DNA from: Epithemia pelagica
Taxonomy: Eukaryota > Protista > Bacillariophyta
Reading direction: 5' to 3'
NCBI GenBank assembly: GCA_946965045.2
Contig: OX337241.1
Span: 682,001-746,000 of the forward strand
DNA: 64,000 nt
Both the position numbers and the translations under genes were made by a program. The notes under the pieces were generated by a model. That model ran no database searches. It was not told the DNA's origin and was given only the letters and a program-made list of their open reading frames with translations. Positions 1-64,000 of this stretch are shown here, in pieces (the stretch's first letter is position 1; each line of letters begins with the position of its first letter).

Positions 1-3000
1 CATTTCACATCGATGTGTCGAGTGCGGCCACCAACGCTCCACGAGTGTGTCAGAGCAATGGCACCCTTGCAATCCATCTGCAAGATCATGGGTTTTTGCA
101 CGGTCAGTCCCATCTGTTCGAGGACGCGCATACCGAAAAGCATGCGTTGGCCTGTTTCCACAGCAGCGACAATTTCGGCTTTGCTAACGGAAAGAGTAAC
201 GCAATCTTGCATCCGACTGGACTCGGAAATTGGCGCGTCTTGGAGGAAAACAGAAATACCTGAGACACTGTGACGCTTGTCGGGGTCTTTGGCAAAGTCG
301 GAATCACTACGGCCTCGAATGACAAACTCAAATCCTTCCTTGGTACCATCCCAACAACCAACCGGGCGCAGAATCTTGCTGCACGATGGAGTATCCATGC
401 AGTAACGCATCACCCGATACATGGCTTTGAGATGATGCTGAGTGCCTTGTTTCATGAATTTGGAGAGTTCGCGGACAGAGTTCAAAATGTCGGGACGTGA
501 CCAATCATGAGATGCAACAATTTACCGACGCCGCTCCGATACATGGACTGCTGTGTTGCGTTCAACTCATCCGTGCCATCGTCCTTCTTGAGAACTTCAC
601 CAGGAGCTGCAGGTGTAGCATACTTCTGCGTTGTGGAAGGCACATCAAACTCATCGGAAAAGCTCTGCAGTAAGACGGGCTGCGAGAACTTACACGTGCG
701 CTGTTCGCGGTCGAGATCAACCTTGCAACCGATATACTCGGTCAATTCACCACAATCGTCGCAGTCGAAGTGTTCCTTCATAGCTTCTTTGGAGTGAAGG
801 ACTCCTGCTTCGGATCCACAGACCAAGAAATCATCCACCCACGAGAGCCAAATGACGAGGCCGAATGCAGTCCATGCGAAGTAGAGGCATGGATCAGCAC
901 GGTTGCGCAAGAACTGGATAAGCTTCATAACTTCCTGGACCTTATTCCAAAAGGCACGAGCGGCTTGCTTTGTGCCATAAAGAGTCTTGCCAAGGAAGAT
1001 CAACCAACCAGGAGGATATTTGGACTCCATTCCTTTCGGAATGGTCATCCACATCTTCCGATCCTTTTCGAAGTCGCCGAGCAGAAAGGCTCCCTTGACA
1101 TCCATCACATGGACTACCCAATTCGCTAATATGATCAAGACGAAAATGATCATAATGGTCAGTTCGGAGGCCACTGGAGCAAACGTGGCATGACTGTCAT
1201 AGTGCTCCCCATCGACCTGTTCGTACCCTCGGGCATTTAATTGCGCGCGAAACGCTCCACTTGCTTTCTTTTTCATGGCCCATACGTTGCTAAGAATCTT
1301 GGCATCAGCTGGGACTTCGACAGGATCACAGGGGATAAAGACACCATTGTCAATCATCCTTTGATATTCTTTTTCAATGGACTCAAGCCATTGATCACGC
1401 TCTGGTCCATTGATGGCTTCCTCGTATGTCAAAACATGGAGCTCTCGGGTGTTTTGAATTCCTCCGCCCAGTCCTGCACCGACGAGTGCACATTCTCGGG
1501 CAAACGGTGATGAGTTGGGGCTCATGCCAGATGCTTCACAATCAACAGGAAATTCAGGAGCTTGGTATTCGGGGTCAATAGGTACTTGCTGGTATGCATT
1601 GCTGGCGTCAGTTACAAGGTCGGCGTGAAGAAAGGCTGCACTGATGTCGGAGTGATGGTCAAGGCTTGACTCCTCTTGGATCTCTTCGTAGTCACTGGAG
1701 TCATCGTCATTGGAGTCATAGTTGTCACGTGAGTCATCGGATTCAGGTTGTTCACTGAAGTCGGAGTCTTCGTGGCCCAGTTCGGCCATGGAGGAATAGT
1801 AGTTAATCTCCGACTGTGTAAGGGATAACTCATTGTAGTTGATCCCAGCACATTGATACTCTTCAATTAGACGTCGTGGTGGACGAATGTGACGACCTGT
1901 TCGCGTGACTTGATGTTGTCGAGGTGTAGCAGAAGTGATTGCGCTCACATTTTCATCTGCGTCTGTCGCTTGATCAATGGTTTCGACCATGGGAGTGTCC
2001 GCGATATTTTGGTTAGGAGAATCGTCTTCAAGCTCTTCAATAAAGGGCTTAGATCGATTGGACGCGTCGTCTTCGCCTTCGAGGTGCAACTCCGAATCAC
2101 AGTTGGAATTAGGTGGTAGTATAGGAGTGATCATCAAGTGGGGTGGATCTTCCGGTGGGAGAAAATACATCCGTCGCAACCAGATTACATCGCGAGTCAC
2201 ATGAAGTTTCTTGGTATGGGGGTTGAACATTCGGTAAACATCCCCGGCATGATCACGACAGTATCCGACGAAGATACAATGGGTCCCTTTGTCTTCCAGC
2301 TTCTGAGTAGTATCCGTAGCAGTCTTGACAGTTCCGGCTTCTCCCCACGTGCGTAGATGATGCGCAAATCGGGGCAATTGCCCACTCCAGTGCTCGTATC
2401 GTGTTTTAGAGACTCCATCCAGTTCGATTACTACAAGTCCATCTAATAATGTGGCAGTGTCGAAGGCAGTTGTCCACAATAGACTGCGATATTCCATAGG
2501 TACATTTGCTCGATGCATCATGGCTCGACCTCTCATAGCAATGGTAGAAATTGCAACTTCCGCAAGCGAGTTCTGTTGCGGGGTATTACGCGCAGTGAAT
2601 TCGAAGTTAAGGTTCAGTTTCCAGTCGGCAGACTGACTACGCGACTGAAGAAGAATATTTTCACCGGTATTATCGAGACGCACATGAGTCGCCCCAAGTC
2701 CATTAGATTCCCATCGATGAAGAAATTCACAAGTCGGTTCGACCATTGCTTTCTTAGACTCGTAGAATGCTGAGAATTTTAGTTGAGTCTTGCCATGAAC
2801 AATCATTCGCCATTGATTCTTGCGTGGTGTTGGATGCGATTTGATGGGACGGACAGAACTCATGTCGAGGTATATGCGATTGATGTTTGGATCTTCTGGT
2901 TCGGAACTTGCATGAGTGTCAGAGCGAGGAAGATTCTTACGACGAGCTTTGCCAGCAGCACAAGCAGCACATTTCTCCATCTCTCCAGATTGCAACTGAA

Positions 3001-4828
3001 AGCCAAGATGTTCCACTATTGGTTTGATCTTGCGGATGTCAATGTGGCCAAGTTTGTCATGGGCGTCCTGGAGTGACATGGTTTGTCGTTTCTTGGGACC
3101 GATGTCAGGTAATGCTCCGAAAATCTCATGACCGGTAAGCTCTTGTTTGCGCTTGAAATACAAACAGAAAATCATTCCGTCAGGTGTCGGTATTACAATG
3201 TCGAACGTCACACTCATACTTCCCTTGGTGATTGTGATTGCTTCAGACGAACCACTCAAGGACCATCCCTGTTTAAGCATCTTGGAGACGCTAAACAGGT
3301 TGAAAGCAGCAGATGGTAAGATATTGACACCGGACAATTGACCAGACCGCAATTCGCATCCGTATTTGTTGCAGCATATGCCTGGTAAGTCACCGATTAC
3401 CGTTGCGCTCTCTGTGGTATCATTGGCCATAACAAGACTGACAGGATCGTCTGGTCGTCGGAGATTGATGATTCCACGAGTATGAGAAGTCATGTGCTGT
3501 GTAGCACCAGTATCCGCGATCCAGATGTTGGGATCACGAAGGAGTTGTAAGTCATGTGGAAATTCGATGCCGCTCATGAGCATCTCAACACGGGTTTCTG
3601 ATGATGGGGTCGACTGTCCATTGGGAGTGGTTGGAGTTGTCGGACGTGTTGTGGTGTTAGACGCAACAACAGTAGCGATGTCTTGAGCTGGTGTACTGGT
3701 TGGAGGACTTGGAGAAGGTGCCTGTTGAGGGCGATTGCGACGACTTGTCCAATTGGGTGGGCGAAAATGCGCATTTGCTGGATTCTCCCAGCAACGCTGC
3801 GTTGAGTGGCCATACACTTTGCAATCCTCACAGTATGGGCGTGGACGATCGCCTTGTTGATATGGCTGTCGCCATTGGCCTTGTTGTTGTCCGTTGTATG
3901 GGCGATATCCTTGTTGTTGCTGGTGTTGTTGCTGTCCTGGTCCAACGGCCAATGCAGCACCGGTTCCTTGTTGTGATGCTTGGGATCGAAGAGGGCATTG
4001 ATAGTACCCATGTCCTGGTTCTTGGCAGAAATTGCACACAACAAATGGCTGTGGAGGAACGCTATTGGGATCGCCGACTGCTTGACAGACGGGATTTGTT
4101 TGTGTGACTTGAAGTGACAATCCACCACTGGCGGACTGATCGAGACTTGATTCAGTGCCATCCTCGCCATCATCATCTTCGTCGTGATGCAGATTCCATT
4201 GGGTCATCATCGCGTCTATGAGGTCATCTGCAGTGAGGGCACTTCCCTTTGCTTGTTGTTCTGTTGCAACAATGGTGCTGTAGATCGGTGCGGCTTTCTC
4301 AATCACGATAGCCACCAGATCGTCGTCAGTCAATTCATGGTTATGGCGATTCTCAATCTGCGATATCTTCTTGCGAAGAATCTTGGGGTTCATCGTATTG
4401 GTCATGGAGATCTTGTTCACGTCTTGTCGGATTCGCATCTTGGCGGCAATGTTTTCGCTTTTGTAGTTTCGGAACAATCCCTTCACGATGATGTGAGCCC
4501 GACCACCTGGCCAGTCAGATGTGATGGATTTCATCACGAGTTTCAAATCGTCATCGGCTTGGAGTGCCATGCTAAGGCAAGCAACAGCCATGGCGTTCCG
4601 ATTCAGTGCTTTCTTGGAGGCTTTTCCGCTGTCTGTCGACTCGTCAATTGGTTCGTGTTCGGTGCTTGGGAGTTCCTTCTCTGGTGCATCGGACAAAGCT
4701 CCGATGAAGTTGTGGACACGAGCATGAGAACGGAAGCGCATCCACCAAATGGGGTAATCGGCCTTCTTTCCCGAAAAGGTTGGTACCTTGATCGCAGTTG
4801 AGGTCTTGTCGCTACTTGAAAGATCCAT
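1..4828 (-). pseudogene. Copia gag-pol polyprotein with a 1-nt frameshift at about 504/505
   Basis: Zn knuckles CNFCQEPGHGYYQC and CEDCKVYGHSTQRC, protease WIADTGATQHM, integrase H-H-C-C and core, RT SWVDDFL. After GKLLHLM the neighbouring frame reads WSRPDILNSVRELSKF...SDSDFAKDPDKRHSVSG (RNase H) and stays open to base 1. Confidence 0.92.
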
Positions 4829-5049
4829 TTTGATATGATTGATATGAGATAGATATGATGTCAGTCAAACAATCGACAAAGCAACAACACACGATCAGAG
4901 AGCTCAAACCTTGGTGGTTCTGATAGACTCCTATCCCGATTTTCGATTCAGCAATTCAACAGCGTCAGATTTCTTGATCCCGTGCTCACGAGTTTCGCTT
5001 TTTCGATCGATAAGGGGACCAATGAAGCAATCACCGATACTAGCTAGTA

Positions 5050-5328
5050 TGTTGGATCACTAGATTGGCCCTGATGGTCTCCTCTGTGCACAGAAGTAAG
5101 GTAATCATAGAAGTAATGCAAAAGGGTTTCGAAACTGAGTGATTTAGAAAGAGTGAGCGTTACGACTAGGATTGAGAGAATGTTGTTATGCCAGATGAGA
5201 TCGAGATGGTCCAAGACCTAGATGAGCTATAACCGCCTCCCATGCGGTTTGCATCCCAACGTCTCGTTGTGCGACTGACTTGATTCGGGACCACGACATG
5301 AAGAGCGACTCAATTGAAGATTCCAACA
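5050..5328 (-). repeat. Candidate 5' LTR of element A (279 bp)
   Basis: Bounded by TGTTGGA...TCCAACA, a 7-bp perfect inverted repeat with TG..CA ends, about 220 bp upstream of the gag ATG. No second copy in window and no canonical PBS. Confidence 0.45.
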
Positions 5329-6671
5329 AATCACACTCTCATGAAGCAATTCCAAATACAAGACTAACGCCCGTGGTGGGCAATGATCAAGTGGATGTCA
5401 CCTTTGGATGTGGAACCAACTTGTTGTCGACCGGATTCATATTGGAAAGCACGGATCCCGTGGTGCGAGACTTGTTTCTTCCCTTTCCCCGAACCAGCGA
5501 TGGTACCAATCACCATACGAGCAGCAGCAGTGGTAGTAGTATTCTTCCCAACCAGCCAAACAATCCATACGACGAGGATGTGAATAGTCGACGAACGTAG
5601 TCTCATCCACAATCCACAACTCCCATCCAAACCGTCCACTTCTCGAACGACCATTTCGGGACGAGTCAATACGACACCAGGAAGGACGACCAGTACACTG
5701 ACGCCGGTCCTGCAGCCCATCTCGTCCTCTGATTCCGCCATCAACTTTCGTACCGGCCTGTCTGGACACAGTGGGTTGGCAGTCCCCTCTTTGAAAAAAA
5801 GCAAGCCCCATTATTCTCCTCAAGCATCCAATCACCACCATGCAACCAACAGCAACAACCCACCGAGTACTACTCCTAGAGTTTGGGATTTTGATTGTGG
5901 TATTTCATGTGCCTGGTTCGTAGCGGATAATCATTCGTATATATATAACTGTTCATTTTGTATGATTCCTTCCAAACTGCCTGCGTATCCTTGACAGACT
6001 GTTTCATCTCCAAACTCCAGGCCAGGCATGTGTGCCAATATCTACTAGGGATGTAAACGTAAGAGCCGATGTTACTAATCGTTCTAATAGGTATTAAGTG
6101 GACAACATTGTGAAGAAAAGATCCTGGTTTGGGAGATTGGTTGTCATACAGCCAAGTGCAGCGTTAACGACAACGCGACAGTCTCTCACACAGCCAGGGA
6201 GACAAACGAGGCAGCGGACGAGGCGACCACAGAACAGTGCACAACATGAAGCACTGCTATTTCTCGAGATACAGGCACTGCGTACGTGAAGTTTTTCGAT
6301 AATCTGTTTATGTTATACCTATGCTATCGATCTGGCGCTTTACTTCAGGTACCAGCGGCATGTGACGGCTATGGTGACCGGAAGCGGTGGCAGTTGTTTT
6401 TGTTTTCGTATTTCATAACGAAATTATGTGAGGAACGAGAAAACCTTAACGCGTCCGCACCGCTAGATTACTATCAGATAATATGTACCAGAGAAAAGGG
6501 AGTAATTACCAATATTTGTACACAATGTTTGTACTTTAATCCACGAGGTATATGGCGCGCGAAACCAGCTTGTCTATTCGAGATGATTGGAATTCATGGA
6601 GCTTCCTGGTTCCCATGACCACGAAAAAACGTTATGCCATACAATTTTAGCATCCCAAACTAAAATTTCAG

Positions 6672-7757
6672 ATGTCTCACAAAATTGACTTTGTGCCGCC
6701 GACACAAGACACTGGTATGACAGCAAACGCCCAACGTTCGTTGGAAAGTCCACCACCATTGGATTGCAAGGCTCGAAAGTCTCCAACTGAATCCCAGAAG
6801 TGCAAGGACCGTGGTTCGATCGTCTTCCTAGCTCCCAAGCCATCTCGACCGCTAAGCGCGTACAATTTGTTTTTCAAATATTATCGTGAGCGCTTCTTGG
6901 TCGACGGCGACAAGGTTGATCAGGATCATCAAGACATAACAAGTGAGCTAGTCCATCGCTTAAGCCGAGAGCACAAGAAAAATCCAAAGAGAGCCCACCG
7001 TAGGACTCATGGAAAAATATCATTTCGTGATCTGACAAGAAGGATTGCCGACAGTTGGAAAAAACTGCCAGTTGAGTTCAAAAAGATTTTTGAGGAGCAA
7101 GCAGTGGTTGAGAAGGAAGAATATGAAGAAAAACTTCGTGAATGGAAACTCGGAGAGCAAAATTTTGGACGCGTCCCCGTCTATCAACAGTACCATTCAG
7201 CACCAGAGAGCAACCATGACCAAATAAGAGATGTCGGAGTTTCAGAGCATGCTTCTATCAATAATGCTTCCTCTACCAATGGATTTCCTGCTGATGCCTC
7301 TAATATGCTGAGTCCGAACGAGGGATCAAAAGGTTATTTCTGTGGTGATGCGGTTCGTCCTCCACAGCATTCATCGGAAGCTAGTGCTGATGACGACGAC
7401 GAAGAGCACAGCACAGGATCATCCATTTCTGTTTCAGTCGAAACAGATCGCCTCCAACAACTTCGTAACCAGGTTGATGCTGGCCTAGCTTCACTTTCGC
7501 GAGAAAGCAAGAAACTCGTTCTTGCTCGCGGTGAGACCACGTCAGAGGACGGAGCTAATGCTGATGTTACGGCCACATCTGCAAATAATACAAATTCGAT
7601 GCCACCAACTGTCGCCTCCATGGATGAGGGGCTACAGCATGATCACTCGAATGTTCACTCTACGCAAACAGAAAGCATGTATACCTCTTTTGCGTCGCGG
7701 GAGCATGGTTTGTTTGAGCCTATCGACGCCGAAGTCCTGGAGCACCTGTTTGATTGA
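6672..7757 (+). CDS. HMG-box protein
   Basis: PKPSRPLSAYNLFF...HGKISFRDLTRRIADSWKKLP...EKEEYEEKLREW HMG box followed by a low-complexity tail. Confidence 0.88.
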   Translation: MSHKIDFVPPTQDTGMTANAQRSLESPPPLDCKARKSPTESQKCKDRGSIVFLAPKPSRPLSAYNLFFKYYRERFLVDGDKVDQDHQDITSELVHRLSREHKKNPKRAHRRTHGKISFRDLTRRIADSWKKLPVEFKKIFEEQAVVEKEEYEEKLREWKLGEQNFGRVPVYQQYHSAPESNHDQIRDVGVSEHASINNASSTNGFPADASNMLSPNEGSKGYFCGDAVRPPQHSSEASADDDDEEHSTGSSISVSVETDRLQQLRNQVDAGLASLSRESKKLVLARGETTSEDGANADVTATSANNTNSMPPTVASMDEGLQHDHSNVHSTQTESMYTSFASREHGLFEPIDAEVLEHLFD

Positions 7758-8887
7758 GGACTGTTTCGAAGCGCAACCTATAAGGGTACACGTTGTTATA
7801 GAGCAAATGGAGTATAAAGAGTGCAACGAAAATTTTCTTTCTAGCTAGCTTTGGAGCCAAGACCGTCGCCCACTGTAACTTGGATGAGTGACGCAGGCAG
7901 AAGAAATATGGCAATGGCATAGAAAAGGAAAGAGCTAGATTCGCTTTCTCGACAGTGTTGCCAAAATAGAGTGAAGAAATTAAGTTTCGAGTTTGGCATG
8001 TGTTGGATTGCAATAAGATATGTTTGGTCAGCATGGTGCCGTATACCGAAGAGTTCGATAACCAGCTATTCGTTGTCTATTTTTTTTGTTTCACAGTGGA
8101 CATGGGACAGGCGGTTTGTGGATTTGTCGTTGCACTCATGCCCTTCCTTTCAAGTCGTCACTCATGATTGTCGAGAACATTTTACGCCTACTACCCTCGA
8201 ACTTCCTTCGAAGGCGTAGAACAACTTAGACGGTGACAAAGTAAGGGAATCCTCAACCTCCTCTGCTTATCAAGTCAGTCATACTCGTAGGTCTCCTATG
8301 AACAGTTCATTCATGCAGTTTTCCATCAGCTCAACGCCGTGTTAGCAACTTCTTCCGACCCATTTCCCAGTTGCAGAATTATTTGTTTTTGCTTTTTGCA
8401 CATTTTTTGCAGACTGTGCCGAACTCTCGGGGAATTGCAGAATCGTCCGGCGCGTCGTCCGGCCGAACTCCTATATTTAAGCCCCCAACACGATCACCCG
8501 GTCCCGTTTCATGTCGAGCGACCGCGACCACGACTTGGTGTCGAAAAAATATCGATTGATGACAAGAGCAACCAGCATTGACCAAAAGACCACGATATGA
8601 CTTCTCATACACTCCCGGTTTTTGAGCTCAAAAGGGTTGATGAATTTTCGGTGAACAGGTTGTATGAGGGTACAAGTGCTCGTTCGGTTTTCGCAGCGAA
8701 GATGGAGAAAAAGATGTGTGATCCCGAGTTAGAACAATGGTGTCTTGTCAAGATTGAAGTCACGAAACCTGCAGCATACATCAGTACGAGGGTGTAGAAC
8801 GTTGACTACAACTAGTGTGTCGAAACCAGAGTCACTACGCCCCTCCAATTGAGCGTATTCCTGCATGTTCTTGTCTTTCTGTATCTT

Positions 8888-10331
8888 TCATCCTGATGCC
8901 GCACTCGCATTTGTGGTTGACAATGCTGCCATAAAGTCCAGATCGGCCAAAAGCGACCGACACACGGAAGGTGATTCCAACCCCTTGTACTTCAAAAATG
9001 CAGTACTTCGGCCTCGAATGGAAGCGGCCAGGCATGCCGCCGCTTTGGGTACCCTCTCTAACTCGCTTACTGGATCCCACATCGTCCGGACGGTAAACAA
9101 AATGTAGTTGGATCGGGGAAGGCGACGCAACGTCTGATACTCTACTTCCAGGTATAGGGGATACCTGTCCTTTGTCCTGGGGGCCACGCCATGAATTGCA
9201 TCCACCTGTTCAGGTGCCGAACGTAGTGCACCGGAGTTTTCATTTATGCATTCAGTAGCAGCCACTTTTTCCTTGCAACACGAGCGTTCATGAGCAAAGG
9301 GTACTTCTCGGCTGTTGACAAAATTCCAATTGTTTCGCCACAAAATGACATTGGAGTGTTTTAAACTTGTGTGCAAGGTCAAATTGACAGCCTTTAACAA
9401 ATCTTGATCAAATCCGGGAACGGGCTGATGAATAAATTGCATGGGCTTGCCAAGTCGTTCGTCCAATTGGTCAAAACTATGAACCACAGCAGCTGCAGCC
9501 ATACAATATTGAGCTTGAGATGCCCTTCTCGATGCCGAGGAAGCAATTGATTCCGGATTATGTGTCGAGTTGTCTGAGACTGAAGGGCGCAGTAGAATCA
9601 AGTCTTCTTGAACCAACCGAGCACAAAGTTTCAAGGGGCAATGGCTCCATTCGTTCACGTAAAAGGTTTGACCTGTAGTAGCAACTGATATAGTGCCATG
9701 GGGAGGATTGTACTGATACACGCCGGGATATCGTTGTGGCAGATAATCCAACCACAGCTCCAAACACTCTGTCTGTGCATCCAGTGACTCTAGCTCGGCA
9801 ACCCATACTGTGTCATCAGAGGTCCAGCTTTGTGGGGGCATACATGCAGTGGTATCCGAGCTTTTGCAATCATTGGAAATGGCAAGGCATGTGCTGGCCC
9901 TTGTCATTACGTATCCTTTATTGTCCATCAAAGTTTTCAAGGGCAGCCCGTGATTTCGATTATTCAAGTCCAAACACTGTTGCTTGAACAAGAGTTCTTT
10001 GCAGTGACGATCCCAATCATGATCATCTTGCACAAGAAAATGCCTAGAGGGCTTCCCTGTGTTTGTTCCGTCCGGAAACACATGTCGATGTAAGCCCATG
10101 CGCAATCGCCCCGGTGTATCGTGTCCCGAGATTCCCGCATTTAACCACCGCGCAGCGAGAGGAAGAGTTGTGGAAGCCTCATGTTCGGCATTTCTGGTCC
10201 AGTCCTCGAACAAATCCAACGGATGTTGCTGCGAAGTCCTCGAATTGCTTGTCTTTGGATGACCTCTATCGTCAAGAACATCTTTCTGGACACCTTTCGG
10301 TGATTCTTGACTCGGAACAACCATGGCCTGC
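8888..10331 (-). pseudogene. DUF3445 (heme-dependent oxidative N-demethylase alpha-like) gene, 3' part, interrupted by element B
   Basis: Motifs LRMGL, LCARLVQEDLILL, IHQPVPGF, RNNW, EYQTLRRLPRSNYILFTVRT. Joins in frame to 17432-17849 when B and one TSD copy are removed. Confidence 0.82.
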
Positions 10332-10498
10332 TGAAAGGAGGGTTTGGTTTGTAAAATTATGACTAGTAATCGGTTTAAACTCGGTAGGTCCTAATACGTA
10401 AGTGGAAATAGGTGAGGGTACGTCATTCGATTGCGACGCTGGCCTTGAACCTATGGATCGTCCCTTTGGAGTCTCCATTAGGTCGCACTGTCCTTTCA
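10332..10498 (-). repeat. 3' LTR of element B
   Basis: Identical by eye to 17265-17431. Confidence 0.97.
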
Positions 10499-10510
10499 CT
10501 CCCTCTCAGA
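10499..10510 (-). other. Polypurine tract of element B
   Basis: TCTGAGAGGGAG immediately before the 3' LTR on the minus strand. Confidence 0.85.
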
Positions 10511-10578
10511 GGAGCAATCGGATGAGAGATAACATGTAATGAGATGGATTGTGGGATGAAATGAAAATGGTGAAGGCC

Positions 10579-13500
10579 TTACCAACCACAAAGGAGCTTC
10601 CGGATGTGCTCGAAAGTGGTTTGGGTCAATCCTTTGGTTAAAATATCCGCGCGTTGTTCCGTCGTTGCCACTTTGACAACGGTTAGACGCTCGTTTAGAT
10701 GGGATCGGAACCAATGGGTTTTCACGGCATAATATTTTGATCTGGGCGTGATTCGACCTGGTTCCATATTTGCAAGGGTTAACGCTCCAGCGTTGTCTTC
10801 CCATACGGTAGTCTTGAATGTTGTGGTATAGTCGTCACTTAATCCCACTCCTTTTGCGACATGGGTCAGGAGTTCTCGTAGGGGAAGGACCGACTTCAAA
10901 GCTTCGCTTAGCGCGTTGTATTCGGCTTCCATTGTACTTAGGGCAATGGATGTTTGGAGTTTACTCGTCCATATGACTGGGCAATTGGCAATGCATATAG
11001 CGTAGCCTGTACGGCTCTTGACACTGGTAGGGTCATTCTTTTCTTCGTACGGCCATAATCCGGCAAAGTCTGCATCGACGTAGCAGTCGACGTCGAGTTC
11101 TTGACTCGGCTTCAAGATCAATCCTTGGTCTTGGGTATGTTTCAGATACTGCCCAATCTTCTCGACTGCTCGTTCGTGTGAACGCTTCGGGTTGTGGACG
11201 AACCGGGCACATTGGCTCACGGCATACGTTAAATCAGGGCGACTGTGCGCATGAAGGTACTGGAGCATCCCGATCACGCTAGCGTAATTATAGCGGCCTT
11301 GTGGGGGATCTCCTTCTTTGTCTTCTACAAGGGGCTTTGATAATGCAGGTGTACAACTGCGTTCCAAGTCACCAACTTGTAGGGCTTCCAATATACGTTT
11401 GATCAGACCTTGTTGGGTCAGTTTGATAGTTCCTTGGGTATTGTCTCGTTCGATGTGAACGCCCAAGAATCCTGCTACGCTGTCTTCAACGTCGAGTTCA
11501 GCGTGTTCTTCTTTCTTTAATCGTTCGAGCACCTCGTCGATATATTCCCGCTTCGGACTGTAGAAGAGTGTGTCGTCCACGTACACTACCGCAATGACCT
11601 TGTCCGAAATAAATAGGCAGGGATCAACGGATTCTTGAGACACAAAGCCCACTCTTTCTAACTGGCCCTTGAAGTGCTGGAAGAAGTTCCGTGGGGCCTG
11701 TTTGAGTCCGTACAGAGAACGATTCAATTTGAGTACTCGTCCGTCTTGGCCGAATCCTCTCGGCATCTCGACGTAGACACCGCTCTTCTGTCGCTCTTCT
11801 CGAGTCATCGAGTCCCACTTGGGATCACGATCAATTGGGGCGTGAAGGAACGCCGCGGTATAGTCTACCTGCACCGTTGCAAGGTTCAATATAATGGACA
11901 GGATAAGCATTAGGCGTACCGTTGTCCAATTGACCACAGGGGCAAAAGTATCAAAGAAATCAATCCCTTCGACTTGATAGTCACCTCGTGCACAAAACCG
12001 TGCTTTGAGTTTCTTCACTGAGCCGTCGGGGTATCGCTTCCGTTTGAACGCCCATGTAGATGGGATCACGTTCATCCATGGTTGCCGTTCCACCACTGTC
12101 CAGGCCTTCATTAGTCGGTAAAGGGTGTCGATTTCCTTTTTACAAGCTTCCATGAAGCCTGCGGCATCTGGTCCGCTCATGGCTTCATTCCAACGAGGGT
12201 TATCCGCTGCGTCCGCTTTTGTTACTAGCATCATAGGGTGCATAGCTTCCACCGTGTTCGTCAGGTAGTCCGTGTTGAGTGCCAGTAGACGGTTCATTAA
12301 GGTTGAGGTTGATGATCGTAACTCATTCACGGTTGAGGTCCAATCGAGTCCTGCCAGGAATGCATCGTTGGCCGAGTCACGTTTCACCTTTTGCTTGGAA
12401 TAGGAGTCGCGGTTGAAGCATGCGAGTGATGCCCACCGTGATTGCGAGAAGCTGGCATATTTGGGATTTGGCTTGCGCTGTCGCTTCCCACGACCAAAAG
12501 TCATCTCGTCTGGCGGTTGTAGGTGCTGTGATCGCCGTTCTCTTTCTTGCTCTCTTCTCACAGATTCTTCCTCATCCGCATCGAAGATCACAACTTCGTC
12601 GGCTGAGTCCATCGTCGTGTTGTTGTCGCCGTTGCCGTCCCATACCCCATCCATTTGCCAATGGGGTAGTTCGTTGTTGTCGTTTGGATCGTCTTGTTCG
12701 TTCGCATCGTTGTGTTCGTTGTGCTCTGGCGCGTTGGGGTCCACTTGATCCAAGGGAAAGTGATGGGGAAAAAGAGCATCAGCAGGAACATCCACATCCA
12801 CGTCCACACCGTCTCCCTCTGGAACCAAAGGTGCCGGAGCTCCCTCTGGAGGCAAGGGCGGTGCGGGAGGCAAAGCAGGAGGCAAGGGTAAAGCATTTAC
12901 CCTTTCGGCGTCGTTCCGTTGGTGCTGGAGGGCATCCAGCTCGTCGTTCGTCATCCAATCATGATGTAGGGGCGGAGGAACGGGTTCATCGGCATAGTCA
13001 CCATCATCCAGCCGTTCTAGGCCACTGGCAACGAGTTGGTCCCAAAAGGACCCATGGAACACATCGGGTTGGAGGGCTCCTCCAGTCTCGGCATTAGGCA
13101 CGCTAGTGAATAAGTCGTCGTAGACGACGTGATATTGGGGACTCACGTATCCCGTAGCAATGTTGAGAATCAGGCCCACGGTGCTTGAATGGGAGGGTGA
13201 AACGCCCAAGTACTGACCACGACGAGCACGAGGGGCCCATTTAGGCAATTTCTTGCCATCTTGAAGGGCAGGGTCTAGGACATAGACCGGGCAACCCCAA
13301 ACGTGACTGCGGTGCAAGTGATGTAAGGTAGGGAACGTCGTTCCAGTAAAAACTTCCAATGGGGCAATGTGTGTTAATCGCTTTGGGAGATGATTCCAAA
13401 GCCACACTGCATGTTGTAGGGCAAACGGCCAAAGGCTTAAATCGTGGGCATGTTCCGGCCAATGTAGCACGGCATGCAGCATCATCGTACGGGCCCAGGA

Positions 13501-15360
13501 CGTTACGGTGCGAATACTGCGCTCGGCAACACCATTTTGGTGATGTGCCCCAACTCCGGAGAACGACATAGTCTGACCGGCCTCTTTAATCGCAGCAACA
13601 AAGTCCTTGTTCCCAAACGGCTTGTTATCGGCTAGATATGATTTGATTGTTATGCCCTGTTCTTGGGCGAACTGTTCGAACTGCAGTTTGGCTTGGAGAG
13701 TCTCACCGGTATTGAGAGACACCTGGTGGACACAGTAGATAAGCCCTGAGGCATGATCTACAAAAAGAGTACCGCCCGTGAATTGATCCTTCTTCGGTTC
13801 TCTGCCACGGGTGTTAGGAAGACGACCAGTCAAAGGAGATTGATACTGGTCAATGCTGACACAGTCACCGGGTTTGACGTGGTCTGACTTCGTGACCATG
13901 TGACGATTTTCTTTGGTTCCCGTGTGCTGTGTGTTAGCACCACGGCGACGTTGTTTCCCGAGTCGACATGCAGTACAATGCAAGTTGTCAATTGGACACG
14001 ACGACGTTTGGTTTTCGCGCGTATGCAGGACGCGACGTCGTTCCGTCCGCGGATTCCGACACAACTCTTGGATCCATGTAAAATTAGCATGGCCCAATTT
14101 CCAGTGCCATTTAAGCAGCTCACGTTGTGCTGCGGTAATGTTCTGATTGGCTTCATCTGCCACAGACAGAAACGCCTTTGACTCGTCCAACTCCATCACG
14201 TCCTCGAAAGACAACCCCATTTGAACCTGGTGGCTTGTGAGCATCAATGGCAGGTTGCTCTGCCCATTGAACGGAAACTCGAGGTCACTTCCATCATGGA
14301 GGATCAATTTACAGCGGTTGTGATTAACTAACAATTCACCGGACGATCGTTCTTGAAAATACGATTGTGGGCTAAAGAGGCGGATTTGTGCGGCTGGCAC
14401 GTAATAGGCCTTGGTGCGGATGGTACGGGTGACGCCAAACACGTCTCGGATCGTCCATCTGGCCATACCGACTCCAACGACGGTGGTTGAACTCGACAAC
14501 CCATTCAATTCCGTTGTGTCGCAAGGCTTGATCGGTCCGTCAAAGTCTTCCAGTTTCGGGGTCAAGGACGAGGAGGCACCTGTATCGATCACGACGGGCA
14601 AATCTGACTCCTTGGATGAGTTGAGATACACTGACATTCGATGGTGTAGTGTCTCTTGATGATATTCGTCGTCTCCCGATAGCTTGGCAGCGGCAATCAT
14701 AGCGTTTTGCATCTTGACGGCCATAACCTTCTTCCTCTGTTGGAATAGACTAGGTCCGAGTTGCCGCAACGCGAAGTATTGCGCTAGCGGATCAGGAGGT
14801 TTTCGTTTCGACGGACATTCGATTGCTTCCACTAGCTCATCCATCGTGCCAAAGTAGGAAGAAAGTCGTCCCTTCGGTAGCTTCCATCGGTCAGGACCGG
14901 TTAGCGATTCTTGTTGGCTTGGGATCGTCCATGATCCCGGGAGATAAACGCCATGGTCGCTGGTATCGTATTCAGCGTCGTTTGTTTGCTTTTCGCGGCG
15001 AGAAGATCCCTTGGGCCTTGTTGAACGTTGAGGCTTAAGTCGACGTCGGCGTTGAGGCAGACGGGTTAAGGTATAGGGCGTCCGTCCACGATCGACGGTA
15101 CCAGCCCATGTCACGGTCGTGTTGGTCACGGTGTGAAACATCATGAGGGCAGTAGTAAATCGACGCCGGGCGATGTGCGTCTTGGTCTTGTAGCGACAGC
15201 GGACTTGCACGGGCAAATTAGGGAAGGCAAAAATGTGACGCCAACCCAGTCCTCCCTCTCGCGAGCAGGACGCAACGGACAAGAACAAAATCAAGATCAA
15301 AAGGGGGACGAAGTAAAAAGAAAGATTTATCCAGGCACACAGAGTGCGGAAGGAACACAA
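10579..15360 (-). CDS. Element B pol (PR-IN-RT-RNase H)
   Basis: VVIDTGASS protease, HWKLGH..CTAC, integrase core, VVYVDDTL RT, CYVDADFAG RNase H. The true start is unclear. Confidence 0.95.
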   Translation of the reverse strand: MCSFRTLCAWINLSFYFVPLLILILFLSVASCSREGGLGWRHIFAFPNLPVQVRCRYKTKTHIARRRFTTALMMFHTVTNTTVTWAGTVDRGRTPYTLTRLPQRRRRLKPQRSTRPKGSSRREKQTNDAEYDTSDHGVYLPGSWTIPSQQESLTGPDRWKLPKGRLSSYFGTMDELVEAIECPSKRKPPDPLAQYFALRQLGPSLFQQRKKVMAVKMQNAMIAAAKLSGDDEYHQETLHHRMSVYLNSSKESDLPVVIDTGASSSLTPKLEDFDGPIKPCDTTELNGLSSSTTVVGVGMARWTIRDVFGVTRTIRTKAYYVPAAQIRLFSPQSYFQERSSGELLVNHNRCKLILHDGSDLEFPFNGQSNLPLMLTSHQVQMGLSFEDVMELDESKAFLSVADEANQNITAAQRELLKWHWKLGHANFTWIQELCRNPRTERRRVLHTRENQTSSCPIDNLHCTACRLGKQRRRGANTQHTGTKENRHMVTKSDHVKPGDCVSIDQYQSPLTGRLPNTRGREPKKDQFTGGTLFVDHASGLIYCVHQVSLNTGETLQAKLQFEQFAQEQGITIKSYLADNKPFGNKDFVAAIKEAGQTMSFSGVGAHHQNGVAERSIRTVTSWARTMMLHAVLHWPEHAHDLSLWPFALQHAVWLWNHLPKRLTHIAPLEVFTGTTFPTLHHLHRSHVWGCPVYVLDPALQDGKKLPKWAPRARRGQYLGVSPSHSSTVGLILNIATGYVSPQYHVVYDDLFTSVPNAETGGALQPDVFHGSFWDQLVASGLERLDDGDYADEPVPPPLHHDWMTNDELDALQHQRNDAERVNALPLPPALPPAPPLPPEGAPAPLVPEGDGVDVDVDVPADALFPHHFPLDQVDPNAPEHNEHNDANEQDDPNDNNELPHWQMDGVWDGNGDNNTTMDSADEVVIFDADEEESVRREQERERRSQHLQPPDEMTFGRGKRQRKPNPKYASFSQSRWASLACFNRDSYSKQKVKRDSANDAFLAGLDWTSTVNELRSSTSTLMNRLLALNTDYLTNTVEAMHPMMLVTKADAADNPRWNEAMSGPDAAGFMEACKKEIDTLYRLMKAWTVVERQPWMNVIPSTWAFKRKRYPDGSVKKLKARFCARGDYQVEGIDFFDTFAPVVNWTTVRLMLILSIILNLATVQVDYTAAFLHAPIDRDPKWDSMTREERQKSGVYVEMPRGFGQDGRVLKLNRSLYGLKQAPRNFFQHFKGQLERVGFVSQESVDPCLFISDKVIAVVYVDDTLFYSPKREYIDEVLERLKKEEHAELDVEDSVAGFLGVHIERDNTQGTIKLTQQGLIKRILEALQVGDLERSCTPALSKPLVEDKEGDPPQGRYNYASVIGMLQYLHAHSRPDLTYAVSQCARFVHNPKRSHERAVEKIGQYLKHTQDQGLILKPSQELDVDCYVDADFAGLWPYEEKNDPTSVKSRTGYAICIANCPVIWTSKLQTSIALSTMEAEYNALSEALKSVLPLRELLTHVAKGVGLSDDYTTTFKTTVWEDNAGALTLANMEPGRITPRSKYYAVKTHWFRSHLNERLTVVKVATTEQRADILTKGLTQTTFEHIRKLLCGW

Positions 15361-15484
15361 AAAAAACCACTAAGGCAGGCAACAACCAACCAAAGGGCAA
15401 TGGAGCCCAGGTATCCCTCCTGGGAGCGGTAGTTTGGAAGAAAGGGTGGCCTGTACCGACAGAGAGAAGTCGGCGGCCACACCA

Positions 15485-17059
15485 TCATTCGAGGTCCTGG
15501 AACTGGGTCAGTAGAGTCTGGACCGTTCGTTCCATGGCGCGACGAGTGCTGGCCCGATTGACACCGGACTCATCAATTTGCACACGTCTATTGGATGCAG
15601 CTGTGGCTAGATTGGCCGCCGGGGTTGTGCCGGACGACGATGCGGTGGGCGTAGTGGTGGTGGACAATGCCACCCAACGACGAGTGTCGGCATTCCACGA
15701 CATCATTTTGCCGTCAATTTCGCGGCGGTTTTTCTCGTCCGCGGTTGGTGCTCGCCATTTGTGGCGACGGGAAGTAGAAGACGATGAGTCGGCATTGTTG
15801 GCACTGCGGGAATTCTTTCGAGCCTCGTTGAACTTCTTGCGATTGGCCTCAATCAGCGCGTCGTTCCTGGGCTTGGTACAGTCCTTCAACGTGTGAGGAC
15901 CACCACAGTTCCAACAAACGGGGCCCTTGCGGCCAGAACCACCTTTAGATCCATCAGTAGACGTAGCAGGGAAGGACGAAGGACTTCCTCTTGTCTTGGC
16001 CCCGGTCCAATCATTAGAACGGCATAGGGATAGATATTCCTTCTCAGCTAGATCGAGGAGGGACACGATAGAGGGGATAGCAAACTGCGACTGGACAGCG
16101 GGACCGGACCGAGCTAGGGCGTCAGCGATTCTAGCCTGACTCTCTATTAGCTCAAATACCTTGTTGAACTTCTCAACGGAACTGGTCTGGAGCACCTTCA
16201 ACACTGTCTTGGCAAAATCCTCGGGAACCATTTCGATAGCTTCAAGACGCTCATGAGCTCCGAGAATTAGACTCACAATCTTCGAGACATTTTCTCCACG
16301 GACTTTCGAAATCTTAAGATTTTCAACGGTATCGACTAAAGTTTTGGTCGCTTGCTCGGTATGAGTTACTAGAAGCTTCATCATAATGATGAATAGCAAG
16401 GGGCCACCTTGTTCTTCCGTCTTGAAACGCTTGTAGCGCTCATAGACCTTAGTCCAGAGCGGATTCTTCATACTAACCTCAAGCTGTTTAGCTGTCAGCA
16501 TTAGATTTTCCCGATACCAACTCTTCTTGGGCCAGGTTGAATACCAGCGGTTGCTTACCGCTACCTGTTCTTCGGTCATGTCCGAATAGTACGAATACAA
16601 ATCCCTTGGTTGCTTCTTCACATCTGTGGACAAGGTTGGGCCGGTTCCATCCGGAGTAACGATCACAAAGACGTCATGCATGTCGTACATTACATGCTGA
16701 CTGCGGATCTTTGATACCATGAGGTTCAAGTTATAGCACTCTTCAAGCTGCTTTACATCGGTGATGTTCGCCGACAGTAGGTCAAACTTGGTAATAATTG
16801 ACGTGGCAGCCTTCGCAAAGAGTTCTTGGCGCTTCTCGGGTGCCATGCCTTCACGGTCTTCCTTCTTGAAGAGGGCGGTTTCGACATCTTGTGCTGGCGT
16901 CGCCTGATCGTTCACCTCGATCGTCTCTCCGTTAATTGTGATTGTAGAGTCCGTCGTCGTCGACATTATACTACTTATACTTGAGTTCTCCGACCACCCT
17001 GGTATTGAATCCAAGTCTGAGTCAGTCAAAAGGCGAAGAAGGTCTTCTAAACGTTCCAT
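15485..17059 (-). CDS. Element B gag
   Basis: 524-aa ORF downstream of the PBS with CCHC knuckle CWNCGGPHTLKDC. Confidence 0.92.
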   Translation of the reverse strand: MERLEDLLRLLTDSDLDSIPGWSENSSISSIMSTTTDSTITINGETIEVNDQATPAQDVETALFKKEDREGMAPEKRQELFAKAATSIITKFDLLSANITDVKQLEECYNLNLMVSKIRSQHVMYDMHDVFVIVTPDGTGPTLSTDVKKQPRDLYSYYSDMTEEQVAVSNRWYSTWPKKSWYRENLMLTAKQLEVSMKNPLWTKVYERYKRFKTEEQGGPLLFIIMMKLLVTHTEQATKTLVDTVENLKISKVRGENVSKIVSLILGAHERLEAIEMVPEDFAKTVLKVLQTSSVEKFNKVFELIESQARIADALARSGPAVQSQFAIPSIVSLLDLAEKEYLSLCRSNDWTGAKTRGSPSSFPATSTDGSKGGSGRKGPVCWNCGGPHTLKDCTKPRNDALIEANRKKFNEARKNSRSANNADSSSSTSRRHKWRAPTADEKNRREIDGKMMSWNADTRRWVALSTTTTPTASSSGTTPAANLATAASNRRVQIDESGVNRASTRRAMERTVQTLLTQFQDLE

Positions 17060-17249
17060 TCACCGGAAAATCGCGGCTGCTCCTTATATTTCGTGTCTTC
17101 GATGCTCTTCGTTCCAATACACGGGCTCTCGAAACTGGTTGGACTTCAACGGGCTCTTCCGACGGCTTCTTGTCAACGTCGTTGGACCGGTTCGTCCTTG
17201 TTTATTTTACTTTCGCAACCAATTTGTGCGTAAAATCACGTGCGTGATA

Positions 17250-17264
17250 CTTGGGCTCATAACC
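17250..17264 (-). other. Primer binding site of element B
   Basis: GGTTATGAGCCCAAG directly after the LTR-terminal CA; resembles the copia-type internal tRNAiMet PBS. Confidence 0.85.
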
Positions 17265-17431
17265 TGAAAGGAGGGTTTGGTTTGTAAAATTATGACTAGT
17301 AATCGGTTTAAACTCGGTAGGTCCTAATACGTAAGTGGAAATAGGTGAGGGTACGTCATTCGATTGCGACGCTGGCCTTGAACCTATGGATCGTCCCTTT
17401 GGAGTCTCCATTAGGTCGCACTGTCCTTTCA
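17265..17431 (-). repeat. 5' LTR of element B
   Basis: Identical to 10332-10498. Confidence 0.97.
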
Positions 17432-17849
17432 CCTGCTTGGAATACGGACAAGAAATCGTTGTCGAGGTTGTCCTAGCTTTCAACGAGCTGCTCTGATTCG
17501 GTTGCGTTGCTTCGCATTTCTGAGGGTTCCCATGGAAATCGTTTCTCTCATTAGCATGGCGACGCCACGAGATCGCACCCAACCAAACAACGAGCGCACC
17601 TGCCATTCCAACCAGGCTAGCGAGAGCAACAATTTCACAATGTTTCACGGCCCACCCGTTTTGAACGATCGACACAACACACGATAATTGACATCCTCCA
17701 GAAAAGCTATTACATGAAGGCATGCAATCATATGGATCATATTTCATTGCAGCTGAATCATCCATCCGAGTGGAGGAAGAAGCTTCGGACCTTCCCGATA
17801 GTAAAGCTTTCATGACGACTTCCACGAGGGAGGTGAACGGTTCAGGCAA
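17432..17849 (-). pseudogene. DUF3445 gene, 5' part (N-terminal membrane anchor)
   Basis: Hydrophobic IVALASLVGMAGALVVWLGAISW segment. Reconstructed junction reads ...CPYSKQ-AMVVPSQ in frame. Start codon uncertain. Confidence 0.75.
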
Positions 17850-17934
17850 TCCGTTTGATTCCTAGCCACGACATTGTGCAACTGAGAGCTTTTACGCCGA
17901 CAAATGGCGAATCGCTTCGTATGACGCGGCAAAT

Positions 17935-18171
17935 TGTCGCAACAGACGATGTTGCTGTTGCTCAAAGTCGTACGCAGCGGAGAGTTGATGTTCCACTATG
18001 GTCAACTTGGTTCGATGATGCGGCTAACGACGAAAAGGAAGATCAAAACAACAGATTTGGAAATTATGGTGACAGTGGGAATTTGAATCTATCTACTTTC
18101 CCATGCCGACACGCGCGCTACAAGACTGCCCGTCAACCCCACTGATGGACAGTACGCCCCACTTTGTGACA
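17935..18171 (-). repeat. 3' LTR of element C
   Basis: Identical by eye to 24114-24350. Confidence 0.97.
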
Positions 18172-18217
18172 CTCCCTCTCAGACGTAGTAGCCGCGTAAG
18201 CTCATAGTTTTGCATGA

Positions 18218-21200
18218 TTACCATCCAGCCAACATCTTTCTCGCTCGTTGAAATAGAGTCTTATCCAGTCCTTTTGTCAAACAATCCGCCACTTGTTCGT
18301 CCGATGCGACTTTGACCAAGCGGATGTTGCCATTGGACACATGCTCTTTGAAGAAATGGTACTTGACTGCGATATGTTTGGAGCGAGGAGTCATTCGTGG
18401 TGATGTGGCCAACAAGATGGTTCCGTTGTTGTCTTCAAATACTTTTGAGTATGCTCTGCAAGGGAGCTCATCAATGTTGAACATTGTTTTGATTTCATCC
18501 ACTAAACCCCGTAGTGGTATGAGGTCTCTCATGGCAAGACTGAGGGCAATGTACTCGGCCTCCATGGTTGATACGGCAATTTCTGTTTGTAATTTTGATA
18601 CCCAATGGACTGGACAATCACCAACCATCAAAACATAGCCGGTCCTTGATTTCACGCAAAGCGGATCCTGTGGATCCTCACTGTTCCACTGCCCCGCGAA
18701 ATCAGCATCCACATAACAATCAACTGACAGGCAATCCTTTGAGGGAGTTAGGATCATCCCTTGATCTCTTGTTCCCTTCAAATATCGGCAGATGCGTTTG
18801 ACTGCTTTGGCATGTGATGCCTTGGGGTTGTGTGTGAATCTAGCACACTGGTGCACGGCGTAGGCAATCTCTGGGCGTGAGTTGGACGCCAAATACAGCA
18901 ACATACCGACCACTGACGCGTAGCTCCACTGTTCTGCGTAGTCCTCTCCGTCTTGGTCTTTACCAAGCGGCTTTTGACTCGCTGGAGTCTTGTCTGGGTT
19001 ACAATCTTGCAGCCCGGTCGCGTTCAATACTTTATCGATAAGTCCGTATTGCTTCAACTTGATTTGCCCGTTGTTGAGACGTTCGAAGTCAATTCCGAGG
19101 TACGCCGATACGTCACCTTCAACTGTCATCTCCAAATCGTCTTTCAATGATTCCAACACTTTCATAATGCGTGCTTTGTCTGGTCCAGCCCAAATTACAT
19201 CATCAATGTAAACGAGGCATAGGATTCGTTTGGTTGGTTCGTAGAAGAGACAAGGATCAAATGCGCTCTGCTTGAATCCACGTTGTTCTAAATGACCCTT
19301 GAGGTGGTCATACCACGAAAGGGGTGCTTGCTTCAAGCCGTAGAGACTCTTCTTGAGATGCAAGACATACTCCTCTCCGTCCTCAGTGTCTGGTGCAAAA
19401 TCCTTTGGTAGCTCCATATAGACATCCTCTGTGAGGAAGGCTTGGGCAAATGCATTGGTGTAGTCGGTTTGCACCGTTTCCCAGTTGTATACAAGAACCA
19501 TCAACAACACAAGCCGAATCGTTATCCATTGGACAACAGGTGCATAGGTTTCGAAGTAATCCAAGCCGTAGGTTTGCTTGTCACCTCTAACACACAGCCG
19601 TGCCTTTAGTTTTCGCACTGAACCGTCTGGATAGCGCTTTCTCCGAAATGCCCAAGTGGAAGGTAAGGCTTTGCCGCCACGCTTTTCCATCTCGGATCGG
19701 AGTGTCATGACTCAGGTTCCCTTGTCTTCCAGCTCTTTCACTTCATTTCCCATGGCGGCTACGTAGCCCTCACGGTCATTTCCAGTCATTGCCTCGTAGT
19801 AGGATGGCAGATCTGGATTGTTCTTTTTGGTTGAAGCTTGAAACACGATCGGATCGCGAAATCCAAAGGTGTCGGAGTCGGTATCCGAGTCAAGGTACGC
19901 CTGATAGGCTGTGCCCGTCATTGCGTTGGTCACGAAAGCTGCGAAACTCGCCAAGGCTCGATAGCCTGCACCTTGTGTGCCATCATATCCCCATCGTAAT
20001 GGTGCTTTTCTTGTTCGTCCGGAACGACGGAGCGACGGTGACGGTTCCTCAGGTTCTGGTTGCGGCTGTTGTTGTTGTTGGTGTGAAGGAAGAGGTTCTT
20101 CAGCGGCTGCAGGTTCTTCTTCTTCGACAGGTTGTAATGGTGGTTCTTCTTGTTGTTGAGGCGGATTTGGTTCGGACGGTGGATCGTTTGTTGCAGGCTG
20201 GTCCTGCTCCCTCTGTTGAGCCGTTGTATCTGGTTCAGGAGGATCGTTTTGATCGGCAAAGCGGACTCGTTGTTGAGTGTTGCGAATTTGAGATGAGCGG
20301 TCAACATTGTCATTTTGATGCTCCACCCATTCATCCGCTAAAGCAACCGGGTCGTCTTCATCGAATGCATAGTGGTAGCGGGAGTCACCAAACAATTGAG
20401 TCCATTCAGCTTCATCGAATGGGCGGTCCAATGCAGTTCCGATCACGCTTGAAAACCAATCGTCGAAGACGACGTGGAACTGCGGTGAAATGTGTCCCGT
20501 TTTCGTATTGAGGACTAGTGGCACCCTGGACGAATGTCGTTTGGAAAAACCAAGGAAGATTCCACGACGTGACCTTGGCTTCCATTTTGGGAGCTTGTGT
20601 CCGTCCTGGAGAGTCGGATCCAAGACATAACAGGGGCATCCCCACACGTGCATATCCGCAAAAACTTGGCGACCGGCCTTGGACTTCACAATCAACTCCA
20701 TCGGTGACATCATGCCAGCGCTGGTACGAGGCATGTGATTGTGTTGAAACACCACATAGTCAACCGCCATTGGCCACAGACTGATATCTGCTGCATCAGG
20801 CCACCGAATCGCAGCGTGGATAAGAATCGTGCGTGCTTTTGACAAGATGGTTCCAATAGCACGCTCGGCTATTCCGTTTTGATGGTGAGCTCCGACTCCA
20901 CTGAACTTGATGTTTTGGAGACCGGATTCGATTTCGTTCACAAAAGCGTTGGAAGCGAAGATGCCGTTGTCGGATTGATAGGCTTGGACGGTGATTCCAA
21001 GATCAAACATTCGCTTTTCGTATCGTTGTTTGGCGGCAATCGTCTCAGTGGCCGTGAAATTGACCAAATGCTCGATGTGGATGTCACCAGTAGCGTGATC
21101 CACGAAGATACAGCCTCCAGAGTACATGCTGTCAGGATGGGACTGGCCGCGAGACGAATAGAGGCGGCCCTTTTGCTTGACGACAAAATGATCCATAGAA

Positions 21201-22531
21201 ACGCGTTGACCGGGGAACAACTGGTCTTTCTTCAAGCCATACTCCCTCTCGCGGACAATCGTTTTCGTTGAGGTATCAGTTGGACGCCGTTTTGCTTTGC
21301 CAAATTGACAGCCAGCACATTTCGGCAATTCACATTTGGATGCAGCCTTGATGAGAGGGGACGAACCAAGGGCTCCAGATTGCATGAGGCGTTGGATAGC
21401 AGCCAAACCATGATGACACAAACGAAAGTGCCATTTCATGAGCTCCTTTTGTGGCGTTGTCAGGTTTGGATTTTGGGTGTGGGTGACACATGCTTGATTC
21501 ACCGACGGAGAAGGTTGAACATTCGCCATAGTGCACGTAGGAAGGTTGTTTTCTGGATGGTATGAGATGCTTGCAACTTTGCCGTCTGCGGTTTCGAACC
21601 GGAGAGTCGAACCACGGATCACGAAACTTTCAAGCACGTTCTCGTCGGACGTGGCTTCTTTGTGTTGCAAGTAGCTTTGCGGAGAAAATAATCGGCAACG
21701 AGCGGTGGAGACATGGTAAGCCGGTGCTTCCATTTCGGTGTAGCTCCCGTCGTCAAGTTGCATTCTCCAGCGGACGATTCCGGTTCCATCTATTGGGAGG
21801 CCTTTAGCCAATCCTTGCAGCACTGAACCAGTTTGAGCAGAGTATTCAACAAAATCGTCTCGAAATGGGGTGATGGTGATCGTTGCACCAGAATCGATCG
21901 TGACCGAAAAAGTTGAGGCGGTGGATTCCGAAAGAAAGTTCCAAGCCAACGGTGCTCCCTCTGTTGACGGCTCGGCGGTGTTTGCCTGTGCTTGATGAGG
22001 GACGGCCGTGTGAAACAGAAGGGAGAAAGACAATTCCTCAAACGGGTCAGGGTCAGAAGGTTTTGGAAACGGAGAAGGGGGAGGATCGTCGTCTGCTGGG
22101 CTTGCGTCGTCAAGGTCACGACGCTTGCGTTTCCGTCGTCTACGCCATCGTGGTGGAAGGTAGAAGGTTCGTCGATGATACTTGAAAGCAAGGGTGATTT
22201 TGCTATTGGGTTGCCCTAACAAGCGTCGATGGTAGACGCGACTTGCAAAGGCAAGCGATGGAAACTTGGTGAGCGGTGCATCAATTCCCAAAACGAAGGA
22301 ATGTGTGCTCATCATCACACCCGAATAGCAACAGAACAGACCAGGCAATACCAGGATCGGCGAGAAGCGAAAGCAGCGACGAGTTTTGCGAGTGATTGAA
22401 CGGCGAGGATTTTGTTGTGGCAAGACAGTGCGCCAAAGAGAGAGGAACAAGCGAATAAAAGCGAAGAGAATGGGCAACGGATTCATCATCACCAAATAAG
22501 AATACATAGCGATGAGCATCCGCCCGATGAG
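18218..22531 (-). pseudogene. Element C pol, in-frame TGA at 19709-19711
   Basis: VTIDSGAT protease, integrase, LVYIDDVI RT, CYVDADFAG RNase H. DKGT*VMT sits where element B has KAWTVV. Confidence 0.92.
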
Positions 22532-23998
22532 TCATTCGTCGTCTTCGTCTAGAATAGTTGCAGCTCCACAATATTTTAGAGATGCAAGCGATGCGGCCGG
22601 TTTCGTACCGCCAGTTTGATTCGCTTTCTTTGCATAATCGTTGTCATGCGTCGCCGTTCCGTGCGATAGTCGCCAGAATCCACAAATGGCACACCAGTGC
22701 CACGGCGTCCCATTCACATTTTTGGTTTCGGGCTCTCCATCACCCGGTGGTTTGGACTTCCAAGGAGCCTTTGGTGCTTTTGACTTGCCTTTGCCATCGT
22801 CGTTGTTGGCTTTCGGGCAATCCTTCTTCAAATGGTCCGTTGACCCACAGATGTAACACTTTCGTCCACCAGTTTGCTTTCCCTTTCCACTGTTGGTTCC
22901 GCCCTTTAAGGCAGCCGAGACACTCTTCTGAACGAGATTGTTAATCTCGGTTTTTGTGAACATCATCGCTTCTGGCGGATTGCCAGAGTCACTCTTTCCA
23001 GACGGTCCCCAACGCTTGGCCGTCAACAACAACGTATACTCCGCATTCGCTTCCTCCACAAGTTGTTGAACCGAGATGTAATCAGGTTCAGCTGCTCGTC
23101 CTTCGATGGTGGCTCTTGAGAGGCCATGGACTTTGGTGACCCATTGGTTGACCGCTGTGCTCCGCGCCATAAACTTCACACGAAATTGCTCTACTGACGA
23201 TGTGCAAAGCTGTTCATTCAGGAGAAATGGAGCATCGCTTGGCACATTCTTTCCAAGCTCCACACAAGTTTGGAGAAACTTGGTGGTGAATACTTTCACA
23301 TCTTCTCAAGCCGTCTGTCGGAGTTTGTGGGCCTCCAATTGTTGTTTCAACGCTTTGATTCGCTGGAAGGAGGCGGTCCGAACCTCGCGAACAACGTAAA
23401 TCCACAAGATTGGTCCAAATTTCATGTCGCGTGGTAGCAATGGACGAATGCTGGTCTTGACAGTTTCATCCAGCATTGACATGATGGCCTTATACGCAAG
23501 GTCCATGTTGTTGGTAGAGTAATCGTCATACAGAGGAGTAGCAGCTCCCATCCCAGTCCTAAAGTGGTTCACCACAAAGGCCGGTGTGAATTCAGAGTCT
23601 TCTTGCAGGATGTCGACAAGTCTGGTGGGATCTTGTGGATCAGGAAGGTAGAATTCACTGTCCATCCCATGAAACTCCATATGGTCAGCGACCATCTCTG
23701 CAAACTGCTCGATCGTGAGATTCTTTTCGTCTCTGGTGAACTTTCGAGCGTCGTTTTCACTGCTATCCACGATAGTGATCTTCTGTTTCAGCGCCTTGTG
23801 CGCTTCCGTCGGGTCTTGCAACTGGTAGCAATACGGGCTCCGCGGAACGGTTCGCGTCGTTGTTGCGAACGTCACATCAGTTGGTCGGCCTCCAGTCCAT
23901 GGATGGATCCCAGTCAATCCGCCAAGGTTGGGCCGAGGAGGTGGTGCCGGAGTACGTGCACGAGGCGTCGGTGGTGTTGCTCCTCCTCCCGATGCCAT
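22532..23998 (-). pseudogene. Element C gag, in-frame TGA at 23306-23308
   Basis: RQTA*EDVKVF, where B has RGENV; knuckle CYICGSTDHLKKDC. Confidence 0.9.
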
Positions 23999-24113
23999 GG
24001 TGTTCAGCGCCGTGTCCGTTTCGTTTCGTCGATGGTACGCGAAGTCTTCTTCTTCTCCAGCTCTCGTTCGGTAACAAAAGCAAGCTTACAACCCTTTACT
24101 TGGGCTCATAACC

Positions 24114-24350
24114 TGTCGCAACAGACGATGTTGCTGTTGCTCAAAGTCGTACGCAGCGGAGAGTTGATGTTCCACTATGGTCAACTTGGTTCGATGATGC
24201 GGCTAACGACGAAAAGGAAGATCAAAACAACAGATTTGGAAATTATGGTGACAGTGGGAATTTGAATCTATCTACTTTCCCATGCCGACACGCGCGCTAC
24301 AAGACTGCCCGTCAACCCCACTGATGGACAGTACGCCCCACTTTGTGACA
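24114..24350 (-). repeat. 5' LTR of element C
   Basis: Identical to 17935-18171; followed by PBS GGTTATGAGCCCAAG. Confidence 0.97.
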
Positions 24351-25272
24351 CAAATGCCGTTCGTCATGGTCGCAACTCATCGCCTGTCCATCGTACGACA
24401 GAGGATCGAGAGTTCTACGGGATTAGCAGTAGCAAGCTAGGGAGGCGTGCATTTAGTGTGCATAGATAGACAAGACAGGTAGATTCGCCATTCGCCATGA
24501 ATCTTCTTTCCGTTGCGTCATCGGCAAGAAGAGCGTCTCGACTCTCGACGAGACAAAGGACATGATGAATGATGAGTGTAGACTGTAGACTGATCTCTAC
24601 CTAGATTGGCAGCAGTGCAGGTACAGGTAGGAGTAGGAATAGATAAGGAAGTCGGAACCGCATCTTCTAACAAGCAACGAGATTCTCGACAGAGAGCACG
24701 TGGTCGGAGTGGTACTTCACGTTGGATGGCATGCTTTCCTTCCTTGCAACAGACGAAAACTTTGACTGTCTCCAGTCTCCAACCACAGTCCACAGTGGAC
24801 CACAGCCCCAGCCCTGGTTGCCATCGAGGTTCGAGGTATGGAGACGTCGTGCCGGCTCTGGGGTTGCCGAAAAAGGCGGGATTCCATGTTCCGCCTCAAT
24901 TCTTGAGCGTACGGTGGAATTGGAATACTCGAGCATACAAGAGTCCCTGTAGTAGAGTAAGTGACAGGCGATAGATGAGGAGTGCTATAGAACCGAATCT
25001 ATCAAAGATTCACTTGTCAAAATATTGCGTCTCACATTATTTTCGAGATCCAGATTTTCACATTATCACTTTGCCGATGACAAGGGGAAGGGTTATAGGG
25101 ATAAGCCCGACCACTCGACCAACAGCGGCTATTGGTTGAGTGGTCGGGCTTATCCCTATAACCCTTCCCCTTGTCAAAAACCCTTCCCCTTGTCAGCCGA
25201 GGGTGCATATATCAATGCATATCTTCTTGTTGTCAAGTGGTGAGACTCGTTCTCGGAGACAACGGGAGAGAT

Positions 25273-26733
25273 ATGATGAAGACTACAGTTAGTGCCGCGG
25301 TCGTCCTGGCTTTGGTTATCGGCGTTGTCAATGTTAATGCGTTGAATCTGGTTGATGATGGAGCGCAAATTGGCCGCCATCTAGGCAAGGGCAAGAAAGA
25401 GAAAAGGACCTACCAAACTGAGCAGGTATGCCCAATGCCGGTTGCTAAAGAAGAATGCACTCCATTCAAGGATGTTCCTCCTGACATGAAATCCGTGACG
25501 GAATATAGTAGGAAGAACATGTATGATGATGACGACGGAGGTAAGGGAAAGAAGAAGTTGTACAAAGAAAAGAAGTCTGAGAAGAAACACGGGAAAAAGG
25601 GCAAGAAAGTTTCTGGTAAGGGCAAAAAGGTTCGTTTTGCATCGTTTAATGCTTCGTTGAATCGTTTTAACCAAGGTGACCTCGCAAGAGATCTTTCCAC
25701 ACCGGATAATGAACAGGCAAAGGTGATTGCCTCCATTATTCAGTTGAATCGACCTGATGTCCTTCTTGTCAATGAGTTTGACTACGACGAGGATGGAACC
25801 AGTCTTCGCTATTTCCAAGACAACTATTTGAGTGTTTCTCATCCAGAGTACAAGGCGTCGCCCATTTACTACCCATATCGCTACGCTGCCCCTTCGAACA
25901 CGGGTATCCCATCTGGGTTCGATTACGATAACAACGGAGAAGTTGGCGGTGGGAACGACGCTTATGGTTTTGGTTTCTTCCCTGGTCAGTTTGCGATGGC
26001 GTTGTATTCCATGTACCCTATTCACGAAGACTATATTCGTACTTTCCAAAAGTTCAAGTGGAAGGATATGCCCTGTGCTTTCCTTCCAATTGATCCTGAG
26101 AATAATAAGCCATGGTACACGCCAGGGCCGGAACTCGACTCGTTCCGCCTCTCGTCCAAAAGTCACTGGGACATCCCCATCAAGATCGATGGCAGGGTCG
26201 TTCATGCACTAGCTTCTCATCCCACCCCTCCTGTGTTTGACGGTGACGAGGATCGCAACGGCAAGAGGAACCATGATGAAATTCGATTCTGGGCTGACTA
26301 CATTAGTGATGACTATGATGACAGCTCCTACATTTATGACGACAAGGGTTACTATGGAGGGTTAGATGGCAAATATTTTGTCATTCTTGGAGACCTCAAT
26401 GCGGACCCCTTTGATGGTGACAGTTTCAATAATGCTGCGCGTCAACTCACAGATAACGAACTTGTCAACAACTCCGAGATTCCATCGAGTGTTGGGGCGG
26501 CTGAACAGAGTCAGTTGCAAGGTCAAGCCAACAATGACCATTGTGGGGACCCACAATACGATACGGCCGATTTTAATCCCGCAGGTCCAGGAAACTTGCG
26601 GGTGGATTACGCTTTGCCTTCGGCTACTTTGGACATTGTCGATAGTGGTGTGTACTGGTTACCCCAGTCGGATCCTTTGTTCGATCCGCTTGTTGGAACC
26701 TTCCCCTTCCCTTCGTCGGACTTGTACGTGTAA
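25273..26733 (+). CDS. Secreted endonuclease/exonuclease/phosphatase (EEP) family protein
   Basis: Signal peptide MMKTTVSAAVVLALVIGVVNVNA; motifs ASFNASL, PDVLLVNEFD, SHPTPP, VILGDLNAD, LRVDYAL. The ATG at 25273 is preferred over the ORF-track start. Confidence 0.88.
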   Translation: MMKTTVSAAVVLALVIGVVNVNALNLVDDGAQIGRHLGKGKKEKRTYQTEQVCPMPVAKEECTPFKDVPPDMKSVTEYSRKNMYDDDDGGKGKKKLYKEKKSEKKHGKKGKKVSGKGKKVRFASFNASLNRFNQGDLARDLSTPDNEQAKVIASIIQLNRPDVLLVNEFDYDEDGTSLRYFQDNYLSVSHPEYKASPIYYPYRYAAPSNTGIPSGFDYDNNGEVGGGNDAYGFGFFPGQFAMALYSMYPIHEDYIRTFQKFKWKDMPCAFLPIDPENNKPWYTPGPELDSFRLSSKSHWDIPIKIDGRVVHALASHPTPPVFDGDEDRNGKRNHDEIRFWADYISDDYDDSSYIYDDKGYYGGLDGKYFVILGDLNADPFDGDSFNNAARQLTDNELVNNSEIPSSVGAAEQSQLQGQANNDHCGDPQYDTADFNPAGPGNLRVDYALPSATLDIVDSGVYWLPQSDPLFDPLVGTFPFPSSDLYV

Positions 26734-27039
26734 TCAATAGCGTCACGAGGAACTTCTATCTCTGTAATCCTTAGTTGTGTTGTGAAACAACAATTTCTCT
26801 TTTACCCTAGTGAAGAATATGATTAACTTGTTCTTCCACATTATAGATTCGACCAACTATGTAGCTCTTGGTATGTAGACTATGGTAGATTCGTTTTACA
26901 ACACGCGAGGTATGCTCGAATGTTGCACGTCTAGTTCTTCCCCAATGCCATGCTCTTCTATTCTATGTGAAACATTTCCCTTCTTTGCATCGGGTCCCTT
27001 TGCGAACTAAGGTTTTCCGCAGAATTTAACAACACTGTC

Positions 27040-30000
27040 TCAGCCAGCTGGCACAGAAGGCACTGGTGAGATTATGTTTACATGTGACGGGCTTTCCGAA
27101 TAATCGTCGTAGCTTGTGCAACTGCATTCATCCAGTTCCGACAGCAGATTCTCGTTATCGGTCATGTATTCATAGTCGGTACAGGAACTTTCATCCTCTG
27201 ATATATCCGTGCAATCTAGCAGAATCACACTGCCACTCGACGTTTCTGGATCTTCACGATTTCCCCGTTTGCTCTTCTTTTTCCGTTTCGCTTTCTTTTC
27301 CTTCTTTGATTTCTTCTCTTTCTTCGGACTGTTACTTTCTTTGATGCTGTTTTTTCGGCTCTTTTTTGTTTTCTTCTTGGAGGAATCGCCTCCCTTCTTC
27401 TTTCGAGCGGGCGATGGTGTTCGAGTATCATCGTCGATGGAGCTTCCTGGCGTACCACTGCAACTGAGAACATCGTCCACAAGCATGTCACCAGAATCCT
27501 TGGACGGAAGAGGCGAACATACCGTGGCCGGTGGTTGTGTCCGCAACAAGTTGCCGTTCCCACTGTAGGTAGAGACGACTCGTACAGGTGGTGTCAACTC
27601 GTACTTTTGCATTCCCGAACTATACCTCCCTCGGTGATCATCAGAGGATTTGGAACGAGGATGGTTATGGTCAATCTCATTCTCTGGCGATGAAAGACTG
27701 GTCATCATGTTTAGTGTATTCCTTCGGTGGTACCGTTTCCTCACCACTGGAGCTTCTTGTTGTTGTTCTTGTGGTTGTTGGGGTTCGGATTGAGGTGAAG
27801 ATTCTTGGTCGCTACTTGCAACGGTGGGAGTTGTTCCCTGCGAAGGCGACTTGGAGGGAGTGCTATGGATATCACTACTACTGACAGTATCGGTGTTGCT
27901 GGATTTGGGCGAAGCAGTCACGATAGGGTCTAGTTCCATGGCAGTATCAATCATGGGTTGACTGGATTCCGCTTCTTCACTGAAAAAGTCGCGCACACTC
28001 TTGACGCGGCGAATCATGGTGACTCGATTGTGACCTCGTGACGGGGGAGCAGCCGTCGAAGTAGCAGCAGTCACGGTTGTGGTGGGCGTATGATCGGAGT
28101 GGTGCTTTTTACCACCCATGGAACCCGTTGTCTTGAGTCGAGATGCCGAAGTAGAACAAGAGGACTGAGACGAGGACAAGGAGGGTCGAAGGGCAGTGGA
28201 CCCACCACCACCGGAAATGGAATGAGATTGTGAAGAAAGTGTACTGGTCGCAGTGCTCACGGTTTCACCCGCCGTGGAATTGTAGGAAGAGGAGGCAACC
28301 AACATAAAGTTCTTCAAGCCGCTCGATGACTGAGACAAGGAAGAAGAGTCTTCCAAGGAAGAGCTATTGTTTCCGGCCTTGTGAAAGCTGCTGTTGCTGC
28401 TAAAGCTACTCACACTTTTGTTGTGGGTCTGGCTGCTGTTCACTGCATCAGACGCAAAGGAATTGTGTGATGAGGAAGCATTGGACAAGAACTGTCGATA
28501 GGATGATATGGAAGCAGACAGCGAATCATCCAAGGACATTCCTTTGCTGTTGGTTGTATTGTGATTGGAACTTTCCAAGGGAAGCAAAATGTCTTCCGTC
28601 TCGGTGCAATCTTCATCGTCATCCATGACTCCAACGGCGCTGTTGTTCGTATGGGAGATCAGGTATTTGTTGGGCTTGTGCAGTTTACTACTAGTTCCAT
28701 GATCGGAGCCGCTCTTGGATTTCGTGGTCAAGAGGGATTCCATGAGTTTGCCCTTGTTGCTAATGCTGGTGTTGTTCCGCCATAGGAGGCTCCCACTGCC
28801 AGCACCCAAACAACTGCTGCCGCTGGTGCTGCCATTGCTACCCACACTTGAACCAGAGCTCTTGCGACTGGGACTGCTTCGGCTGCTGCTTCCGGTACTG
28901 CCCACGCTGTAATCATCATGGTTCTTTTCACTCCGTTTCGTCTTGCTTCGACCCAGACTTCCGAGGCTTCCAATACTTCCAAAGCTGCTATTGCCAAGGC
29001 TTCCAAAGCTACTTCCAAAACTACGATTTCCAGAGCTTTCTCCCATGTTGCCGGCAGGGTCTAAGCTTCCTGAGGGAACTCGGCCTTCCATGGAATGTCT
29101 ACGACTTTTCTTTCCTTTCGGTCGTTTGGATGGCGAAGAAGGAGCTTCGTTGGCCGAAAGAATCGAACTAACACCGGAAAGACCGGCTTTGCTGTGTCCA
29201 TTGGAAGTACCATGAGACAGAGAGCTTCGCCGGCCATGGCGGCTTCCTCCCTTGCTTGTTTTGCGGGCTGCAAATTTGCTGTTGGAATTGAAAATATGGT
29301 CCAACATGGAGGAGGAGGACGACGAGGCGCTATGTGACGACGCAAAGGAATCCTTGCTTCTTTGTTGTGTGGGATAGGGGCTTGGAGGCGGAGCTCCAGG
29401 GGACCGTTCCGCACTCGAGGGACGTTGTGGGCGTTGCGGTCTGACATCGCGGTCACTGTTTGGATCATGTTGCATGTTCGGGTTGCTTCCCAGAGAGGAC
29501 CTTCGACCCATCATGACAAGGTGATTTTTACCGGGCATTGTGCAGTCACGCTGTTTGGAAGGTGATGCGTTGTTCGATCGGTTATTCTTATCATACGAAG
29601 AAGAGCCCAATAGGGACATGGCAGACTGAGATTTTCGCAAGAGAGAATTGGGATTACCCGTTTGTCGGTGGTTGTAAGGGGTGGTTTGTAATCCACTGAA
29701 CAAGGATGATGATTCTCGAAGTTCCCGTTGCATGTTGACAGTTTTGACCGGTGATTTGATGGCACTGGTGGCCGATAGTATTCCAGCCTTCATTTGCAAC
29801 GAGAGGGACCGAGGTTCGGATCGTTTCGAATTGGACTTGCGCGCTTTGCGGGGAGAAGGAACGGGAGAGGCGGAATGACGGTTGAGTTGTGTGGGCCGGA
29901 GTTTGCGAGGCGACGGCGTCTTGGTGTTGCTTCGAGCTCGGAGGCTCATGGACCCATTTCGGCTGTTACTACTGGAGCGACTGTGAATGGTTTCTGTATC

Positions 30001-30573
30001 CTCCTCATCATTGTGAATGGGGACACTGCCCAACGTGGAGTGGCGACGCCGTTGCTTTTTGCCCATTTTAATTGCGGCTGTTTCAGTGGCAGATGTGACT
30101 CCGGCTGGTACCAGCACTTCGACTCCCGACTTTTTCGTTTTCGAGGAAACCAGTTTGGTGGGAGAACCTTTGGTCGGTGATTGTGCTCGAGGTTTTCCTC
30201 GGTTATTCGTACTACTCTCCTTTCGTGGACTCTCGACACTACTCTTGTCGGATTTACGCTGATTGTAATAGAGGCTAGCGCGTTCCAATAAATCTCGGCC
30301 CGAATCGAGGGATGCCCTTCGTCGAGCCTTGGACTTTCGCTTGGGAGCCCGCATCGTTGGTGACACGGCTCTCTCCATACCGGTGCCGGACGGTGCAAGC
30401 ACAGCTACCGTATTACCCTCCATTGTGGATGCCATGGTTTGTGAATTTCCAAGCAGTGGTGTATTCGCTAGCTCCACGCTCTCTTCGAACGAGGCGTGCT
30501 TCTTTGGGTGAAACAAGAATTGGGGAGAAGAAGATGAGGAGGAGGAAGAAGCGTGCAAAAGCGAAGCAAGCAC
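27040..30573 (-). CDS. Ser/Lys/Arg-rich low-complexity hypothetical protein
   Basis: Uninterrupted 1177-codon ORF with no recognisable domain. Confidence 0.75.
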   Translation of the reverse strand: MLASLLHASSSSSSSSPQFLFHPKKHASFEESVELANTPLLGNSQTMASTMEGNTVAVLAPSGTGMERAVSPTMRAPKRKSKARRRASLDSGRDLLERASLYYNQRKSDKSSVESPRKESSTNNRGKPRAQSPTKGSPTKLVSSKTKKSGVEVLVPAGVTSATETAAIKMGKKQRRRHSTLGSVPIHNDEEDTETIHSRSSSNSRNGSMSLRARSNTKTPSPRKLRPTQLNRHSASPVPSPRKARKSNSKRSEPRSLSLQMKAGILSATSAIKSPVKTVNMQRELRESSSLFSGLQTTPYNHRQTGNPNSLLRKSQSAMSLLGSSSYDKNNRSNNASPSKQRDCTMPGKNHLVMMGRRSSLGSNPNMQHDPNSDRDVRPQRPQRPSSAERSPGAPPPSPYPTQQRSKDSFASSHSASSSSSSMLDHIFNSNSKFAARKTSKGGSRHGRRSSLSHGTSNGHSKAGLSGVSSILSANEAPSSPSKRPKGKKSRRHSMEGRVPSGSLDPAGNMGESSGNRSFGSSFGSLGNSSFGSIGSLGSLGRSKTKRSEKNHDDYSVGSTGSSSRSSPSRKSSGSSVGSNGSTSGSSCLGAGSGSLLWRNNTSISNKGKLMESLLTTKSKSGSDHGTSSKLHKPNKYLISHTNNSAVGVMDDDEDCTETEDILLPLESSNHNTTNSKGMSLDDSLSASISSYRQFLSNASSSHNSFASDAVNSSQTHNKSVSSFSSNSSFHKAGNNSSSLEDSSSLSQSSSGLKNFMLVASSSYNSTAGETVSTATSTLSSQSHSISGGGGSTALRPSLSSSQSSCSTSASRLKTTGSMGGKKHHSDHTPTTTVTAATSTAAPPSRGHNRVTMIRRVKSVRDFFSEEAESSQPMIDTAMELDPIVTASPKSSNTDTVSSSDIHSTPSKSPSQGTTPTVASSDQESSPQSEPQQPQEQQQEAPVVRKRYHRRNTLNMMTSLSSPENEIDHNHPRSKSSDDHRGRYSSGMQKYELTPPVRVVSTYSGNGNLLRTQPPATVCSPLPSKDSGDMLVDDVLSCSGTPGSSIDDDTRTPSPARKKKGGDSSKKKTKKSRKNSIKESNSPKKEKKSKKEKKAKRKKKSKRGNREDPETSSGSVILLDCTDISEDESSCTDYEYMTDNENLLSELDECSCTSYDDYSESPSHVNIISPVPSVPAG

Positions 30574-31780
30574 AAAACAATCAGACCATAATCGGGTTTA
30601 TTCTAGTCTTTGTTTTCTCGGACTAGAACGAGATGCTCGTGCTCCGTGGTCGTAGTGCTGCAGCACACTGTTACACGGTTGGGTATTACGATTAACCAAC
30701 GAAAGCGTAAAGGGTAAGTTCGCCTGTCAAAACAACACTGTAGGGTATGAGGGATTCCTTACATAAGGGCTATGTCAATATCATTCTACGCCGTGCATTC
30801 GCTACCAGCTACTGGGGGAAATAGTATTGCCTTGGATGTCATGTACGAGCTCGTATTGACCGAGGCTGAAGTCTTCAATTACGAAGGGCTAATCACAAGT
30901 TTAGTTTGTATCAGGGCTTAATAAAGTTAGGACATTAACTTTAAAATTTTAACCCGCAGTTGATAGCTAAGCGCTTATGGTGACTACGAAAGGGCTATAT
31001 CCAGGTCGTCAAAGGGATGATAGTCATTCGTCGTGGGATCGTATTGGGTGCTTGAACGCAAGGGGCTTAGCAAATGATATGGTTGCTTCGAAAGATTACG
31101 TTTATGCCAGATTCATCCCTACCATTTAACAACTTATCTGTTTTTACGGATCGTGACCCAGGCACAAATTGTCTCGACCTAGTGTTACGCGTGTTCGAAA
31201 TTCCAGAGACAAGGCGCCAATGTAAATGCAGAGAAACCAGCCTCGTCCGTTCGAGACAACAAACAAGATATGAAATCACCAATCACCATATTCATCATGC
31301 TTTCTGTTCTATTTGAAACCGACAAGGCTTTTGGTGTGAAATCGTTGGTTAAAGTTAGGAGCGGATCACTTTGTTTTATGGAAACACGGAGGATGGGACA
31401 CTTCTTTTTCGTCGTTGAATCTTTGAGAATAAACGAAAAACCAAAAAAATGGTGGCTTTGCTTGTAGTACGTTGTGGTGGACATGAGACGTATCGATCGA
31501 AATACGGTGATCCTTTTCAGTTTTACCTCCCATTCATTGTTCCGCATTTCTCCACCCAAGTTCCCCTGTTTCATTTTGGTCGCATTAAATATTTTGCAGG
31601 AAAACTTCATTCCAACCTTATGACAATGCGACAGCGACAGGAATCGACCGAAAACGAAACCCGGGATCGAGAAGGCACGTTTCCAGTCCATTTCCAACGC
31701 AGCAACGGACATATCTTTCTCCCAAACCACAAAACTGTCGCATCCCGCCCATTAATTCTTCTTGTTGTGGTACCGCAACC

Positions 31781-33205
31781 ATGGAACACTCGGCTGGCCC
31801 TCCACGAGGAGGCACTGCGTCTAGGGTGATTGAAAAGCACCCGGCATCGATTGATATCGTTCGGCGAATGATCCCTCCCGATGTCTTTTTGCATCACGTC
31901 GTTGGTCCTTTTCTAACCCCCAAGGAAGTGCGTTTGGTTGTCCAACGAGTATGGCCTCGAGGCTTTGATTGGACCAATCATTGCTGCCCCCATCATCCCG
32001 GTACCGTCTATGAGTATTTTGCCGACGAGGATCTTCCGGAAGGAGAAGAGCGTCCTCGTGATAATGATAATGACAACGACGACGACAACAACAACAACAA
32101 CGACGACAATAATGACGAACGAGATGAAGATGATGACAATGATAGTGATAACGAAGATGCGGAGGACAATGAAAATGCAGCTGACAATGAAGAAGACGGC
32201 AACAACGAGAACGGCGGTATTATTCGTCCTCCGGAACTTGGTTCTCAAGAAGCAGTAGATACCACCATGAATGAGAGAGAAGCGAACAACGAGACGGTGG
32301 GTCAAGTCCCACCGACGCGGCTGGTTCTGCGCTGCCGAGATTGCGTCTTGGAACAACGCAATCTCAAACGTTGCGATCACTGCAATGTCTTTAAGCGCCG
32401 AAGCCGCGTGACTCATACATGCCGCCTCTGCCCTCAAGTGATTTGCACCGACTGTGACCGTGACTCGTACGAAGGTGTGTGCAGCGAATGCACGCTCTGC
32501 GCCTTTTGTCGCGAAGTCTTTCCCGAAATGGCGGCAGGAGATCAATGTCGGAGCTGCAGTGAGATCTACTGCAGCACTTGCCGTGATGTGTTGGCGGTTC
32601 AACAGGAAGAAGTCAAAGCTGCACACGTACGGGCGATGCGACTAAAACGTGTCGACTCACAAGCTATCAATGCGCAGTCGCAGGAAGCCCCGATGGACCA
32701 CACGGACGTTCCAGTACAAGACCAAAACAATAATGTTACAAACTCTTCTGGTGCTACTACGAACATGGATGTCGACGAGTCCACAGAAAACGATCCTCAC
32801 GAACCATCGAATGCTTCTACGTCTCGTCATGCCACCAATCGGGAAGAGACGGTTCCGCAACCATCTGGACCTACCAGTGGTTCCTCCGATGATAATACAA
32901 ACATGGATGTCGAGCCAGCCGAGGAAGAAACAGTTCCTCAACCGTCTACCGGACAAAGCGGTGAAACAGAAGCCCCCTCTGACACCGTGTCTGGTACAGA
33001 AGGCTCCTCGAATGCCAGGGATGAGAATAGCAACGAAAACACGGTTGAACAAGAGAACGAAGCGGACTACGAGGAGCTAGATCTACCAAAGCTTGACAAA
33101 AATCCCCGGAGTGTACAGGTTTGCCGTAGATGCAACTATTGTTACTGCAGCACGTGTGGATTTCATCATCAGTGCCATTGTTGTGGCTGCAGTTACTGGC
33201 TTTGA
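31781..33205 (+). CDS. Cys-rich (CxxC) hypothetical protein with acidic spacers and a possible F-box-like N-terminal motif
   Basis: IPPDVFLHHVVGPFLTPKEV; clusters of CxxC motifs split by a long acidic linker. Confidence 0.72.
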   Translation: MEHSAGPPRGGTASRVIEKHPASIDIVRRMIPPDVFLHHVVGPFLTPKEVRLVVQRVWPRGFDWTNHCCPHHPGTVYEYFADEDLPEGEERPRDNDNDNDDDNNNNNDDNNDERDEDDDNDSDNEDAEDNENAADNEEDGNNENGGIIRPPELGSQEAVDTTMNEREANNETVGQVPPTRLVLRCRDCVLEQRNLKRCDHCNVFKRRSRVTHTCRLCPQVICTDCDRDSYEGVCSECTLCAFCREVFPEMAAGDQCRSCSEIYCSTCRDVLAVQQEEVKAAHVRAMRLKRVDSQAINAQSQEAPMDHTDVPVQDQNNNVTNSSGATTNMDVDESTENDPHEPSNASTSRHATNREETVPQPSGPTSGSSDDNTNMDVEPAEEETVPQPSTGQSGETEAPSDTVSGTEGSSNARDENSNENTVEQENEADYEELDLPKLDKNPRSVQVCRRCNYCYCSTCGFHHQCHCCGCSYWL

Positions 33206-33396
33206 GATAGATTCACCAAGCGTATCATTGCACCGGATTGCTCCGATAATTTTTGTGACGATTGTCGAGAGAGCAAAGACGACGCACTCTTTTATCCATC
33301 AGAGTCTGTCCCTCTTAGCTTTTATCATTCAGAGTCTGGGTAGCGCAAAGCCAATATTTTAGTATTCAATATTCTTTCATACTTCTGAGAATTTTC

Positions 33397-34503
33397 TCAT
33401 TTACCCCCAATTTTGTAGGTACCATATGTTTCCATGGTGGGATCGTACACTTGCCATCGACTGGCAGGGAAAATGTGTTTGTTTCGTTCGTACCACTGTC
33501 GCTCGACAATTTTCCCTGGATGCGAATCTTCTTTTTCCACACGCGAGTCGACAGGTCCCACTCTTACATCATCCCCGACATGAAAATAAAACAAGGGCCC
33601 GCTCTTTCCTCGAGCCTTGGTCGCAATCAAATCATAAAACGTGACATCGTGAGGCAAAATCAAATCTTCCTTGACATAGAGCAGCTCATCCGCGGAACGG
33701 TTGTTCAAATGACGAAATTCTCCACGCAACTGCTCCAACGCCAATTGTAGAAAGCGTCCAATCGAGTCTCCCTTTTTACATGTTAAACTTCGTCGATGAC
33801 CCGATCCGTCCCAATAACTGTAGGTAATCTCTAGCTTTTCTTGCTTCATCGTAGCCTGTTGGTCCAGCCATTCTTGTTCTAGTCGTTGTCTTTCGTGTTT
33901 TAATTGTTCTTCTCTGTATGGATCGGCTAGAAATGAAGTATCCACAGTCGGGTCCTTCTTACTGACAAGTGCTTTCTTTCCGCTCTTTCCTCCGCCGTTG
34001 ACATCCTCTTTGTCAAGCAGCGACTCTTCTTCCTCTTCCCCAGCAAATGAGAGAGTCGACAACATTTTCTTTTTCGCTTTTAGTTTCAATTTTCTTGCCT
34101 TCTTTTCTGCCTTTTCGCGCTTTTTTCGTTCTTCTGTTGTTTCTTGCGAACGATTTGCCTCTTCCTCTTTGTTCTCTTCACGAGATCCTCGTCCATCCAA
34201 TCGATTCCGTTGGGCCACATTATTCGCGGCCTTTATGAATTCTTGAGCGGTTACCAAGCCAACTGTCTGATTCGAAAAGGATTGTTCCGCTGCCGAAGCT
34301 TTGGTCGCCGTGCGAAAACTACTGGCCAACGACTGGACATTGGATGAATGGCGCTCGATTCGTTGTCGTTTTTGCGCCTCAAACTCTTCTATATCTTGCA
34401 GACGTTTCTTTTCCAACGCCGCTGCACGGCTTCCCGAAACATTCCCTTCCACCGTTCGAGCACCGGCGTCCAAACGACGGAAGGAGGAGGAGGCCGACGA
34501 CAT
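33397..34503 (-). CDS. FAM50: XAP5/FAM50 (XCT) nuclear protein
   Basis: [61 protein letters not shown]. Confidence 0.95.
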
Positions 34504-34725
34504 GGTGGATGGTGTGGTGGGTGCAGATTTTTGTTTGTCGACGAAGCGACAAATGAGACCAATCAGAAGCCGCGATAGAAATAATGAACGCCCTTGGGTC
34601 GCTCCTACACCAAGGGATGCGCTTCGCGGGACTCACTTCTCTTTTCCAGAAAAATTGATGCCGACAACCCTTTTTCACACGACATGCATCAAAACAAATG
34701 AAAACGCGAACTCACACAAAAGACC

Positions 34726-35385
34726 ATGTTGTTGGCCATGATACATCGCATTAAAACCTGGTGCAGCTTGAACAATGGCGGATTCTATCGACGAAGAGGG
34801 CGGTGCAGTGAGAAACGAAAGAGTAGATTGAATTTGTGTGGAGAGGAGGCGCAATCACCTTCGCTCGTCCATCTACATCGAAAACGACGACGGCAACCCA
34901 GTCAATGCGGTTCTATGACAGCCGCTGGCAGCATTCCCAACCATGAAAGACAAGACAAACAAACCAATTTTCAGGAATCATCCCGCCATGAAAATAAACA
35001 ACATTCAGAGAGCAAAGCTCGTACCAGTGTCGAAACAACCTGGAGAGACGTTGGTCTGATTGGACTGGGGTTCTGGACTGGTATGACTCTCGAGAGTTTG
35101 TGGTACAATACGGTTGCTCTGTCTTTCGACACAGTCTCCAGTCGCTGGTCGGACAATGTTGCCACCACCATCATTTTCATCCTTGTTTTGTTCAAGTTTG
35201 GATTCACCAACCATTTCTTGTACCTTGTTTGCCCACGAAGAACGGCACAAAGACAAAAACCGCAAACGTCCCGAATTCTTCGTACAATGTACGATCTTGT
35301 CGAAGGCATGATGCTCGGAATGGTCTGCTCCGCAATAGTGCTAGATATGTGTATTGTGCTCAGCTCTCTCGTGGGACCTATTTGA
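34726..35385 (+). CDS. Hypothetical membrane protein
   Basis: Three hydrophobic stretches in the C-terminal half; start uncertain, possibly the ATG near 34915. Confidence 0.45.
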   Translation: MLLAMIHRIKTWCSLNNGGFYRRRGRCSEKRKSRLNLCGEEAQSPSLVHLHRKRRRQPSQCGSMTAAGSIPNHERQDKQTNFQESSRHENKQHSESKARTSVETTWRDVGLIGLGFWTGMTLESLWYNTVALSFDTVSSRWSDNVATTIIFILVLFKFGFTNHFLYLVCPRRTAQRQKPQTSRILRTMYDLVEGMMLGMVCSAIVLDMCIVLSSLVGPI

Positions 35386-35664
35386 TTCTGTGCTTCACAC
35401 GGATTCCTTTTTCTAGAGTTGGTTCAGGTATTGAAGCTGTCGACAGACTTCTACCATACTTGTATGAGTAGCATGTATCACGATAGACTGTATCGAGAAT
35501 CGAAAAGATAAAGGCTGAGGTACTCACACCAGAGAGAATTTTTGGAATAACAAGACTCTTCCCATATTGATCGATTTCTAGGTAGTTTTAGGGTACAAGA
35601 GTACATGAATGATTAACTCGTCATCCATGTATCCATCAATCAAATCCAAACGGAAACAACTCTA

Positions 35665-38630
35665 TCAGCCTGCTACAGCTGATTGAGCTGTCGACGCAGT
35701 AACTTCCATCTCTAGAGAAGATTCGCTTGCTCCTCTTTCGTTGACCTTTTTGTTTCGTTTTTGCATTGCTCGCTGAAGCTCAGCACGGGCCGCTAGTTGC
35801 CGAATCTTGCGGTCGTACAAAACAGCGGCTCCCGGTGTTGCGCCCTGTTGCACAGTCAGTTGGCACAGTATTCCCATTGGTTGTCCAGCCTTGCGATGCA
35901 TGTGAATGCCTGCAAGACATTTCCCGCACTCTTGGAAGACACACTTGTTACCAAAGCCCAACTCTCCATGTTCACTGCGAGTTTTGCCACATTTAGAGCA
36001 AATTTTTCGAAAGCTCAATGATTTGGGCAGACCACAGGATCGCATCGTCTCTTCGTAGCTTCGGTTGACTGGTTGGCATGCAGTTTGTGGTTGGGACATC
36101 AACGGTGTTGTTTGGGGGTCAACGTTGTGGAAGGAAGAGGGTGCCCCGTAAAGAGCTGCATGTTGCGATTGCTTATGGTATGTATAGGACGTCAGAGGGC
36201 CTTTGGGAGGTGGTGGAGCCAGGTGTTGATAAGTGCTCGAGCTGTACATGGGAGCACCACCATGTGGGGCCGATGGAGCATAATACAAAGGTGGTGCTTC
36301 TGATGTAACTCTCTTGGGATCAAAATTCAATGTCCTCGCAGTCTCCGTTGGGGATGAACCTGAAACGAAATTGGTAGTATTTGTCGATCCTACAGGACTC
36401 GGATTTCGGCTTTCCAGAGTCATGGAAGACGCCATACGTTCTACCGATTCAGTTTGATTTGTTGCATGGATAATTTCTTTGTTCATTGGTTCAAGAGGCG
36501 TCGGACGAGGAGAAGGGGTCCTTCGTTTCTTGAAAGGGAGGCGGATATCGTTCTCGGTTCCGTTCTTTCGTTTGGGTTGTCGTTTTGGGGCTGAGGAATC
36601 TGCAGGTACTTCGCCGCCTGGAATTGAAGTATGTGTATTCTGCGCACAAGGCCGTTCTGTAGGTGTTCTTATTTCCTTTTCTTGTACCGAAACAGACCGT
36701 CCTGAATCAGAGGAGTGCTCCGTGACGTTATCAGATGGTGGAGTTCGATTGATACCTCCCACCAGCTCTGTCATTGCAACTGCAGCAATGATGGCAAGGG
36801 CATCGGCCCCGGATGGCTCAGACATGCTACTTGAAACTCCATCGGTATACTTGTTCAGACCAATAGTTGAATTTGGCTCGTACTCTGCCGTCTCCTTTCC
36901 CTCGTCGTCTTGTTCTTCCTTATTTTTGAGAGGGATTCTCGTTACTTCGCCTATGGTTAAGTCTTCTTGTTGACTTACTCTGCGAACTTGACGGCTCGAA
37001 ACAGGCTTCTTCGCATCAGGAGGCGGTGGACATCTCAATCCTGCCGTCGACAATTGACTCGAGTCATTGCGATTGTTGCTCGTAAAATTGTTTTGGTTCG
37101 TGTCTCTGTCGAGACTGGAAACAGAGGAGGATGACATGTCTTCTGTTTCCATCGTTCTGTCACCTGTCGTCGAAGACATGCTGACCTGACGAAGCGGTTG
37201 AACGCGGGAACGAGCACGAACAGGAGGAGGGATCGGCACGGCCAGTTGAGCAGACGCAGTCACGTCGGCGGACTGGGCAGTGGACAAGGAGACGGACGTG
37301 TCTGTTGTTTCCGATGTTGCCACGCTGCGGTCACTGCTGTTTCCGTTGGTGGCGTCGGGGAAGTTCTTGCAGTTGGTGCAACGGCAATGCAGCCCACAGT
37401 ACGTGCTGTTTTGAAAACAATCGCAATACTTTTTGAGACAAAAGCTTTTTCGGCACTTGCAGCCAGATTCCGATCCACGGTCGTTTTCGGACAACGATTC
37501 CGACCCCTTTGCTTTGTTCGTATCAGTTTGCAAAGGAGGACTTGATCTGGCAGGCAGGTGCATGGGGGTTGACTGGACCATGAAAGATGGTGGGTGAGAG
37601 GGCGGCGGTGGTGTTACAACTTTGGATGCAGAATACTGGTGGATCGGATGCGGTATGGAAGGAGATGACCGTGGCGGAGGGTATGACGAAGGCGGTGGGG
37701 TCATGTGTGATGAAAATTCTGGGCCACTGGTTGTACCGCTCCCCATTGGATGCCGAAATTGATAGGGAGAGGGTCCGGTGACGAGGCGACCATGACCTGG
37801 GAACTTTTCGTCAAACGCGGAGGGGTTGCGCTCCAATATTGTTTGGCGGGCCCTCTCAATCTCTTCTCCATGTTCTGTAGTATTTTGACAACCTTGGCAC
37901 TTGCAGCGTGGTCCACAGGTGGTTGATGATGCAAAACATTGGCAATACAGTTTCAAGCACCTGAAGTTTCGAAGAAACATTATACGTACATCAGATTCAT
38001 TTCTCATGAAGCTGTAGGGCAATGAATTCATCTCGCGACTTACCTAGATTTTTTGCAGGTGCACGCTCCTCCTCGAAATGTTTCAGGATGGGAAAACCGC
38101 TCTGGACTGATGCGCGAAGAACCTTCCCATGGCGAAGGCGGATAGTGATGAAATGGTGGAGGAGAATGGTAATGAGAAGGCATCCCACTGGTTTGGAGGT
38201 GGTGAGGATGATGAGAAGGAAGTGGATGATGGGGATGGTCAGAACCAGAGGACTGTTGAGCGTAAGGAGGAGGGGAACCAAAAGCCGGGGGATGGTGTGG
38301 ATAATGTTGGTAGGCTGAAGCCGGATGACTGGGATGGTGAGTCGGCGGCATTTGGTGATGCTGCGATGTCATGGCGTGGTGCGAAGCATGTGGAAGAGCG
38401 GCGTGGTGAGCCGCAACAGTCGCGCCATGATAATACGGATATGGGCCTGGTGGAGCACTGTACCCTCCTGTGGCAGCTGGCATGCCTGGAGGAGAAGCAT
38501 TGGGATTCGGAGATGCCCTGTCATGAACTGAATAGGAGCCATGAGGAACTGAAGACGCTGGATGTAACGGTGTTATCGCCGTCGCGTTAGGCGTTGCGGT
38601 TGTGGTGGAAGTTGTGGGATGTGGCATCAT
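35665..38630 (-). CDS. CRC-domain (tesmin/TSO1/LIN54-like) transcription factor, two exons (38630-38044, 37960-35665)
   Basis: An 83-bp GTAAGT..TTCAG intron splits CTCKKSR|CLKLYCQCF; second CXC motif CKCRKSFCLKKYCDCF. Confidence 0.9.
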
Positions 38631-40574
38631 ATATCTTGGCAGCAATGCTTGTTTACCACCTTTCAAAGATAATAGGTGTCACAAAGAAGTTGTCCTCTTA
38701 TTTTGTGTTGGAAATACTGGTGGTGATACACAAGTCTCTACCACCAAAAAGTTTTCCACAATAGCTTTGCGAACACGGCAGATAAAACCTTGATTCCTTT
38801 GTCCCTCGAGGGAAATGTCCAAACCAACGACGGCAATTTAAATAATCAAGTCAAGTATGTGCTCCCCGCACCTCTATCGAAAACCGATGGAAAAGATGTG
38901 GGAGTATGGGAACATAATCTCCAATAACCGATCAAGTTTCTATCAAGTGCCAACCGCTTTTTGTAACGAGCCAAAAATGTGACGAAAAAGGGCGGGCCCG
39001 GAAAATTGTTAGAGACGTGAACGGAGAGGATTTGGGTATATTAAAGTATAAATTCAGTAGAAGAGTTTGGGTTGCACGCTTCAGCCGACCTAAGTACCTT
39101 TTTGAGCTGAATTTTAAAATTTATGTAAATCAATTATGATCCTCATGACTGATTATGTTTGCAACAGGCAAACCATGGCCGAACTCTATCAGAAACGCCG
39201 GACCTGTCGCACGTATTTGATGAGGGCTATTCATCGGCATGCCTCCGACGACTCCGGTGCGCTGGAACCACAGAAATACTTAATCCAACGATGGTTCCCA
39301 CTTCGTTTGGAAATTAGAACTCCGCGCCTTCACATCCTGCGGTGCAGCTCTTCCATCCAACGGATCCAACAGAAATTTTTATTAGGTAGGTTGCGTAAGA
39401 TATTTCCGGCGTACCCTTCTAAGAGCTTAGAGCATTTCCTTTGGGTCCTTGGAGCACTGATGGAAGTTGTCCCGCCTGGGATTTGAAAAAGCCAAAAGAA
39501 ATAACGAGAACAAACACAAAATTTTCCCTTGTTTTGATACAAGAAGCCATGAATTTTAGGACAATGTAGTGTATCGTCTAAGTATTACTATTCTCTTTTA
39601 TTTATTCTTCTTCGTGGGAATAAAAGACGTTCGGCTGGGATTGCCGTTGTTTGTGCTTCCGATTTGCTTAGAATAAGTGCGCGCATGGCGTCGTGAAGGC
39701 TTTTCGCGTTCGCGCGGATCCCACAAAGTTGCAAGCCGATGAGAGAATTTTGAGTGTGTTTGGTTCCAAAACACATCCCAATTCCCAATGCTGTAGTGAC
39801 TGCATATAAAGTGACTTCGAGAAGCTTCCCATACTCCACAGTTTCAGGGAGTGAGATGATAAAGCGGCCGCCTGGACCTTGACCTCCTTGATATCTTTTG
39901 CTAATCCCACCCTCATTGGGAGAAAACCTCTGGGATCAAACAGGGGGTGAGCGAATTGCCTTCGAGACTTGAAAGGGTCCGTGCCACTTACGAGAATCAT
40001 TTTAGAACTTTGGAGAACGCTGAACGTCGATGCGTTGCTGTCGTTGGTTCCTACAGCTTTGGAGGGTTAAACTTTTACAACCAACCGTAGCCTCATTCCA
40101 ACCAAAACTTCTCTCGCAACATCTTGAGGCAGTAGTCCATGACTGTAGATCTCGAGCATCAAGTCCTGGGGATCAGATATGGGTCCAAATGCCTAGCCTG
40201 GGTGCACTTGGCTAAGAAAAATCGTCTACAGTCCTTTGTTTCGACATGTTCGCTGTCGTTAGTTTCTCGCATGTCGTCCTTCATGATGATTCCTAGCAGC
40301 TCGCGGACGACGTCCCCCACTGCCTGTCAGTCTTCCATGAGCGTTTCCAAAGAAGTGGGAGCTGGACACACTCAACTCAAACTCAACCAGTGCTGAATTC
40401 TCCAGATAGAAGTATAAGACGACACAACAGTCTGTAGGGATGAAAAAAGGACGAGTCAGTCGTCTATTTCAGCTGGCACCGCAAGTATGGAGAAGGCCAG
40501 ACGGGTGGTCCAGTCGCGCGATTTTGCGCTCTGCAGTTGCGTCAGGTGTCTAATCCTCGCGTGATGTCAAGATT

Positions 40575-41669
40575 ATGCGGCAACCGAGAACCGAGACTCC
40601 AACCGATCAAATACAATGTATATCATCGTCAAGGGCCACCATGAGATCAGAGAGATACACCAAGAAGATCGAACGTGTACATTCAAGATGGAACTTTTCT
40701 TTTTTGGTGAAACTGGCTGTTAGCAAGTTGTCATTTGTGTCCTTTACACTCCCTACTGATGCCATTCGATGTCAACAAACTCCACTTGTTAACTCTCATC
40801 TATCTCCCAACTGGTTGGATCTTCAAGAAAATTCCAGGAGACGTTCTCGGATGGGTCATTACGCTTCTTCATCTCCAATATCGTTTGTCCGCCATCTTGA
40901 TCTTACCTTGACACTACGTGGAGGGGACGACACGCAGAACAGCGGCAACGCCACCGGCACTTCACCATCTTCAAGAGTCGCAGTCCCCAAGAAACATGAT
41001 TATTTTGTCTTGAGACACGGGCAGTCCCTCGCCAATGTGGCCGGAATCATTGCATCCAATCCAGATGTGGCCTGTGTCAAGTACGGTCTGAGTGAAGTCG
41101 GTATCGAACAAGCGAAGAACGCTGGGAAAACTGTCATGTCTACGTACTTACGGAACAAACACAAGTACAAGGGATTGTTGATTGTCTCGTCCGACTTTTT
41201 ACGAGCCAAGGAAACTGCGGAAAGCGTGTTGGCAGCGGTTCAGGAGCACAATGATAACCATTCGGACAAGACGGACCAAATCATTCCCGTGTTGGAGAAT
41301 CGTGTCATGTATGAGCCTTGGCTACGAGAACGCTGGTTCGGTGATTGGGATGGAAGCAGCGATGCCAACTATGCCAAGGTATGGGCCAACGATGAGGGGT
41401 CACTCGATTCAAACGAGTCGATAGAGAACGACCAAAACGTAGAGACGGTAGTGTCGGTTCGAGATCGCGTGTTGCAAGGATTGAGAGAATATGAACAGCG
41501 TTTGGACGAAGACAATGATGATGGGGCGCAGTATATGGTGATTTGTGTGGCTCATGGAGATGTCTTGCAGATTCTTCAAACCGCCTATGCAAACCTGGAA
41601 CCTCATGTACACCGATCGTTGCCGCACTTGGAAACAGCTACGCTGAGAGCAGTACAAGAACAATTGTAG
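40575..41669 (+). CDS. Histidine phosphatase superfamily (PGM-like) protein
   Basis: LRHGQS, SSDFLRAKETA, LRERWFG, VAHGD motifs; start uncertain. Confidence 0.9.
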   Translation: MRQPRTETPTDQIQCISSSRATMRSERYTKKIERVHSRWNFSFLVKLAVSKLSFVSFTLPTDAIRCQQTPLVNSHLSPNWLDLQENSRRRSRMGHYASSSPISFVRHLDLTLTLRGGDDTQNSGNATGTSPSSRVAVPKKHDYFVLRHGQSLANVAGIIASNPDVACVKYGLSEVGIEQAKNAGKTVMSTYLRNKHKYKGLLIVSSDFLRAKETAESVLAAVQEHNDNHSDKTDQIIPVLENRVMYEPWLRERWFGDWDGSSDANYAKVWANDEGSLDSNESIENDQNVETVVSVRDRVLQGLREYEQRLDEDNDDGAQYMVICVAHGDVLQILQTAYANLEPHVHRSLPHLETATLRAVQEQL

Positions 41670-41748
41670 CGTAAAAATGAAACCTTTGTGATATTTATTG
41701 AAATAGGGCCTAGAAAACACAACACATCCACTCTGCCGGTGAGACTTT

Positions 41749-42576
41749 TCATGGACTTCGGTCAACTTCCTGAAACAGCTGGGCAATCTGTCGGTAAACG
41801 TTTTCAACGGGTTGATCTGAGGGGATACGTTGCAGCAAATGTTTGTTTTCCTGTTTGGCCGCACTGCTGTAGAATTCAATAATGGGCTCCGTCTCTTGCC
41901 GAAAAGTGTTGAAACGCTTACGAATAATGTCCAAATTCGCATCGTCCACTCGCCCCGAATCTTTTCCACGTTCCAGCAATCTTCCAGTCAGTACTTCTTC
42001 TGGGCATTCCAAACTCAAGACGAATTCAACTTGAACCACACAATTTAGGGAAGGATATTTTGGGTCTTGCTCTTGACCAGTGCTGATGGGAACATAATTT
42101 GTCATTTGATTCCAGGCATCCAAATTGCCCTTGGATCGTGGAAACCCATCAATCAGAAATCTGGTTGGTGAAAGTGCGCTCTTGTTCTGACCCTTTTCAA
42201 AATGACTCATCATTGCATTGAGGATCAATTGACAAGTTACTTCGGATGGGACCAATTCTCCGGCGGCCAAACGCGCGTTGATCAAATCTCCCAAATCACC
42301 ACCCTTTTTCCGTTCGGCTCGCAGCAAATCCCCAGCACTCAAATGCTTCCATCCCAATCGCTCTTCTAACAAGTGACACTGTGTCCCTTTCCCGGCCCCT
42401 GGTCCGCCCAATACAAATACTACCTGAAAAACGGGAGACGACGTGCCGTCTGTCGTCACAGTTTTTGTTTTGTCCTTTGCATCCGCTTCCTTCTTTTTTC
42501 TCCGTTGTTGATGGGTTACAATGTAGGCCGTGGCCATAAACACAGCAACCGAGAAAGGACAGACGCGCAGTCGCAT
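41749..42576 (-). CDS. CMPK1: UMP-CMP kinase (adenylate kinase family)
   Basis: VFVLGGPGAGKGTQC P-loop, HLSAGDLLRAE, LIDGFPR, short LID region GRVDD. Confidence 0.9.
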   Translation of the reverse strand: MRLRVCPFSVAVFMATAYIVTHQQRRKKKEADAKDKTKTVTTDGTSSPVFQVVFVLGGPGAGKGTQCHLLEERLGWKHLSAGDLLRAERKKGGDLGDLINARLAAGELVPSEVTCQLILNAMMSHFEKGQNKSALSPTRFLIDGFPRSKGNLDAWNQMTNYVPISTGQEQDPKYPSLNCVVQVEFVLSLECPEEVLTGRLLERGKDSGRVDDANLDIIRKRFNTFRQETEPIIEFYSSAAKQENKHLLQRIPSDQPVENVYRQIAQLFQEVDRSP

Positions 42577-42904
42577 GACTTCAAATCGTTGTTCCTGTAT
42601 GATGTTAGCTACTCACAAAGAATCAACGCATCAAGCACGAGACCGCTGCTTTTGCATCATTGTCGCCGATTTCAGAGACCGGAATTTATTTTAGTCGTCT
42701 ATGGAACGCTGATAATGACGTGCATGTGACTCTTCCGCGACCTTTCATAGAAATGCGAGACGGCGAGCCAGGCCGGGCAGGACGCTGGCCTGGTCGCAGC
42801 AGCTGCAGAGTCTCATCTCAAGATCCAAAAGTCGTCTTCACAAGACTGGAAATGCAATCCACTGCCGCTCTAGGACGACATCCGGCCACAATGGCAACCA
42901 AAGT

Positions 42905-43315
42905 GCAAGTCCTGTAGACAGTCAACAATATTGTTGGTCGACCGTAACAGTCAGCGACGAAAATGAACCGTACGACAAGACCATGTATTCCCAAGAGTTG
43001 ACACGATCACCGTGAAACAAATCTACCGTCCTCACAATTCCAACTCATCGGAAAGCAACTGAAGCATCAATCCCCAAAGATATCGCGGTCACAAACCTTC
43101 ATTTGTTTTCTCAGTTACTTCGGCTTTCATTATCGGTTCGACATTATGTTTAAGAAGAACATCTTCGCCTTCACCACTTCGGTGCTTTTCATCATGTCCT
43201 CTGTCCAGGGAGATTCTATGAATGACGAGTCTCCCGCTGGATCCCCCCGTCGATTTTTGGCTCCTTCCAACATTAAACCAAGACGCCGCCTTAGCATGAG
43301 CAAGAGCAGCAAGAG
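42905..43315 (+). repeat. Near-identical promoter plus leader cassette, copy 1
   Basis: Matches 45182-45598. Confidence 0.92.
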
Positions 43316-43964
43316 TGGTAAGGGTTCTGGTTCTGGTTCTGCAGACCCCACTGGTGGCTTCGCCCAAGCCACCAACGACCCCGACTTCACCCAAGTTGCG
43401 ACTTCTACTTGCGATAATCGGGCTGGGGTCATTTACCAGAGGTATGTGAGCGGTACCATTGGGAGCGTGTCGATGGGTAATTTTGCAGAAAGTGAGATCG
43501 ACCGCAATCTAGCAATGTCAAAGGGAGCTGCATTGTGCACGGAAGGCCAATGTGCGGGACCTGTTGTGTTACAGATTTGTGGTACAGGACCAACGACGGG
43601 GGGAAACACGGACAATAAGGATGAAAAAGTCGAATTTACAGTGTCCGGTTTTAAAACAGACACGTACGTTTTTGGCAGTGGAGCAGAAGCTACCACACAA
43701 CGAACTCCAGGGATTGAGTACTTTTGTCCAAAAATTGATACCGAAGCTACACTCGTACTTGCTGATTCCTCGTGTTCATGCACTGGAACTGGAACTGGTG
43801 AATGCTTTCTTGGCACCACCCTTATCAATGATTCTGAGCCCGAATCTGTTACTGTTCCTGCAACTGGAGGCGTTGCCGGTGGTGGATCATTTATTGAAGT
43901 AATCCCCAACCTGGACGGATGTGCAACAGGTTTCACGGCAACCATCGCCATTGAATGTGATTGA
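43146..43964 (+). CDS. Secreted protein, paralog 1 (signal peptide, RRL, KSSK/KSGK, Cys-containing domain)
   Basis: MFKKNIFAFTTSVLFIMSSVQG then ...PRRRLSMSKSSKSGKG; clear homolog of 45420-46220. Confidence 0.85.
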   Translation: MFKKNIFAFTTSVLFIMSSVQGDSMNDESPAGSPRRFLAPSNIKPRRRLSMSKSSKSGKGSGSGSADPTGGFAQATNDPDFTQVATSTCDNRAGVIYQRYVSGTIGSVSMGNFAESEIDRNLAMSKGAALCTEGQCAGPVVLQICGTGPTTGGNTDNKDEKVEFTVSGFKTDTYVFGSGAEATTQRTPGIEYFCPKIDTEATLVLADSSCSCTGTGTGECFLGTTLINDSEPESVTVPATGGVAGGGSFIEVIPNLDGCATGFTATIAIECD

Positions 43965-45181
43965 GTTATCAAGACCGTGGTGGATGCATGGCAATTTTTC
44001 AGACGCAAACTTGTGAAGGACAAGTAGTAGTGAAACACCACGGTGGGAGTTTGAAAAGGGCTACTGTGATAAATGTGGAGTAAGATTGAATGATATGTAG
44101 CCTTGGAATTATCTATAAAACGACCTTATTCATGAATCAGGGTAGTGTGGAGACTGTTTGGGAACATTTCGCATGGTCGACCGTTGACAAACTTATGGGT
44201 GTTTGTAACCAACAGACAACACGATGATGATTTGTCTAGGAGAATACACCGCACGAGACGAGACCGTCAGTATTGCCAAATGGAGGTCTTCCCAAGCTAC
44301 TCCTATGTCCTGAGTGTCGACCAGGCGTTTGGAGGCCAGAGCCTCTATGTATGGACTGGGTACAAACGTATTCATACTATCCTTTCGTTGTCCCCCATTG
44401 ATTTTGCTTCATTGGTCGTGCATTTCTCAAGACATTGAACTTTTGCCTGCCATACCCAATGCTCATGCTCAAGTCGTTCCATAGACAGACGTAAGGGTGG
44501 GAGTAGTTAGAGGGTATGCCCACTACTACAATAATGTCATTGGATTAGTTTTGTCTCTAGTGGAATCTCCGTTACGAATCCTTCCTTTCTCCTCTCTGTT
44601 CTCCCTCCCTCCCCGTGGCGTCCGGACGTCCGCGAACGTCTTTTCTGTGCCAAGCTCACAACTGAACCTTCTCTTCCGGTCGATTTGTCTGCCATCTAGA
44701 TAGGTACCTACTCCTAGACTAGAAAGAAGAGAAGGTGGAGAAAGTGTTGTATTGTTCCTATTGTAGTAGGAGTTAGGAGTACTTACCCCCTTACCCTTAG
44801 GAGTACCTATCTACTACCCCTCTTACCCTTGCCTCTATTCCGGTGGATGTACTCCTAGAGGTACTAAGGTAGCTATGGAAGTATAGGAGGCGGTAGGAAG
44901 TTACCATTACGTCAGACACGTTATGAATGACGTCATTGATGTATCTGGGATTGTCGCCACGGAAAGAAAAAATCTCACTCGCCTGTGGGGTGGGTGGGGC
45001 GTGGGGACGCAAAGAGATTTTTGGGTCATGTGAAACGACAAAGACGACAAACGACAAATCCTATCCACTTTATTCAATATGGCGACTGTGCAAGAGTCGC
45101 CCTCACTTTACGAAATAAAAAGATCAAGACACGAACGAACCATGGAAGAGGCTAGCTCACGATCGTATATTTTGCCACAGA

Positions 45182-45598
45182 GCAAGGCCTGTAGACAGTC
45201 AACAATATTGGTCCACCCTATCAGTTAACGACGAAAATGAACCGTACGACAAGACCATCCATTCCCAAGAGTTGATACGATCACTGTGAAACAAATCTAC
45301 CGTCCTCACAATTCCAACTCATCGGAAAGCAACTGAAGCATCAATCCCCAAAGATATCGCGGTCACAAACCTTCATTTGTTTTCTCAGTTACTTCGGCTT
45401 TCATTATCGGTTCGACATTATGTTTCAGAAGAACATCTTCGCCTTCACCACTTTGGTGCTTTTCATCATGTCATCTGTCCAGGGAGATTCTATGAATGAC
45501 GAGTCTCCCGCTGGATCCCCCCGTCGATTTTTGGCTCCTTCCAACATTAAACCAAGACGCCGCCTTAGCATGAGCATGAGCAGCAAGAGCAGCAAGAG
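45182..45598 (+). repeat. Near-identical promoter plus leader cassette, copy 2
   Basis: Matches 42905-43315. Confidence 0.92.
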
Positions 45599-46220
45599 GA
45601 CCGGTGGCAGCCAGGATGAAGATGAAGATTTTGGCCAGTCAATCACCCCGGGTGGCAACCCTTCCGCTATCGCCTATCCATTTATCTATTCGAGCCACTA
45701 TTCCTACAATGCAATTGGCGAGAAGCCCGACGATGGGTCTACCTCAGAAAGCAGAATTGTTGCGCAGGCGCAGAATTCAATAGGTTTTGCGACCTGTGTG
45801 GCGGGTGCCCAATGCGTGGGAGCTATCACAGTAGCACTGGCAGGAACAGGAGCAACGACGGGAAACTCAAACAATAGGGATGATACTATTGAAGTTGGTG
45901 CGTCTGGGCTAGTCCAAGATGCCTACGTTAGGACCAATGGCGACCAAGAGACCACAAAACGAACACCGGGATTTAAATTCTGGTGCTCGAAAACAGAAAC
46001 CCCCCCAATTTTCGACGCCAGCAAATCTTCGTGCACATGTACCGGAGATGGAGATTGTTCTGTCACGGATGACGAAGTTACCTCATCTACACCGACCGCT
46101 GTTGCTCCTGCTACAGGAGGCGTATTTGCAGGCGGTTCTACCATCGAAATTATTCCTGACGTGGTAACGGACGCATGTACCGAAGGCTTCGTGCTCCATC
46201 TGGTCATTTATTGTGATTAA
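45420..46220 (+). CDS. Secreted protein, paralog 2
   Basis: Same leader as paralog 1; shared blocks RTPG..CxK, SSCxCTG, PATGGV..GGS.IE.IP and C-terminal CD. Confidence 0.85.
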   Translation: MFQKNIFAFTTLVLFIMSSVQGDSMNDESPAGSPRRFLAPSNIKPRRRLSMSMSSKSSKRTGGSQDEDEDFGQSITPGGNPSAIAYPFIYSSHYSYNAIGEKPDDGSTSESRIVAQAQNSIGFATCVAGAQCVGAITVALAGTGATTGNSNNRDDTIEVGASGLVQDAYVRTNGDQETTKRTPGFKFWCSKTETPPIFDASKSSCTCTGDGDCSVTDDEVTSSTPTAVAPATGGVFAGGSTIEIIPDVVTDACTEGFVLHLVIYCD

Positions 46221-46516
46221 GGAACATATCCGTTGCAATGGACTCGTTCAAGGGTATGGTGGGGTGCAAGCTCATGGAAGAACATTTTTATAGTTGAGTT
46301 GAGAAGGAACTACTCACGAGGAAGTATACAGGGGGCTGCTGTTTTGGTCGATCGTGTTTGTGAAGTGATTTATGCAGTCATGTAACTATCTATAATACAA
46401 TGAAGTTTATTAGAAGTATTGTTGGCTGTCACCTCCATTCACCGATGATGCCATCAGATGTCGTGATATGCTGCAAAAGGGACAAACTTAAATTTTCTCT
46501 TTACCAACCACAATAA

Positions 46517-48403
46517 TCATCTCAACGCCCTTGCGTCGTAGTTCAATGAGCAACCAAAGACGCGAACCAAAATGTCTTTGAATCCATCCAAAAACGTTTG
46601 CGCTGTAGCATGGGACCATATGTGGGAGTAATACGTCAATCCTACGTGCATTTGCCCTCCCACCGTCTGTACATTCAAACCACCAAAGCCAAACGGACGA
46701 TGGTGTCGCGGCGTGGCGGCAAAAATTGCCTGTATAACCTCCCAACCAGCAACAACAGGCGGTGGCTCACCCGAGTTCTTCTGTTCGTTCGGGTCATCAT
46801 CCAAGCAGGAGGACGCCCAATCGACGGCACCATTGTTCGATATGAAAATGTTGGGCCCTACAATAGAAGGGAAATGAGTTTGGTAAGCCATTGGAAAGGA
46901 TGCGTTGAGACCAAGAAATGAGCGGTACGCTTTACGAAACAGCATGCGGTCAACGAATTGTCGTGACGACATGGGTTCAAATTTGTTCAAATCCTGTTTA
47001 ATGTGGCGAGCCAACTTCCATGAGTCTGCGGACTTTGGGAGGGGTTGGGCTATCCCATCCACGCATGGTTCTTGGCTCCACGCATTGTGTTCATGTTCAC
47101 GGGCAATGGGAATATCAATCTTGTAGGTGGTAAAGAAGCTTCCCGTTAATGCTTCATCACAGGGTTGCGTGTCATTTCCATCCATGTACTTCCACAATGA
47201 GATTAAATGGACAATGGAAAAGTAGGCATTTTGAGAAGGTATCCATCCATTTCTTCTTGAATGGGATTCTGGTGGATCTTGCTGTTGCCGTTCATGATGA
47301 GCCAGAGCAACCAAGGCTAAATGGGCTGCCGCACACATGGCACCATGAACGGTCGTTTGATGCCGTTTACAATTTTCCAAAAGACGGGACGTTTCACTTT
47401 CCGATAAACTAAACGTGCCTTGGTACGTTTCCTTACGAATGTGTGGATCATGGACTGCCGGTGCTCGTGCTAATGTAAGGCCACATTGTGTCCCATGCCA
47501 CCAGTGGGAGATATCTGAGAGGAAGAGTTTGGCACAACATGTAATGAACCGAAGCGGAGGCATGGAAGGAACCTTCTGATATTGTTCATGTTTGAAGGTA
47601 TTGGAAATCGATTCTTGATCATGGGCATCTGGTAGTGTCTCTCGCAAAGATTTTGCCCGCAAAGATTTTGCGTAAGAGGACGGACCATACAGACAGTAAA
47701 GAAATTCCCGCAAAAATCGATTCCGTGAGGTCCCATCAAAGATTAAATGACTGAGTGTAAAGACCAAGGCGGGTGCGTCCAACTGGTCTGCATTTGTCTC
47801 AGCAGGAGAAGTATGAACAAGGGCGACTTTCCACAAGGGACGGACGGGATCATCTTCTGTTGGATTCGGAAATTGCACAGTGTTTAATTGTTCGTGTACC
47901 ACTTGTTTCCAACTAAGATTCTTTTCCTTGTCAGTGTTTCCTTTGTTGAAAATTGTCACCACGCCTGAGGTAATCGGAGGATGCTCATCGCTTTCACTCG
48001 GCGGTGGGCCCCGTGATATCACAAAGCGATGGTTCTTGTCTGTCGGAGATGGCTTGGTTTCCACGTCATGCGAACGAGAAAGTGTCAAAACCGCTGCAAG
48101 GGATTTGTGTCGGTGTTGCAAGGCCTGAATCACATATTGCAACTCTGCAAGCGAGGGAAGACGAGTATTGGGCTTCAACACGACGCATGATACAATGTGA
48201 TCATTGCCCTCGTTCTGTGAGTGTTGCAAAAAGACTTGAGAAGCATCCAAAGCGACTTGTCCAGATTGCAGTGATTCCCCATTTCGTTCTGTCTTTCTGC
48301 TGGCTCTTCGAGGGTGCATATACCAACAAGCGTATGCGGTGACGGCAGCTGCAGCAGTAACTATTAGAGCAACGGCGGTTCCTGTTGTGCTGTATCTTTG
48401 CAT
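46517..48403 (-). CDS. Condensation-domain / alcohol acyltransferase-like protein with N-terminal membrane anchor
   Basis: LSHLIFDGTS (HxxxDG), ETSRLLENCKRHQTTVHGAMCAA, ISNNG. Confidence 0.78.
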   Translation of the reverse strand: MQRYSTTGTAVALIVTAAAAVTAYACWYMHPRRASRKTERNGESLQSGQVALDASQVFLQHSQNEGNDHIVSCVVLKPNTRLPSLAELQYVIQALQHRHKSLAAVLTLSRSHDVETKPSPTDKNHRFVISRGPPPSESDEHPPITSGVVTIFNKGNTDKEKNLSWKQVVHEQLNTVQFPNPTEDDPVRPLWKVALVHTSPAETNADQLDAPALVFTLSHLIFDGTSRNRFLREFLYCLYGPSSYAKSLRAKSLRETLPDAHDQESISNTFKHEQYQKVPSMPPLRFITCCAKLFLSDISHWWHGTQCGLTLARAPAVHDPHIRKETYQGTFSLSESETSRLLENCKRHQTTVHGAMCAAAHLALVALAHHERQQQDPPESHSRRNGWIPSQNAYFSIVHLISLWKYMDGNDTQPCDEALTGSFFTTYKIDIPIAREHEHNAWSQEPCVDGIAQPLPKSADSWKLARHIKQDLNKFEPMSSRQFVDRMLFRKAYRSFLGLNASFPMAYQTHFPSIVGPNIFISNNGAVDWASSCLDDDPNEQKNSGEPPPVVAGWEVIQAIFAATPRHHRPFGFGGLNVQTVGGQMHVGLTYYSHIWSHATAQTFLDGFKDILVRVFGCSLNYDARALR

Positions 48404-49005
48404 GTTCCCTCCATAGAAGATCCTTATGATGGCGAGAGCAAAACAGAATGGAGGCGACTGAAAAGCGTATAGTTAGGGCTAGGGCTAGCCATACTCACTT
48501 TTAATTGTAGAAGACGCCCGACGAGCTTGCATTAATTCCCAATCAATTATTGGTCATCGTTGAGTCTATTGCTACTACAATAGACGGTATTGTAGGAGAT
48601 GGGAGTTGTACAATACCTACGAGTACGATTACCAGTGCGAGTACGAGCTCCTACTCCTACCAGGGCTGTGTAGTACGATAGTCCAATTTTCGACGAAGTC
48701 CCTTACTTTGTACTGTACTTCACCGACTTTACGCATTCCCTTAGTATAGTCCCCCTCTCTCTCTCAAGGGACTGCCAGTCCCTCAGTCCATTCCCTATCG
48801 TCACTCACAACCGACTATAGTCTCTACCGTCATTCCCCCCCCCCCCCCAGCCTTCAATCGTACTATATTCCCTCTCTGGAGTCCCACCAGTCTCTCATAT
48901 CGTACTTTAAGTCCTAAAGTCAAGTACCTCCAGCCAAATATATAGACTGTATAGTACAAAATCACTCCTCATCTCCATATGAAACGACTACAACCATGAT
49001 ATCAT

Positions 49006-50064
49006 GTGTTTATCATTCCAAATCAACACAAGAATGAGGATAATCACAACACAGAGGTACGTTACCCATATCTTGGTTGCTTCGCCTCTCTTCAACAATC
49101 AAACCATTGTCCTCTCTTATCTTGTCTCATACAACGAGACGAGATCGAATCAAATGGAAGGAGTCCAAGATACCGTTTCGACATTGGAAGATCCTTCCAG
49201 GAGGGATCCCCCTTCCTAACCGTTCCGTCGAAGCATGAAGAAGACTCAGATATAGATTCTGTGTGCTTTTTGGAAAAGGATGAGGAAAGCGATACTATGG
49301 TAGATACAATCATCGATGATCTCTTGCGAGCACCTACGGACGACAGCAATCCAACAAACGAAGGAAAGGAAGTCATTACTGTGGATGTCTCGGATGACGA
49401 TGCCGGCGATAAGAAACCGGCAGCAAAGCCATCCAAAAAAGACAGCAACGATGAAAAAAAGAAACATGCTACCAAGAAACGTAAACAATCCATGATTCTG
49501 CAGCCAAGGCGGCTTTCCCCCCCACGAAAAGCAAAGGCAGCAGCGGCAGCTGCAGCTGCAGCTAATACCATGGCAACGAACCCTGCAGCGGCAAAAGCAC
49601 AAAAATCACTTGGGAAGGGAACAACCCCTCCATCTGCCAAACTTGTCGGAAATAAGAGGCGAAAAATTATTCGAAAGTCACCATTGTCGTTAAAGGCAGT
49701 CATTGGTGAGTCAAATGATGACGACAAGGGCGATGACGATTAGGACAATGAGGAAGAAAAGAACGACGGTCTGGGCAATGAAAATGGAGCAGTATTAGAA
49801 GGAGAAGAGTCACAAGATTTGTTGGGAGACAAAGATGATCAGCATGACCAAGAGGCCGACCAAGAAGACGACCAAGAGGACGATGAGGACGATGAAATTG
49901 ACGAAGAAAGTGGTGAGGATAGTGGCAGAGAAAGTAATGAGGATAGTGACAGAGAAAGTGATGCAGAGGAAAATGATCTCAATGACGGTGAGGATGGTGA
50001 CGCCGATCAAGAGGAGGAAGACAACGATGAGGATGCATCGTCCGCCGAAGCAGAATTTCAATGA
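49006..50064 (+). pseudogene. hAT transposase remnant (C-terminal tail only; in-frame TAG at 49741-49743)
   Basis: FLEKDEESDTMVDTIIDDL and QPRRLSPPRKAK align with FGDKDSDAAMNEVFDLEL and LPTRQSPPRQAK of the 61350 ORF; acidic tail; catalytic core absent. Confidence 0.7.
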
Positions 50065-50126
50065 ACAAGATCAGGAAGTTGACCAAAATCTACGAGAGAG
50101 AAAGAATTAGTAATGCATATCATAAT

Positions 50127-51911
50127 TTATCTATAAGTATTGATCATTGATTTGACCTTCTGGAATACGTCGTCGTGGAGGTGGAGTTTTTTTCCGAGGC
50201 GAGACAGTAAATTAGTGCGTAAATCAATGGTAGCAGAATGCTGCCCTAGAGCACCGAATAGTGGATTGATAAGAGACCATTTATCCATGGGAACCCATGC
50301 TTCCAAATGTTTTGATGTCGCTAAGCCGCTGAGTTTTGGAGGCACCCAACCCATCTTGTGTGCCCAGCGAATAACATGTATGTCTGAAGGTATACCGTCG
50401 ACACGTCCGAATGCCGCCTCCAGTATTATGCATGCAGTCTTATACCCAATGCCATCGAGGGTCATCAACTCGTGGATTGTAATGTTGTTGGGAATTATCC
50501 CATTGTGGCGCTGTAGAAAGTAGTCGGCCGCATTTACAATGCGCTCGGCGTTGACGTTATATCGTCCAAGTTCCGATATTAGGGAGCACATAGCATCCAT
50601 GCCGTACTTGTTGGCGATCTCCGACACAGCATAGGCAGACGTCATTCCACAAGCAAAAAGACGGGGCATTACGGAACTGAGTTGTAAATCTGAAGTGCTT
50701 CAACTCATACAGATCGTCATCAAGACCATGAATGGCCGATCTGAAAGAGGATTGTCCGCGTAATTGTTAATCCATGACTCCCAATCATCCCGAGGAGCCA
50801 CGATTCCAAAGTGTTTCAACTCTTGGTGAAACATGACCAGTTGTCCGAGTTCTGTCAGTCGATGGTCTAGAACAGTTGCAGGAATGGGAGGGACTATCAC
50901 ATGGAGATCGGATGGCAGGCATGTGGCGATCATCGTCGTCTTTTTGTTTATATTTGATGGTTTTTTTAGAACGTGAAATCGATTGAAGAAATAATGATAT
51001 AATGGTGTTGCAAGAACGAGTGGAATACGAATGTGTTGGATGCTGGGTATGCTGGGTAGCTTTCTTCGGTGGAGATTTAAGAAGATTCTTCTTTTTGGGA
51101 GATTTGTTCACGGCAGGTGGATTGTCTTTTTTTCGTCGGCATGTAGGGGAGGACAGTGTATCTTGTCGTATAGCTGCGTCAATTGGGCAATATAAGGGGT
51201 GATGCAACTTGGAACACAGTCCTCTTGATCGGATTCTTCGCTGTTACATTCGCATAAAATATATTCGTTGACTAGTTTTTGAGGTTGTTGTGTGCAATGG
51301 AATCCAGTTGATGTGTGCATCATCCAGGACAGAATGATAGATTGGGATGAAACATTCGGACATTTTTGTTTTACACGATGGGTGTTTCTCATACATGCGT
51401 GAAAATGAGGGCATTGATCAATCTGTAGCGTGGGTGTACATTGAACAGTAAGTGTAAGACTCTTGCAATGATCAGGCATGAAGGGTTGAAACTCATGATC
51501 TGATGAATTCGGAACTTGCGGAGATGGACCGTGTAGATGAGTAATGACAATGCCAGCCATGATTGTAAGCTTGTCGTCATACTCCAAGGTGAACAATCTG
51601 CAAGCGTGAGTGTTGGAGTTGCTCGTGTTTTCTTCTTTGCAAGAAATGGACCCAGAATTCTGAATTAACCATGCAACAGTAAATCGTTTCACCCATAGAT
51701 GAAGTTGGCGCCGAAGAAGGTCTTTGGGAGATTGCTCTTGGATATATTTTTTCGTGTCTTCGAAGTAAGCAAAATTCGACTCCAGAATGAACTTCAGATT
51801 ACATCGTGAAGAGAAATGAAGGTATTTGCGAGAAGTTGATGGTTCCATGTACCTTGTTCCTTGAGTTGTGGAGGAATGGTTTGGGGGAGGAAAGTTGAGT
51901 GTGGGAGACAC
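50127..51911 (-). pseudogene. Endonuclease III-like HhH-GPD glycosylase pseudogene (cargo of hAT 1)
   Basis: LMTLDGIGYKTA, GIPSDIHV; collinear with 59322-61196; two frameshifts and an in-frame TGA at 50700-50702 (CMS*STSD versus CMSASTSD). Confidence 0.88.
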
Positions 51912-52460
51912 TTTTTTTCGATGGTTGATGGAGTGAGAGTGAGGTGCGAGGGTGTGAGGTGTGTTGCTGCTGATAGCGTTGTTGTGATGGGCGTGGGTCT
52001 CATGTGGGTCTCATGTACGTATAGTAGCGTGGTGGAGTATACATGGATTTCGTACTGTGAAGTCATGACTTAGGGACTATAGTACCATAGTACATGAAGA
52101 TTATGAAAGGGACTATAGTCCACATAGTATAGTCCAATGTTGTATTTCGATGTACTATAGTCATCGGTGATAGTCTATGGGTGAGTGGAATTGGGACTAT
52201 CAGTCAAGGGACTATTCCATGTGTGGTGGCTAGGGTGAACTATAGTCATTTAGTACAGTCTACCGCGTTTGTAAATGGGATTAGTAGTCTCTTAGTATAG
52301 TGGAACATCGCGAAATTGCCTTTTGCGCCTGATGGTCAGCAACGTCGGCAACATGACACTCATAGCAAAGGCTCGTAGCAGTGGTAGCTTACCAAGTCAA
52401 CCTATAGATACAATCAGTTGGCATACAAATAGACAACTAACATTCATTAGTCATTAGGCA

Positions 52461-53428
52461 CTAGTCTTCGTAGTCAACCTGAAATAGTTGTTCGCCGTTG
52501 TTGATTGTAAGCTGGCAGACGATGGCAACAGCTCTGAAAACGTCCGCATGCTGGTTGAACTCGTGTCGAAATGTCTGGGCGAGGCAGCCCCAAAGCTTGA
52601 ACCTCTTGTTGATTGTTTCCTGACGACTACGGACACGTTGTTGCATTTTTTTCTTTTCGGGTAGATTGGTGAAGCCCTTTGGGCATTTTACTTTCTGGGG
52701 ATGTTCCCCGACGTATCCATCATCTGCTTCAATGCGCTCGTTGGGTTCGAGGTGCGAGAGTAGTGAGTTGCGGAAGATCATAAGATCATTCCACAACCCA
52801 CACTCATATGGCCCGTTGATCCACACAATATCTCCGGTGCGAATACAAAGGCCCACCTCATACCGAAGACCACTCTTTTTAAACTTGTACGAAAAAAACC
52901 TGCGGCCATGCTCGGGGACACGAAAGTCCGTCCCATCAACTGACATCAGGCAGTCATTGCCAATATCTGTCTTAAACCTATTCTCAAATATTATCTGAAG
53001 CAATCTGGTTAGATAAGAAAAGACAGACATCACTTTCGCAAAGTAGGAGCACCACTTACCACTAGGGGTTCTAGGTTTGCAATCGCCGGAATGAATAACC
53101 ACGTCCACTTGCGGAAGGTTTCCGGGTCAACACCACCTACAAGGGCACACAATGACTTTGCATTTGAGTAGACCTTCAGAAATAGAAGGGTCCACAACAA
53201 ATGAGTCATTGTACCCCCTGTAGGTATGGTGTCGGTGGTTCCCAGCAAGGACCACAAAGACAAAAACACTGCCACCGAACACCCAAAAAAACTCCGGAAC
53301 TCCAGATCCTCAGTCTCTGGAGAGCGCTGTCTTCGACCATCACGTCCCCAGATCCGACGAGCAATCCTGAGCACATCATTGGCATCAGGTGGCTCGGGCC
53401 GTGGTCGCTTTCGATCTGGTTCATTCAT
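52461..53428 (-). CDS. Harbinger/DDE_Tnp_4-type transposase, two exons (53428-53060, 52994-52461)
   Basis: SVDGTDF, EADDGY, RSRQETINKRFK catalytic motifs; 65-bp GTAAGT..TTCAG intron restores the frame. Confidence 0.88.
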
Positions 53429-53958
53429 CTTTTGTTGTGACACAGTTTGGTATTTGATGTTGTCTGGCTGGGGAGCAGGGGTCGTGTGAGAGTTGCACCA
53501 ACCGACACTCAAGACCCCAAACAAGTTATGCCCAATCATTGATTACACATGAAAAGCAGGAAGGGTTAGGTGAGTCATCTACTATATGTTCAAAAAGTTC
53601 TGTTGGTCATGTCACATGGACATAAAATTATTGGTACATAGCCAACACACCAATCATAGATCATAGTTAGGAGTAGTCATAGCCCATGGACAACGGACAT
53701 TCCTCACAGATCATGCTCATAACCATAATAGAGTGGCAAGACAACAACAACTATTGTAGGAACTAGTTAACGATTCTACCGGGACCCATTTGAACTTTGA
53801 AGTCATTGGACGTTGAGTTTACTCTATGACATTGGATTCGGGGAAGCACATGAACAAAGAAATCACATCTCTGTTGTGTGCTCGTTTCTGATCTTCCATA
53901 GATTAATATATGCCCTGTATGTGTGATTGAATAATTGATTTTCTGTACAGGTTTTTTG

Positions 53959-54249
53959 TTTTACACTTTTTGGCCGTTTTACACTTTTTGGCCGTTTTGC
54001 GCCTTTCGGCCGTTTTGCACTTTTTGGCCGTTTTGCGCCTTTCGGCCGTTTTGCGCCTTTCGGCCGTTTTGCGCCTTCCAGTACAAAATCCTACGTATTT
54101 TCTCGTAGCACCGGCCGTTTTGCGCCTTTTGGTCGTTTTGCGCCTTTTGGACGCTTTGCGCCTTTTGGCCGTTTTGCATTTTTCGGCCGTTTTGCATTTT
54201 TCGGCCGTTTTGTGATTTCCGTAGTTTTGCGATTTCTGTAGTTCTGCGA
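53959..54249. repeat. 18-bp tandem array, two blocks of six units (GGCCGTTTTGCGCCTTTY)
   Basis: Unit starts at 53972, 53990, 54008, 54026, 54044, 54062 and at 54113, 54131, 54149, 54167, 54185, 54203. Confidence 0.95.
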
Positions 54250-54600
54250 ATCAATCCTACTCGCTTAAGCCCATCTAAATTGTGGTCACTAATATGTAGC
54301 AGCATAGCATGGATCTGCTCGTCACCGTCACACTTACTCGTAAACCATTAGTTTACTCATCACATAAAAAATTGTTACTATACCCCTAGTTATGCCTGCA
54401 TGATTTAGTATTGACTTGCTGCCGGTTTTAAAGGTAGAAAGATTTAAGCCTATCAGTGATGTCTCACGAGTTCCCATGTGATACGTCTCCCTACCGCTCT
54501 GAATTTTGTTCCCGCATGGCACATGTTGTGGGTTGTTGCTTCACAGGACTGAAGCCTGTTGTGGTTTTTCAAAAAGAAAATCTCGCCACAAAACCACATA

Positions 54601-55709
54601 ATGTCAGAAGTTGGAGCAGCACCAAAGTGGGGCAAACAAGACGACGCCAAACTAGCAGCGTTGTTCCGGAAGAAGTTGTCCAAGGGTGGAGTGTCACCAC
54701 AGGACTTGGGAAGAGATAACATTGAAAAGGTGCGCCAAACTCACTTTCCTGAGCGTGCCTACCGGAACTTTGCACCTCTGTTCCGCAGGAAAGCACGTGC
54801 CTTCAACGTGGAAAGCTCACTTGCTGGTGCAAGGAAAGCCCAAGGTACGTACTGATTCAATTGCGAATATCTTCTGCTGACCAGTTTCTAACTGGTTCTT
54901 GTAACTGTTCAACAACAATGGGTCGAAACAAAGAAGACGAACGCGAGGAAGTCGAAGAGGAGGCAGAGGAAGTTGACGAGGCTTCTGCAGGTGAAGAAGA
55001 AGAACTTGAAGTAGAAGAAGAACAGGCAGGTGGCGAGGCCCAGGACATTTCAGACCTCTTGGGAAAAATGAGTATTGGACGGGCATCCACCAAATCACCT
55101 TTTGGAATGGAAGTTGTCTTCCCTTACTTTCTCTACACGTATGAGGAAATGGACCAAATGCATGTGAGTATCGATTTCCTTGTCTTTGGATTCAAGGAAA
55201 GTGCATTTCGTCCGCAGGTTGCTTCTGGTGGGCAAGAGTTGGAGCTCGGAACCATCATCCCTCCCATGTTCGTGCACCCTGATAGACTCTTCCAAGCAAA
55301 TGAGGAAATCAACGACAACACACACAAGGCAACGGCCTACAAAATGATGGTGGATAGCATCCAGAAGAAGCATGGCGATGGCACGTCCGAACAGCGCCTA
55401 TTTGGTGAACCACAGAGGGTCAAATTGCCGTTCACATGCGAGCAGGAGATCTCAATGTGGGAGGTTCAACACTTTCCTAACATTGACAGGGACTTTGACC
55501 CGATGACTGGTCATACACACATGGTCTCCATCTTGGCAATTGATCTTGTTGCCACGGAGAAGCGCGTCAGGAAGAGGAATGGTGGAGTTCGTGTCTTTGG
55601 CTCACCCTCTGGGATCCGCAACAACAACAATTATCGCAACAACAATAACAACGACAACTACACCTATGATGATGATGACAACGCCACTATGGTGCGCGCT
55701 GATGAATGA
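54601..55709 (+). CDS. Harbinger second ORF (putative Myb/SANT-like DNA-binding partner), two exons (54601-54844, 54934-55709)
   Basis: Basic helical N-terminus KWGKQDDAKLAALFRK..NFAPLFRRK; 89-bp GTACGT..AAG intron keeps the frame; lies inside the TIRs. The Myb-like call rests on context. Confidence 0.65.
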
Positions 55710-57618
55710 ATGCTATTTGACCATGGCGAGGAACCACTCTGGCCTGATGGTGCATTCAATCATAATCTTAGTTATTAATATATTTACCTAGTTTAGCAGT
55801 TTGTTTCCACATTGCGGATGTTAGCTAACATAGGATTGGGGATTTCCCAACTCTTGACCAGGCCCAAAACGCAATTTCGCGATGTTCCAGTCCCGTTAGA
55901 GTGTTGAATGGAGTGTAGTACCTATGGTCTAGTCAGGTACATATCGTAGATGGACTGAAAGTCATGTAGTCTAGTCTCGACATGTTTGGGTGATACTTCA
56001 CAGCTCTGACTCCTACCTCATCGGTCCTCGTACCTCGTACTCGTATCTCGTATTCGTATCTCGTACTCGTATTGAGTATTGAGTCCTATCAGTACGAGTA
56101 AGGAGTAGAGAGTAGAGGACGAGTAACGAGTCCCTCGGTATCAGTGTCCACTGCTTAGCTGTTTTTTGTATGTGCCATCTTCAAAGGTTCCCAAGGGGAC
56201 ACAGACAGCATTTGTCGTTTTTTGTCTGTCTGTCTAGCCATTAAAATTCCTCAGGGTTGAAGCAAGGCCAGCGTGCAAGTGACAGTTGACGGTTGGTGGT
56301 TGTCCTCGCCGGGTCACCACGATTCAAATTTGGGCATCCATCATCATCTCGACACCTGTCACAAAAACCCAAAACCGAGCCAAATGCTTGACCATGACAG
56401 GGGTGAGGTGAGAACAATGGATGGATCATGCTGGACTGATCCGTTTCTCTCTATTGCTGCTTATTACTTATCTTGTGGTCTCTTTTCCCTTTTTCTCACG
56501 CATCACTGCTGCAGCTGTCTTTCCTATTGTTCTTGCATGATCCTTTACTTTTGTCTCATTTCGTACGAGTAGATGACAAGCCGCCAGATGTCAACTGGAA
56601 TATCTTTTCCTTGTCGTAATCGTTTGTTGTTTGATTGTTTTTTGGCTACTGTCATATGCTCTATAGGATAGATTATTCTCTCTTGTCTCTCATCATAGCG
56701 TCATTCTCAATCATTTCTCAACGATGTTGTTTTTGCATCAAATAGATGGGAAGCCATCTTGCCACACCCTACTGACCAATTATCATATCCTACCTAGGTA
56801 GTCAACACAGAGTGCTCAAAGTGAGCGGTACAAGCTTGTGAGAGCTGTTCTGTTGTGTTTTCATAGCAAAACTGAGGGCCATCGTCGTGCTCAAAACAAA
56901 GAACAGAGCTCCAACGAATTCAGAAGGCTCAAAAGTCTCATGGATGACAAGCACTGGCGTTATACTACTAGTAAATAAACAAAAGAAGGTCTAGAGTATA
57001 GAGTATGTATTTTAATGCAATCAAAGTTATGGGGCTCAGCAAAAGCCAGTCATTTCTGTTCGACAAGAATGAACAATGGCAAGTAATGAGCTGCCCAGCG
57101 ACTAAACAGATGAGTAGCGTCTCACACGAGCAGAGCAAACAAAAGTGGCAAGTGGCAGTGAGCATGACTGATGTCATTGACAACATGGCAATTGGCAATG
57201 GATCAAGCTCACCTGGAAAGCCAGTAACATTCGTAAGTACCTAGTAAGTACGATGTGCTTTGGCAAAAGAAAAGAGAATTGTGAGCCTGCCCCGAATTAT
57301 GCAACAACCAACCGTCATCCACGAAGGGGACGCTTGTTGGGCTTGCGTCCGCTTCAAACGTCGAAAAATTCAGCTGGGCATGCGTGCCAATTTGCAATTT
57401 GATCATTTCTATTTGCATCAAAAGCGAAAAATGCTGTCTGTGTCCACTTGGGAACCTGTGAAGGTGGCACAGACAAAAAACAGCTAAGCAGTGGACACTG
57501 ATACCGAGGGATTGAGTACGAGGATGGAGACGGAGAACATCGAAATAAAAAATAATAGGTGAGTTGGGTCCCGCTTTCTTCCATGTATTTCCGACTAGAG
57601 CTATTAAGAGATAAGCTT

Positions 57619-58166
57619 TAGAGCTAGGTCCAGCGGTGAGCGGTCACGCATCTCCAGCGCTGGAGATCCAGCGCTGAAGAATCTCCAGCATAGATTTTCT
57701 CTGGCGCGTAAGGTAAGCGCTACGTTGGGGATGGTAGTCTTTTCTTTGCACTGGTCACTATTTATCTTTTCTCATTTGTTTGTTTCATACTGGTCACCCT
57801 GTGTCATTCATTTGCTACACACAGCCTTCCAAAATGTCTGAATGCAATGACAATGATGACTCTTCAACGGTGGAAGAGTGCAATATGGATGGCAATCCGA
57901 AGCACACCCCGAAATGAGGATTCTGTAAGAGGACACCTATCAGTGTATTCTTGAAAGGAGATAATATTGACATGACAACAAAACCAAAAGATTCTGGAGA
58001 CCAAGCAACTATTCCACCACTGGAAAGGAAAGCTCTACCAAGATAGGTGCTCTAGTTACTTCTTCTAGCTAGGCATTTTCATCATGGTAGCACAGGTAGT
58101 CTTTTCTCCAGCTGGAGGCGCGTACCTAGCTCCAGCAGAGATGAGCTCTTGCTGGACCGACCTCTA
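57619..58166. mobile_element. Small non-autonomous TIR element (548 bp)
   Basis: TIRs TAGAGCTAGGTCCAGC and TAGAGGTCGGTCCAGC (14/16), CTCCAGC subterminal repeats, flanks AGATAAGCTT and ATATAAGCTT. Confidence 0.7.
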
Positions 58167-59321
58167 ATATAAGCTTTAAGCTTTTGTTGTACACATACGT
58201 CATCGTCATTCTGATGTCTGATGAGGGTTCAGGTTTACTTATTTGTTCTCTAGATAATAGATAAGTATGTCCCATTTCGACTAATCTTCTTCAATCTACG
58301 AGCTCGTATGGTTAATGTTGTTAATTGTTTATCTATGCTGTGTAGGAGTTAGGAGTACTCGTAGGATAATGAGTTACTAATTAAGACTGTTTCCATTGTG
58401 GGAACGGATATTTCAGAGGGGTCCCAATTTGAGTTCGTTACATAGATCAACTCGTCTTTGAATGCTCTTTCGATTGGTTCAATATATGCCTCGCCAAATT
58501 TAGATATACACTTTGAAATATTGTACTAAAGTATGGCCGGCAAAAATGAAGTATTCAAAACCCTAATGTGAGATGTGCTAAAAGGTACGTAAAAACGGTA
58601 CTGCAGTCGCGCACGTGAATGACAATAGGGGTATATCGCGCGCATACCGCGCAAAACTTTCAAGCTTGATTTCTCGAAAAGTGGATTTTTCAAATATCCC
58701 TGGTGACGATGGAATCAGTCTTAATTACTACCTACTCGTAGTTACTAGTTACGAGCAACGAGCACTCATAATTCCAAAGCACTGTAAAATATGGATAAGG
58801 ACGCGTCCAACTGCCCCTGTTCTAACAACGAAATTGCTGATGCGTTCATTTGTTTTATAGACAGAGTTGTGAATTACCATAACCTCTTATATGAATAGAA
58901 TTAACGTAATTTATTCCATTACATAATAATGAAGAATTAAGTTTTATCATTATATTCAAAATAACCAAACGTTATGAATTCCGTTTTCCAAAAATTGTTC
59001 CTTCCCAAGTTCATGTAATATCATTTACGTAATATATTCTTTGTCAAATTTTAAAGAGAATTAATTTTTTTAATAAATTAGAGGCGAATCCTTTCAAGAA
59101 TGAATTTGACTCATTTATTCACCCAACGGAATTACCCCTTCATTCATTTGCAGTAATTTAATTTAATAAATTAATTACCATAAATTACGTAATATTATTA
59201 CCTACGCTGAATATTTCACCCATTACATGTTTCGCGACTGACACCACAATAGATGAAAATAGTACTCACACAACTCACGTTGCTGCTTGTGCCTCATCGC
59301 CTTGTGTTTTAAGAGAGCACC

Positions 59322-61196
59322 ATGGATGATGCTTCCCACCCAAATGTCATTTTCGAATCAAAATGCTGTCCCAAATATGTCATGCATTGCAACCCTTCTC
59401 TTTATGCACTATTGATTGATTTGAAAGAAACAGATGGAATCCTGAATCGTCCTGTTTCCGAGATTTTTCAGGCAATCCAACAAAAAACCATTCACTGGCT
59501 CATTCGCGTTGGTGGTCAGATTTCATGTCCTCCTCATGACCCCCCTACACACAAATGTTGTATTCCCACTCTTTCTTTCCAACAACAACTCGATTTGCTT
59601 TCGAGTATCGTATACCAAGCCATTTTCCAAGAAACTGACAAGGACACTTACAGGTTTTCTTCAAGCAACACAGAACAACTTCTCATGGTGGATCAGACCA
59701 TCACCTGTACGACGGTCATTCTGTCTCTAAATTGTAAAACACAATTTTCAATCATTCGGAACAAGGTACTGGATGACTGTGTTCATTACATCGACAACCA
59801 GCTAGCCATATCACCGACAACTTCAATCAGCACTCTTGTTACATCTTGGATGATCCAAAAGAAGCCACTCATTGGTGTCCATGCAAGCGCCCAACGAGTG
59901 GAGGGCTTCAATATCATCGACGTTCCAAATATTCCAGTGGACTATGATTCTTTTCCTACCGATTTATACAATCCTCCAACGGTATCTCCTTTCCTATCAT
60001 TGATTGAACATCATGTATTGTTGAACATGTCTTCTGCTCATGCCCAAATTGATACCATTTTGCCTGCCGCATCACAATATACTCCTCCACAAGAAACAAT
60101 CCACCGTCTACCATCCCCCTACAAAACTCCACAACGTTCTACTGACACAAGTACAACAACCAATCTTCCATCAGACACGACAGATATTGCCTCTCCTCCT
60201 GCCAGAAAGCAACAAAAGCTCTTCCACAATCAATTTGCATTGCACTCGTACTCAACGAGATCTCGAAATGAAAAAATAGCGGCATTCCTTGGGTCGATTT
60301 CACGCTCAAAGTCAGCCATTAAATACGTGCAAAGTGGAACAAAGAGACACATGCCTGGGGAAAAAGCTATCGTCAAACCACCATGTGACAGTCATGTATC
60401 AATTCCTGATTGTGACAAATTTCCAGAAATATTGCTTGAACGAACTTTTCAGTTCTACTCTCTTCTGAACTTCTGGACAAGTTTGAAAAAGGATGGCATC
60501 AACGTCCCTCGGGATTCTTGGGAGGACTGGGTCGACTCTTCTATCACTGCAGACGACCCACAGGCAGACAAAGCCTTCATGTTCCTCATGACAATATGCA
60601 TGAGTGCAAGTACCTCCGATGCACAACTTAGCACTGTGATGCCTCGTATTTTCTCGTTTGGATTGACATCCGCAACGGCGGTGATTGACATTTCACAAAG
60701 ATACGGCATGGACGCCTTGTGCTCCATTCTTTCCGAACCGGGACGTTTTTACAAAAATGCTGAACACATTGTGAATGCCGCGGATTACTTTATCCAAGAA
60801 CACAATGGAGTTATTCCGACGAATATTTCTATCCAGGAGCTTACCACTCTGCTCGGTATAGGGTACAAGACTGCTGCCATTGTAATCGAAGCTTCCTTTG
60901 ATCGGTCCGAAGGAATTCCCTCCGACATCCACGTGATGCGATGGTCCCAAAATCTTGGATGGGTACCCACGAAATGTGAAGCTTATGAGTGTTCAAAACA
61001 TTTGGAATCATGGGTTCCCCAAAAGTTCTGGAGAGACATCAACCCTTTATTGGGATCCTTGAGTCAGATCGCTGTATCTGGTGAAGGATCCAAGGTGCGG
61101 GAGCGCCTTGCAAAGAGCAATAATTTCTGTCCCTTTTTCAAAAAGAAGGTCATTTCTATGTTTGACAAGTACATGGGCAAAAGAAAGTCGTACTAG
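59322..61196 (+). CDS. Endonuclease III-like HhH-GPD DNA glycosylase/AP lyase with long unknown N-terminal region
   Basis: FLMTICMSASTSDAQL, HhH LTTLLGIGYKTAAIV (catalytic Lys position), GIPSDIHVMRW (catalytic Asp); no Cys-X6-Cys-X2-Cys-X5-Cys motif. Confidence 0.9.
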   Translation: MDDASHPNVIFESKCCPKYVMHCNPSLYALLIDLKETDGILNRPVSEIFQAIQQKTIHWLIRVGGQISCPPHDPPTHKCCIPTLSFQQQLDLLSSIVYQAIFQETDKDTYRFSSSNTEQLLMVDQTITCTTVILSLNCKTQFSIIRNKVLDDCVHYIDNQLAISPTTSISTLVTSWMIQKKPLIGVHASAQRVEGFNIIDVPNIPVDYDSFPTDLYNPPTVSPFLSLIEHHVLLNMSSAHAQIDTILPAASQYTPPQETIHRLPSPYKTPQRSTDTSTTTNLPSDTTDIASPPARKQQKLFHNQFALHSYSTRSRNEKIAAFLGSISRSKSAIKYVQSGTKRHMPGEKAIVKPPCDSHVSIPDCDKFPEILLERTFQFYSLLNFWTSLKKDGINVPRDSWEDWVDSSITADDPQADKAFMFLMTICMSASTSDAQLSTVMPRIFSFGLTSATAVIDISQRYGMDALCSILSEPGRFYKNAEHIVNAADYFIQEHNGVIPTNISIQELTTLLGIGYKTAAIVIEASFDRSEGIPSDIHVMRWSQNLGWVPTKCEAYECSKHLESWVPQKFWRDINPLLGSLSQIAVSGEGSKVRERLAKSNNFCPFFKKKVISMFDKYMGKRKSY

Positions 61197-61349
61197 TTGT
61201 TGAAAGTTGATTCTTACTGCAGTACATGTATTACGTTCCTAATATTAAATTGTTTTCACTGTCAATATCTCTCATCATCAATTTGCTTCACTTGGCTCAA
61301 CTGCTATTGCTCGTTTTTGTTTTCATTCTCGTTTATACCTCTCTTCATG

Positions 61350-64000
61350 TTAGTCGTCATACACTTCTTCATCATTGTGTTCTTCATTCCCGTGTTCTTC
61401 ATCCTCCGAGTCCGGCTCCAGCTCCTGTAAGACATCCTCAATACTCTGATCGTTCTTGGTATCATCTTGTTGTTCATCCTCATAGTTCCTGTCGTCCTTT
61501 GGTTGTCCCTTTCTTCCTTTAGCATGTTTCTTGGCATTCACCTGGCTTCTCGACTGAGATTGTTTCTGCCTTTCTTCGTGTCCACCTGACAGGGACAGAG
61601 ATGTTTGTTTCATAGATGCCTGCTTCAAACGGCTTTTGTTTTTGGCTTGACGAGGAGGTGACTGTCTAGTCGGCAAAAGTTTTTGCTGCTTGGTTTTCTT
61701 TCTACGTTGAGCATCTGTCTTTCTCTTATTCCCAGATGTATCCCTGTCACTATCCCTCTGCTCGGTCTGAGACGCCGTCAGGTCGATTGCCTCTTGTACT
61801 ACAGCTTGCTCTAATCCTTTCAATTCCAGATCAAACACTTCATTCATTGCCGCATCACTGTCTTTGTCACCAAAACTTTCGTCTTCCGATGAATGTTGGA
61901 CCGAGTCATCGTCTGGGTGACGCTCAAAACGAACCACCTTCACTGTGTCCCATTCAATAGGTTTTTTTCTTCCATCTCTCACCATTTGGGAAAGACGTTG
62001 TGCTTCACGAATTCGTTTTTCTTTGCTCATTTCAGCACAAACTTCAGGTGTTTCCAATCCACCAGACAAGAGAGAGCGTTCATCCTCGTCCTCAGAAAGT
62101 TCCTCAAAGTACGTCATACCAATGGACTGATCGTTTGTGACTAGCCCCTTCTCTGCATCTGCTTTCTTGTTGTACTCCACATAACTCTGAGTTGCATCCC
62201 TCATGCCACTCATCTGAACAAGAGCAGTTTGTCTTGTAGAGAAATCCTTGGTGGCCGCTTTCTCCTTTGTGGATGAATCCATAGTTGTGCCTGCCTCGTT
62301 CAATGTATCAGACGTCTCGGAGTTACCAATTCCAACGTAGTGTGATATTTGTTGTTTAGTATTTCGTTGCAATTCCAACTCTCTGGCGATAATCTCCCGC
62401 TTAAGTGACCTGGTTAGAAAATCCATTGTCCTCATTTCATAATGCTTCTTCAGCATATTCGCCATAAGTTTATTCTGTTGAAACCACGTTCCTAACGAAA
62501 AAATGCGTTCCTGGAACGCATTGGTGGACGGCTTTGTGAGCCATATCATTGCCATCACATACATAAGAGGGAATTCTGTCTTGTGATCGCTCCACCAGGC
62601 CATGATATCGAAATACTTTGATATCTGACAATAATTCGAATTCAAACAGGCTTTTCGAAAAGCAGTCTTCTCCTGTTCGTTCCATTTTGGTGCCTCGTTT
62701 GAATATTTCTCTGTTGGATAGTCTGCAATGACCTTGGCCCATTGCTTGTCAATATGGACCCCACACATTCGTTTAAAGGAATCGAAGGCTTCTGTGCAAG
62801 CATTTTTTAATGCCACCAGAACCTCGGTTTCTGTGCCTCCCATAGAGGCCGCTCCAGTGATCTGGAGAAGGGCCTGTTCTTTGAGTTCTCTTGTTCTGCG
62901 TATGGACTCAAAAACATCTTCTTCTTCATACCGTTCCTTCTTCTTTCGTGAAGATCCTGTGTTGCCTGGGTTGGTAGGGGGAGTTGCTGTAGTCTCTTTG
63001 GGTGGAGTAGTTGGTTCCCCCTGGGATTGCTGTCGTTGTTTTTCAAGTAGCGCGCCAAGAGGTGAAGCCTTAGCGTTGCTGAACTTGGACATCATGTCGT
63101 CTAAGAAAATACGACGAGCCTTCCTTACTTTTTCGGAATCGAATATGGCCAAAGACTGGAACATGTTGTCATAAATATTCGCCAACATAGGATTGCAGCA
63201 AACTGCTTTCAACGCATCCTCATCTGTATCCAAAAGATAGATGCAGTACTCATGCAGAATCCGGCGAATGAGCTTCTTGGGACCATCACCCAATTCATTG
63301 TAAGACACTCCAATTCGCAATGCGTTCAACTCACTCATGGGTGCAGATGCATCCCATTTCTCGTCTTCTTCAAGATCCGCCTCGTTGACTGGAACGCAGG
63401 AGACTTTGCTCATCCTCATTCGTTCAGTCTTGAAATGAGAGAGATAAATCTCCAGAAGCGTGGCCGAACTGGCGCCAGGTTCGTCGGTTTGGAGCTGTAG
63501 AGCAACAGCCTTCAGAGGACTGAGGATACCTTCATATTGGGCCAGAAGGTCCCATTCGTCTTGAGTAGGATATAGAGAAACAAAAGTAGGGTCACTGAGT
63601 TTTGATGTCAGGACATAAAGATCGAAAAACCATTTGTTCCGCAGTAAAGCTTGGATGAGAATGACACATCCACCAACACGGGTGTCGTTTGGCATGGGGA
63701 TTAAGATCAACGTGAACCCCAGTTCTTCGGCCTTCTTCTTGAGTTTCTCCCAACGATGAAATGCGTGCTTGCTAGTCACCCACCCAGCCAGTTTCTTGAA
63801 TTTTCCATACAGTTCACAAAATTCTGGAAAAGAATCGATAAGAACACCTTTCCTGAACCGTTGCACAAGCCCTGTGGCGTGCTTGAGGACCAATTCGGCC
63901 CGATGCATATCGCATCGGCCAACCTTGGCATGATCTCCGACAATGTATTTACCGGCAAGGACAGCAGCTGATGTATTGTCATTTACCGAAGCCACAAGGT
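61350..64000 (-). CDS. hAT-family transposase (5'-truncated by window edge)
   Basis: NDNTSAA (second catalytic Asp), CDMH (CxxH), PNDTRVGG, and dimerisation block DIMAWWSDHKTEFPLMYVMAMIWLTKPSTNAFQERIFS; frame open to the window end. Confidence 0.88.
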   Translation of the reverse strand, partial: LVASVNDNTSAAVLAGKYIVGDHAKVGRCDMHRAELVLKHATGLVQRFRKGVLIDSFPEFCELYGKFKKLAGWVTSKHAFHRWEKLKKKAEELGFTLILIPMPNDTRVGGCVILIQALLRNKWFFDLYVLTSKLSDPTFVSLYPTQDEWDLLAQYEGILSPLKAVALQLQTDEPGASSATLLEIYLSHFKTERMRMSKVSCVPVNEADLEEDEKWDASAPMSELNALRIGVSYNELGDGPKKLIRRILHEYCIYLLDTDEDALKAVCCNPMLANIYDNMFQSLAIFDSEKVRKARRIFLDDMMSKFSNAKASPLGALLEKQRQQSQGEPTTPPKETTATPPTNPGNTGSSRKKKERYEEEDVFESIRRTRELKEQALLQITGAASMGGTETEVLVALKNACTEAFDSFKRMCGVHIDKQWAKVIADYPTEKYSNEAPKWNEQEKTAFRKACLNSNYCQISKYFDIMAWWSDHKTEFPLMYVMAMIWLTKPSTNAFQERIFSLGTWFQQNKLMANMLKKHYEMRTMDFLTRSLKREIIARELELQRNTKQQISHYVGIGNSETSDTLNEAGTTMDSSTKEKAATKDFSTRQTALVQMSGMRDATQSYVEYNKKADAEKGLVTNDQSIGMTYFEELSEDEDERSLLSGGLETPEVCAEMSKEKRIREAQRLSQMVRDGRKKPIEWDTVKVVRFERHPDDDSVQHSSEDESFGDKDSDAAMNEVFDLELKGLEQAVVQEAIDLTASQTEQRDSDRDTSGNKRKTDAQRRKKTKQQKLLPTRQSPPRQAKNKSRLKQASMKQTSLSLSGGHEERQKQSQSRSQVNAKKHAKGRKGQPKDDRNYEDEQQDDTKNDQSIEDVLQELEPDSEDEEHGNEEHNDEEVYDD

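What the first reader, a model, noticed from the sequence alone, without database searches (positions are those of the whole stretch)
48661..64000. hAT transposons carrying a dedicated HhH-GPD DNA glycosylase: candidate anti-silencing or repair cargo system
Seen: two hAT elements in opposite orientation share one layout, TIR - glycosylase gene -> <- transposase. They have different subterminal repeats and strongly diverged proteins (glycosylase cores roughly 55-60% identical by eye, N-termini and transposase tails much less), so this is an old conserved association rather than a recent capture or duplication. Established: hATs normally encode only a transposase; the HhH-GPD superfamily includes Nth/MutY/Ogg1 and the plant 5mC glycosylases DEMETER/ROS1; TE-encoded anti-silencing factors exist (VANC of VANDAL Mutators). 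Inference: the enzyme may remove 5mC or another modified base from the element, or process donor-site hairpins or lesions after excision.
Basis: partly seen in the sequence, partly recalled or inferred. Interest (0 to 1): 0.92.

Follow-up and report, generated by a model that had tools for sequence, protein, structure and literature searches.

The report
Diatom hAT transposons carrying a glycosylase
A lineage of cut-and-paste (hAT) transposons in a diatom has carried, for a long time and under selection, a second gene for an endonuclease III-like DNA base-excision enzyme, which appears to be unreported and may be how these elements remove a silencing or damage mark from DNA.

Summary
Element 2 (58862 to the window end) is an intact copy of a 6.8-kb hAT. 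Two full copies in a public diatom assembly are about 99.6% identical and have TIRs and perfect 8-bp TSDs. Both enclose a 624-aa glycosylase gene convergent with a 1256-aa transposase.

Element 1 (48661-56008) is also a true hAT, with TIRs and the TSD ACTCCTAC, but it is dead. Its transposase body is deleted, its glycosylase has in-frame stops, and a Harbinger element is nested inside it.

All ten further loci read in that assembly show the same gene pair, and seven have matching TIRs and TSDs. Transposase and glycosylase trees of nine elements have identical topology. Synonymous sites are saturated while dN in the core is 0.2-0.55. This indicates one old acquisition kept by selection.

The protein has three parts: a confidently modelled N-terminal domain with no fold match, a linker, and an NTH1-derived core. 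The catalytic Lys and Asp are invariant and the Fe-S cysteines are absent.

About 44 clusters exist, only in this assembly and in metagenome or raw-run contigs. I found no paper describing this. What the enzyme does is inferred; anti-silencing is my leading guess. First readers noted the same system on other pieces of this genome.

The parts
48653..48660 (.). Left 8-bp target-site duplication of element 1 (ACTCCTAC)
   Evidence: Identical 8-mer at 56009-56016
48661..48677 (+). Left TIR of element 1 (CAGGGCTGTGTAGTA...)
   Evidence: Matches the reverse complement of 55992-56008 at about 14 of 17 positions and fits the family TIR consensus CAGRGTTGTGWAGTA
48973..50110 (+). Remnant of the transposase gene of element 1: low-complexity C-terminal tail only (ORFs 49006-49743 and on to 50110); the catalytic body is deleted
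   Evidence: No transposase similarity at E<10. One weak hit to tail residues 1121-1170 of the L003 transposase, E=0.001. DNA comparison with L003 shows 4.6 kb replaced by 1.25 kb
50130..51815 (-). Glycosylase pseudogene of element 1
   Evidence: 55% identical to the L003 glycosylase over 552 aa. In-frame stops at 51108-51110 and 50700-50702, and a conserved motif readable only in another frame. HhH-GPD hit at 24 bits
52302..55888 (-). Nested PIF/Harbinger transposon interrupting the right subterminal region of element 1
   Evidence: TIR pair of about 30 nt, 94% complementary (I3). 3-bp TSD AGT at 52299-52301 and 55889-55891. DDE_Tnp_4 at 32.6 bits, above the cut-off
55992..56008 (-). Right TIR of element 1
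   Evidence: Reverse complement reads CAGAGCTGTGAAGTA; followed by the TSD ACTCCTAC at 56009-56016
58854..58861 (.). Left TSD position of element 2 (TTTATAGA); its partner lies beyond the window
   Evidence: Homology to L007 and L008 starts exactly at 58862
58862..58877 (+). Left TIR of element 2 (CAGAGTTGTGAATTAC)
   Evidence: Same terminus in L007 and L008, which have right TIRs and perfect 8-bp TSDs
58878..59321 (+). AT-rich subterminal region with AATTAC/TTACGTAAT-type repeats, and the 5' region of the glycosylase gene
   Evidence: Sequence read directly; k-mer counts in the identical L007 copy
59322..61196 (+). Intact glycosylase gene of element 2 (624 aa). Residues 1-240 form a new domain, 241-310 are disordered, and about 312-624 form the Nth-like core with Lys516 and Asp535 and no Fe-S cysteines
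61350..64000 (-). hAT transposase gene of element 2, C-terminal 881 codons; the N-terminal 375 codons lie beyond the window
   Evidence: Dimer_Tnp_hAT at 31.8 bits, above the 21.4 cut-off. 99.2% identical to residues 375-1227 of the 1256-aa L007/L008 protein

Best explanation
SHOWN. The region holds two members of a hAT transposon lineage of a diatom whose autonomous elements are 6.4-7.1 kb long. They have TIRs of the form CAGRGTTGTGWAGTA and make 8-bp TSDs. They carry two convergent genes: a 1200-1350-aa hAT transposase and a 540-640-aa accessory protein.

The accessory protein has three parts. The first is a fast-evolving N-terminal domain of about 240 aa with no detectable known fold. The second is a disordered linker followed by a conserved basic motif (TR..SRSK..I.Y..RH.PG). 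The third is a core derived from eukaryotic NTH1 (endonuclease III). That core keeps the HhH motif, the catalytic Lys (G[IV]G[YH]KTA) and the catalytic Asp (D[IV]H), but has lost the [4Fe-4S] cysteine cluster.

The gene was acquired once, has co-diverged with the transposase and is under purifying selection. Element 2 belongs to a recently active family. Element 1 is a deleted, pseudogenised and Harbinger-interrupted relic.

INFERRED. The enzyme is an active bifunctional glycosylase/AP-lyase that serves the element. My preferred reading is that it excises a host-imposed or damage-derived modified pyrimidine from element DNA, so that base-excision repair restores unmodified, expressible DNA. 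Candidate substrates are 5mC, an oxidised or deaminated derivative of it, or a similar mark. The variable N-terminal domain may supply targeting, by binding DNA or the transposase.
For: Layout inside TIRs and TSDs: L002, L003, L004, L006, L007, L008, L012 and element 1 in the window.

Same gene pair at all ten further loci read in assembly ERZ21939226.

Recent activity: three copies at different sites are 99.6-100% identical, and reads show further flanks.

Single acquisition and co-inheritance: the transposase and glycosylase trees of nine elements have identical topology with mostly full support. The TE glycosylases form one clade with SH-aLRT 100 among 124 Nth-like cores.

Selection: dS is saturated in nearly all pairs while core dN is 0.21-0.59. 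For the closest pair the N-terminal omega is 0.31. At least nine ORFs remain intact at 20-70% identity.

Enzyme identity: human NTHL1 is the best solved relative (E=6.7e-14, or 3.9e-22 with a profile). Fold TM is 0.73 to NTHL1 and to EndoIII. TIGR01083 nth scores 63-70 bits. Lys516 and Asp535 are invariant in 25 diverged members. No member has C-x6-C-x2-C-x5-C.

Plausibility of a methylation target: diatoms methylate and thereby repress TEs (PMC9998398). Transposon-borne TET/JBP enzymes and VANC are precedents for TE-encoded anti-silencing (PMC12730594, PMC5735166).

Possible transcription: run X4 has a depth profile unlike the DNA runs, and it covers the glycosylase ORF but not the transposase.
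Against: No biochemical, methylome or clean expression data exist.

The core resembles NTH1, which acts on oxidised pyrimidines, and not DME/ROS1. It lacks the Fe-S cluster that DME/ROS1 need.

CpG observed/expected in the elements is 0.75-0.84. That is no higher than in the nested Harbinger (0.79) and lower than in host flanks (0.86-1.03), so there is no footprint of protection from methylation-driven decay.

The subterminal repeats echo each family's TIR and look like transposase sites, so nothing links the N-terminal domain to them.

The Pfam HhH-GPD score is below the gathering threshold (21.6 and 24 against 26.2).

The nature of run X4 as RNA is inferred, not recorded.
Confidence: 0.5

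Rival explanations
1. Transposition-coupled repair factor. The glycosylase/AP-lyase works on the transposition intermediates or the donor and target sites. It could clean damaged bases or AP sites at excision gaps and hairpins, or nick DNA to channel repair towards homologous restoration of the donor copy. It would not act on epigenetic marks.
For: The core is NTH1-like, a general oxidised-pyrimidine and AP-lyase enzyme. The gene co-evolves tightly with the transposase. There is no CpG signature of demethylation.
Against: Other hAT elements transpose with the transposase alone (established knowledge). The host presumably has its own NTH1, since NTH1-type proteins from eukaryotes dominate the next hits. 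No interaction evidence exists.
Confidence: 0.2
2. Counter-defence against a mutagenic or marking host defence other than 5mC, for example deaminated cytosine, 5-hydroxymethyluracil or another hypermodified pyrimidine. The enzyme would remove the lesion before it becomes fixed as a mutation or is read as a silencing signal.
For: Nth-family enzymes act on a broad set of modified pyrimidines (established knowledge). The aromatic residue next to the catalytic Lys (Tyr or His in G[IV]G[YH]KTA, in place of Pro in NTH1) is invariant in the TE clade, which suggests an altered pocket.
Against: No such defence is documented in diatoms in the papers searched. This reading is not distinguishable from the best explanation with the present data.
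Confidence: 0.12
3. Non-catalytic accessory protein. The HhH fold and the new N-terminal domain serve only to bind or bend DNA or to recruit and import the transposase, as the Myb-like second protein of PIF/Harbinger elements does.
For: Two-gene cut-and-paste elements with a DNA-binding helper are known (PIF/Harbinger; established knowledge). N-terminal residues 145-240 weakly resemble winged-helix modules, Z about 4.
Against: The catalytic Lys and Asp and the surrounding motif are invariant across 25 members that are otherwise 22-59% identical. That is not expected for a purely structural role.
Confidence: 0.1
4. Functionless passenger: a host Nth gene fragment captured by a hAT element and hitch-hiking without benefit to the element.
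For: Gene capture by DNA transposons is common (established knowledge).
Against: The gene shows one clade, trees identical to the transposase trees, saturated dS with low dN, and intact ORFs of 540-640 aa in at least nine families. It also has a dedicated N-terminal domain not found elsewhere.
Confidence: 0.03

Closest known systems
Endonuclease III / eukaryotic NTH1 (HhH-GPD superfamily; human NTHL1, PDB 7rds/7rdt)
   Same: Best sequence and fold match. Shares the HhH motif, the catalytic Lys and Asp of a bifunctional glycosylase/AP-lyase, and the six-helix-barrel plus HhH architecture.
   Different: No [4Fe-4S] cysteine motif. Tyr or His replaces Pro next to the catalytic Lys. About 310 extra N-terminal residues include a new domain. 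The gene is encoded inside a transposon. Scores fall far below the nth equivalog cut-off (70 against 211.7 bits).
TET/JBP dioxygenase genes carried by fungal DNA transposons, including hAT7, Kyakuja-Dileera-Zisupton and others (PMC12730594)
   Same: A DNA-modification-removing enzyme carried as a second gene inside TIR transposons, including hAT elements. It is proposed to undo epigenetic silencing of the element.
   Different: A different enzyme class (oxidation rather than base excision) and a different host kingdom. In fungi the gene moved repeatedly between transposon superfamilies, whereas here it co-diverges strictly with one hAT lineage.
VANC anti-silencing proteins of Arabidopsis VANDAL (Mutator-like) elements (PMC5735166)
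   Same: A TE-encoded accessory protein that evolves quickly and acts for its own family. It is a possible analogue for the variable N-terminal domain.
   Different: VANC is not an enzyme of base excision. No sequence or fold relation was tested or seen.
DEMETER/ROS1 5mC DNA glycosylases of plants
   Same: HhH-GPD bifunctional glycosylases with catalytic Lys and Asp that excise 5mC and counteract TE silencing (established knowledge; PMC12228296).
   Different: DME/ROS1 are large host proteins with an Fe-S cluster and extra conserved domains. The TE protein is nearer to NTH1, lacks the cluster and has an unrelated N-terminus. Activity on 5mC is not shown.
Clusterless MutY-like glycosylase (PDB 8uuc)
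   Same: A precedent that a member of an Fe-S-bearing HhH-GPD lineage can lose the cluster and still bind lesion DNA. It appears among the fold hits.
   Different: Bacterial, MutY-type and not TE-borne; only a distant fold match (TM 0.34).

Membership tests
hAT transposon superfamily | 8-bp target-site duplication | tested here: met
   Perfect 8-bp TSDs in element 1 (ACTCCTAC) and in L002, L003, L004, L006, L007, L008 and L012
hAT transposon superfamily | Short TIRs beginning with CAG-type termini | tested here: met
   CAGRGTTGTGWAGTA at both ends, 11-16 of 16 positions matching
hAT transposon superfamily | Transposase with the C-terminal hAT dimerisation domain | tested here: met
   PF05699 scores 25.8-31.8 bits against a cut-off of 21.4 in five transposases. 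The only PDB hits are to Hermes in this region
hAT transposon superfamily | RNase-H-like DDE catalytic core with an insertion domain | not tested
   No alignment to Hermes or Ac catalytic residues was made. phmmer sees only the dimerisation region
HhH-GPD superfamily, endonuclease III (Nth/NTH1) family | HhH motif followed by a Gly/Pro-rich loop and a catalytic Asp | tested here: met
   LxxLxGIGYKTA...IPSDIHV, with Asp535 invariant in A1 and A2 and aligned to the VDTHV Asp of NTHL1
HhH-GPD superfamily, endonuclease III (Nth/NTH1) family | Catalytic Lys of bifunctional glycosylase/lyases | tested here: met
   Lys516 is invariant and aligned to the Lys of GVGPKMA in NTHL1
HhH-GPD superfamily, endonuclease III (Nth/NTH1) family | [4Fe-4S] cluster loop, C-x6-C-x2-C-x5-C | tested here: not met
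   Absent from every TE-clade member and present in many outgroup NTH1/Nth sequences. The model shows C-terminal helices in its place
HhH-GPD superfamily, endonuclease III (Nth/NTH1) family | Curated model score above the family threshold | tested here: not met
   PF00730 scores 21.6 and 24 against 26.2. TIGR01083 scores 63-70 against 211.7. The protein is derived from the family but is not an equivalog
HhH-GPD superfamily, endonuclease III (Nth/NTH1) family | Fold | tested here: met
   Foldseek against PDB: NTHL1 at E=2e-7 and TM(target) 0.73; EndoIII 1p59 at TM 0.73
DEMETER/ROS1 5mC glycosylases | Fe-S cluster plus the DME-specific flanking domains and 5mC excision | tested here: inconclusive
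   The Fe-S motif is absent. No DME/ROS1 chain appeared in the PDB profile search at E<=0.01, but no direct comparison with DME sequences was made. Activity cannot be tested here
PIF/Harbinger (nested element 52302-55888) | DDE_Tnp_4 transposase, TIRs and a 3-bp TSD | tested here: met
   PF13359 scores 32.6 against 24.8. TIR pair of about 30 nt at 94%. TSD AGT

The most novel reading that the evidence does not exclude
These hAT elements encode a self-serving base-excision anti-silencing enzyme. A cluster-less NTH1 derivative has been retargeted to remove 5mC, or a derivative or another host-imposed pyrimidine mark, from the element's own DNA. It is guided by a previously unseen, fast-evolving N-terminal domain that recognises the cognate family or its transposase. 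This would be the first transposon-encoded DNA glycosylase 'demethylase', and an origin of 5mC excision independent of plant DME/ROS1.
Probability: 0.3. Interest if true: 0.92.

Novelty: new variant of a known kind. Interest (0 to 1): 0.8.

Why it matters
Cut-and-paste transposons are generally thought to need only a transposase. The few known exceptions (VANC, transposon-borne TET/JBP, DNMTs in retrotransposons) have been informative about the arms race between transposons and epigenetic silencing.

This is a clean, abundant and recently active system in a diatom. A base-excision enzyme has been kept by one transposon lineage through deep divergence. It is fused to a domain with no known fold and has lost the Fe-S cluster.

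The system offers three things:
- a directly testable candidate for TE-encoded removal of DNA marks in a group where TE methylation is known but active demethylation is not understood;
- a natural experiment on how NTH1 chemistry can be re-specified;
- a possibly useful small cluster-free glycosylase.

If the enzyme instead assists transposition, that would be a new requirement for a hAT element.

Tried and rejected
1. I looked for a transposase body in element 1 with tblastn, using ten transposases down to E=10.

2. I used CpG observed/expected as a proxy for escape from methylation. The elements are not CpG-richer than other TEs, so this is uninformative.

3. dN/dS among near-identical copies rests on too few changes (6 in the glycosylase, 16 in the transposase) and is expected to be neutral. 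Between families dS is saturated, so only upper bounds on omega are possible.

4. Fold searches of the N-terminal domain found no credible match. I searched PDB with Foldseek, AFDB clusters, the ESM Atlas and VIA-align wide. The best results were Z 5.0 and TM 0.32 or lower.

5. The viral-contig scan found no relative. The metagenome scan returned only Nth-like genes of about 25% identity.

6. Short metagenome and raw-run contigs (L009, L014, L015) cannot confirm a transposase next to the glycosylase, because only low-complexity tail ORFs are present. L009 does start with a family-type TIR.

7. The literature searches aimed at prior description found no transposon-encoded HhH-GPD glycosylase. 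Repbase Reports and subscription journals are not covered.

8. The species could not be named. The best named hits of a host housekeeping gene are all diatoms, at 63-68% identity.

9. I considered and rejected an 'ordinary host Nth gene beside a transposon' and a 'functionless captured passenger'.


Full report
WHAT IS IN THE WINDOW

The stretch 48661-64000 is a nest of transposons in a eukaryotic genome of about 44-47% GC.

The ORF at 59322-61196 (+, 624 aa) carries a weak HhH-GPD match. The ORF at 61350-63995 (-, 881 codons, running to the window edge) carries the hAT dimerisation domain above Pfam's threshold. A second glycosylase-like reading frame lies on the minus strand at about 50130-51815. 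It is 52% identical to the first over 266 residues, with weaker N-terminal similarity.

ELEMENT 1 (48661-56008)

The motif CAGGGCTGTGTAGTA at 48661 has an inverted partner that ends at 56008 (reverse complement CAGAGCTGTGAAGTA). Both are flanked by the same 8-mer, ACTCCTAC, at 48653-48660 and 56009-56016.

The extra length comes from a nested PIF/Harbinger element at 52302-55888. That element has TIRs of about 30 nt at 94%, the 3-bp TSD AGT, and a DDE_Tnp_4 ORF.

Without the Harbinger, element 1 is only about 3.76 kb. No transposase body can be found in it, even at E=10. DNA comparison with its nearest full-length relative (locus L003) shows both termini and the glycosylase gene aligned at 69-75% identity. 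The 4.6 kb between them in L003 is replaced by 1.25 kb. What remains on the plus strand (49006-50110) is a low-complexity tail with one weak hit (E=0.001) to the tail of the L003 transposase.

The glycosylase of element 1 is a pseudogene. It has in-frame TGA codons at 51108-51110 and 50700-50702. The second one interrupts the conserved MTICMS-STSD motif. The conserved HSYSTRS...SRSK motif is readable only in a different frame. Element 1 is therefore a dead, internally deleted relic and not a second example of the full layout.

ELEMENT 2 (58862 TO BEYOND THE WINDOW)

A protein search found a 99%-identical glycosylase at two sites of the public assembly ERZ21939226. Their DNA matches the window from exactly 58862 to 64000 at 99.6% identity. 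The two loci match each other over 6,799 bp at 99.96%.

The ends are CAGAGTTGTGAATTAC and CAGGGTTGTGAAGCTA (reverse complement). Perfect 8-bp TSDs flank them: TTGTTCAC in L007 and ATTCAGGC in L008. Element 2 is thus an intact copy of a 6,798-bp autonomous hAT, cut by the window edge. The full transposase has 1256 aa.

Contigs of public runs of the same organism show further junctions with other flanks. They also show a form in which 58772-58862 continues into sequence that is not element 2. That is consistent with insertion polymorphism or a paralogous flank, and I could not separate the two. Element depth is about 3.2 times (437.2 against 136.6 in run X1) that of a neighbouring unitig taken as single-copy.

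IS THE ASSOCIATION GENERAL?

Every one of the ten further loci read in that assembly shows the same arrangement (L001-L008, L012, L013; glycosylases 29-99% identical to the window protein over their full length). In each, the glycosylase on one strand is followed tail-to-tail by a 1160-1345-aa transposase with a hAT dimerisation hit. In L005 the transposase is split into two ORFs.

In L002, L003, L004, L006, L007, L008 and L012, TIRs matching at 11-16 of 16 positions and perfect 8-bp TSDs enclose both genes. L001 and L005 retain one recognisable terminus each.

An exhaustive profile search of 1.84 billion representatives gave 44 clusters below 1e-30, then a clear drop to ordinary Nth/NTH1 proteins. 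The members looked up come from this assembly, from sediment and other metagenomes, and from raw-run assemblies; none of them is in NCBI or UniRef.

One metagenome contig (L009, 43% identical over the catalytic core) begins with a family-type TIR (CAGGGTTCGGAAGT). Subterminal repeats and then the glycosylase gene follow it. The lineage therefore exists in at least one other organism.

Transposase relatives number 23 clusters at 90% identity, holding about 220 member sequences, all from ENA assemblies. The host is a diatom: a housekeeping gene in L012 has only diatoms among its best named hits, at 63-68% identity. The species was not identified.

ONE ACQUISITION, UNDER SELECTION

Maximum-likelihood trees of the nine transposases and of the nine partner glycosylases have the same topology, ((L006,L013),(L012,((L002,(L001,L008)),(L005,(L003,L004))))). 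Most branches are fully supported.

In a tree of 124 Nth-like cores the 30 TE-borne sequences form one clade with SH-aLRT 100. Their sister is a single unplaced sequence (P0037), followed by eukaryotic NTH1-type proteins carrying GVGPKMA.

Codon comparisons show synonymous sites saturated in almost all pairs, while dN in the core is 0.21-0.59. In the closest inter-family pair the N-terminal half gives dN/dS of 0.31.

Between the near-identical copies, changes look neutral (1 synonymous and 5 nonsynonymous in the glycosylase; 7 and 9 in the transposase). That is expected for individual insertions and does not bear on selection acting on the lineage.

THE PROTEIN

The best solved relative is human NTHL1 (E=6.7e-14 with the single sequence, 3.9e-22 with the profile). 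Bacterial endonuclease III follows.

The AlphaFold model (mean pLDDT 80.6) has three parts: a well-predicted N-terminal domain (1-240), a disordered linker (241-310), and a C-terminal domain. The C-terminal domain matches NTHL1 and EndoIII at a target-normalised TM of 0.73.

Lys516 in G[IV]G[YH]KTA and Asp535 in D[IV]H align with the catalytic Lys and Asp of NTHL1. Both are invariant in 25 members that are otherwise 22-59% identical. These are the residues that define bifunctional Nth-type enzymes (established knowledge; E. coli Lys120 and Asp138).

No member has the C-x6-C-x2-C-x5-C Fe-S motif, whereas many outgroup sequences do. Scores stay below Pfam's and NCBIfam's curated cut-offs. I therefore file the protein as derived from NTH1, not as an Nth equivalog.

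The N-terminal domain, modelled alone (pLDDT 81, pTM 0.67), has no credible structural neighbour. Foldseek against PDB gave E of 0.7 or worse. AFDB clusters gave E of 1.1 or worse. The ESM Atlas gave TM of 0.32 or less. VIA-align gave a best Z of 5.0, below its stated noise level. Residues 145-240 recur against winged-helix modules at Z of about 4, which is only a hint.

FUNCTION

Nothing here measures activity. The invariance of the catalytic pair argues for a working enzyme. The co-phylogeny argues that it serves the element.

I rank the readings as follows:
- Removal of a host-imposed or damage-derived pyrimidine modification from element DNA, an anti-silencing role in the broad sense: about 0.35, or about 0.45-0.5 if other marks are included.
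- A repair role coupled to transposition: about 0.2.
- A non-catalytic helper: about 0.1.
- A functionless passenger: below 0.05.

The closest precedents are transposon-borne TET/JBP genes in fungi, including hAT7 elements (PMC12730594), and VANC (PMC5735166).

Several points count against it. The core is NTH1-like, not DME-like. It lacks the Fe-S cluster. CpG observed/expected in the elements (0.75-0.84) shows no protection relative to another TE (0.79) or to host DNA (0.86-1.03).

Subterminal repeats differ between families but echo the inner part of each family's TIR, as transposase binding sites do. They give no evidence for targeting by the N-terminal domain.

Run X4 has a depth profile unlike the DNA runs. 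In X4 a flank contig is about 250-550 times deeper than the glycosylase pieces, whereas in DNA runs it is shallower than the element. X4 covers 59362-60743 at depth 2-5 and shows nothing on the transposase. If X4 is RNA, the glycosylase is transcribed at a low level without introns. This is tentative.

NOVELTY

The literature searches aimed at prior description found no transposon-encoded HhH-GPD glycosylase. Repbase Reports and subscription journals were not searchable.

First-stage readers of this scan noted the same system on many other pieces of this genome (63 notes mention a glycosylase), and none had been followed up. I rate it a new variant of a known kind: a hAT transposon with an enzymatic accessory gene, in the spirit of TET-bearing transposons, with a new enzyme class and a new domain.

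Noticed in passing
window 52302-55888: A complete-looking PIF/Harbinger element is nested in element 1. It has TIRs of about 30 nt, the TSD AGT (not the usual TWA), DDE_Tnp_4 ORFs at 52461-53539 (-), a second ORF at 54861-55709 (+) with no Pfam hit, and an 18-bp tandem array at 53918-54256.
   Followed up: partly
window 56131-57511: A MITE-like element has 92-nt TIRs that are 93% complementary. A 74%-identical relative sits just upstream of the hAT in locus L005 (8176-9516).
   Followed up: partly
window 58001-58800: Short sequences here have very high unitig depth in DNA runs, up to 9,500 against about 130 for single copy. A 42-nt inverted-repeat pair lies at 58372-58413 and 58692-58733. These look like high-copy small repeats next to the element 2 insertion site.
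   Followed up: no
window 58772-58862: Contigs in all four runs join this 91-bp segment to different sequence on both sides. This is either an allele or a paralogue lacking element 2 and the adjacent repeat. In run X4 it has a depth of 1265, so it may be part of a highly expressed transcript.
   Followed up: partly
window 59322-60044 (protein residues 1-240): The N-terminal domain of the accessory protein is confidently modelled but has no fold match in PDB, AFDB clusters or the ESM Atlas. Its secondary structure looks like two similar beta-hairpin plus helix units.
   Followed up: yes
window 46517-48403: A host ORF (628 aa, minus strand) directly left of element 1 has weak hits to condensation and alcohol-acetyltransferase families, all below their cut-offs.
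   Followed up: no
P0037 (raw-run contig, 415 aa): This single sequence is sister to the whole TE glycosylase clade. It carries GVGHKIA/DTH and has no Fe-S motif. Its genomic context is unknown, and it could mark the source of the capture.
   Followed up: no
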